From contig JAUSLA010000015.1 of the NCBI GenBank assembly GCA_030646565.1, positions 1-51,468 of the forward strand: a DNA stretch of 51,468 nt, in the 5' to 3' direction. The notes under the pieces are model-generated. The model was given only the letters and a program-made list of their open reading frames with translations, had not been told where the DNA came from and did no database searches. The position numbers were made by a program, and so were the translations under genes. Origin of the DNA: a bacterium (GTDB lineage: Bacteria; Patescibacteriota; Minisyncoccia; Minisyncoccales; RBG-13-42-11). This document shows, piece after piece, positions 1 through 51,468 of the stretch. How positions within the stretch are numbered: the first letter of the stretch is position 1; every line of letters begins with the position of its first letter.

Positions 1-382
1 ATATTAAACATAAGGGGAAAATGCAATAGCCGTGAATTGTCCTGAAAAATAGCACTTTTTCACGATTATTCGAGTCAAACCTTGATTTTGTCCAGTTTTG
101 TCGCTGTAGTAGACAAAATCGGGACTTTTTGATTAGTTCAGATTTTATGAATATGACACTTTTGTACCAATCGCGAAATGTGACAAAAATCTCCCCAGTT
201 CTCAAATTTCGTCTTACGGCTTGGACCGGGTGCAGAAGGTGGCAAAGTTTGACCCTACCTTATAAATTAGCTATAAAAAGAAGTAGAGCAAAATTATTTA
301 ACTATTAAGATTGAATGCATTGACCGGACGTAGTCAATATAGAGCGTCTGCTTCGGGGAAGAAAAATAAAAAATCATATAAA

Positions 383-1054
383 ATGGAAAAAAAAGAACAA
401 ACAAAAAAAGGCGAAATCGTGATATATGAAGCGTCTAAAGGCGAGGCGCGGGTTGAAGTACACTTGGAAAAAGAAACGGTCTGGCTGGATGCACATCAAA
501 TAGCACTTGTTTTCGGCGTGAATCGGCCGGCTATCGTTAAACATATCAATAATATTTATAGAACCGGAGAGCTGAATAAAAGTTCTACCTGTTCCATTTT
601 GGAACAGGTTGCCGCCGATGGAAAAGTGCGACAGATGAATATTTATAATTTAGATATGATTATATCTGTTGGATACAGGATTAATTCCGGACGCGCCACC
701 CAATTCGCGAGCTTTCTTGAAAATTGTGAGGATATAATTTCTTACGCTAAAAACTATTTTGCGGTGCATTTCAAGATTGATTATAAAAATGCGAGCGGAA
801 GCATTTCAGATTACTACCCGGATTATATTGTGAAAGTATCGCCACAAGAATACTATGTCGTTGAAATCAAAGGGCGTGAGGATATTAACGATGTTGAGAA
901 AATTAAACGGCTTGCTCAATGGTGCGTGGACGTAAACGCGAACCAAAAGAACGTCGTTTACAAAATGCTTTACATTAGACAGGAAGAATGGGAAGCCCAA
1001 CAACAGAAACCTCGCAATTTTCAAGAAGTTGTTCGGAATTGGATTAAAAAATAA
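383..1054 (+). pseudogene. Chimeric ORF: RhuM-family N-terminal domain fused to a type III restriction Res-like C-terminal nuclease fragment (probable gene remnant)
   Basis: The N-terminal ~100 aa (IVIYEASKGEARVEV...WLDAHQIALVFGV...ISVGYRINSGRATQF) matches the RhuM-family pattern and stops abruptly after ATQF, near nt 706. The C-terminal part (DYYPDYIVKV...YYVVEIKGRED) looks like the PD-(D/E)xK tail of type III Res subunits. I placed the start at ATG 383; the track ORF begins at TTG 311. Confidence 0.5.
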
Positions 1055-1196
1055 ATAAAACGGCGCGCCAGTACGAAAAAATGGGGTCAGGTTTATTTTT
1101 TACCCTGCGCCAGAATCGCTTTCGGCGACACGGTACAGGGGGCCAAAAGTTCTATCACTGGGGAAATGTTGGAATGATTTATGTTAAAATGAAAGT

Positions 1197-1727
1197 ATGA
1201 TTCCGAAAAAAAACAATTTTGCATATATTGACGCCGCCAACCTCCACAAAGGTGTTGCAAGCTTGGGCTGGGTGCTTGACTATAAAAGATTCAGGGTGTG
1301 GCTGTTAGAAAAGTATGAAGTTCGCACTGCTTACTTGTTTATTGGACTCATACCAAAATACAAAGAGCTTTATAAACGCCTGCAAGAATGGGGTTTCACG
1401 CTTGTGTTTAAAGAAGTGGTCTATGATGACGATGGGAAACCAAAGGGAAACTGTGATGCTGATTTGGTGTTGCAGGCAACGCGCGACACTTATGAAAATA
1501 GGTTTGATAACGCAATTATTATTACCAGCGATGGGGATTATTCTGGATTGGTTAAATTTCTTCAGGAACGACATAAATTACTCGGTATATTGTCTCCAAG
1601 GAACAAAGAAAAATGTTCCATTCTTCTTAAGCGAACAGGAGCTAGAATCGCTTATATAAACGATCAACGCTCCCATTTAGAACCCACCCAAAAAGAAAAA
1701 GCCCCCGATGGGGACGGAACCCTATAA
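1197..1727 (+). CDS. NYN domain (LabA/DUF88-like, PIN-fold) protein
   Basis: The protein has AYIDAANLHKG, KGNCDADLVLQA and IIITSDGDYSGLVKFL, which is the typical NYN acidic-residue layout. Confidence 0.7.
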   Translation: MIPKKNNFAYIDAANLHKGVASLGWVLDYKRFRVWLLEKYEVRTAYLFIGLIPKYKELYKRLQEWGFTLVFKEVVYDDDGKPKGNCDADLVLQATRDTYENRFDNAIIITSDGDYSGLVKFLQERHKLLGILSPRNKEKCSILLKRTGARIAYINDQRSHLEPTQKEKAPDGDGTL

Positions 1728-1876
1728 GGGTCTTTTTCGTGGTTATGATTATAATATAGCAAACCATATAAACAAGTCAATAGTTTATCCACATCCCCCA
1801 AATAAAAAATGAAAATGGTGAAAGTGGTGGTGTCGGGTCTATTTTTAATCCTTCGATAAACTCGGGGCAGGAAAAA

Positions 1877-1936
1877 GTCGAAGAGATAAATCTCTTCTCC
1901 ACCTTCAATTATCTGCGTTCCGTAAAACGGGACTTG
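1877..1936 (-). repeat. Family A two-hairpin palindromic element (reverse orientation)
   Basis: The sequence is GTCGAAGAGATAAATCTCTTCTCCACCTTC...GCGTTCCGTAAAACGGGACTTG. It carries hairpin 2 (GAAGAGAT/ATCTCTTC) and hairpin 1 (GTTCCGT/ACGGGAC). Confidence 0.7.
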
Positions 1937-1938
1937 TC

Positions 1939-2004
1939 GGGCGATGAAGTTTCCCCCTTCGGGGTTTCCCTTCATCTTCGTTTTCGTCCCGCTTTGCGGG
2001 ACTC
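1939..2004 (-). repeat. Family A element (reverse orientation), tandem to the previous copy
   Basis: The sequence is GGCGATGAAGTTTCCCCCTTCGGGGTTTCCCTTCATCTTCGTTTTCGTCCCGCTTTGCGGGACTC. It accounts for the spurious N-terminal 22 aa of track ORF 1944..3389. Confidence 0.75.
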
Positions 2005-2009
2005 AACAA

Positions 2010-3389
2010 ATGACTCAATCTCAAGCGCTTTCAATACTTAAAACCGGCGCCAGTGTTTTTTTGACCGGCGAACCCGGGTCCGGCAAGACGCATACGGTAA
2101 ATCGCCTTGCGGCATACTTGCGCGAGCAAGGCATTGAGCCGGCGATTACGGCCTCAACTGGCATTGCCGCGACACACATAGGCGGGGTGACAATTCATTC
2201 TTGGGGCGGCATAGGAATTAAAACGAAGTTGGACAAATACTCTCTTAATAAAATTGCGTCAAGTAAACACATCGCAAGTCGCATCAGACGCGCCAAAATC
2301 CTTGTCATAGATGAAGTATCAATGCTTTCTGCCGAAACGCTATCTATGATTGACGCAGTTTGTCGCGAAATCAAGCAGTGTCCGGAGCCGTTCGGCGGAA
2401 TGCAGATAGTCCTTGTCGGCGATTTTTTTCAACTTCCACCGATTATAAGGACGAACGCTGAACACAGCGCGCAAGCTACATTCATTGAAGAATCATCTGC
2501 TCGTTTCGCTTACGATTCACCTGCTTGGGCACGAGCGAAGCCGGTCGTTTGCTACCTTACCGAGCAGTACCGGCAGGACGATTATAATTTTCTTTCCATA
2601 CTCTCGTCAATACGGCGCAACTCTTTTAGCGATAATCAATTACGCTATATTGAAACGCGGAAAATTGAACGCCACTCGGCGCCGGATGGCGCGCCGAAAC
2701 TTTTTTCGCATAATGTTGACGTGGATCGCGTCAACGATGAAATGCTTGCTAAGCTTCCGGGCGAGCCGCAAACCTTTGATATGTTTTCGCGAGGTCCGGA
2801 GGCGCTTATTACCGCGCTTAAAAAGGGTTGCCTTTCGCCAGAGACACTTGAACTTAAAATCGGCGCGGCGGTGATGTTTACAAAAAATAATCCAAAGAAA
2901 GGATTCGCGAACGGCACGCTCGGTAAAATTGATGGATTTGATAAAGAAAGCTGCTATCCAATGGTAAAAATGCGAAGCGGGAGAAGAATTGAAGTTGAGC
3001 CGATGGATTGGACGGTGGAAGAGAACGGCAAGATACGCGGTAAAATTACACAACTGCCGCTCCGTCTTGCTTGGGCGATTACGATACATAAAAGCCAGGG
3101 AATGAGCCTGGACGAGGCGGTAATGGATCTCTCGCAAGTCTTTGAATTCGGGCAGGGCTATGTCGCTCTCTCGCGCGTCAGGCGGCTTTCGGGCCTGCAT
3201 CTTCTTGGCTGGAACGAGCGCGCGTTTCAGGTGCATCCGGAAGTATCGGCAAAAGATGAATCATTCCTTGCGGCATCAAAAAAAGTTGAAATAGAATTTG
3301 CCAAAATCCCGTCCGCTGAACTTATAAAAATGCACAGAAATTTCATCACTGCCTGCCAAAGACTTGGCAACGGAGGGGGGCGTCGCTAA
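2010..3389 (+). CDS. PIF1/RecD-like superfamily 1 DNA helicase
   Basis: Helicase motifs are present: Walker A GEPGSGKT, TASTGIAA, LVIDEVSM, VLVGDFFQLPP, ITIHKSQGMSLD and YVALSRVR. I placed the start at ATG 2010 (MTQSQAL), immediately after the repeat. Confidence 0.8.
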   Translation: MTQSQALSILKTGASVFLTGEPGSGKTHTVNRLAAYLREQGIEPAITASTGIAATHIGGVTIHSWGGIGIKTKLDKYSLNKIASSKHIASRIRRAKILVIDEVSMLSAETLSMIDAVCREIKQCPEPFGGMQIVLVGDFFQLPPIIRTNAEHSAQATFIEESSARFAYDSPAWARAKPVVCYLTEQYRQDDYNFLSILSSIRRNSFSDNQLRYIETRKIERHSAPDGAPKLFSHNVDVDRVNDEMLAKLPGEPQTFDMFSRGPEALITALKKGCLSPETLELKIGAAVMFTKNNPKKGFANGTLGKIDGFDKESCYPMVKMRSGRRIEVEPMDWTVEENGKIRGKITQLPLRLAWAITIHKSQGMSLDEAVMDLSQVFEFGQGYVALSRVRRLSGLHLLGWNERAFQVHPEVSAKDESFLAASKKVEIEFAKIPSAELIKMHRNFITACQRLGNGGGRR

Positions 3390-3390
3390 T

Positions 3391-4095
3391 TTAAGACCCG
3401 TTCTTAAATTTTAGCATTCTGAAAAATTCGGCATATCTATATCCCTTCTTTTTTCCTGCAATTTTAGACCATGCCCTTACTTTATTTTCAATTGCTTTTA
3501 AATCAGCTATCTGGCTTGAATGTTGAGATAAGGCCTCTATTTTCTTATCAATAGTTTGAGTAATATCAATAAATTTATTCGGTTTTTCGGTGGCGAAAAA
3601 CCAAATTTCTTTTATTTGGTGCGGCTGATATCCTTGTTTTAAAAGTTCGGGAAAAAAAGAGGCGGAGCCGGCGGCTGGATATATTGAATCAAAAACCGCT
3701 TCCGCTGTTTGGCGATGATCCCGATGAAAACGATGAGGATTATCAAAGCTATGGTTAGCGGGATCAAAACTCAAAATTATCTCCGGTTTTACTTTTCTGA
3801 TTATCTGAACTATTTTTTTTCTCAGAAATTGAGTGTTTTCAATTTCTCCGTCTTTCAATCCCAAAAAGAAGACATTATTTACCCCCAAGACATTGGCCGC
3901 TCTTTTTTGTTCTGTTTGCCTAATTTTTGCTAATTTTTTTGAAGAAAATTTAACTTTATGGCTGCCCTTTGACCCATCACTAATAATCAAATAAAATACC
4001 TCGTTATTTTCTTGAGCCATCTTTGAAATTGTGCCGGCGCAGGTGAAATCTAAATCATCGGGATGGGCTGAAATTGCTAAAAATTTATTTTTCAT
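3391..4095 (-). CDS. PIG-L/LmbE family deacetylase
   Basis: The protein has FLAISAHPDDLDF and a HRDH motif. I chose ATG 4095 (MKNKFLAIS); the track start at 4119 would overlap iscU by 35 nt. Confidence 0.7.
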   Translation of the reverse strand: MKNKFLAISAHPDDLDFTCAGTISKMAQENNEVFYLIISDGSKGSHKVKFSSKKLAKIRQTEQKRAANVLGVNNVFFLGLKDGEIENTQFLRKKIVQIIRKVKPEIILSFDPANHSFDNPHRFHRDHRQTAEAVFDSIYPAAGSASFFPELLKQGYQPHQIKEIWFFATEKPNKFIDITQTIDKKIEALSQHSSQIADLKAIENKVRAWSKIAGKKKGYRYAEFFRMLKFKNGS

Positions 4096-4597
4096 ATTCT
4101 TTGTGCAGCTCTTCTTCAACTTTAAAGAGGCCTCCGTGGTGCTTTTTAAGCTCCTCTCCTATCTTTTCTGCAGCTTCATGCCTCTCTTCCAATTCTTTTG
4201 AAATAGGTCTGCCTATTTTTTTGAAATAATCATATATTGCTTCAGCCAAAGCATCCACGGCCAAAAGCGAGCAGTGAATTTTTATAAATGGCACTCCGCC
4301 AAATTTTTTAACCAAGTCGTCTTTTTTAATTTTCATTGCTTCTTCTATGGTTTTTCCCTTAACCATAGTAGTCAACAAGCTCGTATTGGCAATCGCAACA
4401 GTACAGCCATACGTCTCAAATTTAATATCATTGATTATCTCCTTTCCCTTTTTATCTTTTGCAACTTTGATATAAAGATACATAATATCTCCGCACCTCA
4501 AATTGCCGACTTTTCCTATTCCATCGGCATTTTTAATCTTTCCGACATTCTGGGGCTTCCTAAAATGTTTCATTACTTCTTTTGAATATAAGTCCAT
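4085..4597 (-). CDS. iscU: Fe-S cluster scaffold protein IscU/NifU-like
   Basis: The protein has the scaffold motifs GNLRCGDIM, FETYGCTVAIA and HCSLLA, and the gene lies directly downstream of iscS. Confidence 0.85.
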   Translation of the reverse strand: MDLYSKEVMKHFRKPQNVGKIKNADGIGKVGNLRCGDIMYLYIKVAKDKKGKEIINDIKFETYGCTVAIANTSLLTTMVKGKTIEEAMKIKKDDLVKKFGGVPFIKIHCSLLAVDALAEAIYDYFKKIGRPISKELEERHEAAEKIGEELKKHHGGLFKVEEELHKEYEK

Positions 4598-4632
4598 AAC
4601 TAAGCTTCCGCAAGAAGCGAATATGTTGATTA

Positions 4633-5880
4633 TTAAGCTTTAAACGGTGAAATTTTTCTTAAATTTTTAATTATTCCCGGTAAAACCTTAAGAACGTAGT
4701 TTATTTCCTTTTCGGTCGTCCATTTACCCAAACTTAGCCGTAAAGAACCGTGAGCTTGCTCGTGCTTTAAACCAATCGCCAATAAAACATGGCTTGGCTC
4801 CAATTTAATGGAAGAACAGGCGGAACCCGTTGAGCCAGCCACGCCCAATAAATCCAGCTGAATTATTATCGATTCTCCCTCAATAAATTCAAACCAGAAA
4901 TTCGCATTGTTTGGCAGCCGCATTTTAGGATGGCCATTAAGATGAGAATTCGGCACTCGTGTCAAAATTCCCCTAATTAACTTATCTCTTAATTTTTGCA
5001 ATCTTTCTGCTTCCTTTTTTATTTCTTTTTTGGAAATTCTGCAGGCCTCGGCAAAACCTAAAATCGCAGCCACATTTACAGTAGAAGACCTTAAGCCAGA
5101 TTCCTGGCCGCCACCATGCAAAATAGGCTCAATTTTTGTTCCTTTTCTGATATACAGCAATCCTGCTCCTTTGGGACCATACATTTTATGGGAACTGGCT
5201 GTCAGTAAATCAATATTCATTAAATTTACATCAATGGGAATTTTCCCTAAGCTTTGAGAGCTGTCGGTATGAAAATACACTCCTTTTTCTTTGCAGATTT
5301 TCCCAATTTCTACAATCGGTTGAATTGTTCCAATTTCATTTGAGGCATGAATTATAGATACCAAAATCGTTTCTTTTTTAATTGCTTTATTAATATCTTC
5401 GGGGTTAATCCTGCCAAACTTATCCACCGCCATTCTGGTTATTTCAAACCCCTGCGATTCCAGCCATTTAGCTGACTCCATAATGCAAGGATGCTCAATT
5501 TGAGATATGACAATGTGGCGGCCGCCTCCGCTACTGCTTCGGCGAGCCAATGCAATGCCCTTCAATGCTAAATTATTGCTTTCTGTGGCCGAGCCGGTAA
5601 AAATTATTTCTTCGAGTTTTGCCCCTATGAAATTGGCAACCTCTTCCCTGCTCTCTTCTAAGTCCGCCTTAGCTTCTTGGCCAAAGCTATGAAGGGACAT
5701 TGTGTTGCCGAATTTTTTGGAAAAATAAGGCATCATTCTTTTAAGAACGCGCGGATCAACCGGAGTTGTGGCCGCGTAATCTAAATATACCCCCACACCA
5801 AACAAAAACCGCCTTTCTCGATTAAAATACCTTTGGTTTTCTGTCCTTGTTGTGGTGTGGGGGTATATTCTTTTTTGCAT
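4633..5880 (-). CDS. iscS: Cysteine desulfurase IscS/NifS
   Basis: The protein has YLDYAATTP, SSHKMYGPKG (the PLP lysine) and GSACSS (the catalytic Cys loop). ATG 5880 has a GGAAAG ribosome-binding site. An alternative GTG at 5796 would give the canonical short N-terminus. Confidence 0.85.
   Translation of the reverse strand: MQKRIYPHTTTRTENQRYFNRERRFLFGVGVYLDYAATTPVDPRVLKRMMPYFSKKFGNTMSLHSFGQEAKADLEESREEVANFIGAKLEEIIFTGSATESNNLALKGIALARRSSSGGGRHIVISQIEHPCIMESAKWLESQGFEITRMAVDKFGRINPEDINKAIKKETILVSIIHASNEIGTIQPIVEIGKICKEKGVYFHTDSSQSLGKIPIDVNLMNIDLLTASSHKMYGPKGAGLLYIRKGTKIEPILHGGGQESGLRSSTVNVAAILGFAEACRISKKEIKKEAERLQKLRDKLIRGILTRVPNSHLNGHPKMRLPNNANFWFEFIEGESIIIQLDLLGVAGSTGSACSSIKLEPSHVLLAIGLKHEQAHGSLRLSLGKWTTEKEINYVLKVLPGIIKNLRKISPFKA
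5785..5868. repeat. 84-nt palindrome in frame in the iscS 5' coding region
   Basis: The arms are ATATACCCCCACACCAAACAA (5785-5805) and TTGTTGTGGTGTGGGGGTATAT (5847-5868). The total length is 28 codons. Confidence 0.7.
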
Positions 5881-5895
5881 AATTTCTTTCCATTT

Positions 5896-5920
5896 CTGCT
5901 CGGGATAACTTCCCGAGCAG
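5896..5920 (-). other. Intercistronic hairpin between iscR and iscS
   Basis: A perfect 10-bp stem, CTGCTCGGGA-TAACT-TCCCGAGCAG, lies in the 43-nt spacer between the two genes. Confidence 0.5.
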
Positions 5921-5923
5921 ATT

Positions 5924-6328
5924 TTATTTGATAAGGTCGGCTAAAGTAATTGAGTTTAAGGTTGAATTAATGGAATCCTGGATTTTTCTCCAAAGATTTT
6001 TAGCCAAACATTTTCTTGCCCTTATACAATGGAATTTTTTATCAGCTCCAATACATTTCACTAAAAAAGTGTCTCCCTCCAATACCTTAAGAATTTCGGA
6101 GATTTTAATTTTTTTTGGATGTTTTGCCAGAAAATATCCGCCAAGAACGCCTTTTCTGGCTTTAACCAAACCTGTTTTTTCCAGCCTTGAAAGAATCTTT
6201 TCCAGATAATCAAAAGATATTCCTTCTTTTTTTGATATCGTTCTTAAGGAATTTATTTTTTCTTTGGATATAGCCAGATAAACTAATGCCCGTAATCCAT
6301 ATTGAGATTTCGTGGAAATTTTTAGCAT
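5924..6328 (-). CDS. iscR: Rrf2 family transcriptional regulator (IscR-like)
   Basis: The N-terminus MLKISTKSQYGLRALVYLA is a typical Rrf2 helix-turn-helix. It is the first gene of the isc cluster. Confidence 0.75.
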   Translation of the reverse strand: MLKISTKSQYGLRALVYLAISKEKINSLRTISKKEGISFDYLEKILSRLEKTGLVKARKGVLGGYFLAKHPKKIKISEILKVLEGDTFLVKCIGADKKFHCIRARKCLAKNLWRKIQDSINSTLNSITLADLIK

Positions 6329-6329
6329 A

Positions 6330-6356
6330 AAAGCCGACGATATTTGTCGGCTTTAG
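6330..6356 (-). terminator. Candidate terminator hairpin after the gpmA transcription unit
   Basis: The minus strand reads AAGCCGAC-AAATAT-CGTCGGCTT followed by TTAT. The T-run is short. Confidence 0.35.
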
Positions 6357-6386
6357 TTTATCAATAACAAGATCGGCTGTCAAGTA

Positions 6387-6491
6387 ATGAGTCCCGCAAA
6401 GTCGAAGAACTCTCGTTCTTCTCCACTCTTCGCTATGCTCGAGTGCGGAACGAAAATGAAGATGGGTCCCGCTCTGCTGGACTCATCGCTC
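6387..6491. repeat. Composite family A tract
   Basis: The tract reads ATGAGTCCCGCAAAGTCGAAGAACTCTCGTTCTTCTCCACTCTTCGCTATGCTCGAGTGCGGAACGAAAATGAAGATGGGTCCCGCTCTGCTGGACTCATCGCT. Track ORF 6387..6659 is repeat-derived. Confidence 0.7.
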
Positions 6492-6495
6492 CCAT

Positions 6496-7065
6496 CTAAA
6501 TTTCGTACTCTTTTATTCCCCCGGGAGGTATTTCAAAATTCACAATGTCCTCGTCTGATATTTTTTCAATATATTTTGCCAACGCCCTTAAGCTGTTGTG
6601 ACTGGCGACAACTAAAATATTCTTTCCCTGTTTCAAATCTTTTTCTATGTATTCTCTGAAAAACGGCACCACCCTGTTATAAACATCTTCCAAGCTTTCT
6701 CCCTTTGGGGGAGCTATATCCCAGCTTCTCCGCCATAGCCTTACTTGTTCCTCTCCGTATTTTTCTTTCATCTCGTCTTTATTAAGACCCTGTAATTCCC
6801 CATAATTTCTCTCATCTAAAGCCTTATTAATAATGATCGGCAGATCTTTTTTATTAAGATTTTCTAAAATTAAGCGAACTGTTTCTTTATTTCTGATTAA
6901 GGGCGAAGTATAAACTTTATCAATTTCAAAACCAGCCAGTTTTCCGGCAACTTCTTTTGCGCTTTCAATCCCCTCTTTACTCAAGGGAACATCAGTCCAG
7001 CCGGTGAATCGATTCTCTTTATTCCACTGCGACTCAAGATGCCTTAATAAAATTAATCTCGCCAT
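6496..7065 (-). CDS. gpmA: Phosphoglycerate mutase, 2,3-BPG-dependent type (short form)
   Basis: The protein starts LILLRHLESQWNKENRFTGWTDVPLS, and the gene is adjacent to eno. Confidence 0.75.
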   Translation of the reverse strand: MARLILLRHLESQWNKENRFTGWTDVPLSKEGIESAKEVAGKLAGFEIDKVYTSPLIRNKETVRLILENLNKKDLPIIINKALDERNYGELQGLNKDEMKEKYGEEQVRLWRRSWDIAPPKGESLEDVYNRVVPFFREYIEKDLKQGKNILVVASHNSLRALAKYIEKISDEDIVNFEIPPGGIKEYEI

Positions 7066-7069
7066 AAAA

Positions 7070-8350
7070 TTATTTTCCTAAGCTATCGACTAACTCTTTT
7101 TCTATTGCCAATAAGCGATTATATTTTGCCATTCTTTCTTTTTGAGTGGGAGCTCCAGCCTTAATAAAATTAGATCCAATACCAACCGCAAAGTCAGCGA
7201 TAAAATCGTCTTTTGTCTCGCCAGATCTATGTGAAACAATAATCTTCCAGCCGTATAATTTGGCTAATTTTGCGGCTGCGATCGCTTCCGAAATAGTTCC
7301 AATCTGATTTGGCTTTATAATTAACGCGTTGCAAATTTTTCTTTGATGAGCAAATTTTATTCTTTCCGGGTTCGTCACCGTTAAGTCATCGCCAACAACT
7401 AATATTTTTAATTTTAGATTTTTAACTTTAGACCTTAAAAACTTCCACCCTTTTACATCCTCTTCGGCAAAAGGATCTTCTATGGCCGTTATCGGATACT
7501 GCTGAAAAATCTCCAGATAAAAACTGAGGAGATCTTTCGAATTCAGAATACTCCCATCAAAATGATATTTTCCCTTTTTAAAAAAGGAATTAGCGGCCGC
7601 ATCAATGATAATTTCCGCCTTGCCCAAAAAACCCACTTTTTCGATCGCTTCCTTTGCTAAACTCAGCGCTTCTTTTGCATTTTTGACGGGAGGAATAAAA
7701 GCGCCTTCCATCCCCTGCTTGCTTCCCAATTGCCCGTATCTTTTTTTTAAAATTTTTCCCAGAGCAGAAAAAACTTTTTTTTCACGGTCAAAGCTTTCTC
7801 TAAAAGATTTTGTCTTGCAAGCAACCATTATCTCTTGGAGAGATAATTTCCCCTTGCCGTGCAACCCGCCTTCCAAAAGCAGAATGCAAGGCCTTGGTAG
7901 GGCTGGTTTTATGCCGGCAATTTTTGAAATCCATTTCCATAGGGGGAATTTTTTAGCTTTGGCTCCGGCTCTGGCAGTCGCTATTGATACTCCTAAAACA
8001 GCGTTTGCCCCCAAGCGGGATTTATTTTTCGTGCCGTCTAACTGAATCAAAGCTTCGTCAACCCTTTTTTGGTCTGATAAGTCTTCCTGTTTCAAAGACG
8101 GCGCGATAATTTTCTCTATATTTTCAATTACTTTTTTAACTCCCCTGCCGTCTTCATCTCTCAATTCTACCGCTTCATATTTTCCCGTAGAAACGCCCGA
8201 AGGCACCGATGCCAAAAATTTTCCAAAATCCGTTTCTAATTCCACCTCCACCGTCGGCATTCCTTTTGAGTCTAAAATTTCCCTGCCTCGTAGTAGAGAA
8301 ATTTTACTGCGGGGCCTGGCTGAAATTTTTTTTATTTTTAAATTATCCAT
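7070..8350 (-). CDS. eno: Enolase
   Basis: The protein has REILDSKGMPTVEVE, SVPSGVSTGKYEA and SHRSGETKDDFIADFAVG. Confidence 0.9.
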   Translation of the reverse strand: MDNLKIKKISARPRSKISLLRGREILDSKGMPTVEVELETDFGKFLASVPSGVSTGKYEAVELRDEDGRGVKKVIENIEKIIAPSLKQEDLSDQKRVDEALIQLDGTKNKSRLGANAVLGVSIATARAGAKAKKFPLWKWISKIAGIKPALPRPCILLLEGGLHGKGKLSLQEIMVACKTKSFRESFDREKKVFSALGKILKKRYGQLGSKQGMEGAFIPPVKNAKEALSLAKEAIEKVGFLGKAEIIIDAAANSFFKKGKYHFDGSILNSKDLLSFYLEIFQQYPITAIEDPFAEEDVKGWKFLRSKVKNLKLKILVVGDDLTVTNPERIKFAHQRKICNALIIKPNQIGTISEAIAAAKLAKLYGWKIIVSHRSGETKDDFIADFAVGIGSNFIKAGAPTQKERMAKYNRLLAIEKELVDSLGK

Positions 8351-9332
8351 TTAGCTTTTGAATGTAAGCGGCTGCGGAAATAGCGGCTTTGGCTCCCTCT
8401 CCTGCAGCGATAACTATCTGGTTATATAAGACATCGTCTACATCACCCGCGGCAAAAAGACCGGCGGTTTTAGTCATACAGGTTCTTGAGTCAACTACAA
8501 TTTCATCTCTCTTATTAAAATCAACCAGCCCTCTGACAAAAGAAGTGGCCGGCTGATAACCAATTTCAACAAAAACGCCTTCCACCGAAAGGTTGATTGT
8601 TTTTTTTGTTTTTCTTTCCTGATAACTTAACGATTCTACAAATTGATCGCCTTGAATTTTTTGCGCAGAAACATTAGTTATTGTTTCAACCTTGCCGCTT
8701 TTTTTAACTAATCCTTGATTTTCAGCGTCGGCTCCAACTTGCGGATTATATTCCAAAATATAAATTTTTTTGGCTATTTTACTTAGAAAAATGGCTGCTT
8801 CAAAACCGGCGTTTCCTCCGCCAACAATTGCCACTGTTTTGTCAAAAAACAAAGGGCCGTCGCATGTGACGCAATAACTCACTCCCTTTCCTAAAAATTC
8901 TTTTTCTCCGGGAACTTCCAAGCGCCTGGGATCAGCTCCCGAAGCAACAATGATTGCTTTTGACTGAAATCGCTGTTTGCTTTTGGTTAAAACCGAGAAA
9001 TTCCTCCCAATTTTTTTTATTTCTTTAGCCTCGTCTCTCTCAATTTCAATTTTCTGTTTTCTTAATTGTTTCTCGAATTTCTGGGTTAGTTCCATGCCGG
9101 ATACTTCTTCAAAACCGGGATAATTTTCAATAACCACTGCTTTTTCTGTTATGTACCCGCCAAAACTTTTAGTTATTAATAACGTATTCAGTCCTTGTCT
9201 TGCTGCGTAAATTCCAGCCGTAATTCCGGCCGGCCCTCCGCCAATAATTATTAAATCATAAACCGAGTCCCGCGAAGCGGGACGAAGGTGGAGAAGAGGA
9301 CGCAGTTCTCTTCGACTCGCTAAGTTACTCAT
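8343..9332 (-). CDS. trxB: Thioredoxin-disulfide reductase
   Basis: The protein has DLIIIGGGPAG, the redox-active CVTCDG, VGGGNAG and FAAGDV. The first ~21 aa are encoded by a family A element. Confidence 0.85.
   Translation of the reverse strand: MSNLASRRELRPLLHLRPASRDSVYDLIIIGGGPAGITAGIYAARQGLNTLLITKSFGGYITEKAVVIENYPGFEEVSGMELTQKFEKQLRKQKIEIERDEAKEIKKIGRNFSVLTKSKQRFQSKAIIVASGADPRRLEVPGEKEFLGKGVSYCVTCDGPLFFDKTVAIVGGGNAGFEAAIFLSKIAKKIYILEYNPQVGADAENQGLVKKSGKVETITNVSAQKIQGDQFVESLSYQERKTKKTINLSVEGVFVEIGYQPATSFVRGLVDFNKRDEIVVDSRTCMTKTAGLFAAGDVDDVLYNQIVIAAGEGAKAAISAAAYIQKLNG
9262..9321 (+). repeat. Family A element inside the trxB 5' coding region
   Basis: The sequence is ACCGAGTCCCGCGAAGCGGGACGAAGGTGGAGAAGAGGACGCAGTTCTCTTCGACTCGCT. 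Confidence 0.85.
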
Positions 9333-9419
9333 TAAATAATTTTCGCTAATTTTTATTCGTTAAACCAGTAAATATTGCTTCAAGATGTTAGAAATGTTTA
9401 ATGCCGGGTTTTAAAATAC

Positions 9420-10283
9420 TTAACGTATTGCTTCGGTAATAGCGTCTATTAAATCTACGGCCGTTAATGATTCTCCGAATTTTTTGCCAGCTAATTCTCC
9501 GGCCGATCCATTAATAAAAGCTGCCGCCTGTCCCGCTTCAAAAGGAGAAACGCCCCTTGCCATTAAAGCTCCAGCAATACCGGCTAAAGTATCTCCCGTT
9601 CCGCCTACCGTCATAAAAGGACTGCCGGTTTTATTTATAGCCACTTCTTTTCCGTTAGAGATTATGTCTATTTTTCCTTTGAGCAAAATCGTGATTTGAA
9701 AGCGGTCAGCTTCAGCTTGAACGATTTTTATTTTTTCTTCGTCCGGCAGTTGATAAATTTCTTTTCCGGTTAAAACAAAAAATTCGTATGTATGCGGGGT
9801 TATTAAAAAGTTTTTACCGGCTATAACACTTGGCTCTTTCGCAACTGCCTGAATTGCGTCAGCATCAATGACTGCGGGAACTTGAACCTGAGAAAGATAT
9901 TCCAAAATTGTTTCCTGTGTTTCCCTTGTTCTTCCCACACCGCCACCAATAACTACCGCTGTTTTCCCGTAGGAAACTGTTTTTGCGGCTTCCGTCATTA
10001 AAAGCATAGTAGCTAAATGTTTTTTGGCCAGCCAATCGCCTTCTAAGGGATAGGCGGCTAAAATCGGAGAAAAAGAAGCGATAATATCGGCTGCTCTTTT
10101 TGGGGCAATGATTCTTACCATATCCGCTCCCGCCCTAAAAGCAGCCAAAGCCGATAAAGCCGGGGAACCGGAATAAAATTCCGAGCCGCCGATAACGGTT
10201 AATAATCCGAAGTCGTATTTTTTACTGCCTTGCGGCCTTGTCTTATAGATATTTTTTAGGATATTTTTAGATACTTCTACCAT
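9420..10283 (-). CDS. nnrD: ADP-dependent NAD(P)H-hydrate dehydratase (YjeF C-terminal type)
   Basis: The protein has LLTVIGGSEFYSGSPALSALAAFRAGADMV and GGTGDTLAGIAGAL. Confidence 0.8.
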   Translation of the reverse strand: MVEVSKNILKNIYKTRPQGSKKYDFGLLTVIGGSEFYSGSPALSALAAFRAGADMVRIIAPKRAADIIASFSPILAAYPLEGDWLAKKHLATMLLMTEAAKTVSYGKTAVVIGGGVGRTRETQETILEYLSQVQVPAVIDADAIQAVAKEPSVIAGKNFLITPHTYEFFVLTGKEIYQLPDEEKIKIVQAEADRFQITILLKGKIDIISNGKEVAINKTGSPFMTVGGTGDTLAGIAGALMARGVSPFEAGQAAAFINGSAGELAGKKFGESLTAVDLIDAITEAIR

Positions 10284-10320
10284 AAGTTTATCTTTTTTAG
10301 CTTATTAGCTGGTTAGCTTT

Positions 10321-12054
10321 TTAGGCCTTCCCCGTTTTTCTTCTTAAATAAGCCGGCGTCTCCCAAAATCGTTCTTTTTCAGCTATCTCCCGCTCTATTT
10401 CTTCAATTTCTTTTTTTATCTGAATGGCGTTTTTTCTGATTTTTTCCTCTCCCCCATTTTGAACTAAAACCTGCTTGACTTGAGACAATTTTTCTTCTTC
10501 CGAAAAAATAGGCGCCGTTTCTTTTTCTTTTTCCTGTTTGACAAATTCAATAGCAATCTTTTTTGGTTCTTCCTTTTCAGATTTTTCTGCTTTGCGCCTC
10601 TTTTGCGCATCCGCCGATGAGGAGGATTCTCTAATGATTTTTTTCTTTTCTGGAATCTCCTTTTCTTCTATCGCGCCCTTAACAACTGCTGATATTTTTT
10701 TGTCGAAGAGCTTCGCTCTTCTCCGCTCTTCGCTGCGGCTCGAGCTATTGATTCTTTTTTTATGTACGGGCTGTTTTTTTTCTTCTCCAGTCGGAGAACT
10801 TCGTTCTTCTACACTCTTCGCTGCGGCTCGAGTAAGCGAAGGTTTAAGAAGAGGATATAATCCTCTTCGCCTACCCTTCACTTGCGCTCGGCTAAACAAC
10901 TTCATTCCGCAGCCGTTAGCCAAAAGGGTGGTTTTAATTATTTCTGAATACTTTGGGTTTTGAGAAATTCCAAAAATAATCTTGGCTTCCGGATGAACCA
11001 ATTCGGAAATGGTCTTTGATATTTGACTCACTTCGAAAAGAGAAAGATTTTTTTCTCCCGCAATATTAAACAAAACTCCTTTTGCCCCCCGAATATTGTA
11101 GGAATACAAAGGGGAGGAAAGGACTTTGTCAATCAATTCTTTAATTGAACCTTCTTTTCTCTGTACTTCAGCGGTATTTAAGTATACCAACCGTCCCTGC
11201 CCTTCCAAAATAGTTCTGAAATCGGCAAAATCAATATTAATTAAACCCGGCTCATAAATTGTTTCAATCAAACCGCCCAAACTTTCCGCTAAATTTTTAT
11301 TAATAACCGAAAGGGCTTGTTTCAAAGGAGTATCCTTATCAATAATCTGGAAGACCCTTTCGTTGGGAATAATCGTAATGGCATTGAGAGAATTTTTTAT
11401 TTTCTTTAAAGCGTCTTTGGCAATTTCCATTTTCTTTTCGCCTTCAAATTTGAAAGGCAAAGTAAAAATGCCATACGTGAGATTTCCCAAGCTTTTAGAA
11501 ATTTTAGCAAAAATAGGAGCCGCTCCCGAACCCGCTCCTCCTCCTAAAGAAGCGACTAAAATACATAAATCCTGGCCTTCTAAGAGTTTTTGAATTTTTT
11601 CCTTTGCTTCCAGGGCCGCATCCCTGCCAAAATCAGCATTCATGCCAGTTCCCAATCCATGGGTAAGGTTCTCGCCGAATTGAAAACGCAAAACCTTTTT
11701 CCCCAATGATTTTAAAGCCTGGAGGTCAGTGTTAGCTGCCGCAAAAGAAGCCTTAGACATTCCAGGAGCAATTTCCGATACAATTGAGCCTCCCCCGCCT
11801 CCAATTCCAATCACCCTTATTTTTGTTTTTTTAATTCCCTCGTTCTCAACTTTCGGTTTTTCAATGGCAAAGGACTTTTTTGTCAAAGAGGCCTTCTGCC
11901 GTCGAGTCGAAGACAAGACGAAAGAAGAAAAACTTTTCTTCGCACTCTTCTTCACCTGCCCGAGTCGCAACGAAGGGTGGAGAAGAAGGAATCTTCTTCG
12001 ACTCGCCCCGCTTCGCGGGGCTCGGTTTTTAATTTTTTTCTTAATTTTTCGCAT
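10321..12054 (-). CDS. ftsZ: Cell division GTPase FtsZ with a long repeat-bearing linker
   Basis: The protein has IGIGGGGGS, GLGTGMNADFG and GGGAGSGAAP, plus the C-terminal peptide ETPAYLRRK. A possible alternative TTG start at 11886 lies just downstream of the 5' repeat cluster. Confidence 0.85.
   Translation of the reverse strand: MRKIKKKIKNRAPRSGASRRRFLLLHPSLRLGQVKKSAKKSFSSFVLSSTRRQKASLTKKSFAIEKPKVENEGIKKTKIRVIGIGGGGGSIVSEIAPGMSKASFAAANTDLQALKSLGKKVLRFQFGENLTHGLGTGMNADFGRDAALEAKEKIQKLLEGQDLCILVASLGGGAGSGAAPIFAKISKSLGNLTYGIFTLPFKFEGEKKMEIAKDALKKIKNSLNAITIIPNERVFQIIDKDTPLKQALSVINKNLAESLGGLIETIYEPGLINIDFADFRTILEGQGRLVYLNTAEVQRKEGSIKELIDKVLSSPLYSYNIRGAKGVLFNIAGEKNLSLFEVSQISKTISELVHPEAKIIFGISQNPKYSEIIKTTLLANGCGMKLFSRAQVKGRRRGLYPLLKPSLTRAAAKSVEERSSPTGEEKKQPVHKKRINSSSRSEERRRAKLFDKKISAVVKGAIEEKEIPEKKKIIRESSSSADAQKRRKAEKSEKEEPKKIAIEFVKQEKEKETAPIFSEEEKLSQVKQVLVQNGGEEKIRKNAIQIKKEIEEIEREIAEKERFWETPAYLRRKTGKA
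10702..10893. repeat. Three family A units inside the ftsZ C-terminal linker coding region
   Basis: The units are GTCGAAGAGCTTCGCTCTTCTCCGCTCTTCGCTGCGGCTCGAG at 10702-10746, GTCGGAGAACTTCGTTCTTCTACACTCTTCGCTGCGGCTCGAG at 10790-10832, and ...GCGAAGGTTTAAGAAGAGGATATAATCCTCTTCGCCTAC... at 10833-10893. Confidence 0.75.
11899..12027. repeat. Family A cluster at the ftsZ 5' end
   Basis: The cluster reads CCGTCGAGTCGAAGACAAGACGAAAGAAGAAAAACTTTTCTTCGCACTC...CCGAGTCGCAACGAAGGGTGGAGAAGAAGGAATCTTCTTCGACTCGCCCCGCTTCGCGGGGCTCGG. Confidence 0.8.
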
Positions 12055-12124
12055 GTTAATTAAGTTTACTCCGTTAGAAATTTGCCGTCAATATCGGTAA
12101 TAAAATTTAAAAAATACCGATATT

Positions 12125-12586
12125 TTATTGGATGCTCAAAAGTTCCACCTCAAAAATCAAAAAGGCGTTAGGCGGAATGGGACCTCCCGGCGTCCCTTTT
12201 TCTCCGTAGCCAAGCTCCGGAGGAATTGTCAGTTTTCTTTTTTCTCCAACCTTCATTCCCAAAACCCCGATATCCCAGCCCTTTATCACTTGTCCCGCTC
12301 CCAACGTAAAAGAAAATGGAACACCCCTGTCTCTGCTGGAATCAAACTTTGTGCCATCAAGAAGAGTGCCTGTATAGTGGACAGAAACAATGTTTTCGTT
12401 TTCAGCTGTTTTTCCCTGCCCTTCTTGAATAACTTCTATTTTCAATCCTCCATTTTGTTCTTTTAATATAGCCCCCTGATTTTCTGAATTATTTTCTTTT
12501 GGCTTTTCTTTGTTCTGCAACATAAAATAAAAACCGAAAACAGCGACTATTAAAACAATTATTATCAAAACAATTTTGCTGGCCAT
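12125..12586 (-). CDS. FKBP-type peptidyl-prolyl cis-trans isomerase, N-terminally membrane anchored
   Basis: The protein has a hydrophobic N-terminus followed by [24 protein letters not shown] and FEVELLSI. Confidence 0.85.
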
Positions 12587-12675
12587 ATTTTTATTATATC
12601 AGAATGATTTCCAACAGCATAATCAAAAGGCTTGAAACGATGGAAATTAAGATTACCATTTTCCAGCTTATTTTT

Positions 12676-12906
12676 CTATTTAAAAAACCCATTGATTTCA
12701 AAAATCTTATTTTGTTGCCTTGACCCCTTAACTAATTTTAATTTTCCTGCCGGGATATTCAGACGAGAAGATAGAATATTTATTACTGCCCTGTTTGCCC
12801 TCCCCTCTTTGGGTTTTTCTCTCACATAAACATTGAAGGAATCGCTGCCCCTCTTAATGATTTTATTTTCTTTTGAATTTGGAAAAACTTTAATTTTAAT
12901 AAACAT
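12676..12906 (-). CDS. DUF167 (YggU-like) protein
   Basis: IKVFPNSKENKI...EKPKEGRANRAVINILS...KLVKGSRQQNKIFEI follows the DUF167 pattern. Confidence 0.7.
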   Translation of the reverse strand: MFIKIKVFPNSKENKIIKRGSDSFNVYVREKPKEGRANRAVINILSSRLNIPAGKLKLVKGSRQQNKIFEINGFFK

Positions 12907-13973
12907 TATGCATTATGTTTTATTTCAATAACATCGCCGTCCTGAATCACGTATTCCTTGCCCTCTGTACGGATTAATCCTTTTTCCCGGGCTTGAGAGA
13001 ATCCGCCTTTATCCAAAAGGTCTTTCCAGTTTATTACTTCAGCCTTGATAAAATGTTTTTCGAAATCGCTGTGTATTACTCCTCCTGCCTGCGGAGCCAT
13101 TAATCCTTTTTTAATTGTCCACGCTCTTGTTTCATCTGGCCCTGTGGTGAAAAAAGTGATGAGACCCAACAATTCGTATGCCTTTTTTATCAAAACATCC
13201 AATTCTGATTCCGCGGGCAAACCCAAAGACAATCTTTCCTCTTTACCAAAAACTGCTGCTTCAAGTTCCGTTAAAACGTCTATTATTAAAAACGGCCAAA
13301 GATTTTTTTGAAATTCTTCCGTTATATTTTTGGGAACTTCTTCATTGCTACCGTTTAATAAATACAATCTTGGCTTTATTGTCAGGAGTTGGTATTGGCG
13401 AATGATTTTTAATTCTTCTTCGCTGAAATTCTGCTCGCTCAAAATTTTACCAGTTTCCAAAAATTCTTTAACTTTTTTAAGGATTTCTAATTCTTTTAAG
13501 GCCTCTTTTTTGCCGGTCTTTGCATCTCCCTCCAAGGAGCTTGTCCTCTTTTCTGTTGTTTCCAAATCCTTTAGTATCAATTCCATGTCCAAAATTTCTT
13601 TATCAAATATAGGATTTATTTCCGGCTGAACGTTGACTATGTCATCCTTTGAAAACGCGCGCAAAACATATAAAATCGCGTCCGTCTCTCTTATGTTGGC
13701 TAAAAATTTATTCCCAAGACCTTCTCCCTTGCTGGCCCCCTTTACCAATCCCGCAATATCCAAAAATTCAATAGTTGTGTATATTTTTTTGGCTGATTTT
13801 GTCAATTCGGCAAGCTTGTCTACTCTTTCGTCTAAAACCGCAACAACGCCCACATTGGGGTCAATGGTGCAAAAAGGGTAGTTGGCCGTATCAACTTGTT
13901 TTTTGGTTATTGTTTGGAAAAGCGTTGATTTGCCCACATTAGGCAGACCCACTATTCCTATTGAAAGCGCCAT
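12906..13973 (-). CDS. ychF: Ribosome-binding ATPase YchF
   Basis: The protein has GIVGLPNVGKST, NYPFCTIDPNVG and the C-terminal TGS-like DGDVIEIKHN. Confidence 0.9.
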   Translation of the reverse strand: MALSIGIVGLPNVGKSTLFQTITKKQVDTANYPFCTIDPNVGVVAVLDERVDKLAELTKSAKKIYTTIEFLDIAGLVKGASKGEGLGNKFLANIRETDAILYVLRAFSKDDIVNVQPEINPIFDKEILDMELILKDLETTEKRTSSLEGDAKTGKKEALKELEILKKVKEFLETGKILSEQNFSEEELKIIRQYQLLTIKPRLYLLNGSNEEVPKNITEEFQKNLWPFLIIDVLTELEAAVFGKEERLSLGLPAESELDVLIKKAYELLGLITFFTTGPDETRAWTIKKGLMAPQAGGVIHSDFEKHFIKAEVINWKDLLDKGGFSQAREKGLIRTEGKEYVIQDGDVIEIKHNA

Positions 13974-14105
13974 ATTTTATTTATTATAAATATTTTAAAA
14001 ACTCTTTTGGGCTTATTTTAATTTCTCTCAAAATTTGCCTTAAAAGACCGCGATAGATATCTTCTCTACCACAATAACCCTATTTGAAGAAAAAATAAAG
14101 TTTAA

Positions 14106-14299
14106 AAAGAAAAAGGCCCCTGCGACCACCTAAAGGAAGGTGAGATTAGCAAGGGCACATAGCGCTCAAATATCTCCTGGGACAGGAGCGCCTTTACCAT
14201 CCCAGAATATCCCTGTTAGTCCCTTCGTGACCGGGAATCGTCTTTCGAAGGACCTAGCGTACCGCCAGTCAGAAGTTCGCTAGGCAACTTTCCGACTGT
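14106..14299 (-). ncRNA. Unassigned structured small RNA (~190 nt) with its own promoter and intrinsic terminator
   Basis: The minus-strand transcript is predicted from a TTGACA-16 nt-TGATATACT promoter. It ends at the hairpin CCCTTGC..CACCT-TCCTTT-AGGTG..GCAGGGG followed by CCTTTTTCTTTTT. Internal structure includes a possible pseudoknot (CAGTC/GACTG crossing CCTAGCG/CGCTAGG) and the stem GTCCTTCG/CGAAGGGAC. I could not assign an RNA family. Confidence 0.45.
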
Positions 14300-14305
14300 A
14301 TAAAT

Positions 14306-14333
14306 AGTATATCATATCCAATTAAGTTGTCAA
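14306..14333 (-). promoter_or_regulatory. Sigma70-type promoter for the 14.1-14.3 kb RNA
   Basis: Read on the minus strand, the -35 box TTGACA is at 14333-14328 and the extended -10 TGA-TATACT has its hexamer at 14311-14306. The spacer is 16 nt. Confidence 0.5.
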
Positions 14334-14475
14334 GAAGCGATTTTGAGAACATTATTTTATTAAAAAATCGCTAGACAGGTGGGTTTTTTGTAAAAAACTT
14401 ATAACTGTTCTGGATTTTTTAAAAACAGATGCGTATGATATAATAATTAGTAATAGCTTATTATTTTAAAAAAGG

Positions 14476-14718
14476 ATGGGAAAAATAAATCTAAAAAAAT
14501 TAATCAGTCGGCTTCAAGACGCCCTAATATACGAAGAAAGGTCTTTGATTAGCTCTCAACACGATTGCTATAAAAACCTGCCGGGAAATTTAAGCCAAAA
14601 AGAAGTGGAAGAAGCAAGAGAAATGCTGGACACCCTTTTAATCCAATCCTTGAACCATGCCAATGTTTTGGGTGATTTAATTATAAAATACTATGAAAAA
14701 TCTTTTAAAGAGCTTTGA
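14476..14718 (+). CDS. Hypothetical helical protein (possible detached N-terminal part of the downstream sensor kinase)
   Basis: This 80-aa helical ORF overlaps the next ORF by 26 nt in a different frame. Confidence 0.4.
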   Translation: MGKINLKKLISRLQDALIYEERSLISSQHDCYKNLPGNLSQKEVEEAREMLDTLLIQSLNHANVLGDLIIKYYEKSFKEL

Positions 14719-15736
14719 GGTTCTGCTTCCCTTAGAAACAGAAGCAAGCCAGATTTACTCTGCAATACTGGATGAGTTTCCTGGGGTTGATGAACTTGCT
14801 GAAAAAATCAGCCACATAAGAAACGAGGAAATTTACCACATACAAATAGCTAATAGCCTTATTAAAATAGGGAAAAAAGCAGAAAAAAGAAAAACAGGAA
14901 TCATTATTCCTTCCAAGAATACGCGGGACTTTCTGCAGAATGATTTTAATTTTAAGGGCTATTTATTAAATACGTTAACTCGGCTCCTTGATGCAAAAAT
15001 TCAGTCATTTATGTTGATTAATTTGCTGAATAAAAAAGATGTAAGGTATCAAAGGGCAAGGCAAACTCGCGATAATATAACAAAAATCATTATTCATAAT
15101 CTTAAAAGCCCTTTAACAATAACTAAATGGATCTCTGACTTGCTGCTGGAAGGGAAAAAAGAAAAATTAACTGGCGAGCAGAAAGAAATGGTAGAAAAAA
15201 TTAAAACTGCCAACAGTTCAATGTTTTCGCTTGTGAAAGATGTTTTAGAAATGAACCAAGCCGAAGAAAAGAAAAAATTGAAAAAAGAAAAAATTAACAC
15301 AACGAAGATTTTGGAAGAAATTATAAAAGAATCAAACAATCTAATTAAAATTACAGGCCAAAAAATTAATTTTCAACCGCCAAAAAAAGATATAATAGTT
15401 TTGAGTAACGCCGAAGTTTTAAAAAAAGTTCTCTCTGCCATTTTGACTAATGCTATCTCCTACGGAAAAAAGGGAGGAAAAATTTTCGTTAAGACAGAAA
15501 AAGAAAAAAACGGAAAAGTTTTAATTTCGGTGGCTGATAATGGAATTGGAATACCGCAAAAAGAACAAAAAGATATTTTTAAAAAGCTTTTCAGGGCATC
15601 TAATGCAAAAGTTCTTTATTCTGAAGGAAGCGGTCTTGGGCTTTATATCGCTAAGGAATTAGTTAAAAATATAGGCGGAAAAATCTGGTTTAAAAGCCAA
15701 GAAGGCAAAGGAAGCGAATTCTTTATACTCATTTAA
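14693..15736 (+). CDS. Sensor histidine kinase (HisKA + HATPase_c), apparently cytoplasmic
   Basis: The H-box is IIHNLKSPLT, the N-box is LTNAISYG, and the G-boxes are DNGIGIP and GSGLGLYIAKELV. I saw no transmembrane segment and no adjacent response regulator. Confidence 0.75.
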   Translation: MKNLLKSFEVLLPLETEASQIYSAILDEFPGVDELAEKISHIRNEEIYHIQIANSLIKIGKKAEKRKTGIIIPSKNTRDFLQNDFNFKGYLLNTLTRLLDAKIQSFMLINLLNKKDVRYQRARQTRDNITKIIIHNLKSPLTITKWISDLLLEGKKEKLTGEQKEMVEKIKTANSSMFSLVKDVLEMNQAEEKKKLKKEKINTTKILEEIIKESNNLIKITGQKINFQPPKKDIIVLSNAEVLKKVLSAILTNAISYGKKGGKIFVKTEKEKNGKVLISVADNGIGIPQKEQKDIFKKLFRASNAKVLYSEGSGLGLYIAKELVKNIGGKIWFKSQEGKGSEFFILI

Positions 15737-15749
15737 CAAAAGTTGAAAA

Positions 15750-15950
15750 CCTGCGTCCCGTAAAGCGGGGCGAAGACGATGCGAAGAGATAAATCTCTTA
15801 TCAAGTCCCGCTTTGCGGGACGCAGATGGAAAAGAAGGAAGAAACCTTCTTTGACTCTTAATCTTCGCTCGGTTCTACCTCGCTCAATAGATGAAGCAAC
15901 ATTTCATCGCCTAGGCGGGGCGATGAAGCTATTGCTTCATCTTCCCTTCA
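15750..15950. repeat. Element-only tract of about 4 tandem family A units
   Basis: The tract contains GCGTCCCGTAAAGCGGGGCG, AAGAGATAAATCTCTT, GTCCCGCTTTGCGGGAC, GATGAAGCAACATTTCATCGCCTA and GGCGATGAAGCTATTGCTTCATC. Track ORF 15779..16012 is repeat-derived. Confidence 0.75.
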
Positions 15951-15961
15951 CTTTCAGTAAT

Positions 15962-15985
15962 CAAAAATCCGCCTTGGGCGGATTT
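15962..15985 (-). terminator. Rho-independent terminator of the 16001..16294 gene
   Basis: The minus strand reads AAATCCGCC-CAA-GGCGGATTT followed by TTTTGA. Confidence 0.65.
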
Positions 15986-16000
15986 CTGTTATCTATAAAA

Positions 16001-16294
16001 TTAATATTCTAATTTTATCCCAAGTTTTTCGGCAACCTGATGAAACCACTTTTCGTGGCGATCAACTTTGTGAGCTAACATCACCATTTCCTGAAAATAA
16101 GTATCGGCCTTCTTGGCGTAAGCATCAATGGAAACCATAAGATTATTAAAATCCTCTTTTGTAGAAAGATTCTTTACAGCTTTCTCTAAATCTTCTCTAG
16201 TGGCAAATACATCAAACAGCTTATTAAATCTTTCGTCAATTTTCTCAAACTTCTCATCTAAATATTGAATCAATTCGCTAAAATCTTCTTTCAT
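16001..16294 (-). CDS. Hypothetical coiled-coil protein
   Basis: This 97-aa charged helical ORF has its own terminator. I recognised no family. Confidence 0.5.
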   Translation of the reverse strand: MKEDFSELIQYLDEKFEKIDERFNKLFDVFATREDLEKAVKNLSTKEDFNNLMVSIDAYAKKADTYFQEMVMLAHKVDRHEKWFHQVAEKLGIKLEY

Positions 16295-16296
16295 AT

Positions 16297-16349
16297 ACCG
16301 AGTCCCGCTTTGCGGGACGAAGGTGAAGAAGAATTAATATTCTTCGCCT
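16297..16349 (+). repeat. Family A element
   Basis: The sequence is ACCGAGTCCCGCTTTGCGGGACGAAGGTGAAGAAGAATTAATATTCTTCGCCT. Confidence 0.85.
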
Positions 16350-16398
16350 AATCTTATTATATGCGTTTTCAAACTATGCTGTCAAATATAAGTATTGT

Positions 16399-16437
16399 AC
16401 CGAAGGTGAAGAAGAGAACCTCGTCCTCTTTGCCTAC
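16399..16437 (+). repeat. Family A half-element (hairpin 2 only)
   Basis: The sequence is ACCGAAGGTGAAGAAGAGAACCTCGTCCTCTTTGCCTAC. It abuts the typA stop codon. Confidence 0.7.
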
Positions 16438-18224
16438 TTATTTATTGCTCTGGCTCTATCTATTTTTGTCAGATATTGTTTTCGCAACCGGACGCTTTTT
16501 GGGGTAATTTCCAAGTATTCGTCATCGGTCATAACTTCAAGCCCTCGCTCAATCGTAAGTAAAAATGGAGGAGTAAGATCAATTGCTTCGTCTGAACTTT
16601 TGGAGCGCATATTAGTAAGCTGTTTGCCTTTTGTGGGATTCACATCCATATCGTTTCCTTTTGAGGTATTGCCTATGACCATACCAATATATACTTCTGT
16701 GCCCGGATCAATATAAAGCATGCCTCGCTCCTGGAGACCCCACAAGGAGTATCCAAGCGTCTTCCCGTTGGTCATAGAAATCATTGAACCAACTCTTCGC
16801 TTGCGGATCTCTCCCGCATACGGTTTAAATCCTAAGAAACGCGAAGAAAGAATGCCCTTGCCCTTCGTGTCAATTATAAACTGATTTCTGTAGCCCAAAA
16901 GCCCCCTTGTAGGCCCTTCCAATGTAAGCCGCACTATGTCGCCGCGCTGGGCAATATTGTTCAAAATACACGAGCGCGCGCCAAGCCGTTCAATAATCGC
17001 GCCTTGATATTCCTGCGGCGTATCAATAATGACCTCTTCAAATGGCTCGGAGACCTCGCCATCATTTTCCTTACGGAAAATGACCTGCGGATTGGAGACC
17101 TGTACTTCGTAACCAGCGCGTCTCATATTCTCAAGAAGAATCGCGATGTGCAGTTCGCCCCTGCCATACACCCTGAAAGTATCCGTTGATGTAAAATCAA
17201 CCCGCAAACCGACATTAACTTCCAACTCGCGTTTCAAATAATCCCGCAGTTCGCGGGACGTTACATGCGTCCCTTCTCGCCCCATAAATGGAGAGCTGTT
17301 CACTAAAAAGTTAAGGGTAATGGTTGGCTCATCAATCGCGATAGCTGGAAGCGGTTCTGCGTTCGCATCGGTTGTTACCGTTTCGCCAATATCAATATCC
17401 GGCAGTCCGGCAATAAGCGCGATATCGCCTGCGCTTGTTTCTTGGACATCTATTCTTTCCAATCCATTGAAAGTAAAAATTTTAGTAATTTTGCCGGAGC
17501 GGATTTCGCCATTCTGTTTTTTCACAAACACATTGTCTCCGGATTTAAGAATGCCTTCATACACGCGCCCCACCGCCATGCGTCCTAAAAAATTATCATA
17601 GGCAAGATTAAATGGCTGGAACCGCAAGGGTTTTAAGTCCAATAATTCTGACGAAGCGCAGGGAACATAAGAAAGAATCATATCCAGAAGCGGCGTAAGA
17701 TCTTTTGATTCATCTTCAAGTTTAAGCTTTGCAACGCCTTGGCGGCCGACAGCGTAGACAACCGGAAAATTTGCCTGGTTGTCGTCAGCTCCAAGTTCCA
17801 GGAAAAGCTCGAGCACTTGTTCTTCCGCTTTTTTAGGATCTGCGGCTGTTTTATCTATTTTATTTATTATTACTATGGGTTTTAATCCAAATTCCAGGGA
17901 TTTTTTTAAAACGAAGCGGGTTTGCGGCATAGGGCCTTCTTGCGCGTCCACAACTAAAAGCACGGAGTCAATTGAACGCAAAACTCTTTCCACTTCCGAG
18001 CCGAAATCTGCATGGCCGGGAGTGTCCACTATATTTATCTTCGTACCGCGAAAAGAAATAGCCGCATTTTTTGAATAAATGGTAATGCCGCGTTCAAGTT
18101 CCAGCGCGTTTGAATCCATTGAAACCCCTTCTTTAAAAGCTCCGGTTTGGCGCAACAAAGCATCGGTCAAAGTTGTTTTGCCGTGATCAACATGAGCAAT
18201 GATAGCGATGTTTCTTATTTCCAT
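16434..18224 (-). CDS. typA: Translational GTPase TypA/BipA
   Basis: The protein has IAIIAHVDHGKTTL, DTPGHADF and NKID. I placed the start at ATG 18224 (MEIRN). The track start at 18236 lies inside the loop of a repeat hairpin. Confidence 0.9.
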   Translation of the reverse strand: MEIRNIAIIAHVDHGKTTLTDALLRQTGAFKEGVSMDSNALELERGITIYSKNAAISFRGTKINIVDTPGHADFGSEVERVLRSIDSVLLVVDAQEGPMPQTRFVLKKSLEFGLKPIVIINKIDKTAADPKKAEEQVLELFLELGADDNQANFPVVYAVGRQGVAKLKLEDESKDLTPLLDMILSYVPCASSELLDLKPLRFQPFNLAYDNFLGRMAVGRVYEGILKSGDNVFVKKQNGEIRSGKITKIFTFNGLERIDVQETSAGDIALIAGLPDIDIGETVTTDANAEPLPAIAIDEPTITLNFLVNSSPFMGREGTHVTSRELRDYLKRELEVNVGLRVDFTSTDTFRVYGRGELHIAILLENMRRAGYEVQVSNPQVIFRKENDGEVSEPFEEVIIDTPQEYQGAIIERLGARSCILNNIAQRGDIVRLTLEGPTRGLLGYRNQFIIDTKGKGILSSRFLGFKPYAGEIRKRRVGSMISMTNGKTLGYSLWGLQERGMLYIDPGTEVYIGMVIGNTSKGNDMDVNPTKGKQLTNMRSKSSDEAIDLTPPFLLTIERGLEVMTDDEYLEITPKSVRLRKQYLTKIDRARAINK

Positions 18225-18225
18225 A

Positions 18226-18285
18226 GCGAGTCCCATTTATGGGACGAAGCTGAAGAAGAGGACGCAGTCCTCTTCGCCTACCGAG
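18226..18285 (+). repeat. Family A element
   Basis: The sequence is GCGAGTCCCATTTATGGGACGAAGCTGAAGAAGAGGACGCAGTCCTCTTCGCCTACCGAG. Confidence 0.85.
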
Positions 18286-18301
18286 TTTTTATGTAATAAA
18301 A

Positions 18302-18350
18302 ACGAAGGTTAAAGGGAAGATGAAGCAACAGCTTCATCGCCCGCCTACCG
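18302..18350 (+). repeat. Family A half-element
   Basis: The sequence is ACGAAGGTTAAAGGGAAGATGAAGCAACAGCTTCATCGCCCGCCTACCG. Confidence 0.65.
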
Positions 18351-18364
18351 ATTCGCCTCTCTTT

Positions 18365-19585
18365 CTACCCTTCAACAAACGTAATCGCTATGCCTCTTTT
18401 ATTCCAACGGCCGGTACGCCCGATGCGGTGGATGTAGTCATCGTAAGTTGCCGGTATATCATAGTTGATGACGTGGCTTACATCGGCAATATCAAGGCCT
18501 CTGGCCGCAACATCAGTTGCAACCAAAACCTGGACGCGATTATCCTTAAACATGCCGAGCGCTTTTTGGCGTTGCGGATGGCTCTTGTTTCCATGTATGG
18601 ATTCCACCTTAAAACCTTTGCCGGCAAGCATTCTTGAAAGTTTTTCCACTCCGTATTTCGTGCGTCCGAAGATGAGCACCTTATTAAATTCTGCCTGATT
18701 TAAAAGATTATTAAGAATATCTAATTTTGTTTTGCCCTGCTCTATTCTAATAATATCCTGTTCAACATTTTTTGAAGTGTCTCTGGTCTTTACCGAAATC
18801 CTTATCGGATTCTTAGTAAATTCTTTGATAACCCTTTCTATATCGTTTGAAAGAGTTGCCGAGAAAAAAAGCGTCTGGTGTTCTTTTGACATTTCATTCA
18901 TTAAAAAGCGCGTGTCATTGATAAATCCCATATCAAGCATTCTGTCCGCCTCGTCCAGCACAACAGTGGTAAACCTGGACAGGTTAATCATTCTTCTTTC
19001 CATCAAATCTTTTAGGCGTCCGGGCGTGCCAATAATTAAGCTGTAATTATAGCGAAGTTCTGAAATCTGCCTGCCAATACTCATGCCCCCAACGCAACAA
19101 ACAGAAAAGACTCTCATTCCTTTAGCAAAAAATTTAAGATCCTGGTCGATTTGAATTGCGAGTTCGCGAGTCGGAGCAACAATTAAAATTTGTTCTCTTG
19201 GATTTTGCAGAATTTTATTAATGAGAGGTAAAAGAAAAGCGGCTGTCTTTCCCGTGCCGGTATCAGCAATACCTACGACGTCAAAACCTGCAATAATGTG
19301 CGGGATAATTTGGTCTTGAATAGGCGTTGGCGCATTGTAACCCTTAGCCATAACAGTTCTTATTAGCCGCTGGTCAATTTTAAAATCCTGAAACTTATGT
19401 TTAGATATGAAATTTTCATCTCTTTCAGCGGTAAGCGCTTTGTTAACAAACCTTTTGGGATCTATTCTTTCCCCGGGCCGGCCTCCCGGCCTTCTGCGGC
19501 CAAAACCTAAAGAACCCGCACTCTTTTGGTGGGATTGAAAAAGATATTTTTTCGGTCTTCTATTACTAAAACTTCTTGTATACAT
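18365..19585 (-). CDS. DEAD-box ATP-dependent RNA helicase
   Basis: The protein has ADTGTGKTAAF, PTRELA, VLDEADRMLDMGF, SAT and HRIGRTGR, with a basic N-terminal tail. Confidence 0.85.
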   Translation of the reverse strand: MYTRSFSNRRPKKYLFQSHQKSAGSLGFGRRRPGGRPGERIDPKRFVNKALTAERDENFISKHKFQDFKIDQRLIRTVMAKGYNAPTPIQDQIIPHIIAGFDVVGIADTGTGKTAAFLLPLINKILQNPREQILIVAPTRELAIQIDQDLKFFAKGMRVFSVCCVGGMSIGRQISELRYNYSLIIGTPGRLKDLMERRMINLSRFTTVVLDEADRMLDMGFINDTRFLMNEMSKEHQTLFFSATLSNDIERVIKEFTKNPIRISVKTRDTSKNVEQDIIRIEQGKTKLDILNNLLNQAEFNKVLIFGRTKYGVEKLSRMLAGKGFKVESIHGNKSHPQRQKALGMFKDNRVQVLVATDVAARGLDIADVSHVINYDIPATYDDYIHRIGRTGRWNKRGIAITFVEG

Positions 19586-19610
19586 AATTTTTTCGTAACT
19601 TCCGGCTTTT

Positions 19611-19682
19611 GTCGATGAAGTTTGCCTCCTTCGGAGTTTACCTTCATCTTCACCTTCACTTCTGCTTTCGCAGAAGCTCGGT
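19611..19682 (-). repeat. Family A element (reverse orientation)
   Basis: The sequence is GTCGATGAAGTTTGCCTCCTTCGGAGTTTACCTTCATCTTCACCTTCACTTCTGCTTTCGCAGAAGCTCGGT. Confidence 0.8.
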
Positions 19683-19745
19683 AAATAAAAAAGACCGGTT
19701 GGTCTCGTAGATTTTTTAATAGGGCTTTTATGCCTTAAATTTTTT

Positions 19746-19791
19746 AGTCGAAGAACATTTGTTCTTCTCCACCCTTCGCTGCGACTCGGGT
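19746..19791 (-). repeat. Family A element (short hairpin 1 variant)
   Basis: The sequence is AGTCGAAGAACATTTGTTCTTCTCCACCCTTCGCTGCGACTCGGGT. Confidence 0.75.
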
Positions 19792-19872
19792 ATGATAATA
19801 TTCTCTAAAAAATAAAAACTATGAGATTTGACTACAGTGATAGTATATATTAAAACCAATCTTTTGTCAATA

Positions 19873-19970
19873 ACCGAGTCCCGCTTCGCGAAGAATAATT
19901 GTTCTTCTTTACCCTTCGCTTCGCTCGGGTGCGGGATGAATGAAGAAGAAAACGCAGCTTTCTTCGCCGT
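19873..19970. repeat. Composite family A tract
   Basis: The tract reads ACCGAGTCCCGCTTCGCGAAGAATAATTGTTCTTCTTTACCCTTCGCTTCGCTCGGGTGCGGGATGAATGAAGAAGAAAACGCAGCTTTCTTCGCCGT. Confidence 0.7.
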
Positions 19971-20496
19971 AAAAAATAATACATTTCGCATTTTAAAAGG
20001 AGCTGAAACGAATATCTTAAACGATGGTAAGATAGACATTAAAGACGAGGCCTTGAAAAAACTGGATTATGTTATCGCCGGCATTCATTCTTCTTTAAAA
20101 ATGGAAAAATCCAAAATGACGGAAAGAATTATTCGGGCAATGAAAAATCCAAACGTTGATATTATTTCCCATCCGACAGGCCGAATCTTGAAAGCAAGGG
20201 ATGAATATCAAATTGACTTTGACAAGATTTTAAGAGCGGCTAAAGAATACAACGTTATTTTGGAAATAAACGCTTTTCCTGCTAGATTAGATCTTAACGA
20301 CCAGAATATCAGGAGGGCGAAATCAGCTGGAGTAAAAATGGCAATCAATACAGACGCTCATAAAAAAGACCAATTGAGATTTATTGAATTTGGAATAGCT
20401 CAAGCCAGGCGGGGTTGGGCGGAAAAAGAAGACATTATCAATACCCAGCCATTAGAAAAATTATTAGCTGAGTTCCGCTTTGCGGAACGAAAGTGA
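19936..20496 (+). pseudogene. PHP-domain (PolX / histidinol-phosphatase-like) C-terminal fragment
   Basis: The ORF has GAETNIL, VIAGIHSS, IISHPTGR, ILEINA and AINTDAH, but the N-terminal HxH metal motif of the PHP fold is absent. Family A repeats occupy the upstream sequence, and a repeat also supplies the stop codon. Confidence 0.55.
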
Positions 20497-20522
20497 AGAT
20501 GAGGACGCAGTCCTCACCGCCT
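20467..20522 (+). repeat. Family A element overlapping the 3' end of the PHP fragment
   Basis: The sequence is GCTGAGTTCCGCTTTGCGGAACGAAAGTGAAGATGAGGACGCAGTCCTCACCGCCT. The TGA at 20494-20496 lies in the inter-hairpin linker. Confidence 0.85.
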
Positions 20523-20526
20523 AAAT

Positions 20527-21030
20527 ATGCCAATAGAAAAATCAGCCGGAGCAGTAATTTTTAGAAGGGAATCCTTCACCGCGGCTCAAGCCGTTCGAGG
20601 CTCTGAGGAGTCCTCAGGCTCTCGAAGAGGTAAAAAAACAGAGTTTTTTTACCTTCTTTTGCATTATCCCAGCGAAAAGAGAGCGAAAAAAGAATATTGG
20701 GGTTTACCCAAGGGGCACATTGAAAAAGGGGAAACAATTGAACAAGCCGCTAAAAGGGAAACTAAAGAAGAAACTGGATTGATAGATATTAATTTTGAGC
20801 CAGGATTTCAAGAGGAAGAAAAGTATTTTTTTATGAAAGAAGGCAAGAGAATTTTTAAAACAGTCACTTTTTTATTGGGAGCGGCAAAAACAAAAGAAAT
20901 TACGCTTTCTTTTGAACATATCGGCTTTTTATGGCTGTCTTACGGAGAGGCCTTGGATAAGCTTACTTTTAAAAATGCCAAAGAAATTCTTCGAAAAGCA
21001 AATGACTTCCTTTCAAGAAAGAGTGTATAG
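20527..21030 (+). CDS. NUDIX hydrolase
   Basis: The Nudix box is GLPKGHIEKGETIEQAAKRETKEETGL. An extra ~20 aa (SFTAAQAVRGSEESSGSRRGKKT), encoded by an imperfect palindrome at ~20575-20632, sits near the N-terminus. Confidence 0.8.
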   Translation: MPIEKSAGAVIFRRESFTAAQAVRGSEESSGSRRGKKTEFFYLLLHYPSEKRAKKEYWGLPKGHIEKGETIEQAAKRETKEETGLIDINFEPGFQEEEKYFFMKEGKRIFKTVTFLLGAAKTKEITLSFEHIGFLWLSYGEALDKLTFKNAKEILRKANDFLSRKSV

Positions 21031-21252
21031 AGTTGTAAAAAAATCCCAATGGAACAAAAAGAAAAACCTCTTTACTAAAAAGAGAAGGAGTGCTAATAAA
21101 AAATGGGAGGTCTATTTTGTAAGTTCTTATAAGAACTTACAAACGACCCGATCAAATTTCTACAAAGAAATTTGATTTGGGGATTGTTCTTTGACAATTG
21201 ACAACCTGGGAGAAAAAGCAAAAAAGATAAACTTCAAGAAAGGAGAGAAAAA

Positions 21253-22659
21253 ATGTGTGGGATATTCGGGATAGTCAGCAATACAGATGTGGTCTCGAAA
21301 GTTTCCCTTGGTCTTTACGATCTTCAGCATCGGGGAGAGCAAGCCGTTGGGGTAGTTACTTCTGACGGTCAAAGATTACAACATTATAAAAGAGAAGGTT
21401 TGGTTATCGAAGCCTTTGGCGAGGAAAACCGGGAAGAAATTTTCCGGGAACTTTTGGGCAGATTTGGAATAGGTCACACTCTTTATTCTACAATAGGAAG
21501 GGGAGGAGAAAAGAAACAACCAAAAACTTTCCAGCCCTTAATTGGCAATTTTCATGGTCAGCCTTTTGCAATTGGACATAATGGCAATCTAATAGATATT
21601 GAGGAATTAAGGAAAGAAGCTGAAGGGAAAGGATATCAATTTCAGTCGAAGGTTTCTGATACCGAGATAATCGTGGCCCTTCTATCAACTTCCTCTGAAA
21701 AAGATTTTCTTGAAGCATTGATAAAGACTCTTCGCAGGCTGAAGGGATCATTTGCTTTAACTATTTTGTTTAAAGATAAAGTGTTTGGGGTGAGAAGTAA
21801 GTACGGTGTTAGGCCTCTTTGCCTTGGTCGAGACGAATCGAGTTTCATTTTGGCCTCGGAAAGTTGCGCTTTCTATACATTGGGGGCCAGTTTTGTCAGA
21901 GAAATCCAGCCGGGAGAAATAATAATTTTAGGAAAAAACGGAATCGAGAACTCTTTTATCTGGGCAGAAAATCCTCAGCTTCGACTCTGCGTATTTGAAT
22001 ATATCTACTTTGCCAGGCCAGACAGCAAGCTTGCTAATCAAAGTGTTTACTCCTACCGAGAAAATGCCGGCCGGGAAGTAGCTGCCGAGCATCCGGTTAG
22101 GGCAGATATGGTTTGTTCGGTACCAGAATCCGGCGAGATTTATAATTACAGCATTGCTCAAGCTCTTGGAATTCCGGTTCGGAAAGCTATTTTCCGAAGT
22201 CGCTATTTCACAACCAAAATCTTTTTGACTTCTCGGGATACTGACCGACGAGCCCTGGTGAGAAAAAAACTTCATGTCCTAAGAGAGGTTGTCCACGGTA
22301 AGAGGGTGGTAATCAGCGAGGATTCTATCGTCCGGGCTGATACTTCACCGGTAATAGTAGCTATGCTCAGGGAGGCAGGAGCAAGTGAAGTCCATTTAAG
22401 GGTGGGTTCTCCTCCTCTCCGCTGGCCTTGCTTTTTAGGGATTGATATGGCTACTAGAGTAGAGCTAGCGGCAGCAGATTTAACCGTAGAGGAAATAGGA
22501 AGGAAGATTATCCGGACAGATTCCCTTGGTTATCTTAGTCTTGATGGAATGATAACAGCTTCTGGCTTACCAAGAAAAAATCTTTGTTTAGGGTGTTTTA
22601 CTGGAGAATATCCAATTGAACCGCCCGAGAACTGGAACTCAAAACCGCCTTCTTGCTGA
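21253..22659 (+). CDS. purF: Amidophosphoribosyltransferase-like class II glutamine amidotransferase (divergent PurF)
   Basis: The N-terminal nucleophile MCGIFGI is present, as are HNGNLID and SDTEII. The PRTase region reads VVISEDSIVRADTS instead of the usual DDSIVRGTT. Confidence 0.7.
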   Translation: MCGIFGIVSNTDVVSKVSLGLYDLQHRGEQAVGVVTSDGQRLQHYKREGLVIEAFGEENREEIFRELLGRFGIGHTLYSTIGRGGEKKQPKTFQPLIGNFHGQPFAIGHNGNLIDIEELRKEAEGKGYQFQSKVSDTEIIVALLSTSSEKDFLEALIKTLRRLKGSFALTILFKDKVFGVRSKYGVRPLCLGRDESSFILASESCAFYTLGASFVREIQPGEIIILGKNGIENSFIWAENPQLRLCVFEYIYFARPDSKLANQSVYSYRENAGREVAAEHPVRADMVCSVPESGEIYNYSIAQALGIPVRKAIFRSRYFTTKIFLTSRDTDRRALVRKKLHVLREVVHGKRVVISEDSIVRADTSPVIVAMLREAGASEVHLRVGSPPLRWPCFLGIDMATRVELAAADLTVEEIGRKIIRTDSLGYLSLDGMITASGLPRKNLCLGCFTGEYPIEPPENWNSKPPSC

Positions 22660-22673
22660 GGCGGTTCTTTTTT
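22643..22673 (+). terminator. Rho-independent terminator overlapping the purF stop
   Basis: The sequence is AACCGCCT-TCTTGCTG-AGGCGGTT followed by CTTTTTT. Confidence 0.7.
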
Positions 22674-22700
22674 GGATTAATAGAATATCAGAAGATAAAA

Positions 22701-23048
22701 TTATCCGTTTACCTTCTCTATTATTTTTGTGAAAATTTGCGGATTGTTTTGAGCCAAATTTGAGAGAATTTTTCTGTCCAAGGCGATATTTTTTTGCTTT
22801 AATCCGTAAATAAATTTGCTATAAGAAATTCCCTGCTCTCGGCAGGCAGCGTTAATTTTGATTTGCCAAAGCGCTCTTTTTTCTCTTTTTTTAACTCTTC
22901 TGTCGCGATAAGCGTATTTCCAAGCATGGTAGAGCGCGTCTTTTGCCAATTTATATTTTGCTTTTCTTCCCCAACGAAAACCCTTGGCATATTTTAGCAG
23001 ATGCTTTCTTTTTTTGTGGGCAATTTTTCCTCTTTTTACTCTCGCCAT
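22701..23048 (-). CDS. rplT: 50S ribosomal protein L20
   Basis: The protein starts MARVKRG and includes KGFRWGRK and YAYRDRR. Confidence 0.95.
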   Translation of the reverse strand: MARVKRGKIAHKKRKHLLKYAKGFRWGRKAKYKLAKDALYHAWKYAYRDRRVKKREKRALWQIKINAACREQGISYSKFIYGLKQKNIALDRKILSNLAQNNPQIFTKIIEKVNG

Positions 23049-23058
23049 GGTTAGCTTA

Positions 23059-23247
23059 TTAGCTTTTTAGCAATTGTTTTATTTTTTTAGCTTCGTTTTT
23101 TGAAACTTCAATTAATTTCCGCCTTTTTCTTATTTTCTTTCCCGATTTTTTTGCCAGAAAATGGTCAAGACCGGTAGATCTTCTTAATATCTTGCCGGTT
23201 TTAGTGAATTTGAAGCGTTTTAAGATTGATTTTCGTATTTTCCCCAT
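23059..23247 (-). CDS. rpmI: 50S ribosomal protein L35
   Basis: This is a 62-aa basic protein containing KRFKFTKTGKILRR, located between infC and rplT. Confidence 0.9.
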   Translation of the reverse strand: MGKIRKSILKRFKFTKTGKILRRSTGLDHFLAKKSGKKIRKRRKLIEVSKNEAKKIKQLLKS

Positions 23248-23249
23248 AA

Positions 23250-23306
23250 ATCGAGTCCTGCTTTGCGGGACGAAGATGAAGATGAGGACGAAGTCCTCAT
23301 CGCCTA
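23250..23306 (+). repeat. Family A element filling the infC-rpmI spacer
   Basis: The sequence is ATCGAGTCCTGCTTTGCGGGACGAAGATGAAGATGAGGACGAAGTCCTCATCGCCTA. It occupies essentially the entire 59-nt intercistronic gap. Confidence 0.85.
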
Positions 23307-23816
23307 TTAACCTTTTGCGATAACGATTGTCAATCCTCTTGGCTCTCTTTTCAATTCCCGTTCAATTTTTATCGGGATAAATCCATCTATAATATTCAAG
23401 AATTTATTCATTTTCTCCCTGGCAAGATTCTGAAAGGCCTTTTCCCGGCCCCTAAGGCGCAGTTCAACAAAAATCCTATCCCCTTTTTTCAAAAATTTTT
23501 CCGCCTGGCGAGCCCTTACTTCCAAGTCATGAATAGAGATATTATAGCTCAATCTTATTCCTTTCGTTTCTCCCCCCACGTGTTTTTTGGCCTCTTTTTC
23601 TCTTTTCTCTTCCTGATAAAGATATTTGCCAAAATCTCCCAATTTACATACGGGCGGATCCACTTTTTCGGTAACCTGTATTAAGTCCAAATTGCGCTCC
23701 TGGGCCATTCGCCCGGCTTCCTCAAAACTAACAATGCCCAGTTGTTTTCCAGTTTCGTCAATTAATCTCACTTGAGCAGCTCTTATTTGGTTGTTGACTA
23801 ATATTCTTTTGTTCAA
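23307..23816 (-). CDS. infC: Translation initiation factor IF-3
   Basis: The protein has INNQIRAAQVRLIDETGKQLG and DLIQV...DPPVCKL. The start codon is non-ATG (TTG), which fits the known unusual starts of infC. Confidence 0.9.
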   Translation of the reverse strand: MNKRILVNNQIRAAQVRLIDETGKQLGIVSFEEAGRMAQERNLDLIQVTEKVDPPVCKLGDFGKYLYQEEKREKEAKKHVGGETKGIRLSYNISIHDLEVRARQAEKFLKKGDRIFVELRLRGREKAFQNLAREKMNKFLNIIDGFIPIKIERELKREPRGLTIVIAKG

Positions 23817-23828
23817 GATTTTCGATTG

Positions 23829-24179
23829 TGGAGATGGCGGGATTTGGACCCGCGTCTGAAGAGTTTGGCTAAAATAATTCTACAAGCTTAGTTTGGTTTA
23901 ATAAAAAACATAGAATTAAAACCAGACAAAACTTCTATATCTTTAATCCATCCATTTTCAGCGGTTTTTCTGGATTAAGAAAAGCCGCTTATCTCGCTGA
24001 TTTTTGACACTCATTTCCGCATAGCGAGAATCATCGGAACTGAATGGTCCAGCTACTTAAGCGTAAGCTAGGACGGGTTGTTTGAATAAGTTGGCACTTA
24101 TCCGATTGTTAGTTTTTACAAGAGCTAACAACTTGGCTTGCGTATTTCAGTTCATTCTTCATCGAAGCCATTCATCCCC
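23829..24179 (-). ncRNA. ssrA: tmRNA (SsrA)
   Basis: On the minus strand the 5' end GGGGATGAATGGCTTCGA pairs with the 3' end CATCTCC-A, giving the G3:U Ala-identity pair. The T-arm is GCGGG-TCCAAAT-CCCGC. The tag frame after GTAAAAACT...GGATAAGT reads GCC AAC TTA TTC AAA CAA CCC GTC CTA GCT TAC GCT TAA (ANLFKQPVLAYA). The gene lies next to smpB. Confidence 0.85.
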
Positions 24180-24244
24180 TCTATACAAAGATTTCAAAAA
24201 AATCTTTGTCGAGCCCGACCCCGTTACGAGCGGGGTATAGGGCA

Positions 24245-24691
24245 TTATCTCATTTTTAGCTCTTTTGCAATTTCCCTCTTGGTTTCCCGTTTTTTTATTG
24301 CCTCTCTCTTGTCAGCTGTCTTCTTTCCCTTTGCCAGTCCGAATTCCAGTTTTATTCTTCTTTTTACATTATATACCCTTAGCGGCGTCAAAGTCAACCC
24401 TTTTTGTTTTGTTTTGCCGATTAGGTATTTTATTTCCGCTTTTTTCAAAAGCAGCTTCTTTGGCCTTTCTTCTTCATAGTCCTCGGGCGCGTTTTTAGGC
24501 TGATAGGCCGGGACTTTCGCCCCGACCCAGAAAGCTTCCTCTCCTCTTAAAATAACATAAGATCCGGCTAAATTCACTTTGCCCGCTTTTATTGATTTTA
24601 CTTCCTGGCCGAGCAGAGAAATCCCTGCCTCAAACTTTTCCAGGATTTCATAATTGAAATAAGCCTTTTTATTCTCAGCAAATATTTTCAC
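24245..24691 (-). CDS. smpB: SsrA-binding protein SmpB
   Basis: The protein has NKKAYFNYEILEKFEAGISLLGQEVKS and a basic C-terminal tail. The start codon is GTG. Confidence 0.9.
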   Translation of the reverse strand: MKIFAENKKAYFNYEILEKFEAGISLLGQEVKSIKAGKVNLAGSYVILRGEEAFWVGAKVPAYQPKNAPEDYEEERPKKLLLKKAEIKYLIGKTKQKGLTLTPLRVYNVKRRIKLEFGLAKGKKTADKREAIKKRETKREIAKELKMR

Positions 24692-24821
24692 CCCGTAGAA
24701 GTCTGTTATTATATAGCCTACAGCTAATTTTAGACAGACCTTTGTCTTTTTAATTCTATCCCGTTATTACAGAGCAGAAAAAATTTTTTATAATTTTTTC
24801 TGCCAAAGACCTCTAACGGGG
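24691..24821. repeat. Family B-like inverted-repeat unit (long form)
   Basis: The ends are CCCCGTAGAAGTC (24691-24703) and GACCTCTAACGGGG (24808-24821). Internally there is a 12-bp palindrome, GCAGAAAAAATT/AATTTTTTCTGC. Confidence 0.5.
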
Positions 24822-24856
24822 TTCATCTCTTTTATTTTAGCAAAAAATGATATAAA

Positions 24857-24955
24857 CCCCGTTAGAAGTCATCATTTTTTGCTAAATTCATTTTACCTCT
24901 TTATTCTATCTTAAACTGATTATTTTTCAATCTTGATTTTGAATTTCTAACGGGG
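24857..24955. repeat. Family B-like inverted-repeat unit (long form)
   Basis: The ends are CCCCGTTAGAAGTC (24857-24870) and GAATTTCTAACGGGG (24941-24955). The left end is nested in a perfect 16-bp inverted repeat, TTTAGCAAAAAATGAT/ATCATTTTTTGCTAAA. Confidence 0.5.
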
Positions 24956-24967
24956 TAAACTTAAACT

Positions 24968-26581
24968 ATGCTTCGTCAAGAAATCATAAAATTAATAGAA
25001 AAGGCAATAAAAGAGCTTCGAAAAGAAAAAAAGTTATCTAAATTTGACATTGGCAAAATACAAGTTGAATGTCCGGAAAACGGGATTAACGGCGATTACG
25101 CCGCAAATATAGCGATGGCGATTGCGAAAATTGAGAAAAATAACCCGATGGGAACAGCGGAGAATATCAAATCCCAAATCTTAAATCTCAAATCCGGGCT
25201 TTTTGAAAAAATCGAAATAGCGAAGCCCGGCTTTATAAATTTTTTTGTTTCCAAAGAATATTTGCAAAATCAAATTGGAGTAATTCTAAAGCAAAAGGAA
25301 TCCTTCGGCAAGCTTAGGATTGGCCGCGGCCAAAAAGTTAATATAGAATTTATTTCAGCTAATCCTACGGGTCCCCTGACGGTTGGAAACGCCCGGGGCG
25401 GGCCCTTTGGAGATGTTTTAGGAAATGTTTTGAAAAAAGCCGGATTTAAAGTAAAAAAGACATATTACGTTAATGATTATGGAATGCAAATTTTAACGCT
25501 CGGCCATTCCGTTTTAAAAGATGAAAAAGCCCAATATAAAGGAGATTATATTGATTATTTAAATAAAAAAATAAAAGAGAAAGATCCCTATCAAGCGGGC
25601 AAGGAAGCGGCAGAAATGATTATTAAGAGAATGATTAAAAAAACAACCGATAAAATGGGCATTAGATTCAATGAATGGATTTGGGAAAGCGAGTTTCATA
25701 AGTCGGGAGCCGTAGACAAAGTTTTAGAATTTTTGAAGAGCAAAAATTTAATTTATAAAAAAGAAGGAGCCTTGTGGTTTAAATCATCAAAATTCGGAGA
25801 CTCCAGAGACAGGGTGGTGAGAAAACAAGACGGCTTGAAAACTTATTTGGCCGGGGATATCGCTTTCCATCAATATAAATTTGAAAAATTTGACAAGGCC
25901 ATCAATGTCTGGGGTTCAGATCATTCGGGCGATGTAGCCGGATTGCAGGCGGTTGCTGCCGCTCTCGGCCATAAAGGAAAGCTTGATATTATTCTTTTGC
26001 AGTTTGTCACTTTGTCTGAAGGAAAAGAAAAGCTGAAAATGTCAAAAAGATTAGGAGTTTATGTAGCGATGGACACATTGCTTAAGGAGGTGGGTTCTGA
26101 TATAGTTAGATTTATTTTTCTCCAAAAATCAGCAGGCTCTCACTTAAATTTTGATTTGTCTTTGGCAAAAGAGCAATCGCAAAAAAATCCCGTATATTAT
26201 ATCCAATACGCTTTCGCCAGAATATGCAGTATTCTCAAAAAATATGAAACGGAAAAAAACGGAGAAGCAATAACAGTGTCTTTAATTATACAATCTTCTC
26301 TTTGTAAATTTATTATTCATCCTACGGAACTGGAGCTTATCAAGCAGCTTTTAAGATTTCCAGAAATTATTGAAGATACAGCCAACGATTATCAGGTTCA
26401 AAGGTTGCCGCAATATGCTTTGGATTTAGCATCCGCCTTCCATCGATTTTACCGGGACTGCAAGGTTGTCTCCGAGGGAGAGGATTTAACCCAAGCTCGT
26501 TTATTGTTGGTTTTCTGTGTTAAAATTGTTCTAAAAAACACTTTAGATTTAATGGGCATATCTGCGCCGGAAAAAATGTAA
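24968..26581 (+). CDS. argS: Arginine--tRNA ligase
   Basis: The protein has SANPTGPLTVGNARGG (the HIGH-equivalent region), MSKR (the KMSK-like motif) and the C-terminal anticodon-binding domain ending APEKM. Confidence 0.9.
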   Translation: MLRQEIIKLIEKAIKELRKEKKLSKFDIGKIQVECPENGINGDYAANIAMAIAKIEKNNPMGTAENIKSQILNLKSGLFEKIEIAKPGFINFFVSKEYLQNQIGVILKQKESFGKLRIGRGQKVNIEFISANPTGPLTVGNARGGPFGDVLGNVLKKAGFKVKKTYYVNDYGMQILTLGHSVLKDEKAQYKGDYIDYLNKKIKEKDPYQAGKEAAEMIIKRMIKKTTDKMGIRFNEWIWESEFHKSGAVDKVLEFLKSKNLIYKKEGALWFKSSKFGDSRDRVVRKQDGLKTYLAGDIAFHQYKFEKFDKAINVWGSDHSGDVAGLQAVAAALGHKGKLDIILLQFVTLSEGKEKLKMSKRLGVYVAMDTLLKEVGSDIVRFIFLQKSAGSHLNFDLSLAKEQSQKNPVYYIQYAFARICSILKKYETEKNGEAITVSLIIQSSLCKFIIHPTELELIKQLLRFPEIIEDTANDYQVQRLPQYALDLASAFHRFYRDCKVVSEGEDLTQARLLLVFCVKIVLKNTLDLMGISAPEKM

Positions 26582-26587
26582 AAATAT

Positions 26588-27190
26588 ATGCTAAAGTTAA
26601 AAAATCGATATTTTCTTTTGCGCCACGGCCAGTCCTTTGTAAATTTAAAAGGGCTTGTTTCTTGCTGGCCGGAAAAGATTTATTCTCCCTTAACCAAAAG
26701 AGGAGTAGAACAGGTTAAAATAACCGCAAAAAAACTGAAAAATAAGAAGATTGATTTAATCTTTTCTTCAGATATGCTAAGAACGAAACAAACCGCTCAA
26801 ATCGCCGCAAAAGCAGTGGGCTTAAAAATAAAATTTGATAAAAGATTAAGAGATATTTATATGGGAGTTTTTAACGAAAAGCCTATAAAAGAAGCAGGAA
26901 AATTCTGGGCAATTGAAGGGAAAAAGCTTTCTGCTCTGGAATATTATAAAAGGAGGTTTATAATTAATCCCCCCAAGGGAGAAAACTACATTGACGTGGA
27001 AAGGAGAATGTTGAGTTTTATTAAGGATGTGGAAAAAAAATATCAAGGAAAAAATATCTTGCTTGTTGGCCATAAGCGTCCCTTTAGCCTGCTCGAGAAA
27101 ATTATTTTAAATTTGGGCGTTAAAAAGTTTGTTGAGGAAATAATTCAGGAAAAAGAGATGAAAAACGGAGAGTTGCGCGAGATTCGGTAG
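26588..27190 (+). CDS. Histidine phosphatase (phosphoglycerate mutase) family protein
   Basis: The protein has YFLLRHGQS and a later LLVGHKRP motif. Confidence 0.75.
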   Translation: MLKLKNRYFLLRHGQSFVNLKGLVSCWPEKIYSPLTKRGVEQVKITAKKLKNKKIDLIFSSDMLRTKQTAQIAAKAVGLKIKFDKRLRDIYMGVFNEKPIKEAGKFWAIEGKKLSALEYYKRRFIINPPKGENYIDVERRMLSFIKDVEKKYQGKNILLVGHKRPFSLLEKIILNLGVKKFVEEIIQEKEMKNGELREIR

Positions 27191-27246
27191 GCGATGAGGA
27201 CTGCGTCCTCATCTTCAATCTTCGCTTTCGTTATGCGAAAGCTTGA
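27189..27246 (-). repeat. Family A element filling the spacer upstream of ileS
   Basis: The sequence is AGGCGATGAGGACTGCGTCCTCATCTTCAATCTTCGCTTTCGTTATGCGAAAGCTTGA. Confidence 0.8.
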
Positions 27247-27249
27247 TTT

Positions 27250-30200
27250 ATGGATTTAGATTTCCCGAAAATAGAAACAAAAATATTAAAATTCTGGCAA
27301 GAAAAAAAGATTTTCGAGAAGCTTCGCAAAAAAAATCAAGGCCAAAAACGCTGGTCATTTTTAGATGGGCCGATAACGGCAAACAATCCAATGGGCGTCC
27401 ATCACGCTTGGGGGAGAACATATAAAGATTTATTCCAAAGGTATAAGGCAATGCAAGGTTATGATCAAAGGTTTCAAAACGGTTTTGATTGCCAGGGCCT
27501 TTGGGTTGAGGTGGAAGTAGAAAAAGAGCTTGGTTTTAAAACAAAAAAAGATATTGAAAAATACGGCATAGCCGAATTTATTGAAAAATGCAAAGAAAGA
27601 GTGAGAAAATACTCAAAAATTCAAACTGCGCAATCTCTTCGGCTTGGCCAGTGGATGGATTGGGAAAATTCTTATTATACGATGTCTGACGAAAACAACT
27701 ATGCTATATGGCAGTTTTTAAAAAAATGTTGGCAGGGAGGCCAGGTTCGCAAGGGTCGAGACGCTATTCCTTGGTGCCCTAGATGCGAAACCGCGATTTC
27801 CCAGCACGAGATTTTAACAGAAGATTATAAAGAGGTGACGCACGAATCTATTTATCTTGAATTTCCAATCGCGGGCAGGCAAAATGAATTTTTACTCGTT
27901 TGGACAACAACTCCTTGGACTATTCCAGCCAACATCGCCGTGGCGGTGGATGAGAAATTGGATTATTCATTAGTTGAAGGCAATTCAGGCGATTTTTTCT
28001 GGCTCGCCAAAGATTTGATAAGGAATGTTTTTAAAGTCGAAGAACTACGTTCTTCTTCATCTTCGTTTTCGCCATGCGAAAACTCGATAAAAAAATATAA
28101 AAAAATTATAAAAACTGTAAAAGGTAAAGAGCTTATTGGTTTAAAATACCGGGGACCGTTTGATAATTTAGACGCAGTGCGGAAAGTTGCTGATGAGAAC
28201 CAAGACAAATTCCATTTAATTATCGCAACGGATGAGCGTATAATGCCAATATCAATTGATGAGGGTACGGGTTTGGTGCATATCGCAGTAAGCGCCGGCG
28301 AGGAAGATTTTAAACTGGGTCAAAAATATGACTTGCCGATAATTCCCGTTATTGCCGATAATGCTGATTATCTTCCCGGGTTTGGTGATTTTTCCGGGAA
28401 AAACGCTAAAAATAATCCCCGTTTGATCCTTGATTATCTGATGGAAAAGGAAAAAACAGGCGAAGATTGGGTTTTTAAAATAGCTCCCTACGTTCATCGT
28501 TATCCTGTTTGTTGGCGATGCAAAACAGAACTTGTTTGGAAGGTTGCCGATGAGTGGTATATTTCTATGGATAAATTGAGGGGTCAATTGGCTAAGGCCG
28601 CCAAAAAAATTAAATGGATTCCATCTTTTGGATTAGACAGAGAGCTTGATTGGCTGAAAAATATGCATGATTGGCTAATTTCTAAAAAGCGTTATTGGGG
28701 GCTGGCTTTACCGATTTTTGAGTGTAAAAAATGCAATAATTTTGAAGTTATTGGAAGTAAAGAAGAGTTGGAAGCGAAGGCGGTTTCCGGATGGGAGCAA
28801 TTTAAAAATCATTCTCCTCACAGACCATGGATAGATGAAGTAAAAATCAAGTGTTCAAAATGCGGCGCAATCGTTTCTCGTATTCCAGACGTCGGCAATC
28901 CCTGGCTTGACGCCGGGATTGTGCCATTTTCTACGATGGGATATTTTTCCGATAAAAGATATTGGCAAAAATGGTTTCCAGCTGATTTTATTTGCGAATC
29001 ATTTCCCGGCCAGTTTAAGAATTGGTTTTATTCTCTGATTGTAATGAGCGCGGTTTTAGAGGGCGTGGGACCCGCAAAAACAATTTTTGGCCATGCTATG
29101 GTGCGCGATGAAAAGGGAGAGGAAATGCATAAATCCAAAGGAAACGCTATATGGTTTGACGAAGCTGTGGAGAAAATTGGAGCAGAGCCTATGCGTTGGA
29201 TGTATGCAAAATCAAATCCGGCGCATAACTTGCTTTTTGGGTATAAATCTGCAGAAGAAATTAAAAGAAAATTATTAACCCTCTGGAATAATTTTATCTT
29301 TTTTAAAACTTATTCAAAAACCGAGTCCCTCCTATATCGGGACGAGGTGAAGATGAGTGCGAAGAAAAGTTTTTCTTCTTTCGTCTCGTCTTCGACTCGA
29401 CGGCCGAAGTCCTCATCGCCTTCAAGTAATATTTTAGACAAATGGATTGTGTCTTGCTTGAACAACTTGATTGAAAAAGTTACCAAAAATTTGAACGAAT
29501 ATAACGCCGCAGTAGCTGTTGCGATAGAAGATTTTTTTATAGAAGATCTCTCCTTGTGGTATATCCGGAGGTCTCGTAAAAGATTCCAAAAACCGAAAAA
29601 TGATAAAGAAAAAAAAGAGGCGGTTCAAACTCTTCGCTACGTTCTTTTAAATCTAATAAAGCTGATTGCCCCTATGATGCCATTTTTATCCGAAGAAATT
29701 TATCAAAATTTAAAAACAAAGAAATTACCAGAATCCGTCCATCTTTGCGATTGGCCAGAAGCTGATAAAAAATTCATTAATGAAAAATTAGAAAAGCAGA
29801 TGCAGGAAGTTAGAGAAATTGCCGCAAAAGCTTTGGCCGAAAGAGCCAAGACAGGAATAAAAGTCAGACAGCCGCTCGCTTCTCTTAAGATAAAATCTTT
29901 GCCTACCGGCAGACGGGTCAAAAATGATAGAGAATTACTGGAGTTGATAAAAGAAGAAGTTAATATTAAAGAGATAATCTTTGATTCTAAGATAAAAAAC
30001 GAAGTGGAGCTGGATACAAAAATTACTCCAGAACTAAAAGAAGAAGGGATTATTAGGGAGATTATCCGCAACATCCAGGACTTAAGAAAAAAGGCAGGTT
30101 TAAAGCCGGAAAACAAGATTTTAGTCGTTTATTCGGCAGGTCCTAAACTAAACAAGATTTTGGAAAGGAATAAAAAATTTCTTTTGGCGGAAGCTAAAGT

Positions 30201-30306
30201 AAAGGACTTAATTTGCGAAGATAAATTCAAAAAATCGCTTGATGCGAAAAAAGATATTATGGTCGACAAGGAAAAATTATTATTAGCGATAAAAAAAGTT
30301 GGATAA
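27250..30306 (+). CDS. ileS: Isoleucine--tRNA ligase
   Basis: The protein has PITANNPMGVHHAWG (HIGH region), KSKGN (KMSKS) and editing-domain TTTPWT. It carries two in-frame family A insertions. Confidence 0.95.
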   Translation: MDLDFPKIETKILKFWQEKKIFEKLRKKNQGQKRWSFLDGPITANNPMGVHHAWGRTYKDLFQRYKAMQGYDQRFQNGFDCQGLWVEVEVEKELGFKTKKDIEKYGIAEFIEKCKERVRKYSKIQTAQSLRLGQWMDWENSYYTMSDENNYAIWQFLKKCWQGGQVRKGRDAIPWCPRCETAISQHEILTEDYKEVTHESIYLEFPIAGRQNEFLLVWTTTPWTIPANIAVAVDEKLDYSLVEGNSGDFFWLAKDLIRNVFKVEELRSSSSSFSPCENSIKKYKKIIKTVKGKELIGLKYRGPFDNLDAVRKVADENQDKFHLIIATDERIMPISIDEGTGLVHIAVSAGEEDFKLGQKYDLPIIPVIADNADYLPGFGDFSGKNAKNNPRLILDYLMEKEKTGEDWVFKIAPYVHRYPVCWRCKTELVWKVADEWYISMDKLRGQLAKAAKKIKWIPSFGLDRELDWLKNMHDWLISKKRYWGLALPIFECKKCNNFEVIGSKEELEAKAVSGWEQFKNHSPHRPWIDEVKIKCSKCGAIVSRIPDVGNPWLDAGIVPFSTMGYFSDKRYWQKWFPADFICESFPGQFKNWFYSLIVMSAVLEGVGPAKTIFGHAMVRDEKGEEMHKSKGNAIWFDEAVEKIGAEPMRWMYAKSNPAHNLLFGYKSAEEIKRKLLTLWNNFIFFKTYSKTESLLYRDEVKMSAKKSFSSFVSSSTRRPKSSSPSSNILDKWIVSCLNNLIEKVTKNLNEYNAAVAVAIEDFFIEDLSLWYIRRSRKRFQKPKNDKEKKEAVQTLRYVLLNLIKLIAPMMPFLSEEIYQNLKTKKLPESVHLCDWPEADKKFINEKLEKQMQEVREIAAKALAERAKTGIKVRQPLASLKIKSLPTGRRVKNDRELLELIKEEVNIKEIIFDSKIKNEVELDTKITPELKEEGIIREIIRNIQDLRKKAGLKPENKILVVYSAGPKLNKILERNKKFLLAEAKVKDLICEDKFKKSLDAKKDIMVDKEKLLLAIKKVG
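28036..28086 (-). repeat. Family A element in frame in ileS (17 codons)
   Basis: GTCGAAGAACTACGTTCTTCTTCATCTTCGTTTTCGCCATGCGAAAACTCG is translated as VEELRSSSSSFSPCENS. Confidence 0.8.
29320..29421 (+). repeat. Nested family A elements in frame in ileS (34 codons)
   Basis: ACCGAGTCCCTCCTATATCGGGACGAGGTGAAGATGAG[TGCGAAGAAAAGTTTTTCTTCTTTCGTCTCGTCTTCGACTCGACGGCCGAA]GTCCTCATCGCCT is translated as TESLLYRDEVKMSAKKSFSSFVSSSTRRPKSSSP. Confidence 0.85.
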
Positions 30307-30308
30307 AT

Positions 30309-30680
30309 ATGTCTATAAATGATAAAAAACAAGTATTAGGTCAAGGAGGCGCAAAACCGGCCAAGCCAGATACTTCAATATTTGGAGGAAAGCCCTATTT
30401 AACAATGAATGAAGCTATATGGAAACTGAAACAGGCGTCTCCTGCTATTCCCAATGCTGGAGGCGCTACGTACTCACGGGATCAAATAAGGAAAATGGCA
30501 GAAGATGTGAAAAATGATCTGCGAAGATATGGCGCTGAAAGTTATATGGACCCCAAAAAAAATCTTCCTAAATATTTTAAAGATTTGAAAAGGAAAGAAG
30601 TTTCGGCTCCGACTACAGCTGAAAAAATAGAAGCAAGAAAAAAGATGGATTTTTTGAGCAAACACTTATTGGGCAAGTAA
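30309..30680 (+). CDS. Hypothetical protein
   Basis: This 123-aa ORF is tightly packed between ileS and recO. I recognised no family. Confidence 0.5.
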   Translation: MSINDKKQVLGQGGAKPAKPDTSIFGGKPYLTMNEAIWKLKQASPAIPNAGGATYSRDQIRKMAEDVKNDLRRYGAESYMDPKKNLPKYFKDLKRKEVSAPTTAEKIEARKKMDFLSKHLLGK

Positions 30681-30681
30681 A

Positions 30682-31404
30682 ATGTTTACTCATTACAGGA
30701 CTCAAGGATTTATCCTGGGAAAAACAGACAGGGGGGAATTTGACCGTGTCGTCACAATTTATACAAAGGATTTCGGCAAGATGGATTTTTTGGCCAAGGC
30801 CGAAAGAAAAATCAATTCGAAATTAAGAGGAGGGCTGGGATTGTTTTATTTATCAGACATTGAATTCATTCAGGGCAAGGCCTACAAAATCTTAACAGAT
30901 GTAATTTTAATCAATAATTTTGAAAATTTAAGAAAAGATTTTAAGATATCGGCCTTGTCTTTCAAAATTGCCAAAACCTTAGATTCTCTTATTAGGGGCC
31001 AGGAGTCCGACTTAAGAATTTGGGAGTTTTTGAATGAAATTTTTGAAAAATTAAGCAATCGGCCATTGGCTATTAGCCACTGGCAATTATTATATTATTA
31101 TTTTCTCTGGAACCTTTTTTCAATATTGGGCTATCGGCCGGAATTATATTTTTGTTCTGTCTGCCGAAAAAAATTGACGTTCGGGAAAATTTATTTTAGT
31201 TTCAAAACAGGAGGATTGGTTTGCAGCTCTTGTCAAGGATCATTAGCCAAAGAGGTTAATCCGAATGCTGTAAAAATAATCAGAATTATCATTAAAGGGG
31301 ATTGGCCCACTTTAAAAAAGCTGAAATTTGGCGCAGAAGATTTAAAATCGCTCGAAATATTTTCCAAGCATTATCTTCTGGAGGTTTTGAGTGAAACGGA
31401 ATAA
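30682..31404 (+). CDS. recO: DNA repair protein RecO
   Basis: The N-terminal OB-fold pattern is TQGFILGKTDRGEFDRVVTIYTKDFGK, and the zinc motif is CSVC...CSSC. Confidence 0.8.
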   Translation: MFTHYRTQGFILGKTDRGEFDRVVTIYTKDFGKMDFLAKAERKINSKLRGGLGLFYLSDIEFIQGKAYKILTDVILINNFENLRKDFKISALSFKIAKTLDSLIRGQESDLRIWEFLNEIFEKLSNRPLAISHWQLLYYYFLWNLFSILGYRPELYFCSVCRKKLTFGKIYFSFKTGGLVCSSCQGSLAKEVNPNAVKIIRIIIKGDWPTLKKLKFGAEDLKSLEIFSKHYLLEVLSETE

Positions 31405-31434
31405 ACTGATAGTATTTATTAAAGAACGTTTTTT

Positions 31435-33102
31435 ATGTTCAATAAACTTAACCTTTCCATTGTTATTTTGGCCTTAGCCACCGGTATTTTGGGTTTTTAT
31501 TATTATCAGAAAAATATCTACTCAAAGGAAACGCTTAAATTGGAAATTTTGAGCCAGGATTCGGTCGACCTCCTTGAAGAAGTTGAATATATTGTTAAAT
31601 ATAAAAACAACGGAAACGCCCGGTTGGAAGAGCCGGAACTTACTTTTGAATTTCCGGAATACTCCATTCCAGCAGGAGAGAATTCTTTAAGGGTCGTTAA
31701 AAAAACCGAAGATCTGGGAGGGCCTATTTATCCCGGCCAGGAAAAAATATTCAGGTTCAAAGCAAGACTTTTAGGCAAGGAGAATGAGGCAAAAATTGCC
31801 AAGGCCACTTTGTCTTACCAACCCAAAAATTTGAAAGCCCGTTATGAATCCGCTACCAGTTTTATTACCGTAATTAAAAAAGTGCCCCTTACTTTTGAAT
31901 TTGACCTGCCCTCCCAAAGCGAATCAGGAAAAGATATCAGATTCAAATTAAATTATTTTTCCAATACAGATTATCCTATTCAAAACTTAAGAATTACAGT
32001 TGAATATCCTTCAGATTTTGAGTTTATTGAATCAACGCCAAAGTCCCTGGAAAAAATAGAGTGGGATTTAGGTTCTTTGAACAAAGCAGAAGGCGGCCGG
32101 ATTGAAATTGCGGGAAAATTAAGGGGCAATATTAACGACGAGAAAATCTTTCAAGCGAAAATAGGAATCTGGCAGGGCGGAGAATTTATTTTATTGAAAA
32201 CAGCGCAAAAGGGAGTGGAGATAGCCAAGCCCGACATTAATATTACCCAGCAAATCAACGGCAGCCCCGATTATACGGCTTCGCCCGGAGATCTTCTGCA
32301 TTATGAAATTTCTTTCAAGAACTTTGGAGAAGTGCCATTGACCAATCTTTTTTTGATAAACAGATTAGACGGGGCAGCATTTGATTTTCAGACGCTCAAA
32401 TCCAATTCCGGAGATTTTGAACCCGGAGACAATTCAGTTGTCTTTGACTGGAAACGGGTTCAAGAGCTTCAATTTTTAAATGTCGGAGGAGAAGGAAAGG
32501 TTGAATTTTGGATAAAATTGAAAGAGGACTTCGGAGTTCTTAACAATACCGCAATTCAGAATAAAGTTTATCTTTCCCAGGCAAAAGAAGAGTTTATTAA
32601 TAAGGTCAATACAAAACTGGTCATAGACCAGAAGGGATATTTCCAGGATGAAATTTTTGGTAATTCAGGCCCTATACCCCCTAAAGTCGGAGAGAGCACC
32701 ACTTATACAATAACCTGGCAAGCGAAAAATTATTATAATAATACAAAAAACATTAAAGTAAAAGCTGTTTTACCGAGAGAAGTGAAGCTTACCGGCAAAA
32801 TTTTTCCGGAAGGAGAAGCTGGTAAATTCGCTTTTGATTCCCTTTCGCGTGAACTAGTTTGGGAGGTTGGCGAAATGTCTGCGGGCCAGGGAGTCCAAAA
32901 CTCTCCGCTAAATATCTCTTTTCAGGTTGTGTTTATCCCGACTGCTTCGCAAATAGGAATGACAGCAGAACTCATCGGCCAAGCCAGTATTACGGGAGAG
33001 GACCAATGGACAAAGGACTCTATTTTAGCTCTTGATTCCGCTATCACCACCGATTTGCCGGACGACGACACTGTTTCCGAACAGCAAGGCATCGTCCAGT
33101 AG
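31435..33102 (+). CDS. Membrane-anchored surface protein with repeated beta-sandwich (DUF11/CARDB-like) regions
   Basis: An N-terminal transmembrane helix is followed by repeated segments of the kind Y.I.Y.N.G...L.N. I made no specific family call. Confidence 0.5.
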   Translation: MFNKLNLSIVILALATGILGFYYYQKNIYSKETLKLEILSQDSVDLLEEVEYIVKYKNNGNARLEEPELTFEFPEYSIPAGENSLRVVKKTEDLGGPIYPGQEKIFRFKARLLGKENEAKIAKATLSYQPKNLKARYESATSFITVIKKVPLTFEFDLPSQSESGKDIRFKLNYFSNTDYPIQNLRITVEYPSDFEFIESTPKSLEKIEWDLGSLNKAEGGRIEIAGKLRGNINDEKIFQAKIGIWQGGEFILLKTAQKGVEIAKPDINITQQINGSPDYTASPGDLLHYEISFKNFGEVPLTNLFLINRLDGAAFDFQTLKSNSGDFEPGDNSVVFDWKRVQELQFLNVGGEGKVEFWIKLKEDFGVLNNTAIQNKVYLSQAKEEFINKVNTKLVIDQKGYFQDEIFGNSGPIPPKVGESTTYTITWQAKNYYNNTKNIKVKAVLPREVKLTGKIFPEGEAGKFAFDSLSRELVWEVGEMSAGQGVQNSPLNISFQVVFIPTASQIGMTAELIGQASITGEDQWTKDSILALDSAITTDLPDDDTVSEQQGIVQ

Positions 33103-33164
33103 CGAGTCCCATTTATGGGACGAAGCTGAAGATGAGTCCCGCAGAGCGGGACTCATCGCCTACC
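33102..33164 (+). repeat. Family A element with a hairpin 1-like sequence nested in hairpin 2
   Basis: The sequence is GCGAGTCCCATTTATGGGACGAAGCTGAAGATGAGTCCCGCAGAGCGGGACTCATCGCCTACC. Confidence 0.85.
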
Positions 33165-33221
33165 AAATCCCGCTTTTTATTTCTTAATAAATTAGATAGA
33201 ATAAATCCAGTGGAAAATTTA

Positions 33222-34541
33222 ATGCAAAAAATTGTATCTTTAGCTAAAAGACGGGGATTTATTTTTCAATCTTCGGAAATTTACGGCGGCATAGAAGCTT
33301 TTTGGGACTACGGGCCCTTGGGTTCCCTTTTAAAAAATAACATAAAACAGGAGTGGTTAAAAACTTTTGTTCAGAAAAGAGAAGACATAGTTTTGATTGA
33401 TACGCCAATTATTATGCATCCTAAAACTTGGGAAGCGTCAGGCCATTTAAAAAACTTTACAGATCCTCTGGTTGAATGCAAAAATTGCCATGGCAGATTC
33501 CGGGAAGACCATTTGATAAAAAAGGAATGCCCGAATTGCGGCAAAAAAGACTTCACCCCTTCAAAACAATTCAATCTAATGTTCAAAACATTTTTGGGGC
33601 CGGTTGAAGACGACTCCCACATCGCTTATTTAAGGCCGGAAACAGCCCAATCAATGTTTACGGATTTTAATCTGGCGCAAGAATCAATGCGGCTGAAACT
33701 GCCTTTCGGAATAGCGCAAATCGGCCGTTCTTTCAGAAATGAAATTACTACCGGTAATTTTATTTTTCGCTCAAGAGAATTTGAACAGGCTGAAATTGAA
33801 TATTTTGTGAAACCCGGCGAAGACGAAAAATTTTTTGAAGAATGGGTTGATAATTGGGAAAATTTTATTCTTAATCTCGGCATTAAAAAAGAAAATCTAA
33901 GAAGGTATGAACATAAAAAAGAGGCCTTATCTCATTATTCCAAAAGAACAATTGATATTGAGTATAAATATCCTTTTGGCTGGGCGGAGCTTACCGGTAT
34001 CGCGAATAGAACTAATTATGACCTTTCCCAGCATTCTAAGTTCTCGGGAAAAGAATTAGTTTATTTTGACGAAGAAACCAAAGAAAAATATACTCCTTTT
34101 GTGATAGAACCGAGTTTGGGAATAGACAGGCTTTTATTGGCATTGCTATGCGATGCTTATCAGGAAATTGAAGGCGGAAGAACCGAAACTACAAAATCTG
34201 CCAAAGAAACAGAGATTGTTTTAAAATTAAATAAAAAAATAGCGCCGGTCAAAGTTGCGGTTTTACCCCTGGTAAAGAACAAGCCGGAATTGGTCAAAAA
34301 AGCAAAAGAGGTTTATCAATTATTAAAACCCCATTTTATCTGCCAATATGACGAAGTCGGCTCAATCGGAAGAAGGTATCGTAGGATAGACGAGATAGGC
34401 TGCCCTTTTGCGATAACTGTTGATTTTGAAACACTGGAAAAAGGAGATGTTACTCTGCGCAACCGCGACACGATGAAGCAGGAAAGGGTAAAAGTAGAAG
34501 AATTAGTCAAAGCGATAAAAGAAAAATTGGAAGAAGAGTAA
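33222..34541 (+). CDS. glyQS: Glycine--tRNA ligase (class II, alpha2 type)
   Basis: The protein starts MQKIVSLAKRRGFIFQSSEIYGG and has FRNEITTGNFIFRSREFEQAEIEYF and GIDRLL. I placed the start at ATG 33222, downstream of the repeat. Confidence 0.9.
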   Translation: MQKIVSLAKRRGFIFQSSEIYGGIEAFWDYGPLGSLLKNNIKQEWLKTFVQKREDIVLIDTPIIMHPKTWEASGHLKNFTDPLVECKNCHGRFREDHLIKKECPNCGKKDFTPSKQFNLMFKTFLGPVEDDSHIAYLRPETAQSMFTDFNLAQESMRLKLPFGIAQIGRSFRNEITTGNFIFRSREFEQAEIEYFVKPGEDEKFFEEWVDNWENFILNLGIKKENLRRYEHKKEALSHYSKRTIDIEYKYPFGWAELTGIANRTNYDLSQHSKFSGKELVYFDEETKEKYTPFVIEPSLGIDRLLLALLCDAYQEIEGGRTETTKSAKETEIVLKLNKKIAPVKVAVLPLVKNKPELVKKAKEVYQLLKPHFICQYDEVGSIGRRYRRIDEIGCPFAITVDFETLEKGDVTLRNRDTMKQERVKVEELVKAIKEKLEEE

Positions 34542-34586
34542 AAAGAAGGTTTGACGTAATTGAAAAATAAATTATAATAGAATTAT

Positions 34587-34787
34587 ATGGTAAAAGTAGT
34601 TGAGAGAAATTCAATAAAAATAGGCAAAGAACCGGTAGTGATTTTGACATTGAAAAAATGGGAAGAAATTGAAGAAACCATAGAGGATTTAGAAGATGCC
34701 GCGAGATTTAATATTGCTTTTGAGGAAAGCCGAGGTAAGAACTCCATTAGTTTAGAAAAGATAAAGAAAAAATATAAATTAAAATAA
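34587..34787 (+). CDS. Type II antitoxin (small, acidic C-terminus)
   Basis: This 66-aa ORF ends 1 nt before the RelE-like toxin gene begins, the classic antitoxin-toxin arrangement. Confidence 0.6.
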   Translation: MVKVVERNSIKIGKEPVVILTLKKWEEIEETIEDLEDAARFNIAFEESRGKNSISLEKIKKKYKLK

Positions 34788-35072
34788 ATGTTCCAAGTTC
34801 TTTTTAGTTCTCGAGCAGAAAGAGAATTTGATAAATTATCCGCAGCATTAAAACAAGAATTTTATATTGAATTTAAAAAACTTTCAGAAAATCCGTTTTT
34901 ACATCCGCAAGTTAGAAAAATCGAAGGAACTAAATTTGGCTATCGCCTTCGTCTCGGACGCTGGCGAATTTTATTTGCCTTCTTTCAAAAAGAAAAAAGA
35001 ATTGAAATTGTTGATATATTTTTGAAAAAAGGTAGGGGAGATTATCGTAAAAGAAAACATCTTTTAGGTTAA
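34788..35072 (+). CDS. RelE/ParE-family type II toxin
   Basis: The 94-aa protein has FKKLSENPF...KIEGTKFGYRLRLGRWRILF...IEIVDI, the typical RelE/StbE pattern. Confidence 0.75.
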   Translation: MFQVLFSSRAEREFDKLSAALKQEFYIEFKKLSENPFLHPQVRKIEGTKFGYRLRLGRWRILFAFFQKEKRIEIVDIFLKKGRGDYRKRKHLLG

Positions 35073-35076
35073 ATCC

Positions 35077-35158
35077 CTGCGACCGTGACACAATGAAACA
35101 GGAAAGAATAAAGACTGGTGAATTAATAAAAAACCTCGGGCTTTGTTTAAAAAATTAA
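35077..35158 (+). pseudogene. Displaced duplicate of the glyQS 3' end
   Basis: CTGCGACCGTGACACAATGAAACAGGAAAGAATAAAGACTGGTGAATTAATAAAAAAC... aligns to glyQS 34455-34520. The peptides compare as RDTMKQERIKTGELIK versus RDTMKQERVKVEELVK. Confidence 0.65.
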
Positions 35159-35291
35159 ACAGTTGCCAGTATTTGTACAAGCCCTTTAGGGCTTGATTTT
35201 TTATGGAAGGATGATATAATCCGGGCAGAATAAAAGTGCTGATTTATCGGTCGCCTGACCTTAATGGCAGGCAAAAAAGGAGGAAGCGAAA

Positions 35292-35639
35292 ATGCCATTG
35301 GTTGTCGTGAACAAGAACCCCGAGAAGATTGATTGCGGATTACTGGAAAGGCTTGTTGATCGTCTACCAGGATTGGTAGCCAGTGCCTTAACTTGCGAGC
35401 ATCCTGACGGAGGATTAGAAGCTCAAGATGTTGAAGTCTGGGTGCAGGATTTTGGCCCCAATGATATAAATACAACAGACGTAGAAATTATAATTTGGGC
35501 TAATCTGTATCCGGAGAGGCAGGCGAATCTCGATGATAGGCGAGAGAAAATCTGCAAAGGGGTTCGGTTAATATTGCCAAAAATGATTAAGGGTTTTGTG
35601 TGGGTTATTTTGAATCCGGGTTCGTTTGGAGAATTCTAA
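35292..35639 (+). CDS. Hypothetical protein, visibly GC-richer than its neighbours
   Basis: A strong SD (AAAGGAGGAAGCGAAAATG) precedes the gene and the protein starts MPLVVV. The antisense track ORF 35155..35475 has no comparable support. Confidence 0.5.
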   Translation: MPLVVVNKNPEKIDCGLLERLVDRLPGLVASALTCEHPDGGLEAQDVEVWVQDFGPNDINTTDVEIIIWANLYPERQANLDDRREKICKGVRLILPKMIKGFVWVILNPGSFGEF

Positions 35640-35757
35640 GTTCTTTTCCGCAAGTTTGCGAGAGTATAGGGAGTGGGGCAAAAAGGGTTTATACCCTTTG
35701 AGCTTCACCCCCCATTTTTATTTCTTTAATTTATGAAAAATTTCTGCTATAATTAAA

Positions 35758-37026
35758 TTGCTTATGTTCAAGAAAATTACTTTAAAAAATGGCTTGCGGA
35801 TTATTGTTGTTCCTCAAAAAAGCACCCAAGCAGTAACGGTTTTAGTTTTGGTCGGGACTGGCTCTAAATATGAAACAAAAGAGATAAGCGGCATTTCCCA
35901 TTTTTTAGAGCATATGTTTTTCAAGGGGACAAAAAAGAGGCCGGACAACGTAGAAATTGCCGAGACATTAGATAAGGTGGGCGGAATTTACAATGCTTTT
36001 ACAGGTGAAGATTATACCGGATATTTTGCCAAGGTGGCAGCTTCCAATTTTGATTTGGCTCTGGATTGGGTTTCTGATATTTTTTTGAACTCCAATTTGC
36101 CGGGAAAAGAAATAGAGAAAGAGAAAGGAGTGATTATCGAAGAGATTAATATGCTATATGACAATCCTATGGCTTATGTCGGGCTTTTATGGAACAAACT
36201 CTTGTATGGCGATCAGCCGGCCGGTTGGGATATTGCCGGCGCAAAAGAAACGGTTTCTGCAATAAACCGCCAAAAGCTGCTGGATTATTTTAATAATCAT
36301 TATATCTCTTCAAACACCATTGTTTGTTTAGCCGGAAATTTCAAGGAACAGCAAGCCATTGAAAAGACAAAGAGATATTTTTCTTCTATGCGAATAAGCA
36401 ACCCCGCGGTTAAGCAAAAAGTTATTGATGCTCAAGAGCAACCCAAATCATTAGTTCATTATAAAGAGACAGACCAAACGCATCTTCGTTTGGGAGTGAG
36501 GGGCTTTAATCTTTTTCACCCCAAAAGATATGTTCAGGATATCTTGGGGAACGTTTTAGGGGGGATGATGAGTTCCCGTTTGTTTATTGAGATTAGGGAA
36601 AAATTAGGACTGGCTTATTATATTAAAACAGAAATTGAATCCAATCCCGACACGGGTTTTTTGGTAACTGCGGCCGGTGTTGACAGCAAGAGAATAGAAA
36701 AAGCGATTTCGGTCATTTTGAAAGAATATAAAAAAATATCGGAGGAAAAAGTAAGTCCCTCCGAACTGAAAAAAACAAAAAACAATCTCAAAGGAAGGCT
36801 TTCTTTGTCGATGGAGTCATCCGACGCCCAGGCCTCTTTTTACGGCATTCAAGAGCTTTTAGAGAAAAAAGTTATGACCCCTGCGGAGTTTTTTAAAGAA
36901 ATTGATAAAGTTAGCGCAAATGATATGTTAAAAGTGGCAAAAGATATTTTCCAGCCAAAAAATCTCAATTTAGTTTTAGTGGGTCCATTCAAAGACAATA
37001 CCAGATTTGAAAAATTATTGGCGTAA
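35758..37026 (+). CDS. M16 family (insulinase/pitrilysin-like) zinc peptidase
   Basis: The protein has the inverted zinc motif HFLEHMFFKGT. An alternative ATG start is at 35764. Confidence 0.8.
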   Translation: MLMFKKITLKNGLRIIVVPQKSTQAVTVLVLVGTGSKYETKEISGISHFLEHMFFKGTKKRPDNVEIAETLDKVGGIYNAFTGEDYTGYFAKVAASNFDLALDWVSDIFLNSNLPGKEIEKEKGVIIEEINMLYDNPMAYVGLLWNKLLYGDQPAGWDIAGAKETVSAINRQKLLDYFNNHYISSNTIVCLAGNFKEQQAIEKTKRYFSSMRISNPAVKQKVIDAQEQPKSLVHYKETDQTHLRLGVRGFNLFHPKRYVQDILGNVLGGMMSSRLFIEIREKLGLAYYIKTEIESNPDTGFLVTAAGVDSKRIEKAISVILKEYKKISEEKVSPSELKKTKNNLKGRLSLSMESSDAQASFYGIQELLEKKVMTPAEFFKEIDKVSANDMLKVAKDIFQPKNLNLVLVGPFKDNTRFEKLLA

Positions 37027-37030
37027 CGGT

Positions 37031-37084
37031 CAAAGAGGACTTTGTCCTCTTTTCCACCTTCGTCCCGTAAAACGGGACTCGGTT
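37031..37084 (-). repeat. Family A element filling the M16-perM spacer
   Basis: The sequence is CAAAGAGGACTTTGTCCTCTTTTCCACCTTCGTCCCGTAAAACGGGACTCGGTT. Confidence 0.85.
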
Positions 37085-37085
37085 T

Positions 37086-38120
37086 ATGGGTGATGAAAAA
37101 GTTTTAGATATTTCTTGGGGAACAATTTTAAAATTATCTACTGCCATTATTTGTTTTTACATTCTTTTTTTAATCAAGGATATTTTAATTTGGTTTATTT
37201 TTGCGATAATAATTTCAATTTTATTCAATCCGGCAATTGATTTCCTAGAAAAAAGAAAAATCCCGCGAGTAATAAGCGTAGTGTTAATTTACTCTATTTT
37301 TTTGGGGATTTTAAGCGCTTTTTTGTATCTGACAGTCATTCTTTTCCTGAAAGAAATTCAGCAGTTCTCTCAGTTTTTGCCTCAATATTGGGGGAAATTA
37401 TCCCCGGTTTTAAGAAGTTTGGGGCTGCCAATTTTTGAGAGCACCGAGAATTTTTTTCAAACCTTAGGCGGGAATTTGGAAAAAATAAGCCGCAGCTTGA
37501 CCGGCATTATGTTTTCGGTTTTTGGGGGGATATTATCAACCATCTTGACCATCACTATGGCTATTTTTATTTCTTTAGAGCGAAAACCGATTGAAAAATT
37601 AATTGACCTCATTTTTTCTAAAAATTACGAGGCATACGCTCTTTCTCTTTGGGGAAGATGTCAAGAGAGAGTAAGTGGTTGGTTTTTAATGAGAATCATC
37701 GCCTGTTTATTTGTCGGAGCGCTTTCCTACTTTGCCTTTTTGCTTTTTGACGTAAAGTACTCTTTTTCTTTGGGATTAATTGCCGGCATTCTTAATTTTA
37801 TCCCTGTGGTAGGTCCCCTAGCCGCCGGCATCTTAATATTTACAGTTGCTTTGTTTGATTCTTTTGCGAAGGCAGTGTTTGTTTTAATTGCTTTTGTTTT
37901 AATCCAGCAGGTAGAAAATAATGTTTTAACGCCGATTCTTTCCAAAAGATTTCTTGGACTGTCCCCGGTTTTAGTTCTTGCTTCTTTGGCTATCGGAGGC
38001 GCGCTTTTAGGCATTATGGGAGCTGTTTTAGCTGTGCCTTTGGCCGGAATTTTGTTTGAATTTATTAAAGAATTTTTGCACAAAAGAAAAACAGGAAAAG
38101 AAAAAGCCGTAGTCTTATAA
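37086..38120 (+). CDS. AI-2E family transporter (PerM/UPF0118)
   Basis: The protein is polytopic and carries the QQVENNVLTPIL signature region. Confidence 0.75.
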   Translation: MGDEKVLDISWGTILKLSTAIICFYILFLIKDILIWFIFAIIISILFNPAIDFLEKRKIPRVISVVLIYSIFLGILSAFLYLTVILFLKEIQQFSQFLPQYWGKLSPVLRSLGLPIFESTENFFQTLGGNLEKISRSLTGIMFSVFGGILSTILTITMAIFISLERKPIEKLIDLIFSKNYEAYALSLWGRCQERVSGWFLMRIIACLFVGALSYFAFLLFDVKYSFSLGLIAGILNFIPVVGPLAAGILIFTVALFDSFAKAVFVLIAFVLIQQVENNVLTPILSKRFLGLSPVLVLASLAIGGALLGIMGAVLAVPLAGILFEFIKEFLHKRKTGKEKAVVL

Positions 38121-38176
38121 AAATTTCTAATTTTTAATTTCTAAAATTTGGTCATTGGAAATAGGAAATTAAATAC

Positions 38177-38851
38177 ATGGCTATTTTATACATAGTGGCA
38201 ACTCCCATAGGCAACCTCAAGGATATTAGCTTTCGAGCATTGGAGACACTGAGGGGGGTTGATTTAATTTTATGCGAGGATACGAGAGTAACAAAAAAAT
38301 TACTGGATTATTATAAGATTAACGTTCCCACCTTAAGCTGTCATCAACATTCCGAACTAAAAAAAGTTGAATATATTATTCAGCTTTTAAAAAGGGGGAA
38401 AAATTTAGCATTAGTTTCCGATGCCGGCACTCCCGGCATTTCAGACCCCGGCAATAAATTAATCAACATAATCGCTGCGAGGCCCGGCCTCCCAATAAAC
38501 ATTGTGCCTATTCCCGGGCCTTGCGCGATAACGGCCGCGGCTTCGGTTTCTGGTTTTCCGACGGACAGGTTTCTGTTTTTGGGTTTTCCGCCCGTCAAAA
38601 ATAAAAGGAAAAAGTTTTTTAAAGAAGCTGCCAGCTCAAAATATACGGTGATTTTTTATGAATCTCCCCATAGAATAATCAAAACATTAAAGGAGATTGG
38701 GTTTTTTGCAAGAGAGCGGGAGATTGCGGTTTGCCGGGAATTAACAAAAAAATTTGAAACGATTTACAGAGGAAGCGTTGAAAAAGTTATCCAAGACATA
38801 GAAAAAGATGAAATTAGGGGAGAGTTCGTCGTTATTTTAGGAGAAAAATAA
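38177..38851 (+). CDS. rsmI: 16S rRNA (cytidine1402-2'-O)-methyltransferase
   Basis: The protein has LYIVATPIGNLKDISFRALETL, ILCEDTR, SDAGTPGISDPG and FYESPHR. Confidence 0.9.
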   Translation: MAILYIVATPIGNLKDISFRALETLRGVDLILCEDTRVTKKLLDYYKINVPTLSCHQHSELKKVEYIIQLLKRGKNLALVSDAGTPGISDPGNKLINIIAARPGLPINIVPIPGPCAITAAASVSGFPTDRFLFLGFPPVKNKRKKFFKEAASSKYTVIFYESPHRIIKTLKEIGFFAREREIAVCRELTKKFETIYRGSVEKVIQDIEKDEIRGEFVVILGEK

Positions 38852-39284
38852 TAGTGACTGCAATAGTGAGGGCTTGGCTGATAATTTTCCAGAAGAGGGG
38901 AATTTTTTTATTTCTGAAAGAATGCGTTTTTATATGGTGAAATGCGCGATGGATTTTAAGCAGTTTGTTTTCCGGGAATACAAATGCCAGAAAAGCCAAG
39001 CCATCCGGCAAAATCGCGGTAATGCCGGCCAAAAGAGCAATTAAAGGGTTTTTAGCCAAAACAAGAATCAATAAAACGCCGGAGGAAAAATCAAGAAAAA
39101 TTTTGAAGAAATCAAAAAAGGAGTGGCGCCATTTTCCCTCCCCAATGTTTTTTATGGAATATTCTGAATGGGGCAAGAAATCCAAAAGATAATGCGAAAA
39201 CAAAGCCAAAAAAATGGCTATGGGGACAGATTTTATTTCCTCGGCAATGGCGGCTCCCACCAGTAAATGAGAAACGAGAATCAT
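38832..39284 (-). CDS. Membrane-bound metal-dependent hydrolase-like protein (YdjM/DUF457-like)
   Basis: The protein starts MILVSHLLVGAA, contains HYLLDFLPH and has several transmembrane helices. I placed the start at ATG 39284. The longer track N-terminus (MKKRTQFSSPS) is repeat-encoded. Confidence 0.55.
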   Translation of the reverse strand: MILVSHLLVGAAIAEEIKSVPIAIFLALFSHYLLDFLPHSEYSIKNIGEGKWRHSFFDFFKIFLDFSSGVLLILVLAKNPLIALLAGITAILPDGLAFLAFVFPENKLLKIHRAFHHIKTHSFRNKKIPLFWKIISQALTIAVTIIFLLK

Positions 39285-39286
39285 AG

Positions 39287-39343
39287 AGGGCGAAGAGAAC
39301 TGCGTTCTCTTCTTCACCTTCGTCCCGCCTTGCGAGACTCGGT
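39287..39343 (-). repeat. Family A element
   Basis: The sequence is AGGGCGAAGAGAACTGCGTTCTCTTCTTCACCTTCGTCCCGCCTTGCGAGACTCGGT. Confidence 0.85.
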
Positions 39344-39398
39344 AAATTAAGGTAAATTATGATAAAGTGAAAATGTATTTTCCATTATACCACACACT

Positions 39399-40907
39399 AT
39401 GAAAAATAAATTTTATATTACAACCACTCTTCCTTATGTAAACGCAGAGCCCCATATCGGTTTTTCTTTAGAAATTGTTCAGGCCGATGTTATTGCCAGA
39501 TATCAGAGGGCTTTGGGCAAAGATGTTTTTTTTAACACCGGAACCGACGAACACGGGCTGAAAATTTACCGCAAAGCATTAGAAGAAAATAAAAACCCCC
39601 AAGATTACGTTGACGAATACGCCGCAAAATACGAGTGCCTCAAAAGGGCTTTGAATTTAAGCTACACCAATTTTATCCGCACCACCGACGCCCATCACGT
39701 TTTAGCTGCCCAGAAATTTTGGATACGTTGTCTGAAAAACGGAGATATCTATAAAAAAAACTATAAAATCAAATACTGCGTTGGCTGCGAACTGGAAAAA
39801 ACCGATTCAGAATTAGCAAAGGGAAAATGTCCCATTCATCCTAATCTGTCCTTAGAGCAAATAGAGGAGGAGAATTATTTTTTTAGATTTTCCAAATACC
39901 GACAGCCACTCCTTGATTTTTACAAGAAATACCCTGACTTTGTAATACCGGTGTCCAGATTTGCTGAAGTGAAAAGTTTTATTAGACAAGGGCTTCGGGA
40001 TTTTAGCGTTTCGCGACTTAAAGAAAAAATGCCTTGGGGTGTTCCGGTTCCAGGAGACGATTCTCAAGTTTTTTTTGTTTGGTTTGACGCTTTGATCAAT
40101 TATATTTCCGCTTTGGGTTGGCCCGAGCAAAAGAAGAATTTTCGGGCATATTGGGGAAATAAAAGAAACCCTAACGCCCTTCAAGTTGCCGGTAAAGACA
40201 ATTTGCGCCAGCAATCAGCTATATGGCAAGCCATGCTTATGTCTGCCGGCCTTCCTAATTCAAGGAAAATTATTATACACGGATTTATTACCGTTGCCGG
40301 CCAGAAAATGTCCAAAAGTTTGGGAAATGTGGTTTCTCCCTTTGAATTGGTCAAAAAATACGGGACTGACCCTGTAAGATATTTTCTTTTGCGGGAAATT
40401 CCACCGACCGAGGACGGCGATTTTACCTATGAGAAGTTTGAATCAAGATATAATTCTGATTTGGCCAATGGATTAGGAAATTTGGCGGCGAGAGTAATAA
40501 CGCTTGCAAAAATTTCTAATACCGAGCTTCCACTTGTGGAAGCGAAGGTGAAGAAGAGAACGGAGTTCTCTTCGCCTTTCAAATTTCTAATTTCCAAACA
40601 AATCCAAAATCCAAAATTCAAAACAACAATAAACAAAACTTGGGGAAAATATCACAAGGCTTTAGGCGAATTTAAGTTTAATGAGGCGTTAGTTGCAGTT
40701 TGGAATTTAATTGGTTTTTGCGACCGTTACATTGAAAAAGAAAAACCATGGGAAAAAAGCCAAAAACAAAAAGAAGTTATTGGCGATTTATTATTAGCTA
40801 TTAATGAAATAGCGAAACTTTTAGAGCCATTTTTGCCCGAGACATCAGAAAAAATCTTTCAGCAATTAAAAAATAAAAAAAGCAAATCTCTCTTTCCCAG
40901 AATCTAA
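39399..40907 (+). CDS. metG: Methionine--tRNA ligase
   Basis: The protein has TTLPYVNAEPHIGF (HIGH region) and KMSKSLGN. It carries one in-frame family A insertion. Confidence 0.9.
   Translation: MKNKFYITTTLPYVNAEPHIGFSLEIVQADVIARYQRALGKDVFFNTGTDEHGLKIYRKALEENKNPQDYVDEYAAKYECLKRALNLSYTNFIRTTDAHHVLAAQKFWIRCLKNGDIYKKNYKIKYCVGCELEKTDSELAKGKCPIHPNLSLEQIEEENYFFRFSKYRQPLLDFYKKYPDFVIPVSRFAEVKSFIRQGLRDFSVSRLKEKMPWGVPVPGDDSQVFFVWFDALINYISALGWPEQKKNFRAYWGNKRNPNALQVAGKDNLRQQSAIWQAMLMSAGLPNSRKIIIHGFITVAGQKMSKSLGNVVSPFELVKKYGTDPVRYFLLREIPPTEDGDFTYEKFESRYNSDLANGLGNLAARVITLAKISNTELPLVEAKVKKRTEFSSPFKFLISKQIQNPKFKTTINKTWGKYHKALGEFKFNEALVAVWNLIGFCDRYIEKEKPWEKSQKQKEVIGDLLLAINEIAKLLEPFLPETSEKIFQQLKNKKSKSLFPRI
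40521..40577 (+). repeat. Family A element in frame in metG (19 codons)
   Basis: ACCGAGCTTCCACTTGTGGAAGCGAAGGTGAAGAAGAGAACGGAGTTCTCTTCGCCT is translated as TELPLVEAKVKKRTEFSSP. Confidence 0.85.
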
Positions 40908-40910
40908 AAT

Positions 40911-41840
40911 ATGTTTACAGCTTTTGTCATTATTGTTGGGTTGGTGATTTTTGAGATAATCAGCAGCATTGATAACGCTATTATTAACGCTCATATTCTA
41001 AAAACAATGAGCGTTAAATGGCGGAAAATTTTTCTCTTCTGGGGTATTTTTACCGCGGTTTTTCTCGTCAGGGGCCTTCTTCCTTTAGCAATTGTTTGGC
41101 TGTCGGTTCCTGAAATTGGTTTTTGGGGAGTATTCCAATCAATGTTTAAGAGTTCGCCGGAAATTGCCCAGACAATAGAAGCAAGAAAGGGCATAATTTT
41201 GATTGGAGCCGGCGTTTTTCTTTTATTGATTTATCTTCATTGGCTATTTTTGGAAAAAAAAGACCCATTTTTTGTTTCTGACAAGTTAATAAAGCCGAAT
41301 TATGGGGTCTGGTTTTTTGCTTTTGCCGCCATAATTTTAGTCTCCCTTTTGTATCTGGCAAGAAATTCTTACCAACTAATGTTATCTGCCGCTATAGGTT
41401 ATGCCGTGTTTTTTATTATGTATGGTTTTCGCGAGCAAGCGGCCAAAGAAGAGGCAAGACTGGAGGGTGGCCAGTCACATTTGAGTAATTTTTCAAAATT
41501 AATGTTTCTTGAAGTATTGGACACTTCTTTCAGTTTTGACGGAGTCATTGGCGCTTTTGCTTTTACCACTGCAATCCCTTTAATTTTTTTGGGAAACGGA
41601 ATAGGAGCTTTGGTTGTAAGACAATTGACTATCAGCGGCATAGAGCGGGTGGAAAAATACAAATGGCTGAAAAACGGGGCAATGACTTCAATAGGAATTT
41701 TAGGCGTTTTTATTATTGCCAAAAGTTTCGGCGTCCATATTCCAGAATACTTGCCCACCTTAACGACTATCGGGCTTGTAGGTTTAACCTTTTGGAGGTC
41801 TCATCAACTTTTAAAAAAGAATAACCAAGGTGCTAATTGA
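40911..41840 (+). CDS. Integral membrane protein (DUF475/TerC-like)
   Basis: The protein is polytopic and contains SSIDNAIINA. Confidence 0.55.
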   Translation: MFTAFVIIVGLVIFEIISSIDNAIINAHILKTMSVKWRKIFLFWGIFTAVFLVRGLLPLAIVWLSVPEIGFWGVFQSMFKSSPEIAQTIEARKGIILIGAGVFLLLIYLHWLFLEKKDPFFVSDKLIKPNYGVWFFAFAAIILVSLLYLARNSYQLMLSAAIGYAVFFIMYGFREQAAKEEARLEGGQSHLSNFSKLMFLEVLDTSFSFDGVIGAFAFTTAIPLIFLGNGIGALVVRQLTISGIERVEKYKWLKNGAMTSIGILGVFIIAKSFGVHIPEYLPTLTTIGLVGLTFWRSHQLLKKNNQGAN

Positions 41841-41916
41841 CACCCATTCCCATTTGAACCCCGAAGGAGAAAACTTCGTTTTCCCTACGGGGCAAGTTTC
41901 AACGCTTTTATGTTAA
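41830..41916 (+). other. 28-codon upstream ORF: a duplicated tatD N-terminus interrupted by a family B element
   Basis: The GTG start overlaps the upstream gene's stop. The ORF encodes VLIDTHSHLN, then element-derived codons, and its stop TAA (41914-41916) overlaps codons 2-3 of tatD. Confidence 0.55.
41859..41896 (+). repeat. Family B hairpin element (38 nt)
   Basis: The sequence is CCCCGAAGGAGAAAACTTCGTTTTCCCTACGGGGCAAG. Confidence 0.75.
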
Positions 41917-42818
41917 TTGACACTCACTCGCATTTAAATTTCAACGCCTACAAAAATGATGCAGATGAAGTGATAAAAAGAGCACTAGACAATGATATCT
42001 GGATGCTCAATGTCGGCTCGCAATTTTCCACCTCAAAAAGGGCGGTTGAAATAGCCGAAAAATATCCAAAAGGAGTGTATGCCGCCGTCGGCCTTCACCC
42101 AATACATTTAACTGAAGGAATTTTTAAAACAAAAATTGATACAGAAGAAATTGAATTTAAAAAAGCTGAAGAAGATTTTTATTACGAAAAATATAAAGAA
42201 TTAGCCCGATCTAAAAAAGTTGTCGCTATCGGCGAGGTTGGTTTAGATTATTATTATCGGCCAAAAACAAAAACAAAACTTGAACAGTTCAAAAACAAAC
42301 AAAAAGAAGCGCTTTTGGCGCAGTTGGCTTTAGCCAAAGAGCTGAATTTGCCAGTAATTTTCCATTGCCGTTCAGCACATAAGGATTTGATAGAAATCCT
42401 CAACTATAAAACAAGAACTACAAACTATAAACCGAATGGAGTAGTTCATTGTTTTACCGGAAATTTGGAAGAGGCAAAACAATATCTGGAATTGGGGCTT
42501 TATCTTGGTTTGAACGGGATAATTTTTAAGCTGGAGGTCGCTGAGACTTCGTCTCATCTCTCATCTCGTGCGGCTTCGCCGCACTCGGTTTTAGACGAAG
42601 TTATCAAAAATATTCCTTTAAATAGAATTTTAGTTGAAACAGATTGCCCCTATTTGACGCCGCCACCTTTTGAAGGACGAAATGAACCTTTGTATATTAA
42701 ATCAGTTGTCCAGCGAATAGCTGAAATTAAAAATATGAACTACGAGGAAATAGCTAAAATTACTACTGAAAATGCCAAAAAATTATTTACCGAGTTCCGT
42801 GAAGCGGAACGAAGGTGA
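41910..42818 (+). CDS. tatD: TatD family metal-dependent hydrolase
   Basis: The protein has MLIDTHSHLNF, GEVGLDYY, FHCR, HCFTG and VETDCPYLTP. It contains one internal family A insert, and a second copy supplies the last 9 codons and the stop. Confidence 0.9.
   Translation: MLIDTHSHLNFNAYKNDADEVIKRALDNDIWMLNVGSQFSTSKRAVEIAEKYPKGVYAAVGLHPIHLTEGIFKTKIDTEEIEFKKAEEDFYYEKYKELARSKKVVAIGEVGLDYYYRPKTKTKLEQFKNKQKEALLAQLALAKELNLPVIFHCRSAHKDLIEILNYKTRTTNYKPNGVVHCFTGNLEEAKQYLELGLYLGLNGIIFKLEVAETSSHLSSRAASPHSVLDEVIKNIPLNRILVETDCPYLTPPPFEGRNEPLYIKSVVQRIAEIKNMNYEEIAKITTENAKKLFTEFREAERR
42534..42590 (-). repeat. Family A element in frame in tatD (19 codons)
   Basis: GAGGTCGCTGAGACTTCGTCTCATCTCTCATCTCGTGCGGCTTCGCCGCACTCGGTT is translated as EVAETSSHLSSRAASPHSV. 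Confidence 0.8.
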
Positions 42819-42844
42819 AGAAGAGGACGCAGTCCTCTTCGCCT
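42789..42844 (+). repeat. Family A element (near-consensus) spanning the tatD stop
   Basis: The sequence is ACCGAGTTCCGTGAAGCGGAACGAAGGTGAAGAAGAGGACGCAGTCCTCTTCGCCT. The stop TGA at 42816-42818 lies in the linker. Confidence 0.9.
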
Positions 42845-42867
42845 TTCAAAAATTTAAATCAAAATTT

Positions 42868-43704
42868 ATGCCAAAAGTCGCAATTATCGGAGGAAGCGGG
42901 GTTTACGACTCCGGAATTTTTAAAAAGGAAAAAGAGGTTAGAATAAAAACTCCGTTCGGCTATCCTTCCTCGCCAATTGAAATCGGCGATTTTCTGGGCC
43001 CCGAAGGAGACGCTTCGCGACCCTACGGGGCAAGCCAAAAAATCGCTTTTTTGGCAAGGCACGGAAAGAATCATCAATTTCCTCCGCATAAAGTTCCTCA
43101 AAAAGCCAACCTTTGGGCTTTGAAAAAACTAGGCGTTGAAAGAATAATTGGAATTTGCGCTGTCGGCTCTTTAAAGAAAAGTTTTAAGCCGGGAGACATT
43201 GTGATTTGCGATCAGTTTATAGATTTTACCAAAAAACGGGAATACACTTTTTATGATGGTTCGACGAGCTCACCACTTAGCAGTAAGGCGATACACATTT
43301 CTTTGGCCGACCCTTTTTGTCCTGAATTAAGAAAGTTATTTTTTAAAGAAGCGAAAAAGCTAAAAATCCCAGTTCATCAAAAAGGGACTTATCTTTGCAT
43401 CGAAGGGCCGAGATTTTCAACTCGGGCGGAATCAAAATTCTTCAGAAATTTTGCCGATATTATTGGAATGACTTTAATTCCTGAAGCGGTTTTGGCCAGA
43501 GAATTGGAGATTTGTTATTTATCTTTAGCTATGGTAACCGATTACGATGTTTGGCAAGACAGCCCTGTAAGCGCGGAAGAAGTGATAAAGACAATGAAAG
43601 ACAACTTGGAGAAAATCAAAAAATTATTAAAAAATACCATTCCTCAAATTAAAATTCAAAGAAATTGTCCTTGCAAAACAGCTCTCAAAAACGCCAAAAT
43701 TTAA
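42868..43704 (+). CDS. mtnP: S-methyl-5'-thioadenosine phosphorylase
   Basis: The protein has MPKVAIIGGSGVYD, FLARHG, GPRFSTRAE and GMTLIPEAVLARE. I placed the start at ATG 42868. Confidence 0.85.
   Translation: MPKVAIIGGSGVYDSGIFKKEKEVRIKTPFGYPSSPIEIGDFLGPEGDASRPYGASQKIAFLARHGKNHQFPPHKVPQKANLWALKKLGVERIIGICAVGSLKKSFKPGDIVICDQFIDFTKKREYTFYDGSTSSPLSSKAIHISLADPFCPELRKLFFKEAKKLKIPVHQKGTYLCIEGPRFSTRAESKFFRNFADIIGMTLIPEAVLARELEICYLSLAMVTDYDVWQDSPVSAEEVIKTMKDNLEKIKKLLKNTIPQIKIQRNCPCKTALKNAKI
42999..43034 (+). repeat. Family B hairpin element in frame in MTAP (36 nt)
   Basis: CCCCGAAGGAGACGCTTCGCGACCCTACGGGGCAAG encodes most of the GPEGDASRPYGAS segment. It lies just before the conserved FLARHG. 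Confidence 0.75.
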
Positions 43705-43725
43705 TTGGTTTAGCGAATGTTAGAT

Positions 43726-43782
43726 AGCCGAGCCGCAGGCGACGGGTGGAGAAGAACACGAATGTGTTCTTCGACTAGCCGA
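43726..43782 (+). repeat. Family A element (short hairpin 1 variant)
   Basis: The sequence is AGCCGAGCCGCAGGCGACGGGTGGAGAAGAACACGAATGTGTTCTTCGACTAGCCGA. Confidence 0.75.
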
Positions 43783-43919
43783 TATTTAACATAATTTGCG
43801 TTGAACATTGTATTTTTTACTCCATTTGTGGTATAATTTAATTAGAGTGGATATTCTTTAAGCGGGAAACGCAAAACAAAATTATAAATTCGAAGAGATA
43901 TAGTATTCAATAAAAAAAT

Positions 43920-44723
43920 ATGATACAAAAATTTTTTTTGATTTTAGGAATTGTTGCGACGTTAGTAATGGCCGTGCTTTTGATAGGCGTCTACAAACTT
44001 CCCCTGCCGCCAGCCAGCGAGCTTCAAAAAGAAAACAGTTTTATATTTACTGCCGAATATTCCAAGGATAATTTTGAAGTTATAGAAGTAGCGCACATTG
44101 ATAAGCCGGGATATGTTGTGGTTCATGAAAACAACAATGGCACGCCGGGCGAGGTTTTGGGTGTGAGCGGGTTAATAACTGGCACCAATTATGACATAGA
44201 GATTCCCATAGACAGCAGGCAAAGTACAACGAGTGTTATTACAAAACTTTATTATGACAACGGAGATTCTGTATTTGATGTTAAATCTGATGTTCCGGTA
44301 GAGTCAGATAGCGCAACAATAATAGGCCCTGTGGTTGGTCCGTCGGTCAGTCCTGGGGTATTCACCGGAAACTTGCAGCAATTTGAGCCATTCAGAGTTA
44401 ACGCTACAATATTGGATATATACACCATAAACGATGATGGCGTAAAAAAAATGGGTAAAATCAGAATTAACAATATATTGGAGCAATGTGGATCAGCAGT
44501 CTGGGAATGTAAAACAAAAATATCAGCGGGAGACGTATTAGACGTATATTTCCAGCAAGGCACTGTTGTAGGGTCACAGTGTCCTCCTGAGGGAAGCGCA
44601 GCGCCTTGCAGTATTGGTTATAGTGTTGGAAAGGGCGACCAAATAGAAGCAGGACTTCAAATTAACATAGAAGATTCCTCGTATAAGAAAAACACGATTT
44701 TTGTAATAAGAAAAATAGAATAG
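43920..44723 (+). CDS. Secreted or membrane-anchored hypothetical protein
   Basis: The protein has an N-terminal signal-anchor (FFLILGIVATLVMAVLLIGV), a DKPGYVVVHENNNGTPGEVLGVS segment and a Cys-rich C-terminus. The gene has its own terminator. Confidence 0.5.
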   Translation: MIQKFFLILGIVATLVMAVLLIGVYKLPLPPASELQKENSFIFTAEYSKDNFEVIEVAHIDKPGYVVVHENNNGTPGEVLGVSGLITGTNYDIEIPIDSRQSTTSVITKLYYDNGDSVFDVKSDVPVESDSATIIGPVVGPSVSPGVFTGNLQQFEPFRVNATILDIYTINDDGVKKMGKIRINNILEQCGSAVWECKTKISAGDVLDVYFQQGTVVGSQCPPEGSAAPCSIGYSVGKGDQIEAGLQINIEDSSYKKNTIFVIRKIE

Positions 44724-44750
44724 ATAATATTAAAAAAGAGCAGCCAATTA

Positions 44751-44781
44751 CCATAAGGAGCTAAGCTCCTTATGGTTTTTT
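44751..44781 (+). terminator. Rho-independent terminator
   Basis: The sequence is CCATAAGGAGC-TA-AGCTCCTTATGG followed by TTTTTT. Confidence 0.75.
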
Positions 44782-44784
44782 AAT

Positions 44785-44942
44785 ACCGAGTTCGCCAAAG
44801 GTGGACGAAGGTGACTCAAAGAAGATAAATCTTCTTTTCCACCTGCGTCCCACTTTGTGGGACTTGGTAGATGAGGAAGTAGTCCTCATCGCTTACTTGA
44901 GCGAAGCGAAGAGTGAAGATGAGGAAGTAGTCCTCATCGCTT
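44785..44942. repeat. Element-only tract of about 3 family A units upstream of leuS
   Basis: The tract reads ACCGAGTTCGCCAAAGGTGGACGAAGGTGACTCAAAGAAGATAAATCTTCTTTTCCACCTGCGTCCCACTTTGTGGGACTTGGTAGATGAGGAAGTAGTCCTCATCGCTTA...GAAGATGAGGAAGTAGTCCTCATCGCTTA. Confidence 0.8.
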
Positions 44943-44976
44943 AGACAAAATCGGGTTTTTGGGATATGATATTTTT

Positions 44977-45063
44977 ATGAATTATAATCCGCAGGTAATT
45001 GAAAAAAAGTGGCCCCGTAAAGATTTTTCTATGGAAAAATCAACGGGGCAAGCAGAAACATGA
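44977..45063 (+). other. 28-codon upstream ORF: a leuS-like N-terminus interrupted by a family B element
   Basis: The ATG at 44977 opens an ORF encoding MNYNPQVIEKKW followed by element-derived codons. Its stop TGA (45061-45063) overlaps the leuS ATG (45060-45062) as ATGA. Confidence 0.55.
45013..45052 (+). repeat. Family B hairpin element (40 nt)
   Basis: The sequence is CCCCGTAAAGATTTTTCTATGGAAAAATCAACGGGGCAAG. Confidence 0.7.
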
Positions 45064-47549
45064 AATATGAACCGCAGAAAATAGAACCTAAATGGCAAAA
45101 GTATTGGGAGGAACAGGGATATTATCTGGCAGAGGATTTTTCAAAAAAGCCAAAAAAGTATATTTTATTTGAATTTCCTTATCCTTCGGGGGAAGGTCTT
45201 CACGTTGGCCACGCTAGGAGTTATGTTGCCATAGACGCCCTTTCCAGAAAAAAAAGAATGGAAGGATATAATGTTTTATTCCCAATTGGCTGGGATGCTT
45301 TTGGTTTGCCGACAGAGAATTACGCCATCAAAACCGGTATTCATCCCCAAAAAGCAACCGAGCAAAACATCGCTAATTTTAAAAGACAAATGAAAAACTT
45401 GGGCCTTTCTTTTGATTGGTCAAGAGAAATTAATACCACCGACCAAAAATACTACAAATGGACTCAATGGATTTTTCTTAAACTCTACGAGAGGGACTTA
45501 GCTTACCAAGCGGAAATTCCGGTGAATTGGTGTCCTTCCTGTAAAATTGGCTTGGCTAATGAAGAAGTTGTTGGCGCAGGATGCGAGAGATGTGGGACTC
45601 CTGTTGAAAAAAAGATTTTAAAGCAGTGGATGCTTAAAATTACCTCGTACGCAGACAGATTAATAGACGACTTGGAGATGGTTGATTATCCAGAGAGAGT
45701 GAAGTCCCAGCAAAAAAACTGGATCGGTAAAAGCTATGGCGTAGAGATTGATTTTAAGACAACAGGGGCGGAAGAAATAGGCGAAGAGGACAAGTCCTCT
45801 TCTTCACCTTCGTCCCGCAAGCGGGACTCGGTCATTAAGGTTTTTACCACCAGAGCAGACACTCTTTTTGGAGTAACGGCAGTTGTTTTAGCTCCCGAAC
45901 ACGAAATTATTTCAAAATTAAAATCTCGAATTTTAAATCTGAAAGAGGTGCAAGATTACATTAATCAAGCGGTAAAGAGGAGTGAATTTGAGAGGACAGA
46001 ATTGGCGAAAGAAAAAACGGGAGTTGAGTTAAAAGGAGTTAAAGCGATAAATCCGGCTAACGGAGAAGAGGTGCCGGTCTGGGTAGGAGATTATGTGGTG
46101 GCTGTTTATGGCGGCGGAGCGGTTATGGTAGTTCCTGCTCACGATTTTAGGGATTACGATTTTGCCAAAAAATACGGCCTGGAGATAAGAGAAGTTGTTT
46201 CGGTTTGCCCGCCGAAGCCCGAAGGGCGAAGGTGGGGCGGAGATATTTCGAGGGAAGCTTTTGTTGGCTACGGCGTTTTAATTAACTCGGGCCAATTTAA
46301 TGGTTTAACTTCTGAAAAAGCAATTGAAGAAATCACCGCCTGGCTTGAAGTAAGGAATGAAAGTAAAAAAACAATAAAATACAAATTAAGGGACTGGGTT
46401 TTTTCCAGGCAGCATTACTGGGGAGAGCCGATTCCAATTATTCATTGTCCAAAATGCGGGGCAGTGCCGGTGTTAGAAAAAGATTTACCGATAGAGCTTC
46501 CTTATGTTGAAAAATATCAGCCAACAGGAACGGGTGAATCGCCTTTGGCAGTGATTTCAGAATGGGTTAACGTTGCTTGTCCTGAATGCGGCAGCCCGGC
46601 TAAAAGGGAAACAGACACTATGCCCAACTGGGCTGGTTCTAACTGGTATTATATAAGATATTGCGACCCGGATAATAGCAAAGAAATAGCCGATTCTCAA
46701 AAATTGAAATATTGGCTTCCGGTTGACTGGTATAACGGCGGAATGGAGCACACCACTTTGCATCTTTTATATTCTCGTTTTATATATAAATTTCTTTTTG
46801 ATATCAGGGTTGTTTTTCAGCCAGAGCCCTACAAAAAAAGAACTTCACACGGCATGGTCTTGGCCCAAGACGGCAGAAAAATGTCAAAGTCTTTCGGAAA
46901 TGTTATTAATCCTGACGATATTGTCCGGCAATATGGAGCCGACACTCTGCGACTTTATGAAATGTTTATGGGGCCTTTCGGGGAAACAATTGCCTGGAAC
47001 AGCCAAGGATTGAAAGGGTGCCATCGTTTTTTGGAAAAAGTTTGGAGATTAGCTTTAGAATCATCTGCAGAAAATAAAACCAGCGCTAATATATTAAGGG
47101 CCCTGCACAAATTGAATAAAAAAGTGGAAGAGGACTTAGAGGAAACAAAATTTAACACGATAATTGCATCTTTTATGGAGTTTGTTAACCTGGCCCTGGA
47201 GAATGAAAAAGAAATTAGTAGAGAGGCAATTGAGCGATTCTTAATTTTACTTTCTCCTTTTGCTCCCCATATTTCAGAAGAGTTGTGGGAGAAGATTGGG
47301 AAAAATGGCAGCATTCAAAAGCAAGAATGGCCAAAGTACGATCCGTTATTAGTTAAAGAAGAGATTGTTAATTTGATTATTCAGATCAATGGAAAAGTCC
47401 GGGACAAGATTGAGGTTGACCCGGCTCTTTCCGAAGAAAAAGCCAAAGAGATTGCGTTTGCGCGAGAAAAAATTAAAAAATGGATAGATGGCAAGGAAAT
47501 AAAAAAAATAATTTTCATTAAAGATAAGATCATAAATATCGTCGTATAG
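45060..47549 (+). CDS. leuS: Leucine--tRNA ligase
   Basis: The protein has EFPYPSGEGLHVGHARSY (HIGH region), KMSKSFGN, and the editing domain with VFTTRADT. Confidence 0.95.
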   Translation: MKYEPQKIEPKWQKYWEEQGYYLAEDFSKKPKKYILFEFPYPSGEGLHVGHARSYVAIDALSRKKRMEGYNVLFPIGWDAFGLPTENYAIKTGIHPQKATEQNIANFKRQMKNLGLSFDWSREINTTDQKYYKWTQWIFLKLYERDLAYQAEIPVNWCPSCKIGLANEEVVGAGCERCGTPVEKKILKQWMLKITSYADRLIDDLEMVDYPERVKSQQKNWIGKSYGVEIDFKTTGAEEIGEEDKSSSSPSSRKRDSVIKVFTTRADTLFGVTAVVLAPEHEIISKLKSRILNLKEVQDYINQAVKRSEFERTELAKEKTGVELKGVKAINPANGEEVPVWVGDYVVAVYGGGAVMVVPAHDFRDYDFAKKYGLEIREVVSVCPPKPEGRRWGGDISREAFVGYGVLINSGQFNGLTSEKAIEEITAWLEVRNESKKTIKYKLRDWVFSRQHYWGEPIPIIHCPKCGAVPVLEKDLPIELPYVEKYQPTGTGESPLAVISEWVNVACPECGSPAKRETDTMPNWAGSNWYYIRYCDPDNSKEIADSQKLKYWLPVDWYNGGMEHTTLHLLYSRFIYKFLFDIRVVFQPEPYKKRTSHGMVLAQDGRKMSKSFGNVINPDDIVRQYGADTLRLYEMFMGPFGETIAWNSQGLKGCHRFLEKVWRLALESSAENKTSANILRALHKLNKKVEEDLEETKFNTIIASFMEFVNLALENEKEISREAIERFLILLSPFAPHISEELWEKIGKNGSIQKQEWPKYDPLLVKEEIVNLIIQINGKVRDKIEVDPALSEEKAKEIAFAREKIKKWIDGKEIKKIIFIKDKIINIVV
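45779..45832 (-). repeat. Family A element in frame in leuS (18 codons)
   Basis: AGGCGAAGAGGACAAGTCCTCTTCTTCACCTTCGTCCCGCAAGCGGGACTCGGT is translated as GEEDKSSSSPSSRKRDSV. Confidence 0.85.
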
Positions 47550-47574
47550 TTTAAAAATTAGAAATTTCGTTATT

Positions 47575-49401
47575 ATGTGTGGAATAGTCGGTTATATCGG
47601 GAAACAAAAAGCCCTGCCGATTTTAATGGAGGGGCTAAGAAGAGAAAGCTACCGCGGGTATGATTCCAGCGGTATTGTTGTTTTGGATAATGGAAAGCCG
47701 GTTTGCGTAAAAGCTGTCGGGAAATTGGAAAATTTAGAGAAAAAACTTCAGGGAAACCAATTAGATGGTTCTGTGGGGGTGGGCCACGTTCGCTGGTCAA
47801 CCCATGGCGGTGTTACGGAAGAAAATGCTCATCCTCATTCAGATTGCCAGGGGAATATTTTTTTAGTTCATAATGGAATAATTGAAAACTATAAAGAGTT
47901 AAAAGATAAGCTAATATCAGAAGGCCATAAATTTGTTTCAGAAACAGATACGGAAACAATAATCCATCTTATTGAAAAATTTTTCAAGGGAAATTTAGAG
48001 AAGGCGGTTAGAGAAGCCCTTCCTTTGCTCAAGGGAACCTATGGATTAGCTGTTATAGCTCGCGACGACCCTCAAAAAATTGTAGTCGCCCGTCTTTCTA
48101 GTCCCTTGCTGGTTGGTTTGGGGGATAATGAATATTTAGTTGCTTCCGACCCTGCTGCAATAATTGCCCATACAAAAAAAGTTATTTATCTTGACGATGG
48201 AGAGATAGTTACCCTGACCCCGGATAATTTTTTTATACAAGACGCGAATCAAAATCATGTGGAAAAAACAGTTAACGAGATCGACTGGAACATTGAAGAG
48301 GCGCAGAAGGGTGGTTACTCTCATTTTATGCTCAAAGAAATAATAGAGCAACCGGAAAGCATCACTAATACTCTAAGGGGAAAGTTGATTGCAGAATCTG
48401 GTTCGGCAAAACTCGGCGGGTTGGAATTAGTCCAGGAGAAACTGAAAGAAGTAGAAAGGTTTAACATTGTCGCTTGCGGCACGGCGTATTATGCGTCTTT
48501 GGTGGGCAGGTATATGCTGGAAGAATATGCGGGCATTCCTTGTGAAGCGGATTTTGCTTCAGAATTCCGCTACCGAAAATTTATATTAACCAAAAAAACC
48601 GCTTCTCTTTTTATTTCCCAATCAGGAGAAACAGCCGATACTTTGGCCGCCTTGGCCGAGGTAAAAAGGAAAGGAGGATTAACTTTGAGTATTGTTAATG
48701 TGGTTGGCTCTTCGGTCGCCAGAGAAACAGACGCCGGGGTTTACAATCACGCTGGCCCTGAAATCGGAGTAGCCTCAACAAAGGCCTTCACTTCTCAGTT
48801 GGCCATATTGGCGTTATTAACCTTGTTTTTAGGAAGGCAGAGAGAAATGTCTTTGGTGACGGGGCAAAGAATTGTCAAAGAGATTTCAAGAATCCCCGAG
48901 CTCTCAAGGAAAGTTTTGGAGAATAATGGTAAGATAAAAGAGCTGGCGGAAAAATACAAAAATTTTGACAACTTTCTTTTTCTTGGCAGAAAATACAATT
49001 ATCCCGTTGCTTTGGAGGGAGCTTTAAAATTAAAAGAAATATCCTATATTCACGCGGAAGGCTGCGGCGCCGGCGAAATGAAGCACGGCCCCATTGCTTT
49101 AATTGATGAAAAATTTCCAACCGTGGCTATCTGTCCTTTAGATTCTGTCTATGAAAAAATGGTTTCCAATATTGAAGAAATAAGAGCGAGAAAGGGCCCT
49201 GTAATTGCCATTGCCACAGAGGGAGACAAAGATATTGAAAAAATAGCTGACGATGTAATCTATATTCCAAAAACTTTGGAAATGCTGACTCCCATTCTGT
49301 CAGTCATTCCTCTCCAGCTTTTTGCTTATCATATGGCCGTCTTAAATGGAAAAGATCCGGATTATCCCCGGAATCTTGCGAAAAGTTGCACGGTGGAGTA
49401 A
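47575..49401 (+). CDS. glmS: Glutamine--fructose-6-phosphate aminotransferase
   Basis: The protein starts MCGIVGYIG, has two SIS domains and ends with the canonical C-terminal NLAKSCTVE. Confidence 0.95.
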   Translation: MCGIVGYIGKQKALPILMEGLRRESYRGYDSSGIVVLDNGKPVCVKAVGKLENLEKKLQGNQLDGSVGVGHVRWSTHGGVTEENAHPHSDCQGNIFLVHNGIIENYKELKDKLISEGHKFVSETDTETIIHLIEKFFKGNLEKAVREALPLLKGTYGLAVIARDDPQKIVVARLSSPLLVGLGDNEYLVASDPAAIIAHTKKVIYLDDGEIVTLTPDNFFIQDANQNHVEKTVNEIDWNIEEAQKGGYSHFMLKEIIEQPESITNTLRGKLIAESGSAKLGGLELVQEKLKEVERFNIVACGTAYYASLVGRYMLEEYAGIPCEADFASEFRYRKFILTKKTASLFISQSGETADTLAALAEVKRKGGLTLSIVNVVGSSVARETDAGVYNHAGPEIGVASTKAFTSQLAILALLTLFLGRQREMSLVTGQRIVKEISRIPELSRKVLENNGKIKELAEKYKNFDNFLFLGRKYNYPVALEGALKLKEISYIHAEGCGAGEMKHGPIALIDEKFPTVAICPLDSVYEKMVSNIEEIRARKGPVIAIATEGDKDIEKIADDVIYIPKTLEMLTPILSVIPLQLFAYHMAVLNGKDPDYPRNLAKSCTVE

Positions 49402-49433
49402 ATTATTCGTATAAATTCGTAATTCGTAGGGTT

Positions 49434-51155
49434 ATGGAAAATCTTTTGTTAAACCAACCGAATAAAAAAATAATTTTACTGGGCAATGAAGCTATTGTTA
49501 GGGGGGCTTTGGAATCGGGGGTTCAATTTGTTTCTACGTATCCTGGCACTCCGGCTTCGGAAATCGGCAATACATTTTTTAAACTATCCCAAGATAAAGA
49601 ATACAAAGGATATTTTGAATTTTCGGTAAATGAAAAAACGGCTTTAGAAGCAGGTATCGGAGCCTCTTTTTCAGGACTTAAAACTTTGGTGGCAATGAAA
49701 AATTTTGGCGTGAATGTTTGCCTAGACGCTTTACTGCCTTTTATTTATACGGGAACAAAAGGGCCGACAGTTATTGTTGTTGCCGATGATCCTTCTTGCC
49801 ACAGTTCCGCCCAATCCGAAGAAAACAGCAGAGGATTCGCTTATCTTGCGCATATTCCGATATTAGAACCCGCTGATCCGCAAGAGTGCAAAGATTTTTT
49901 GAAATTAGCTTTTCGAATTTCCGAAAAATTTAAAATTCCTGTAATGCTTAGAACAACCACCAGAGTCAGCCATCAGCGTATGCCGGTATTGTTAAATAAA
50001 TTACCTGTCGCAAAACTTGGCCTTCCGGGAAATTTCGTTAAAAATCCGAAAAATTTTATTACTTTCCCGCCGAGGGTTTTAGAGATGAAAAAAGAGTTAT
50101 TGGAAAAAATTGAAAAGATAAGAAGTCTCGCGGAAAATTCTTCAATCAATATTATCGATCATAAAGGATCTTATGGCGGAAAAAAACTCGGCATTATTAC
50201 TTCGGGTATTTCGTACCTCAACACAAAAGAAGCATTAAAAGAGCTTGATTTAAATTTGCCGATCTTGAAATTAGGATTTTTTAATCCTTTGCCGGAACAA
50301 AAAATAACAGTTTTTTTAAAAGGGCTCAAAAAAGTTTTAATAGTAGAAGAACTGGAACCATATTTGGAAAAAGAGTTGCTCGGCCTAGCTAAAAAAACGA
50401 ATTGCAAAATAGAAGTGGTGGGAAAAGAGTTATTGCCGGAAATCGGAGAGTTAAAGCCAGAGACTGTCGCCCTAGCTATTGCTAAATTTTCAAACACAAA
50501 ATACGAGATACAAAATATAAAATATAAAACACAGGCCTTGAAACGTTTTCCTCAGCTTTGTCCGGGATGTCCTTACTGGGCGGTATTGTCTGCTGTTAAG
50601 AAAGCTGTTGATCCTGAAAAAGTTATTTTTGGCGGAGATATCGGTTGCTATATGCTGTTTGGAATGCCCAATCTTAATATGCAAGATTATTTACTCTGTA
50701 TGGGTTCTTCTATTGGAATTGCTCACGGCATCAAAAAAGCGACTGCCGGCCAAAAGCTTATTGCTTTTATTGGAGACTCAACTTTTTTGCATGCGGGGAT
50801 TCCGGCTTTGATCAATACGATTTTTAATAAATCAAATCCTTTAATTATTATTTTAGACAATCAGACCACAGCAATGACCGGCCATCAGCCGAATCCCGCT
50901 ATGGCGAAAAAAATTAATGAAGAATATAAATTCGGCTTCACTGATCCCGATTTTTCCGCAAAAAGCGATGGATGCCAGCCGGCAATAATTATTGAAGACA
51001 TAGTGCGCGCTTGCGGAGTTAAAAATTTAAAAGTAATCGATCAGGTTAAGCAGGAAGAACTTGTGGGTACGATAAAAGAATTTTTAGAAAAAGACGAGGT
51101 TTCAGTGATTATTGCCCGCAAAATGTGCGCGCTATTGGCAAAAAGTTTAAAATAA
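49434..51155 (+). CDS. iorA: Indolepyruvate:ferredoxin oxidoreductase alpha subunit-like (TPP enzyme)
   Basis: The protein has LLGNEAIVRGALESGV, TYPGTPASEI, CPGCPY and GDSTFLHAG (the TPP-binding motif). I placed the start at ATG 49434. Confidence 0.75.
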   Translation: MENLLLNQPNKKIILLGNEAIVRGALESGVQFVSTYPGTPASEIGNTFFKLSQDKEYKGYFEFSVNEKTALEAGIGASFSGLKTLVAMKNFGVNVCLDALLPFIYTGTKGPTVIVVADDPSCHSSAQSEENSRGFAYLAHIPILEPADPQECKDFLKLAFRISEKFKIPVMLRTTTRVSHQRMPVLLNKLPVAKLGLPGNFVKNPKNFITFPPRVLEMKKELLEKIEKIRSLAENSSINIIDHKGSYGGKKLGIITSGISYLNTKEALKELDLNLPILKLGFFNPLPEQKITVFLKGLKKVLIVEELEPYLEKELLGLAKKTNCKIEVVGKELLPEIGELKPETVALAIAKFSNTKYEIQNIKYKTQALKRFPQLCPGCPYWAVLSAVKKAVDPEKVIFGGDIGCYMLFGMPNLNMQDYLLCMGSSIGIAHGIKKATAGQKLIAFIGDSTFLHAGIPALINTIFNKSNPLIIILDNQTTAMTGHQPNPAMAKKINEEYKFGFTDPDFSAKSDGCQPAIIIEDIVRACGVKNLKVIDQVKQEELVGTIKEFLEKDEVSVIIARKMCALLAKSLK

Positions 51156-51156
51156 G

Positions 51157-51468
51157 ATGTCTGATAAAATCAATGAATTCAATATCGTTATTGTCGGAGT
51201 CGGAGGCCAAGGGCTTTTAACTATTCTGCAGATTATTGCAGAAGCCGCCCTTTTGGAAGGTTATAAAGTAAGGACTTCCGAGCTTCACGGGCTGGCTCAA
51301 AGGGGAGGGTCAGTAGAGGTTCATATTAGGTTTGGAAAGCAAATTTTCTCTCCGTTGGTTCCGGCTCAAAAAGCAGACTTGATAATGGCTTTGGAAATGC
51401 AGGAAGCTCTTCGCGGAAGATATTTTGCAAACGCAAAAACGAAATTTATGGTGAATAAGTATGTTATA
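51157..51468 (+). CDS. iorB: Indolepyruvate oxidoreductase beta subunit-like, 3'-truncated by the window edge
   Basis: The frame is open from ATG 51157 to the end of the window, which is why it is absent from the ORF track (no stop codon). It encodes NIVIVGVGGQGLLT...ELHGLAQRGGSV. Confidence 0.7.
   Translation, partial: MSDKINEFNIVIVGVGGQGLLTILQIIAEAALLEGYKVRTSELHGLAQRGGSVEVHIRFGKQIFSPLVPAQKADLIMALEMQEALRGRYFANAKTKFMVNKYVI

Follow-up and report, generated by a model that had tools for sequence, protein, structure and literature searches.

Two copies of the tatD start, one interrupted by a palindromic repeat element, in a Minisyncoccales genome, and their probable origin in exchange between lineages

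How does a gene come to be preceded by a second copy of its own first codons, when that copy is interrupted by a palindromic repeat and yet differs from the functional copy only at positions that leave the peptide unchanged? The tatD gene on contig JAUSLA010000015.1 (GenBank assembly GCA_030646565.1; GTDB lineage Bacteria; Patescibacteriota; Minisyncoccia; Minisyncoccales; RBG-13-42-11) raises this question. The window referred to below is the whole stretch of DNA that was analysed, 51,468 nucleotides of this contig, and all features are given on its forward strand.

The duplicated start lies at the border of two genes. The upstream gene (40911-41840) encodes a DUF475/TerC-like membrane protein of 309 amino acids (PF04332/PF03741, from precomputed Pfam matches on the identical protein P0121) and ends with a TGA at 41838-41840. 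This stop codon falls within the upstream copy of the tatD start, the first part of which (41830-41858) consists of a GTG, codons 2 to 9 and two bases of codon 10 (VLIDTHSHL, AA); the GTG at 41830 overlaps the TerC-like stop by 11 nt, within GTGCTAATTGA (41830-41840). A palindromic element of 38 nt follows, CCCCGAAGGAGAAAACTTCGTTTTCCCTACGGGGCAAG (41859-41896), which belongs to a repeat family termed family B, contains an AAGGAG, splits codon 10 as AA^T and shifts the frame. The second part of the upstream copy (41897-41905) reads T TTC AAC GC, from position 3 of codon 10 to position 2 of codon 13, and matches 41939-41947 at nine of nine positions. Between its end and the ATG at 41910 the alignment leaves a junction of four bases, TTTT (41906-41909).

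The tatD gene itself (41910-42818) encodes a TatD-family hydrolase of 302 amino acids (PF01026; protein P0001). The downstream copy of the start, which is the functional one, takes up the first 38 nt of the gene (41910-41947), and the N-terminus of the protein, MLIDTHSHLNFNAY, aligns with homologues from residue 1. Translation from the GTG would yield a small upstream open reading frame (uORF; 41830-41916) of 28 codons, MLIDTHSHLNPEGENFVFPTGQVSTLLC, which ends in a TAA at 41914-41916 that overlaps tatD codons 2-3 (ATGTTAA, 41910-41916). The duplicated start, its interruption by a family element and the uORF with its overlaps at both ends had been described in a first-pass annotation made from the sequence, and the same coordinates and sequences were obtained here.

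When the element is removed, the 29 nt before it and the 9 nt after it make a 38-mer that matches tatD 41910-41947 at 32 of 38 positions and lies in frame with the ATG at 41910, 42 nt or 14 codons away. The six differences between the upstream and the downstream copy (GTG/ATG, CTA/TTA, ACC/ACT, CAT/CAC, TCC/TCG and TTG/TTA) cause no amino acid change. In a simulation of random substitutions, six changes that altered neither peptide nor start codon and kept the frame open arose with P ~1e-4, and chance is rejected on this basis for the similarity of the window copies. A recent tandem duplication in place would be expected to show near-identity or differences distributed randomly over codon positions, and neither was seen. 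This agrees with the earlier remark that the arrangement is unlike a recent tandem duplication, the differences being synonymous or limited to GTG/ATG. The TTTT junction matches neither the CAAG before the first copy nor the CTAC after the second; the period of the repeat is 42 nt and in frame without the element. When about 0.8 Mb of related DNA was screened, either strand included, for genes with their first decapeptide repeated upstream (at least 8 of 10 residues), four other matches were obtained, in loci L009, L012 and L016.

Which of the two copies occupies the original place of the start can be read from relatives. The nearest homologues are labelled Nealsonbacteria, Paceibacterota and similar, which places the genome in the candidate phyla radiation (CPR, Patescibacteria), and the best relatives share 74-78% amino acid identity in tatD and 79-80% in the TerC-like gene. 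The gene order metG, TerC-like gene, tatD was found in L001, L037, L048, L110, L111, L113, L114 and L120. Among the relatives that lack the element are six in which the TerC-like stop codon and the tatD ATG overlap: in L001, L037, L048 and L114 the overlap has the form ATGYTNATTGA and lies at the same position as the GTG at 41830 of the window, and in L120/L121 a related overlap, ATGGAGCTAATTGA, carries one extra codon. Because the position is orthologous in these element-free relatives, the upstream copy is the ancestral start and the ATG at 41910 a secondary one.

The arrangement is not confined to the window. Two further loci, L109 (protein P0006) and L110 (protein P0099), both on Logan contigs from runs other than that of the window, have the same architecture. 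In each, the TerC-like stop overlaps ATGCTCATTGA...CATGTTAA, and a family-B element of 37 nt sits at the same split codon (AA^T); it is followed by T TTT AAT GC (TTTTAATGC), TTTT, 36 extra nucleotides and a complete second start, ATGTTGATAGAT. The 36 extra nucleotides contain GGAGG-N8-ATG (MKQTCF). The block junction sequences are CATTTGAACCCCGAAGG and GGGGCAAGTTTCAACGCTTTTATG, with the degenerate form AACCCCGAAGGAG...CCCTACGGGGCANGTTTYAAYGCTTTT. Thus the first part of the upstream copy is separated from the new ATG by 51 nt in the window and by 86 nt in L109/L110, and these 51 or 86 nt hold no ORF and no recombinase-bearing element body. The tatD genes of L109 and L110 share 73-74% amino acid identity with that of the window, and identity at third positions is 0.51-0.56, which is near saturation. 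Alignment shows the GCTTTT junction to be common to the window, L109 and L110; together with the identical insertion point, the shared junction argues for a single origin of the block. Repeats of GCTTT flank the 36-nt spacer, so that it was either inserted later or deleted from the window lineage. Among the loci compared, no source was found for the spacer or for the TTTT junction, and the read-through N-terminal extension of P0006, used as a protein query, gave no match. Further loci with the block were sought through proteins P0004, P0070, P0011, P0038, P0123 and P0065, and none of those recovered carries it.

These loci also bear on the question of whether the arrangement is an assembly artefact in which the assembler ran together the tatD starts of two strains. 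The copies do differ in the way that alleles of strains or species differ, and the window is a metagenome-assembled contig. However, L123, a contig assembled by Logan from run SRR13727527, matches 39297-42810 of the window with 100% identity over 3514 nt, which rules out an artefact of one assembler for this arrangement, and the same architecture recurs in the two other runs and lineages of L109 and L110. Moreover, the two copies are not joined at a k-mer that they share, since one continues after the 9-nt repeat with TTTTATG and the other with CTACAAA. We consider the probability of an artefact to be negligible.

With three loci available, the copies can be compared within and between genomes. 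In L109, the upstream and downstream copies differ at 11 of 38 positions, with two conservative amino acid changes (A/S and V/L). The upstream copies of the window and L109 differ at 10 positions, also with two conservative changes (P ~3e-4), and those of L109 and L110 differ at three positions, all synonymous (P ~0.012). Compared to the starts of other genomes, the upstream copy of L109 shows 6-10 differences. Overall, the third positions of upstream and downstream copies are saturated, there are zero to two conservative amino acid changes and there are no stop codons. The upstream copies thus show the substitution pattern of a coding sequence under purifying selection. The nine nucleotides past the element follow the same pattern: read in frame with the element left out, all of their changes are synonymous (T TTC AAC GC versus T TTT AAT GC). 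Gene conversion between the two copies of a genome was considered and rejected, since likeness within a genome is no greater than likeness between genomes. Both of the variants A/S and V/L are common among TatD starts.

The interrupting element was characterized further. It has no other match in the window at up to three mismatches, but its ends, CCCCGAAGGAGA...CCCTACGGGGCAAG, recur identically in a second family-B copy of 36 nt (42999-43034), which lies in frame in a PNP/MTAP-like gene and adds PEGDASRPYGAS to the product. The second copy is missing from the L111 and L001 orthologues of that gene. Family B has only these two copies in the 51 kb, and the elements of L109/L110 share the family ends. 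The element at 41859-41896 is predicted to fold into an RNA hairpin of -18.3 kcal/mol (z = -4.0), and family-B copies overall fold at -16 to -20 kcal/mol with z from -2.6 to -4.0. The central stem varies with pairing preserved (AAAAC/GTTTT, GAAAC/GTTTC and GACGC/GCGAC). On the evidence of its conserved ends and compensating stem, family B is a true repeat family with a predicted stable hairpin. No direct repeats of the kind left by target duplication flank either of the two copies in the window, and an Rfam scan of 41000-43500 (E <= 1) gave no match. A scan for promoters and terminators yielded a weak terminator-like match, which lies inside the element and is not conserved in L109. Long-range RNA pairing between the start regions was predicted for the window; it is missing in L109 and was taken as incidental. 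No transposase was noticed in the window, which is rich in other GC-rich hairpin repeats.

One of these other repeats lies in frame in tatD itself, a different palindromic element at 42534-42590 with the approximate sequence VAETSSHLSSRAASPHSV and a length of roughly 54-60 nt. The intragenic copies checked away from the tatD start, in the PNP/MTAP-like gene and in tatD, are in frame and free of stop codons, and long ORFs that carry other GC-rich elements are likewise uninterrupted. Such copies appear to be translated and not skipped. A literature search found nothing on palindromic elements in coding sequences of CPR bacteria.

This behaviour matters for a further explanation, in which the upstream copy would be under direct selection as a translated part of TatD, either through ribosomes that bypass the element in the manner of T4 gene 60 or the mitochondrial 'byp' elements, or through removal of the element from the mRNA. 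With exactly 38 nt left out in the window, or 37 nt in L109/L110, the sequences on either side of the element show synonymous variation only, and the element forms a stable hairpin. A candidate take-off codon, AAC, spans the left junction, and an Asn codon that could serve for landing lies in frame past the element (AAC in the window, AAT in L109); Asn codons are common in this AT-rich sequence. However, the other intragenic elements seem to be translated, as noted above, and the putative take-off AAC is followed by CCC GAA and not by a stop codon. The product would bear a redundant N-terminal repeat of 12-14 residues, a complete, independent tatD start is present, and the upstream type of start is an ordinary start in L114, a close relative of the block-bearing L109 and L110. 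Decoding of the upstream copy as part of TatD is accordingly regarded as highly improbable. A conserved programmed frameshift was rejected, since the lengths of 38 nt in the window and 37 nt in L109/L110 would require opposite shifts.

The locus of L114 and L115 (protein P0070) is of particular value in this comparison. It has no element and a single tatD start. Its TerC-like gene is 88% identical in nucleotides to that of L110, uniformly along the gene, and is the closest to it among the loci compared. The start of L114/L115, together with the tail of its TerC-like protein (..ESHAH*), is orthologous to the upstream copy of L109/L110. It follows that the 'broken' copy of L109/L110 is still a functional start in a close, possibly sister, lineage. 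L114 could have lost the block instead of never having had it. Between the window and L109, identity is raised only in the element (33 of 36 positions) and not in its flanks, and no recent transfer tract is therefore visible at the tatD-start locus.

Further downstream in tatD, such tracts are plain. First, nt 211-570 of the L109 gene are closest to L113, with identities of 0.78-0.89 versus 0.65-0.83 for L114; nt 1-210 do not discriminate between L113 and L114. The TerC-like gene of L110, on the other hand, is closest to L114 (0.88), and the two neighbouring genes thus have discordant affinities. Second, the tatD genes of L109 and L110 reach 100% identity from about nt 630 onwards, as against 75-80% over nt 211-570, and L109 and L114 are 97-98% identical in a tract spanning about nt 630-750. 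Third, the DNA of the window is 98-100% identical to L112 over about 42479-42598 against a background of about 70%. This tract takes in the palindrome that lies in frame in tatD together with about 50 nt of the coding sequence before it, and the element itself is identical to that of L112 at 59 of 60 positions. On these alignments, tatD in this group is a recombination mosaic, the alleles of which have demonstrably been shuffled between lineages. Elements thus pass from one lineage to another, along with their flanks, through homologous recombination.

These observations can be set against an explanation of purely local origin, in which one ancestral in-frame tandem duplication of 42 nt was followed by insertion of the element into the first copy, the result being inherited vertically as a relic and lost in L111, L113 and L114. 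Without the element, the spacing of the copies is indeed exactly 42 nt, or 14 codons, and keeps the frame; the window, L109 and L110 share the GCTTTT junction, and loss by recombination between repeats is easy in principle. However, saturated third positions with zero to two conservative changes and no stop codons (P of 1e-4 to 3e-4) are not what the decay of a relic would leave at a tatD identity of 74%. At least two losses are needed, and the start of L114 is orthologous to the upstream copy and not a hybrid of the two. Local duplication also leaves the discordance between the TerC-like gene and tatD unaccounted for. We regard local origin followed by decay as unlikely, and the synonymous-only divergence of the two copies is best explained by recombination between lineages and not by local duplication.

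The reading that we favour, if by a modest degree of confidence, is that the element broke an old tatD start and that a block made of the element and a replacement start took over. A family-B element would have landed inside the original start, splitting codon 10 and shifting the frame. An intact second start, at 41910, follows it, behind TTTT and nine further bases that belong to the old copy. In this reading, the upstream copy was once the start used by the resident genome and would have worked until the block came in; alternatively, the resident start may have stayed exchangeable with intact alleles. The downstream copy would have arrived with the block from another lineage, and homologous recombination in the TerC-like and tatD sequences on either side could have moved the block or could remove it, in the way that other element-bearing tatD segments are demonstrably exchanged in this group. 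Copies that originated as alleles of different lineages are expected to differ only synonymously, to be saturated at third positions and not to be homogenised. Against this reading, the best relatives of the window lineage reach only 74-80% amino acid identity, and no tract of raised identity links the window to L109 beyond the element. If the block were old in the window lineage, six synonymous-only differences would be unexpected (P ~1e-4) and, like the three synonymous-only differences between the upstream copies of L109 and L110, would point to selection on the upstream peptide.

For the first formation of the block, two routes may be envisaged. In one, an in-frame duplication of 42 nt would have preceded insertion of the element. 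In the other, foreign tatD DNA would have rescued a start already broken by the element, with one illegitimate junction at GC|TTTT. A stronger version of the favoured reading would make the block of about 80 nt (the hairpin, T TTY AAY GC, TTTT and the first ten tatD codons) a transferable unit that brings its own replacement start and thereby spares its target, spreads among diverged CPR lineages by homing-like gene conversion or by transformation with co-conversion of flanks, much as the in-frame element common to the window and L112 did, and leaves the displaced start to be reused as a relay uORF that keeps tatD coupled to the gene before it. This version is in our view quite doubtful.

What the uORF may do can be considered apart from how it arose. 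In the window, stop and start codons overlap at both of its ends, GTGCTAATTGA on the side of the TerC-like gene and ATGTTAA on the side of tatD. As the ancestral arrangement was a direct overlap of stop and start, a two-step relay is plausible, in which the uORF would take over ribosomes at the end of the TerC-like gene and hand them on to tatD at ATGTTAA, and would so preserve the ancestral coupling. The first-pass annotation had called the geometry compatible with termination-reinitiation coupling. For the window, with both of its overlaps, this description holds, but L109/L110 depart from it: they lack the ATGTTAA overlap, a feature of the window alone, and the TAA of their uORF lies 13 nt past the element and 25 nt before a separate GGAGG-N8-ATG. 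Alternatively, tatD would initiate independently at 41910 and the uORF would be a by-product. A motif resembling a Shine-Dalgarno (SD) sequence precedes only about 6 of the 39 long ORFs of the window. Initiation without an SD is thus the rule there, so that the missing SD before the ATG at 41910 says little, and SD-independent initiation at 41910 is plausible. We hold the relay to be a tentative proposal, one with an appreciable chance but on balance not the expected outcome.

Compared to known systems, the tatD-start scar shares several features with each and coincides with none. The e14 element and phage 21 in icd of Escherichia coli, as well as elements at attachment sites in tRNA genes, are integrated elements that carry a replacement for a gene end. 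As in those cases, the gene can bear an insertion, since the end that was displaced has an intact counterpart next to it, and the displaced and replacement ends differ mainly synonymously, as functional sequences of different lineages do. However, it is the 5' end and not the 3' end of tatD that is replaced, the insert is only about 80 nt long (the 38-nt hairpin, 13 nt and 29 nt of new start), neither an integrase nor an element body lies between the copies, and the hairpin sits inside the old copy and not beside it.

The palindromic elements of Rickettsia and repeats of the REP or MITE-like kind are small palindromes that insert into coding sequences. Family B resembles them in being short, GC-rich, hairpin-forming and multi-copy, with conserved ends, a variable, compensating stem and in-frame copies within protein genes. 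In contrast, the copy at the tatD start is out of frame (38 nt) and lies in a start region, and for family B there is no terminal target duplication and no associated transposase was noticed.

Termination-reinitiation is a form of translational coupling through overlapping stop and start codons. The tatD locus is similar in that the TerC-like stop lies in the uORF start and the uORF stop lies in the tatD start, but here a two-step relay through a remnant ORF is proposed from sequence, and its geometry does not extend to L109/L110.

Homology-facilitated illegitimate recombination, finally, is known in transformable bacteria. The tatD locus would match it in having one homologous junction (in tatD) and one illegitimate junction (GC|TTTT) with a short duplication left behind; it differs in that no donor was found at this locus for TTTT or the 36-nt spacer. 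By this analogy, such recombination could have been the route by which a start was first rescued. No known family with which the scar was compared fits it on all defining features.

Collectively, these comparisons show that the tatD-start scar is a real and reproducible feature, which two distant relatives, L109 and L110, also carry. The locus provides an example of a streamlined CPR genome that tolerates palindromic repeats: in-frame copies appear to be translated, and an out-of-frame insertion at a start appears to have been neutralised by a second start. The elements travel between lineages that are about 25-30% diverged, together with 50-100 nt of coding flank, and in doing so make single genes into mosaics. 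Apparent duplicates in such genomes can be xenologous alleles and not paralogues, which calls for caution in dating duplications and in inferring selection from synonymous-only differences. If the relay through the uORF proves true, the scar of a mobile element would have been recruited for operon-style translational coupling.

The palindromic element VAETSSHLSSRAASPHSV lies in frame in tatD at about 42534-42590 of the window, and the matching region of L112, a locus of a relative, is at about 1171-1260. The two copies of the element are identical at 59 of 60 positions, and the coding sequence just upstream matches at 98-100% over about 50 nt, giving a shared tract at 42479-42598 of the window, in a gene that is only about 73% identical overall between the window and L112. 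This tract is short and has been horizontally exchanged. Related inserts are present at the same site in three TatD homologues (P0005, P0021, and P0032), and none is found there in P0003, P0004, or P0006. A different 42-nt in-frame element, PAPYRTDGSGAGLN, occurs at position 4604 of L041, 4109 of L042, 3893 of L043, and 3825 of L048, in the same tatD loop as the window element, bounded by NGIIFK and LDE(V/I)I. This loop is either a hot spot for insertion or the sole site at which insertion is tolerated.

Among L109, L110, L113, and L114, contigs assembled from Logan runs whose SRR2238xxxx accessions are neighbours, tatD has a patchwork structure (alignment positions 1-930). L109 and L110 are 100% identical over the last ~300 nt of the gene but 75-80% identical in its middle, and L109 and L114 share a tract of ~100 nt at 97-98%. 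The adjoining TerC-like gene shows uniform identity of 86-98% between L110 and L114.

At the 3′ end of tatD, an overlapping family-A repeat, GAGTTCCGTGAAGCGGAACGAAGGTGAAGAAGAGGACGCAGTCCTCTTCGCC (window 42787-42845), replaces the usual TatD C-terminus (...KKLF[KRG]I) with ...KKLFTEFREAERR. L123, a Logan contig identical to window 39297-42810, ends within this repeat.

In addition to the family-B element that interrupts the upstream copy of the tatD start, a second family-B copy is found in frame in a PNP/MTAP-like gene (window 42999-43034); this copy is absent from L111 and L001. Both insertion sites are near the centre of host sequence with dyad symmetry, TTGAA^T TTCAA for tatD and TTTTCTGG^GCCAAAAAA for the PNP/MTAP-like gene, which may hint that family B prefers hairpin or palindrome targets.

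In the tatD frame, the codons directly 5′ of GTG 41830 (window 41815-41832) read (stop)KRITK, and MKRIT-LIDTHAH is the N-terminus of several homologues (P0012, P0058, P0073, and P0095). KRITK may be a remnant of a longer, older N-terminus, or may be a coincidence. Translation initiation in this genome seems to be largely independent of Shine-Dalgarno (SD) sequences, because an SD-like motif lies within 20 nt of the start in only about 6 of the 39 long ORFs of the whole window, a rough estimate as starts were picked by longest ORF.

Other unusual tatD starts were found among relatives. In L038 (about 3947-4010), L039, and L044, which encode P0039 and P0096, a 42-nt in-frame insert, ALIHSASTLSKIEW, separates ATGTTAATTGAT from the downstream GTTGATACCCAC in the start region of the gene; the insert is flanked by an ATTGAT/GTTGAT repeat and the product reads MLID...VDTHAH. 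In L116, L117, and L118 (2501-2570), the gene for P0011 carries an in-frame insert of ~45 nt after codon 2, with the Leu codon duplicated (TTA...CTA) and the N-terminus MMLVKEDKSSFPSFAAAR-LIDTHAH. Together with the other insertion cases, the P0011 insert suggests that the first codons of tatD are a target for insertions in this group.

Follow-up and report, generated by a model that had tools for sequence, protein, structure and literature searches.

The Rickettsia palindromic elements (RPEs) are reportedly the subject of Ogata et al. 2000, and the REP, REPIN and BIME elements of E. coli and Pseudomonas, together with the RAYT transposases, are said to be covered by Nunvar 2010, Ton-Hoang 2012 and Bertels and Rainey 2011. 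The RPEs have been reviewed in PMC10969869. They are palindromic, lie in protein-coding genes with the frame preserved and also in non-coding DNA, and on translation add peptides to the surface of housekeeping enzymes that remain intact in other respects, all of which applies as well to the short hairpin element considered here, called family B. REP, REPIN and BIME elements share with family B the form of short imperfect palindromes, a terminal tetranucleotide, inverted doublets and mosaic composites, and in both cases HUH Y1 RayT-type genes occur in the same genome group. The hairpins that bracket RAYT genes in Patescibacteria come from the same host group as family B and are likewise tolerated in frame inside genes, and the PATEs derived from IS200/IS605 have, as family B has, hairpin ends, a 3' tetranucleotide and neither target duplication nor terminal inverted repeats. 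A literature search found no description of elements such as family B in Patescibacteria.

The DNA analysed, referred to as the window, is a stretch of 51,468 nucleotides from a member of the Patescibacteria. A first-pass annotation had reported in it three hairpins opening with CCCCG and closing with ACGGGGCAAG, and these are indeed present where it had placed them, all on the + strand. E1 (41859-41896, 38 nt, CCCCGAAGGAGAAAACTTCGTTTTCCCTACGGGGCAAG) lies inside a displaced and diverged copy of the start of tatD, E2 (42999-43034, 36 nt, CCCCGAAGGAGACGCTTCGCGACCCTACGGGGCAAG) is in frame in the MTAP gene, where it is read as (G)PEGDASRPYGAS, and E3 (45013-45052, 40 nt, CCCCGTAAAGATTTTTCTATGGAAAAATCAACGGGGCAAG) lies inside a displaced and diverged copy of the start of leuS. 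The pattern CCCCG-N20-40-CGGGGCAAG has these 3 matches in the window when 0.01 are expected (none of 100 shuffles reached 3), and each copy folds as a single hairpin, with energies of -18.3, -16.0 and -16.8 kcal/mol for E1, E2 and E3 and z values against shuffles of -4.0, -2.6 and -5.3. Rfam 15 gave no relevant match for the window hairpins or for the 253-nt composites described below.

The selection argument of that annotation had been made to depend on the motif being repeated elsewhere in the genome. In its strict form it is not, as the only 3 copies in the 770-kb genome are those within the window, yet a looser scan of the same genome gives around 10 related or degenerate copies and the family is present in 78 of the 401 genomes of the order, with 1-16 copies in each, the 16 being those of G096 (a reversed control pattern gave 5 matches). 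Among the nearest relatives it was found in 22 of 61 genomes, with no matches to the reversed control, and it becomes thinner in other genomes of the phylum, where it was found in 25 of 300 and the reversed control gave 8 matches. The three window copies belong to one element family, and that family is real. Pairs of copies less than 25 kb apart are no commoner in genomes of the order than under uniform spread (a hand estimate from coordinates), and the 3.2-kb cluster of copies in the window is special for this reason. The cluster is partly common to contig L100, which has elements in the same three genes (tatD, MTAP and leuS).

The ends of family B are 5'-CCCCG and ACGGGGCAAG-3', giving a fixed 5-bp G+C clamp that encloses an inner stem of variable sequence; the CCCCG/CGGGG clamp and the CAAG tail are required by the search pattern and so are present in every counted copy. 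Lengths run from 33 to 51 nt, with 36 and 33 nt modal. When 51 distinct 36-nt copies are laid on one structure of 13 pairs, 92.8% of cells are paired compared with 72.5% in shuffles, and there are 128 double-sided changes compared with 41, with none of 500 shuffles reaching the observed pairing or changes and a one-column slide of the stem partner halving the pairing. The stem covaries strongly. Position 6, next to the clamp, is unpaired, position 10 is bulged (A in 42 of the 51 copies), and the three-base loop is TTC in 34 of the 51, which is GAA on the complementary strand. C-GAA-G forms an unusually stable DNA mini-hairpin loop, and its presence on the complementary strand hints that single-stranded DNA is the relevant form. 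Inverted doublets, in which around 30 nt separate the element from an inverted element-like hairpin behind it, were found in five genomes (G096, G107, G315, G170 and G060).

Dispersed intergenic composites were also seen, with a length of 253 nt in G096 (L058 2404-2656) and 267 nt in G107 (L063/L064), and again in G315 (L067-L070). Each contains, besides its family B hairpin, a second hairpin in inverted orientation and a closing stem that is long (in G096 the unit has -95 kcal/mol), and there are at least 4 copies of the G096 composite, one of which, in L060, has its 3' half masked as N. The genome of the window has in addition a sister subfamily, CCCCCACACC...GGTGTGGGGGCAAG, in which the clamp is CCCCC/GGGGG and the tail again GCAAG, at C45:25139-25169, C45:26337-26367, C1:4462-4498 and C60:6480-6512. 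Two of these copies, 1.2 kb apart, have the flank TTGACAAAACTTATCCACAAG in common, and the copy at C60:6480, of 33 nt, is in frame in a long ORF. A further related copy at C63:373 is in frame close to the N-terminus of a secreted protein.

The gene that is host to E2 (42868..43704, + strand) encodes a protein of 278 aa which matches the MTAP equivalog NF006334 of NCBIfam (386.5 bits, cut-off 382) and PDB 2a8y (E=2e-84), and in which the conserved MTAP motifs are all intact. The proposal that the 36-nt copy adds a 12-aa insert before FLARHG of MTAP is borne out both by alignment to solved MTAPs, where a gap, GPEGDASRPYGAS, of exactly 12 residues falls exactly at the element, and by an empty site on contig L103. 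The insert appears to fall in a surface turn that joins two beta-strands ahead of FLARHG. In an AlphaFold model, itself of low confidence (mean pLDDT 55.6), strands 37-42 and 57-63 are linked by a coil that is formed by the insert, a placement that fits the position of the gap in alignments to solved structures.

The 12 residues are absent from 10 of 10 MTAP orthologues of relatives, and E2 is found neither in the closest homologue nor in almost any other MTAP homologue. Three homologues drawn from a search of 5.8 billion proteins are decisive. P0002, on L103, is the closest known (89.6% nt identity) and is sister to the window MTAP in the tree (support 100/98). Its empty site, CTGGGCCAAAAAATC, has flanks identical to those of the window for 75 nt upstream and 37 nt downstream, and the filled and empty sites differ by exactly 36 nt, with a boundary that is ambiguous by 2 nt (CC). 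The MTAP copy would appear to be a recent event in its own lineage, although there may instead have been a precise loss in the sister lineage. The other two, P0003 (L100) and P0020 (L101), have inserts of 12 codons at the same MTAP codon as E2, which are decayed elements of another subfamily (that of L100 reads CCCCAAAGGAAAGTCTCCGACTTCCTACGGAGCAAG), and the tree that includes all three homologues requires at least two independent events at one MTAP site.

Other small inserts are found in this protein. The window MTAP has a second in-frame insert at around 43257-43283, GSTSSPLS (ggttcgacgagctcaccacttagc), that contains a short palindrome and is missing in 10 orthologues; variants of it (GSTSSPQ-A, GLTNSPQ-V) are patchy among many other homologues, and it therefore looks like another mini-element family. 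P0002 and P0113 have short inserts, LPAGRQV and LACRQAG, at different MTAP sites (alignment A2 columns ~206-213 and ~327-335), which look as if a single CCTGCCGGCAGG-type palindrome had been read in two ways. Several other MTAP homologues have N-terminal extensions such as SELPFKEAKxKMxTKSSS.

The first-pass annotation saw in the lengths of the three copies what selection would leave from random insertions. A table of length modulo 3, genic against other, was made across relatives, the genome itself having 3 copies, and the excess of multiples of 3 that had been predicted is there. Classified by their surroundings, around 55% of 63 copies are inside ORFs. Those for which a long ORF continues uninterrupted through the copy (n=35, with 23 sense and 12 antisense) have a core that is a multiple of 3 in 32 of 35 cases, compared with 16 of the 28 that lie outside a working ORF, in displaced gene starts, beside tRNAs or in intergenic DNA (Fisher's exact p=0.002). 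Three copies inside ORFs depart from this, in miaA and one further gene, with cores of 41 nt that come into frame when a single neighbouring base is added. Frame-breaking copies are excluded from gene interiors, and the argument for selection is supported. Part of the length bias must nevertheless belong to the family itself, since 36 and 33 nt are modal outside genes too and the untranslated copies are multiples of 3 in 57% of cases and not 33%. The other half of the original argument, that the insertions were random, does not stand up, as the MTAP site has been reused, different families have copies at the same sites of miaA, glyS and tatD, and copies at gene starts are always sense. With the MTAP site occupied in at least two independent lineages, insertion is therefore not random.

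All six phases are used by copies inside ORFs, the ~35 of these in relatives are all read through, and in the most frequent phase, which is that of MTAP, the translation is PEG...YGA(S/R). As all six phases are used, the conserved unit is therefore the DNA and not the peptide, and a motif at the level of the peptide is rejected on the grounds that all six phases and intergenic copies occur. One match to the pattern, in L039, is a false positive caused by a natural TrxB motif, GGGPAGITAGIYGAR.

The same inner-stem variants are found in unrelated genes of different families, with the variant of E2 differing at 1 nt from those that two other genes, of G053 and G014, contain and the variant TACAAATCC...GGATTATA occurring in 9 unrelated contexts, and it is therefore the element alone, with defined ends, that has been transferred. 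Exact comparisons of empty and filled sites reveal no target duplication beyond the possible 2-nt CC. In the flanks A is enriched at -2 and -1 only (47/80 and 46/80) and the element is followed by C or A and then by A, a weak target preference for AA ahead of the element and (C/A)A behind it. The complementarity of the flanks is no higher than in shuffles and there are in general no flanking inverted repeats, the exceptions being L087 (G081:C4) and L027 (G004:C12), in both of which the element exactly occupies the middle of a longer perfect inverted repeat (14 and 12 bp of complementarity in the flanks). Exact ends, no target duplication and flanks that are not complementary point to an enzyme that recognises the hairpin.

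Family B enters new sites precisely, is common to lineages of its order and is thinner across the Patescibacteria. The whole of the evidence is probably best explained if it is a miniature, non-autonomous, mobile DNA hairpin element whose copies are then filtered by selection. A structure-specific enzyme acting in trans would cut and join the element as a single strand, and passage between lineages could also occur by short-patch homologous recombination. Selection inside ORFs would then leave only copies that bring in no stop, do not disturb the frame and lie in loops able to accommodate them, with frame-breaking copies surviving outside genes or where an intact gene 5' end lies just downstream. 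Against this explanation, an active repeat would be expected in far more copies than the 1-16 seen in each genome and the 3 seen here, conservation is higher in the copies than in their flanks, and the one MTAP site has been hit more than once.

The enzyme might be sought in a REP/RAYT system, with family B as its REP. The hairpin would then be recognised in single-stranded form by a RAYT-type HUH tyrosine transposase encoded by genomes of the group, and would be cut beside its conserved tetranucleotide, which is CTTG on the complementary strand. The architecture is REP-like, being that of a short imperfect palindrome with a conserved terminal tetranucleotide, the inverted doublets with their spacing of around 30 nt are REPIN-like, and Pfam Y1_Tnp genes are enriched in genomes that bear the element (31 of 46, compared with 13 of 34 that are free of it; odds ratio 3.3, p=0.013, ignoring phylogeny). 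Furthermore, 2 of 4 Y1 ORFs of the order that were tested reach the NCBIfam RayT cut-off of 80, with 80.4 and 81.8 bits. However, at ~20 Y1/RAYT-like loci that were inspected the flanking palindromes, where present, are others and mostly perfect (examples that bracket RAYT-like genes are GTGGGAGGTCSGACCTCCCAC, CAACGAGGTCSGACCTCGTTG and AAAGGAGCTAAGCTCCTTT), and none is the CCCCG...CGGGGCAAG of family B. Only a single Y1 gene, a weak one in G128, has an element within 300 nt, the genome of the window has no Y1 match even though its insertion looks recent, and a low copy number and mostly intragenic location are unlike classical REPs. A RAYT link for family B is not supported, because the ~20 loci carry other palindromes and the genome itself is without Y1, and it is doubtful that the REP/RAYT account is the right one.

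The RAYT-like genes of relatives, of ~235-250 aa (L226, L227, L230, L231, L233, L234, L099 and others), carry a palindrome of their own, a different one for each gene, in three constant positions: shortly before the gene, within it in frame, and at its stop codon. Another palindrome, AAGGAGCTAAGCTCCTT, is found in the window at 44755-44771, after a hypothetical gene, and at C14:22824 and C58:1487 of the same genome; its core is the same as that of the hairpin bracketing the RAYT-like gene in G002 (L231), with the three copies here being without a transposase.

The copies at gene starts have a layout of their own. Upstream of the intact tatD (41910..42818, + strand; TIGR00010, 233.7 bits) is a uORF of 28 codons (41830..41916, + strand), made up of VLIDTHSHLN, E1 and a tail, that ends 4 nt past the tatD ATG at 41910. 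Upstream of the intact leuS (45060..47549, + strand, from the ORF list) is another uORF of 28 codons (44977..45063, + strand), made up of MNYNPQVIEKKW, E3 and a tail, whose TGA overlaps the leuS ATG at 45060 (ATGA). Both consist of a diverged copy of the first 10-12 codons of the gene plus the element, ending across the real start codon, and comparison with the intact starts has E1 and E3 ending exactly at CCCCG and CAAG. That the 38- and 40-nt copies are only in displaced duplicate starts, as originally proposed, holds within this genome. The displaced and intact tatD starts have 6 differences in 29 nt, all synonymous. A diversity-generating retroelement is rejected, as the differences between duplicated starts are not adenine-specific. 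In L100 the tatD copy is orthologous to E1 (36/38 identical, with the adjacent pseudo-start at 22/29, or ~76%), and the leuS copy is at a different codon and of a different subfamily from E3, again within a duplicate start; the gene there, at the leuS-equivalent position after MTAP, has class I aminoacyl-tRNA synthetase Pfam domains. Relatives have this layout too, at a miaB-like gene, PolX, mnmA, glyS and others, and copies at gene starts are in the sense direction in 11 of 11 cases (p=0.001), 10-25 nt ahead of the real start codon. A tRNA gene (anticodon GTC) in L078 (G158:C5:151070-153104, at around position 1001) also has its 5' part duplicated, with a 35-nt family B element interrupting the upstream copy. 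As the same layout is found at a tRNA gene, it is therefore made at the level of DNA, independently of translation.

The hairpin might not be selfish DNA at all, being instead a functional signal under selection. It could act as RNA, tuning the downstream start by way of the uORFs coupled to tatD and leuS, or it could be recognised by a host protein, as DNA or as RNA. The uniform sense direction and the spacing before the start codon would both fit with this, as would the strong covariation of the stem and a compensatory C-G to T-A change between the glyS copies L084 and L086. Copies are also better conserved than their flanks, at 36/38 vs ~76% in tatD and at 35/36 vs ~77% in the pair L036/L093 (G002/G089), which is not the behaviour expected of a passive relic. 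Set against these points, the MTAP copy is absent from the closest and nearly all other homologues and the older copies at that site have decayed, the family occupies all six frames, unrelated genes and intergenic DNA, is patchy across genomes and has no Rfam match, and the duplicate and element at the tRNA gene mean that translation is not needed. A functional signal is therefore improbable as the explanation.

A mobile element is equally not required if homologous recombination simply moves alleles that bear the element, with new sites arising by rare illegitimate recombination promoted by the hairpin. It is apparent that distant genomes have copies at the same site in miaA (G060/G002), glyS (G182/G098), an ORF (G002/G089, L036/L093) and tatD (own genome/L100), with several sites common to different families. 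The miaA genes of G060 and G002, which are of different families, are ~75% identical in DNA overall, yet a tract of 105 nt that starts at the 5' end of the element and takes in the next 62 nt is identical at 103 of 105 positions (p=2e-10), and this is a recent conversion or transfer patch between families with the element at its edge. The displaced gene starts, moreover, differ from the intact ones in the way that orthologues of other lineages do, as with the synonymous differences in tatD. Nevertheless, the MTAP insertion is exact to the ends of the element, without any co-converted flank differences over 112 nt, and identical variants are found in unrelated genes, and an absence of dedicated mobility is accordingly hard to credit. 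The miaA genes of L016 (G060) and L040 (G002) have up to three inserts, each in one genome only, as G060 alone has a second family B copy, of 48 nt, and G002 alone a double-hairpin element of ~70 nt. A phage vector finds no sign in its favour, as of 80 pattern matches examined in viral contigs the 10 that fold as hairpins are all G+C-rich and unlike family B.

The mobile hairpin element favoured here may be of a more unusual kind, although this is speculative and unlikely to be correct in all of its parts at once. Family B could be a site-returning ('homing-like') single-hairpin element of an undescribed kind with ends set by an enzyme. It might return, in lineages independent of one another, to identical sites of conserved genes, and it might pass between families in conversion patches of very short length that begin with the element. 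Integration among the first codons of a gene, or within the 5' part of a tRNA, might leave behind a duplicated gene start that allows residence in essential genes, with its sequence being kept or refreshed more strictly than the surrounding coding DNA. If it is true that site return and duplicated starts come from the insertion mechanism, then this would point to a way, not described before, by which a 36-nt element moves and survives in essential genes. Site return, conservation above that of the flanks, a conversion patch edged by the element and the mechanism of the duplicated starts are the features that could raise interest in the family.

Genomes of the ultra-small Patescibacteria are thought to be streamlined, yet MTAP, MiaA and aminoacyl-tRNA synthetases, all of them essential enzymes, carry translated scraps of selfish hairpins. 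Family B offers a clean case of this, with an empty and a filled site that have identical flanks, frame selection that can be measured and spread between families. There is also a practical side in that such inserts inflate or distort protein alignments and gene calls in genomes of candidate phyla, with false N-terminal extensions and uORFs as the result.

When family B is set beside the known systems it fails the defining tests of each, namely size and host for RPEs, transposase, copy number and location for REP/RAYT, duplication for MITEs and the target for IS200/IS605. Whilst RPEs are ~100-150 bp and are found in Rickettsia (Alphaproteobacteria), family B is 33-51 nt and is found in Patescibacteria, so that the two are separated by size and host, and unlike RPEs it has a fixed G+C clamp, a CAAG tail, a variable inner stem and an association with duplicated gene 5' ends. 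REP elements occur in hundreds of copies, are mainly extragenic and have a cognate RAYT, in contrast to the 1-16 mostly intragenic copies of family B, for which none was found. The hairpins that bracket RAYT genes in Patescibacteria are 19-27 nt, nearly perfect and specific to each RAYT gene, whereas family B has CCCCG/CGGGG ends, a bulge, a mismatch and a CAAG tail and is common to many families. IS200/IS605 elements insert 3' of a fixed target of 4-5 nt and have two end hairpins, whilst family B has one hairpin and a weak AA. A classical MITE has terminal inverted repeats and a target duplication of fixed length, neither of which family B has, and integron attC sites are at cassette boundaries beside an integrase, whereas family B is mostly inside housekeeping ORFs. 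In function family B is a case of the RPE phenomenon, and in architecture it is nearest to REP/REPIN.

Follow-up and report, generated by a model that had tools for sequence, protein, structure and literature searches.

Palindromic elements that lie inside coding genes are known, and their insertion within the first few codons of an essential gene should be lethal. The Rickettsia palindromic elements (RPEs; Ogata et al., 2000, 2002), of ~100–150 bp, occur in frame in many unrelated genes and are translated (PMC10969869). RPEs and the element considered here are both short palindromes placed in frame in unrelated genes, translated and apparently tolerated as selfish DNA, but the present element differs in its size (31–48 nt), its CPR hosts and its sense bias (54:3 among the matches listed), so that the likeness is one of working alike only; PMC10969869 reports neither duplication of gene 5′ ends nor leader ORFs for RPEs.

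A second comparison is offered by REP/REPIN elements, which RAYT transposases mobilise (for GTAG-tagged REPs, see PMC3733652). With REP/REPIN and IS200/IS605 elements the present one shares a small G+C-rich hairpin, orientation specificity and the lack of an obvious target-site duplication at simple insertions; unlike the extragenic REP/REPIN elements, however, it is mostly intragenic (close to one half of the matches listed lie within genes and in frame), and GTAG is found only inside the stem and on the opposite strand. RAYT is an HUH/Y1 transposase, and the IS200/IS605 type moves by single-strand transposition. At the right end of IS608, cleavage takes place ~10 nt 3′ of the hairpin foot, and cleavage of this type would match the remnant of 9–13 nt that follows the hairpins described below. 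We know of no REP/REPIN or IS200/IS605 system in which 30–50 nt of target, counted from a start codon, are duplicated. A third parallel lies in integrative elements at gene ends (for example phages or islands with an attP that carries the 3′ end of a tRNA gene). These obey the same logic, in that the insert does no harm because it ends with a duplicate of the interrupted segment, by which an intact gene is rebuilt, and the original end is left behind as a partial copy; here, in contrast, the inserted unit (the period of the repeat) measures only about 66–145 nt across loci, has no integrase and sits at the 5′ ends of protein genes, and the duplicate is specific to the gene concerned at each locus, which rules it out as a constant component of a single mobile element. 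In the literature on CPR, MITEs and RPEs we found no description of gene starts that are duplicated and split by a hairpin.

Here we analyse such a start, that of leuS, in a stretch of 51,468 nt (the window), which is a complete contig of an NCBI metagenome-assembled bacterium. We favour, with a probability of about 0.6, an account in which the start of the gene is duplicated and split by a hairpin, a leader ORF feeds reinitiation at the true start, the duplicate compensates for the hairpin, and the upstream copy is refreshed by recombination. This explanation is backed by the architecture and by SIGNIFICANCE.

The leuS and tatD starts

The leuS gene (45060..47549, + strand; 829 aa) matches the LeuRS of an NCBI MAG at 100 % and contains the full LeuRS Pfam domain set; its product is closest to Parcubacteria/Nealsonbacteria proteins, the nearest relative being 75 % identical. 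It is preceded by a 28-codon leader ORF (MNYNPQVIEKKWPRKDFSMEKSTGQAET; 44977..45063, + strand), which opens at ATG 44977, spans a hairpin and terminates at TGA 45061–45063, overlapping the leuS ATG 45060 as ATGA. The first 36 nt of this ORF (copy A, 44977..45012, + strand) are an upstream copy of leuS codons 1–12 and share 26/36 nt with 45060–45095; the encoded peptide, MNYNPQVIEKKW as against MKYEPQKIEPKW at the true start, keeps all residues conserved in LeuRS (Y, P, Q, I, E, K, W). Then follow a 40-nt family B hairpin element in sense orientation (CCCCG...CGGGGCAAG, complete sequence CCCCGTAAAGATTTTTCTATGGAAAAATCAACGGGGCAAG; 45013..45052, + strand), the RNA of which folds with −16.8 kcal/mol (z = −5.3), and a remnant of copy A 3′ of the hairpin (CAG AAA C, that is Q, K and 1 nt; 45053..45059, + strand), which possibly ends as CAT (H), the ‘AT’ being common to the true ATG. 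Copy B (leuS codons 1–12; 45060..45095, + strand) is translated and continuous with the gene body: it is the real LeuRS N-terminus, and copy A is an upstream partial copy. Once the hairpin is taken out, the locus has its first ~14 codons twice in tandem, with a unit of 43 nt.

The tatD start is built in the same way. Its leader ORF, likewise of 28 codons, runs from GTG 41830 to TAA 41914–41916 (41830..41916, + strand) and comprises copy A (41830–41859, + strand; opening (M)LIDTHSHLN), a family B hairpin of 38 nt or so related to that of leuS (about 41860–41897, + strand) and the remnant TTCAACGCTTTT (41898–41909, + strand), which matches codons 11–14 of the true gene; the true start is ATG 41910 (41910..42818, + strand; 302 aa), and the leader stop overlaps it as ATGTTAA at 41910–41916. 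Here too, the first ~14 codons stand twice in tandem if the hairpin is left out, the unit being 42 nt long. The tatD copies differ at 7 positions in 10 codons, 7/7 of them synonymous. In the window, the DUF475/TerC gene that precedes tatD has a stop which overlaps copy A, and it is exactly at this place that tatD starts in genome L007. Further 18-residue in-frame insertions, one each in the window LeuRS and TatD, are seen at another hairpin repeat.

Since the sequence is A-rich and the copies are synonymously diverged, nucleotide-level searches for an upstream copy or flank repeats proved too insensitive and protein-level tests were needed. A window-wide scan for an upstream copy of a gene's own first 27 nt scored leuS and tatD at 21/27 each, against a maximum of 19/27 at 547 control start-like positions. 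On a LeuRS N-terminal PSSM (10 columns, built from 120 LeuRS N-termini), copy A of leuS scores 30.1 bits, the control maximum being 7.3 over 383 windows; the LeuRS-type N-terminus at 44977, for which the earlier note had named a profile comparison as the refuting test, is thus significant. What that note had read from the leuS sequence (the 28-codon ORF from ATG 44977, the 40-nt element, CAGAAA and the ATGA overlap) holds throughout, as does its view that tatD mirrors leuS in length, order and overlap of the stop with the true start. Three of its points need adjusting. The assignment of CAGAAA to the Q-K codons after W is weak alone (4/6 nt) and draws its strength from analogy, since copy A carries on for 2–4 codons past the hairpin at other loci (tatD, L005, L007, L117, L205 and L158 among them). 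The length of 28 codons is common to both window loci and is not general, the period elsewhere being 66–144 nt. The nonsynonymous differences between the leuS copies are present, solely at positions that are variable among real LeuRS orthologues.

Family B, which had been proposed as an element family, has three copies in the window and no more (at about 41859, 42999 and 45013). The third (PEGDASRPYGAS; 42999..43034, + strand) is a simple in-frame 36-nt insertion in a PNP/MTAP-like gene; it is accompanied by no duplication and is missing from the L007 orthologue. The MTAP-like gene was also considered as a third duplicated start in the window, with ATGCCAAAA repeated around a family A element, and was rejected as chance: the supposed upstream copy merely encodes the conserved C-terminus of TatD itself (...ENAKKLF). 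Another match of similar appearance, at 20446/20527, falls within the C-terminus of the upstream ORF. The family A double hairpins of the window are in-frame insertions and N-terminal extensions, with no 5′ duplications.

Duplicated starts and their hairpin in relatives

The leuS layout is present in five other genomes with two insertion codons. In L001 and L003, homologous 40-nt elements follow TGG (W12) as in the window, and copy B lacks an ATG of its own; in L004 and L005 the hairpin lies in or after the I-E codons (E9); and in L007 a 34-nt hairpin lies inside codon E9 and is followed by A AAA AAA TGG CA (…E-K-K-W). L007 is the closest relative and was chosen without regard to the leuS duplication, yet it has the upstream copy; its annotated leuS ATG is formed by the K-W codons of the remnant. 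L001, L003, L004 and L005 are the 4 of the best 120 LeuRS homologues in which the arrangement forms an in-frame N-terminal extension of the protein, as confirmed in the DNA. A LeuRS search of the contigs of 80 more distant genomes, mostly from distant taxa, found an upstream leuS copy in none (0/80). The tatD arrangement recurs in L006 and L209, at the same codon and with the same FNAF remnant, and is missing from L001, L004, L007 and L210.

To extend the comparison to other genes, the peptide from a start codon to a hairpin was compared with the N-terminus of any ORF beginning ≤170 nt downstream. Scores of 56, 48, 39, 36, 35, 34 and 28 were obtained against a cross-locus control with a 99th percentile of 27 (123 hairpin copies among the matches listed), and the genes concerned were confirmed by Pfam (uvrA, xth-like, rtcB, dnaE/PHP and ychF). 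At uvrA (L117) the order is MAENFIKVRGARV, hairpin, MAENVIKVRGARVHNLK; at dnaE (PHP; L205) it is MKFTHLH, hairpin, MIQKFTHLHVHSHYS; the xth-like gene (L127) has two tandem units with copies identical at 21/22 positions; rtcB (L132, L140, L171) has MISKKDF in both copies, with different codons for Ser (TCA and AGT); and a zinc-ribbon protein (L135, L158) belongs here as well. In ychF (L045), found in a separate scan, the copies agree at 41/42 positions and a longer related hairpin lies inside the Walker A codons. Shorter cases were seen at rpsT and at a second uvrA.

The layout follows one rule: codons 1..n (n = 3–14), the hairpin, 2–4 more codons (about 9–13 nt), 0 to ~60 nt, and then the complete gene. 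Hairpins located ≤~25 nt upstream of the start of a long ORF are mostly of this duplicated-start class (among the matches listed), and no 5′ duplication without a hairpin was found in ~770 kb of fetched DNA, nor in the window scan. The layout is a recurrent class at many gene starts in related uncultivated CPR bacteria, several of the loci coming from Hainich groundwater data sets. Its presence in relatives and at many further genes, which the earlier note had asked to see checked, together with the profile result, supports the proposal that leuS and tatD owe their layout to a common mechanism (element-associated duplication, or repair or recombination).

The hairpin itself was searched for in metagenomes with the pattern CCCCGAAGG-N(8–26)-CCTACGGGGCA, which returned at least 120 stretches, mostly on low-GC contigs; together with the three window copies and the stable folds, this characterizes a palindromic repeat. 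Among the matches listed (123 copies), 54 sense-strand copies lie in long ORFs against 3 antisense copies, and 53 of these 57 in-ORF copies are multiples of 3 in length and stop-free. This sense bias and the multiples of 3 mark it as a sense-oriented palindromic element that invades coding sequence, and the MTAP-like insertion missing from L007 is one such in-frame copy. Within the ~770 kb, the strict family B pattern was confined to duplicated gene starts and that one PNP/MTAP-like copy; three further strict-pattern matches were rejected as GC-rich chance hits. Rfam holds no family for the hairpin or leader (41500–45400 at E ≤ 1 gave one spurious lncRNA match only), and no transposase was detected by Pfam among the three window ORFs scanned, nor was a RAYT or TnpA gene identified in the 51-kb contig. 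At the loci examined first, the hairpins inside copy A measure 34, 34, 37, 38, 40, 40 and 40 nt; among the matches listed from the metagenome sample, about half of the duplicated-start hairpins are 33 or 36 nt long, so that frame-breaking is not always the reason why a duplication is needed.

Evolution and origin of the duplicated start

Comparison with alleles that lack the insertion indicates that copy A is at the native gene position, beside native upstream DNA. Apart from the tatD start of L007 at the place of the window's copy A, the DNA upstream of copy A at the ychF locus of L045 is homologous to that which immediately precedes ychF in L211, where the neighbouring gene is the same and the arrangement is missing, and in L212 the region upstream of ychF consists of the 3′ half of the hairpin and the spacer only. 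Since copy A occupies the native place, the extra DNA is an island at codon n, made up of the hairpin, the remnant or spacer, and a copy of codons 1..n.

Over 11 cases, copies A and B differ by 47 synonymous and 21 nonsynonymous codon changes, and in each old case nonsynonymous changes are far below the expectation of a neutral simulation (P from 0.02 to <5e-5). A search by protein similarity favours cases with conservative differences, although the P value of the window tatD is too small to be due to that bias. How such a signature can arise is seen in L006 and L209, the two genomes with the tatD arrangement, which are identical over ~3 kb (0–1 mismatch per 60 nt) save for two divergent blocks. 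The first takes in the end of the upstream gene together with copy A as far as codon 6, with 3 differences in copy A, all synonymous; the second starts at codon 11 of copy B; and between them lies an identical island of the last codons of copy A, the hairpin, the remnant, the spacer and copy B codons 1–10. A diverged tatD allele has recombined in, copy A having provided the homology on the left and the gene body beyond codon n that on the right. The selection-like signature of copy A thus follows from recombination that overwrites it with alleles functional elsewhere, as shown for this one tatD strain pair, and the part given to recombination in the earlier note is borne out as a direct role in the evolution of copy A. 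We infer that the same refreshment lies behind copy A of leuS: copy A of the window leuS resembles copy B of L001, and vice versa, a ‘swap’ that recombination would explain. An incoming diverged allele would use copy A as its left landing pad and the gene body past codon n as its right one, so that copy A would be replaced by sequence that had been under selection in another genome, and the island (hairpin, remnant and B(1..n)) would persist.

As to why the island exists, a hairpin whose length is no multiple of 3, placed within the first 3–14 codons, would destroy the gene. Compared with insertion-free alleles, the island at codon n consists of the hairpin, the 2–4 following codons and a fresh copy of codons 1..n, by which the frame downstream is left intact, and this solution is seen at many genes. 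The hairpins also interrupt essential motifs (HxH in TatD and PHP, Walker A in YchF). Considering both the frame-breaking lengths and the interrupted motifs, a bare insertion would usually be lethal, which speaks for a joint origin of insertion and duplication, or for the duplication as the earlier of the two. We consider it most likely that the hairpin was inserted and the start duplicated in a single event. In formal terms the layout equals that left by the integration, through a single crossover, of a circularly permuted unit, by a template switch at the hairpin, or by a tandem duplication with a hairpin in the first copy; the remnant of 9–13 nt suggests that the break or switch lies at a constant distance from the hairpin, on its 3′ side, and the near-identical copies in L045 (41/42) and L127 (21/22) show that the layout can arise within a genome or population. 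A more specific proposal, which we hold as tentative, is a self-compensating insertion in which the integrating unit is the hairpin plus the circularly permuted first n+k codons, recombination spreads the islands, and the islands are intermediates in the turnover of 5′ regions and promoters, the last because L211 and L212 each keep one of the 5′ contexts that are joined in L045. Such a unit could come from an aberrantly excised circle or from a template switch ~10 nt past the hairpin. No model that we tried accounts for the left edge of the second copy, which coincides with the start codon or lies a few nt from it. An RNA-templated origin, with the transcription start as left edge of the repeat, fits leuS and many leaderless-looking loci and was rejected at tatD, where copy A overlaps the upstream gene and there is no promoter. 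Template and variable repeats of a DGR were rejected because the differences are not adenine-specific (2/7 tatD differences involve A) and are specific for codon position instead, and a classical target-site duplication because the repeat, anchored at the start codon, varies in length between ~10 and 53 nt and has the hairpin inside its first copy, 5–13 nt before its end.

The alternative that survives best reads the layout as the scar of a gene replacement: a foreign leuS (copy B and gene body) would have entered by homology-facilitated illegitimate recombination, leaving ~14 resident codons as copy A, with the hairpin incidental or the mark of a break. Copies A and B do differ as orthologues of separate lineages would, the window and L001 copies correspond crosswise, foreign tatD alleles do enter by recombination, as L006 and L209 demonstrate, and L045 joins 5′ contexts that are separate in L211 (upstream of copy A) and L212 (hairpin half and spacer). 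Left unexplained, however, are the presence of one hairpin family inside copy A every time and the end of copy A just 2–4 codons past it; the absence of hairpin-free 5′ duplications from the ~770 kb and the young cases with near-identical copies speak against replacement too, and chance could hardly be expected to place illegitimate joints at or beside the start codon independently at more than 10 loci. We regard replacement as rather unlikely as a general explanation and as a serious rival for some loci.

Expression of leuS and consequences of the arrangement

Upstream of the leader ORF there is a promoter-like site (TAGACA-17 nt-TATGAT, 44942..44970, + strand; 10/12 consensus matches, a consensus match only), the −10 box of which ends 6 nt before ATG 44977, and a second promoter-like match lies inside copy A. 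A −10-like box is found 6–9 nt before the start of copy A at 11/19 loci, and many starts in these genomes lie 5–10 nt after such a box, an SD-like motif being present at 5/45 called genes in relatives. No Shine–Dalgarno motif precedes copy A of leuS. This native start context (−10 box, no SD) points to translation starting at copy A, and the leuS transcript is probably leaderless, beginning at or beside the copy A ATG. Ribosomes would start there, read the hairpin as part of the 28-codon leader and stop at UGA, and LeuRS would probably then be made by termination–reinitiation at AUGA. Ordinary termination–reinitiation coupling likewise involves a stop that overlaps or abuts a start, and leader-ORF stops fall on or a few nt from the ATG of copy B at leuS and tatD in the window and in L140 (ATGA), L205 and L135; the upstream ORF here, in contrast, is no neighbouring gene, but repeats in truncated form the start of the gene that follows it, fused to hairpin codons. 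Judging from the reading frames, we favour termination–reinitiation for the out-of-frame cases and a read-through fusion for those in frame (L001, L003, L005, L007 and L151). Since four genomes have leuS in frame, and copy B of L001 and L003 has no ATG, the leader-ORF mode would be one of two modes of expression.

We argue against a selected regulatory leader, in which the short ORF and hairpin would control leuS (and tatD) by autoregulation or in the manner of an attenuator, the leader peptide itself being under selection. The conservation of copy A at the amino-acid level, the overlap of the leader stop with the main start, the stable hairpin and the persistence of the arrangement in diverged genomes would all suit such a device, but the first of these has a demonstrated other cause (recombination), the same hairpin is a plain in-frame insertion in unrelated genes, the arrangement occurs at functionally unrelated genes, and the gene-like codons of the remnant are kept even when out of frame. 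Additionally, the 28-codon leader contains 0 Leu codons, and no alternative terminator/antiterminator pairing, no T-box or other Rfam match and no U-tract after the hairpin was found, for which reasons leader-peptide attenuation and a T-box were rejected for leuS. We consider a regulatory role improbable.

Still less probable is translational bypass, with take-off before the hairpin, landing on the corresponding codon of copy B, and copy A as the true N-terminus. The T4 gene 60 bypass spans a gap of ~50 nt; in gene 60 and in the mitochondrial ‘byp’ elements (mobile GC hairpins), short hairpins likewise lie in coding sequence without loss of the protein. A bypass would explain the amino-acid conservation of copy A, and a stable hairpin, starting with CCC/CGN codons, stands right after the take-off codon; the match between take-off and landing codons is a trivial result of the duplication. 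The gap, on the other hand, would be 80–89 nt, above known bypasses, no stop codon follows the take-off codon, copy B retains its own ATG and full coding capacity, and the element is translated elsewhere, its in-ORF copies being open and mostly multiples of 3 (53/57, among the matches listed), on which ground a programmed bypass of the gene 60/byp kind was rejected in favour of ordinary translation where the copies are in frame and of a duplicated start where they are not. Finally, chance similarity or an assembly artefact, e.g. strain variants stitched at a repeat, may be conceivable in a metagenome-assembled contig and an AT-rich region with many repeats, but is hardly credible given the margins over controls reported above, the identical island in L006 and L209 from different samples, in-frame versions called as proteins, protein P0037 carried by 5 contigs, and the presence of the layout in independent assemblies from four sources (NCBI, ENA, JGI and Logan), which excludes an assembly artefact.

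The arrangement provides a sequence-defined handle on the mechanism of hairpin mobility. As L006 and L209 illustrate, a non-functional gene fragment can keep a signature of purifying selection via recombination, a caveat for calls of function from dN/dS. Several deposited LeuRS and TatD proteins have N-terminal extensions, spurious or real, that consist of copy A and hairpin codons, and true starts can be mis-called. An architecture recurrent in CPR/Parcubacteria would make 5′ insertions of this kind harmless at genes such as leuS and dnaE, and essential genes in these SD-poor, probably leaderless genomes may depend on reinitiation after a leader ORF. If the coupled insertion is true, a selfish element would be colonizing the starts of essential genes (leuS, dnaE).

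Family A repeats and in-frame insertions

Besides family B, another repeat family, family A, is abundant in the window, with at least 13 copies that take the form of a double hairpin (GAGTCCCGCTTTGCGGGAC...GAAGAGGACGCAGTCCTCTTC) and lie in both orientations, intergenically and within ORFs. Copies are found at 16286-16352, 18213-18279, 20456-20522, 23239-23305, 40511-40577 and 42778-42844, with a further example at 44864-44945, and one (9251-9317) lies inside a thioredoxin-reductase-like ORF on the minus strand (8343-9332). At the start of this ORF (9251-9332) the hairpin is inserted in frame after codon 4, without duplication, such that MSNL is followed by 19 family A-encoded residues and then by VYDLIIIGGGPAG. 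Two 26-nt hairpin copies, spaced 48 nt apart, directly precede the leuS promoter-like site.

In LeuRS, 18 residues, GEEDKSSSSPSSRKRDSV, are inserted in frame where a family-A-like repeat lies (~45780-45833 in leuS), TatD contains an 18-residue insertion, VAETSSHLSSRAASPHSV (~42537-42590), and a family A element encodes a 7-residue C-terminal extension of TatD (42795-42818); none of the three is present in the nearest homologues. The PNP/MTAP-like gene carries a plain in-frame 12-codon insertion of a family B hairpin, PEGDASRPYGAS (42999-43034), which is missing from the related locus L007.

Recurrent interruption of gene starts

The N-terminal segments interrupted by hairpins in the duplicated leuS and tatD starts are also interrupted in homologous proteins, by other in-frame insertions and without duplication: the LeuRS homologues P0026 and P0102 read MNYNPQE|PERGKAERMVKMKENPEWGKLHR|QIEKKW, and the TatD homologues P0159 and P0216 read MLID|ALIHSASTLSKIEWV|DTHAHL. 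The leuS and tatD gene starts seem to be insertion hot spots. An indel of ~60-100 nt within the divergent tatD block of two otherwise identical strains (L006 ~840-895 versus L209 ~1862-1981) may represent another element insertion.

Upstream of an xth-like gene (L127, 544-760), the partial upstream copy of the gene start, the hairpin and a 53-nt spacer, promoter-like in appearance, form two tandem units with a period of 106 nt; the inner copy is identical to the gene at 21 of 22 positions, with greater divergence in the outer one. In the metagenome loci L092, L094, L138, L157 and L166, on several contigs, one hairpin subfamily occupies a common conserved non-coding context, …GGCTCCCGAATTAAAACCATCGCAAA[hairpin]TGCTTTTGAAATTATTTTGCCAAATCTGATACACAAATCC…, and could belong to some larger conserved element or RNA.

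Initiation and possible turnover of 5' regions

Among 45 called genes whose starts were considered in L001, L004 and L007, a Shine-Dalgarno-like motif was found for five, and in 13 the end of a -10-like hexamer lies 5-10 nt upstream of the ATG. The scarcity of the former, together with the latter, suggests that leaderless or Shine-Dalgarno-independent initiation is widespread in this clade.

Finally, ychF in L045 (1336-1521) unites two 5' contexts that are found apart in two relatives, namely native upstream sequence in L211 (~1455-1545) and half of the hairpin plus spacer in L212 (~1440-1545). The three ychF loci suggest that hairpin-split duplicated starts represent intermediate stages as the 5' regions of genes turn over.
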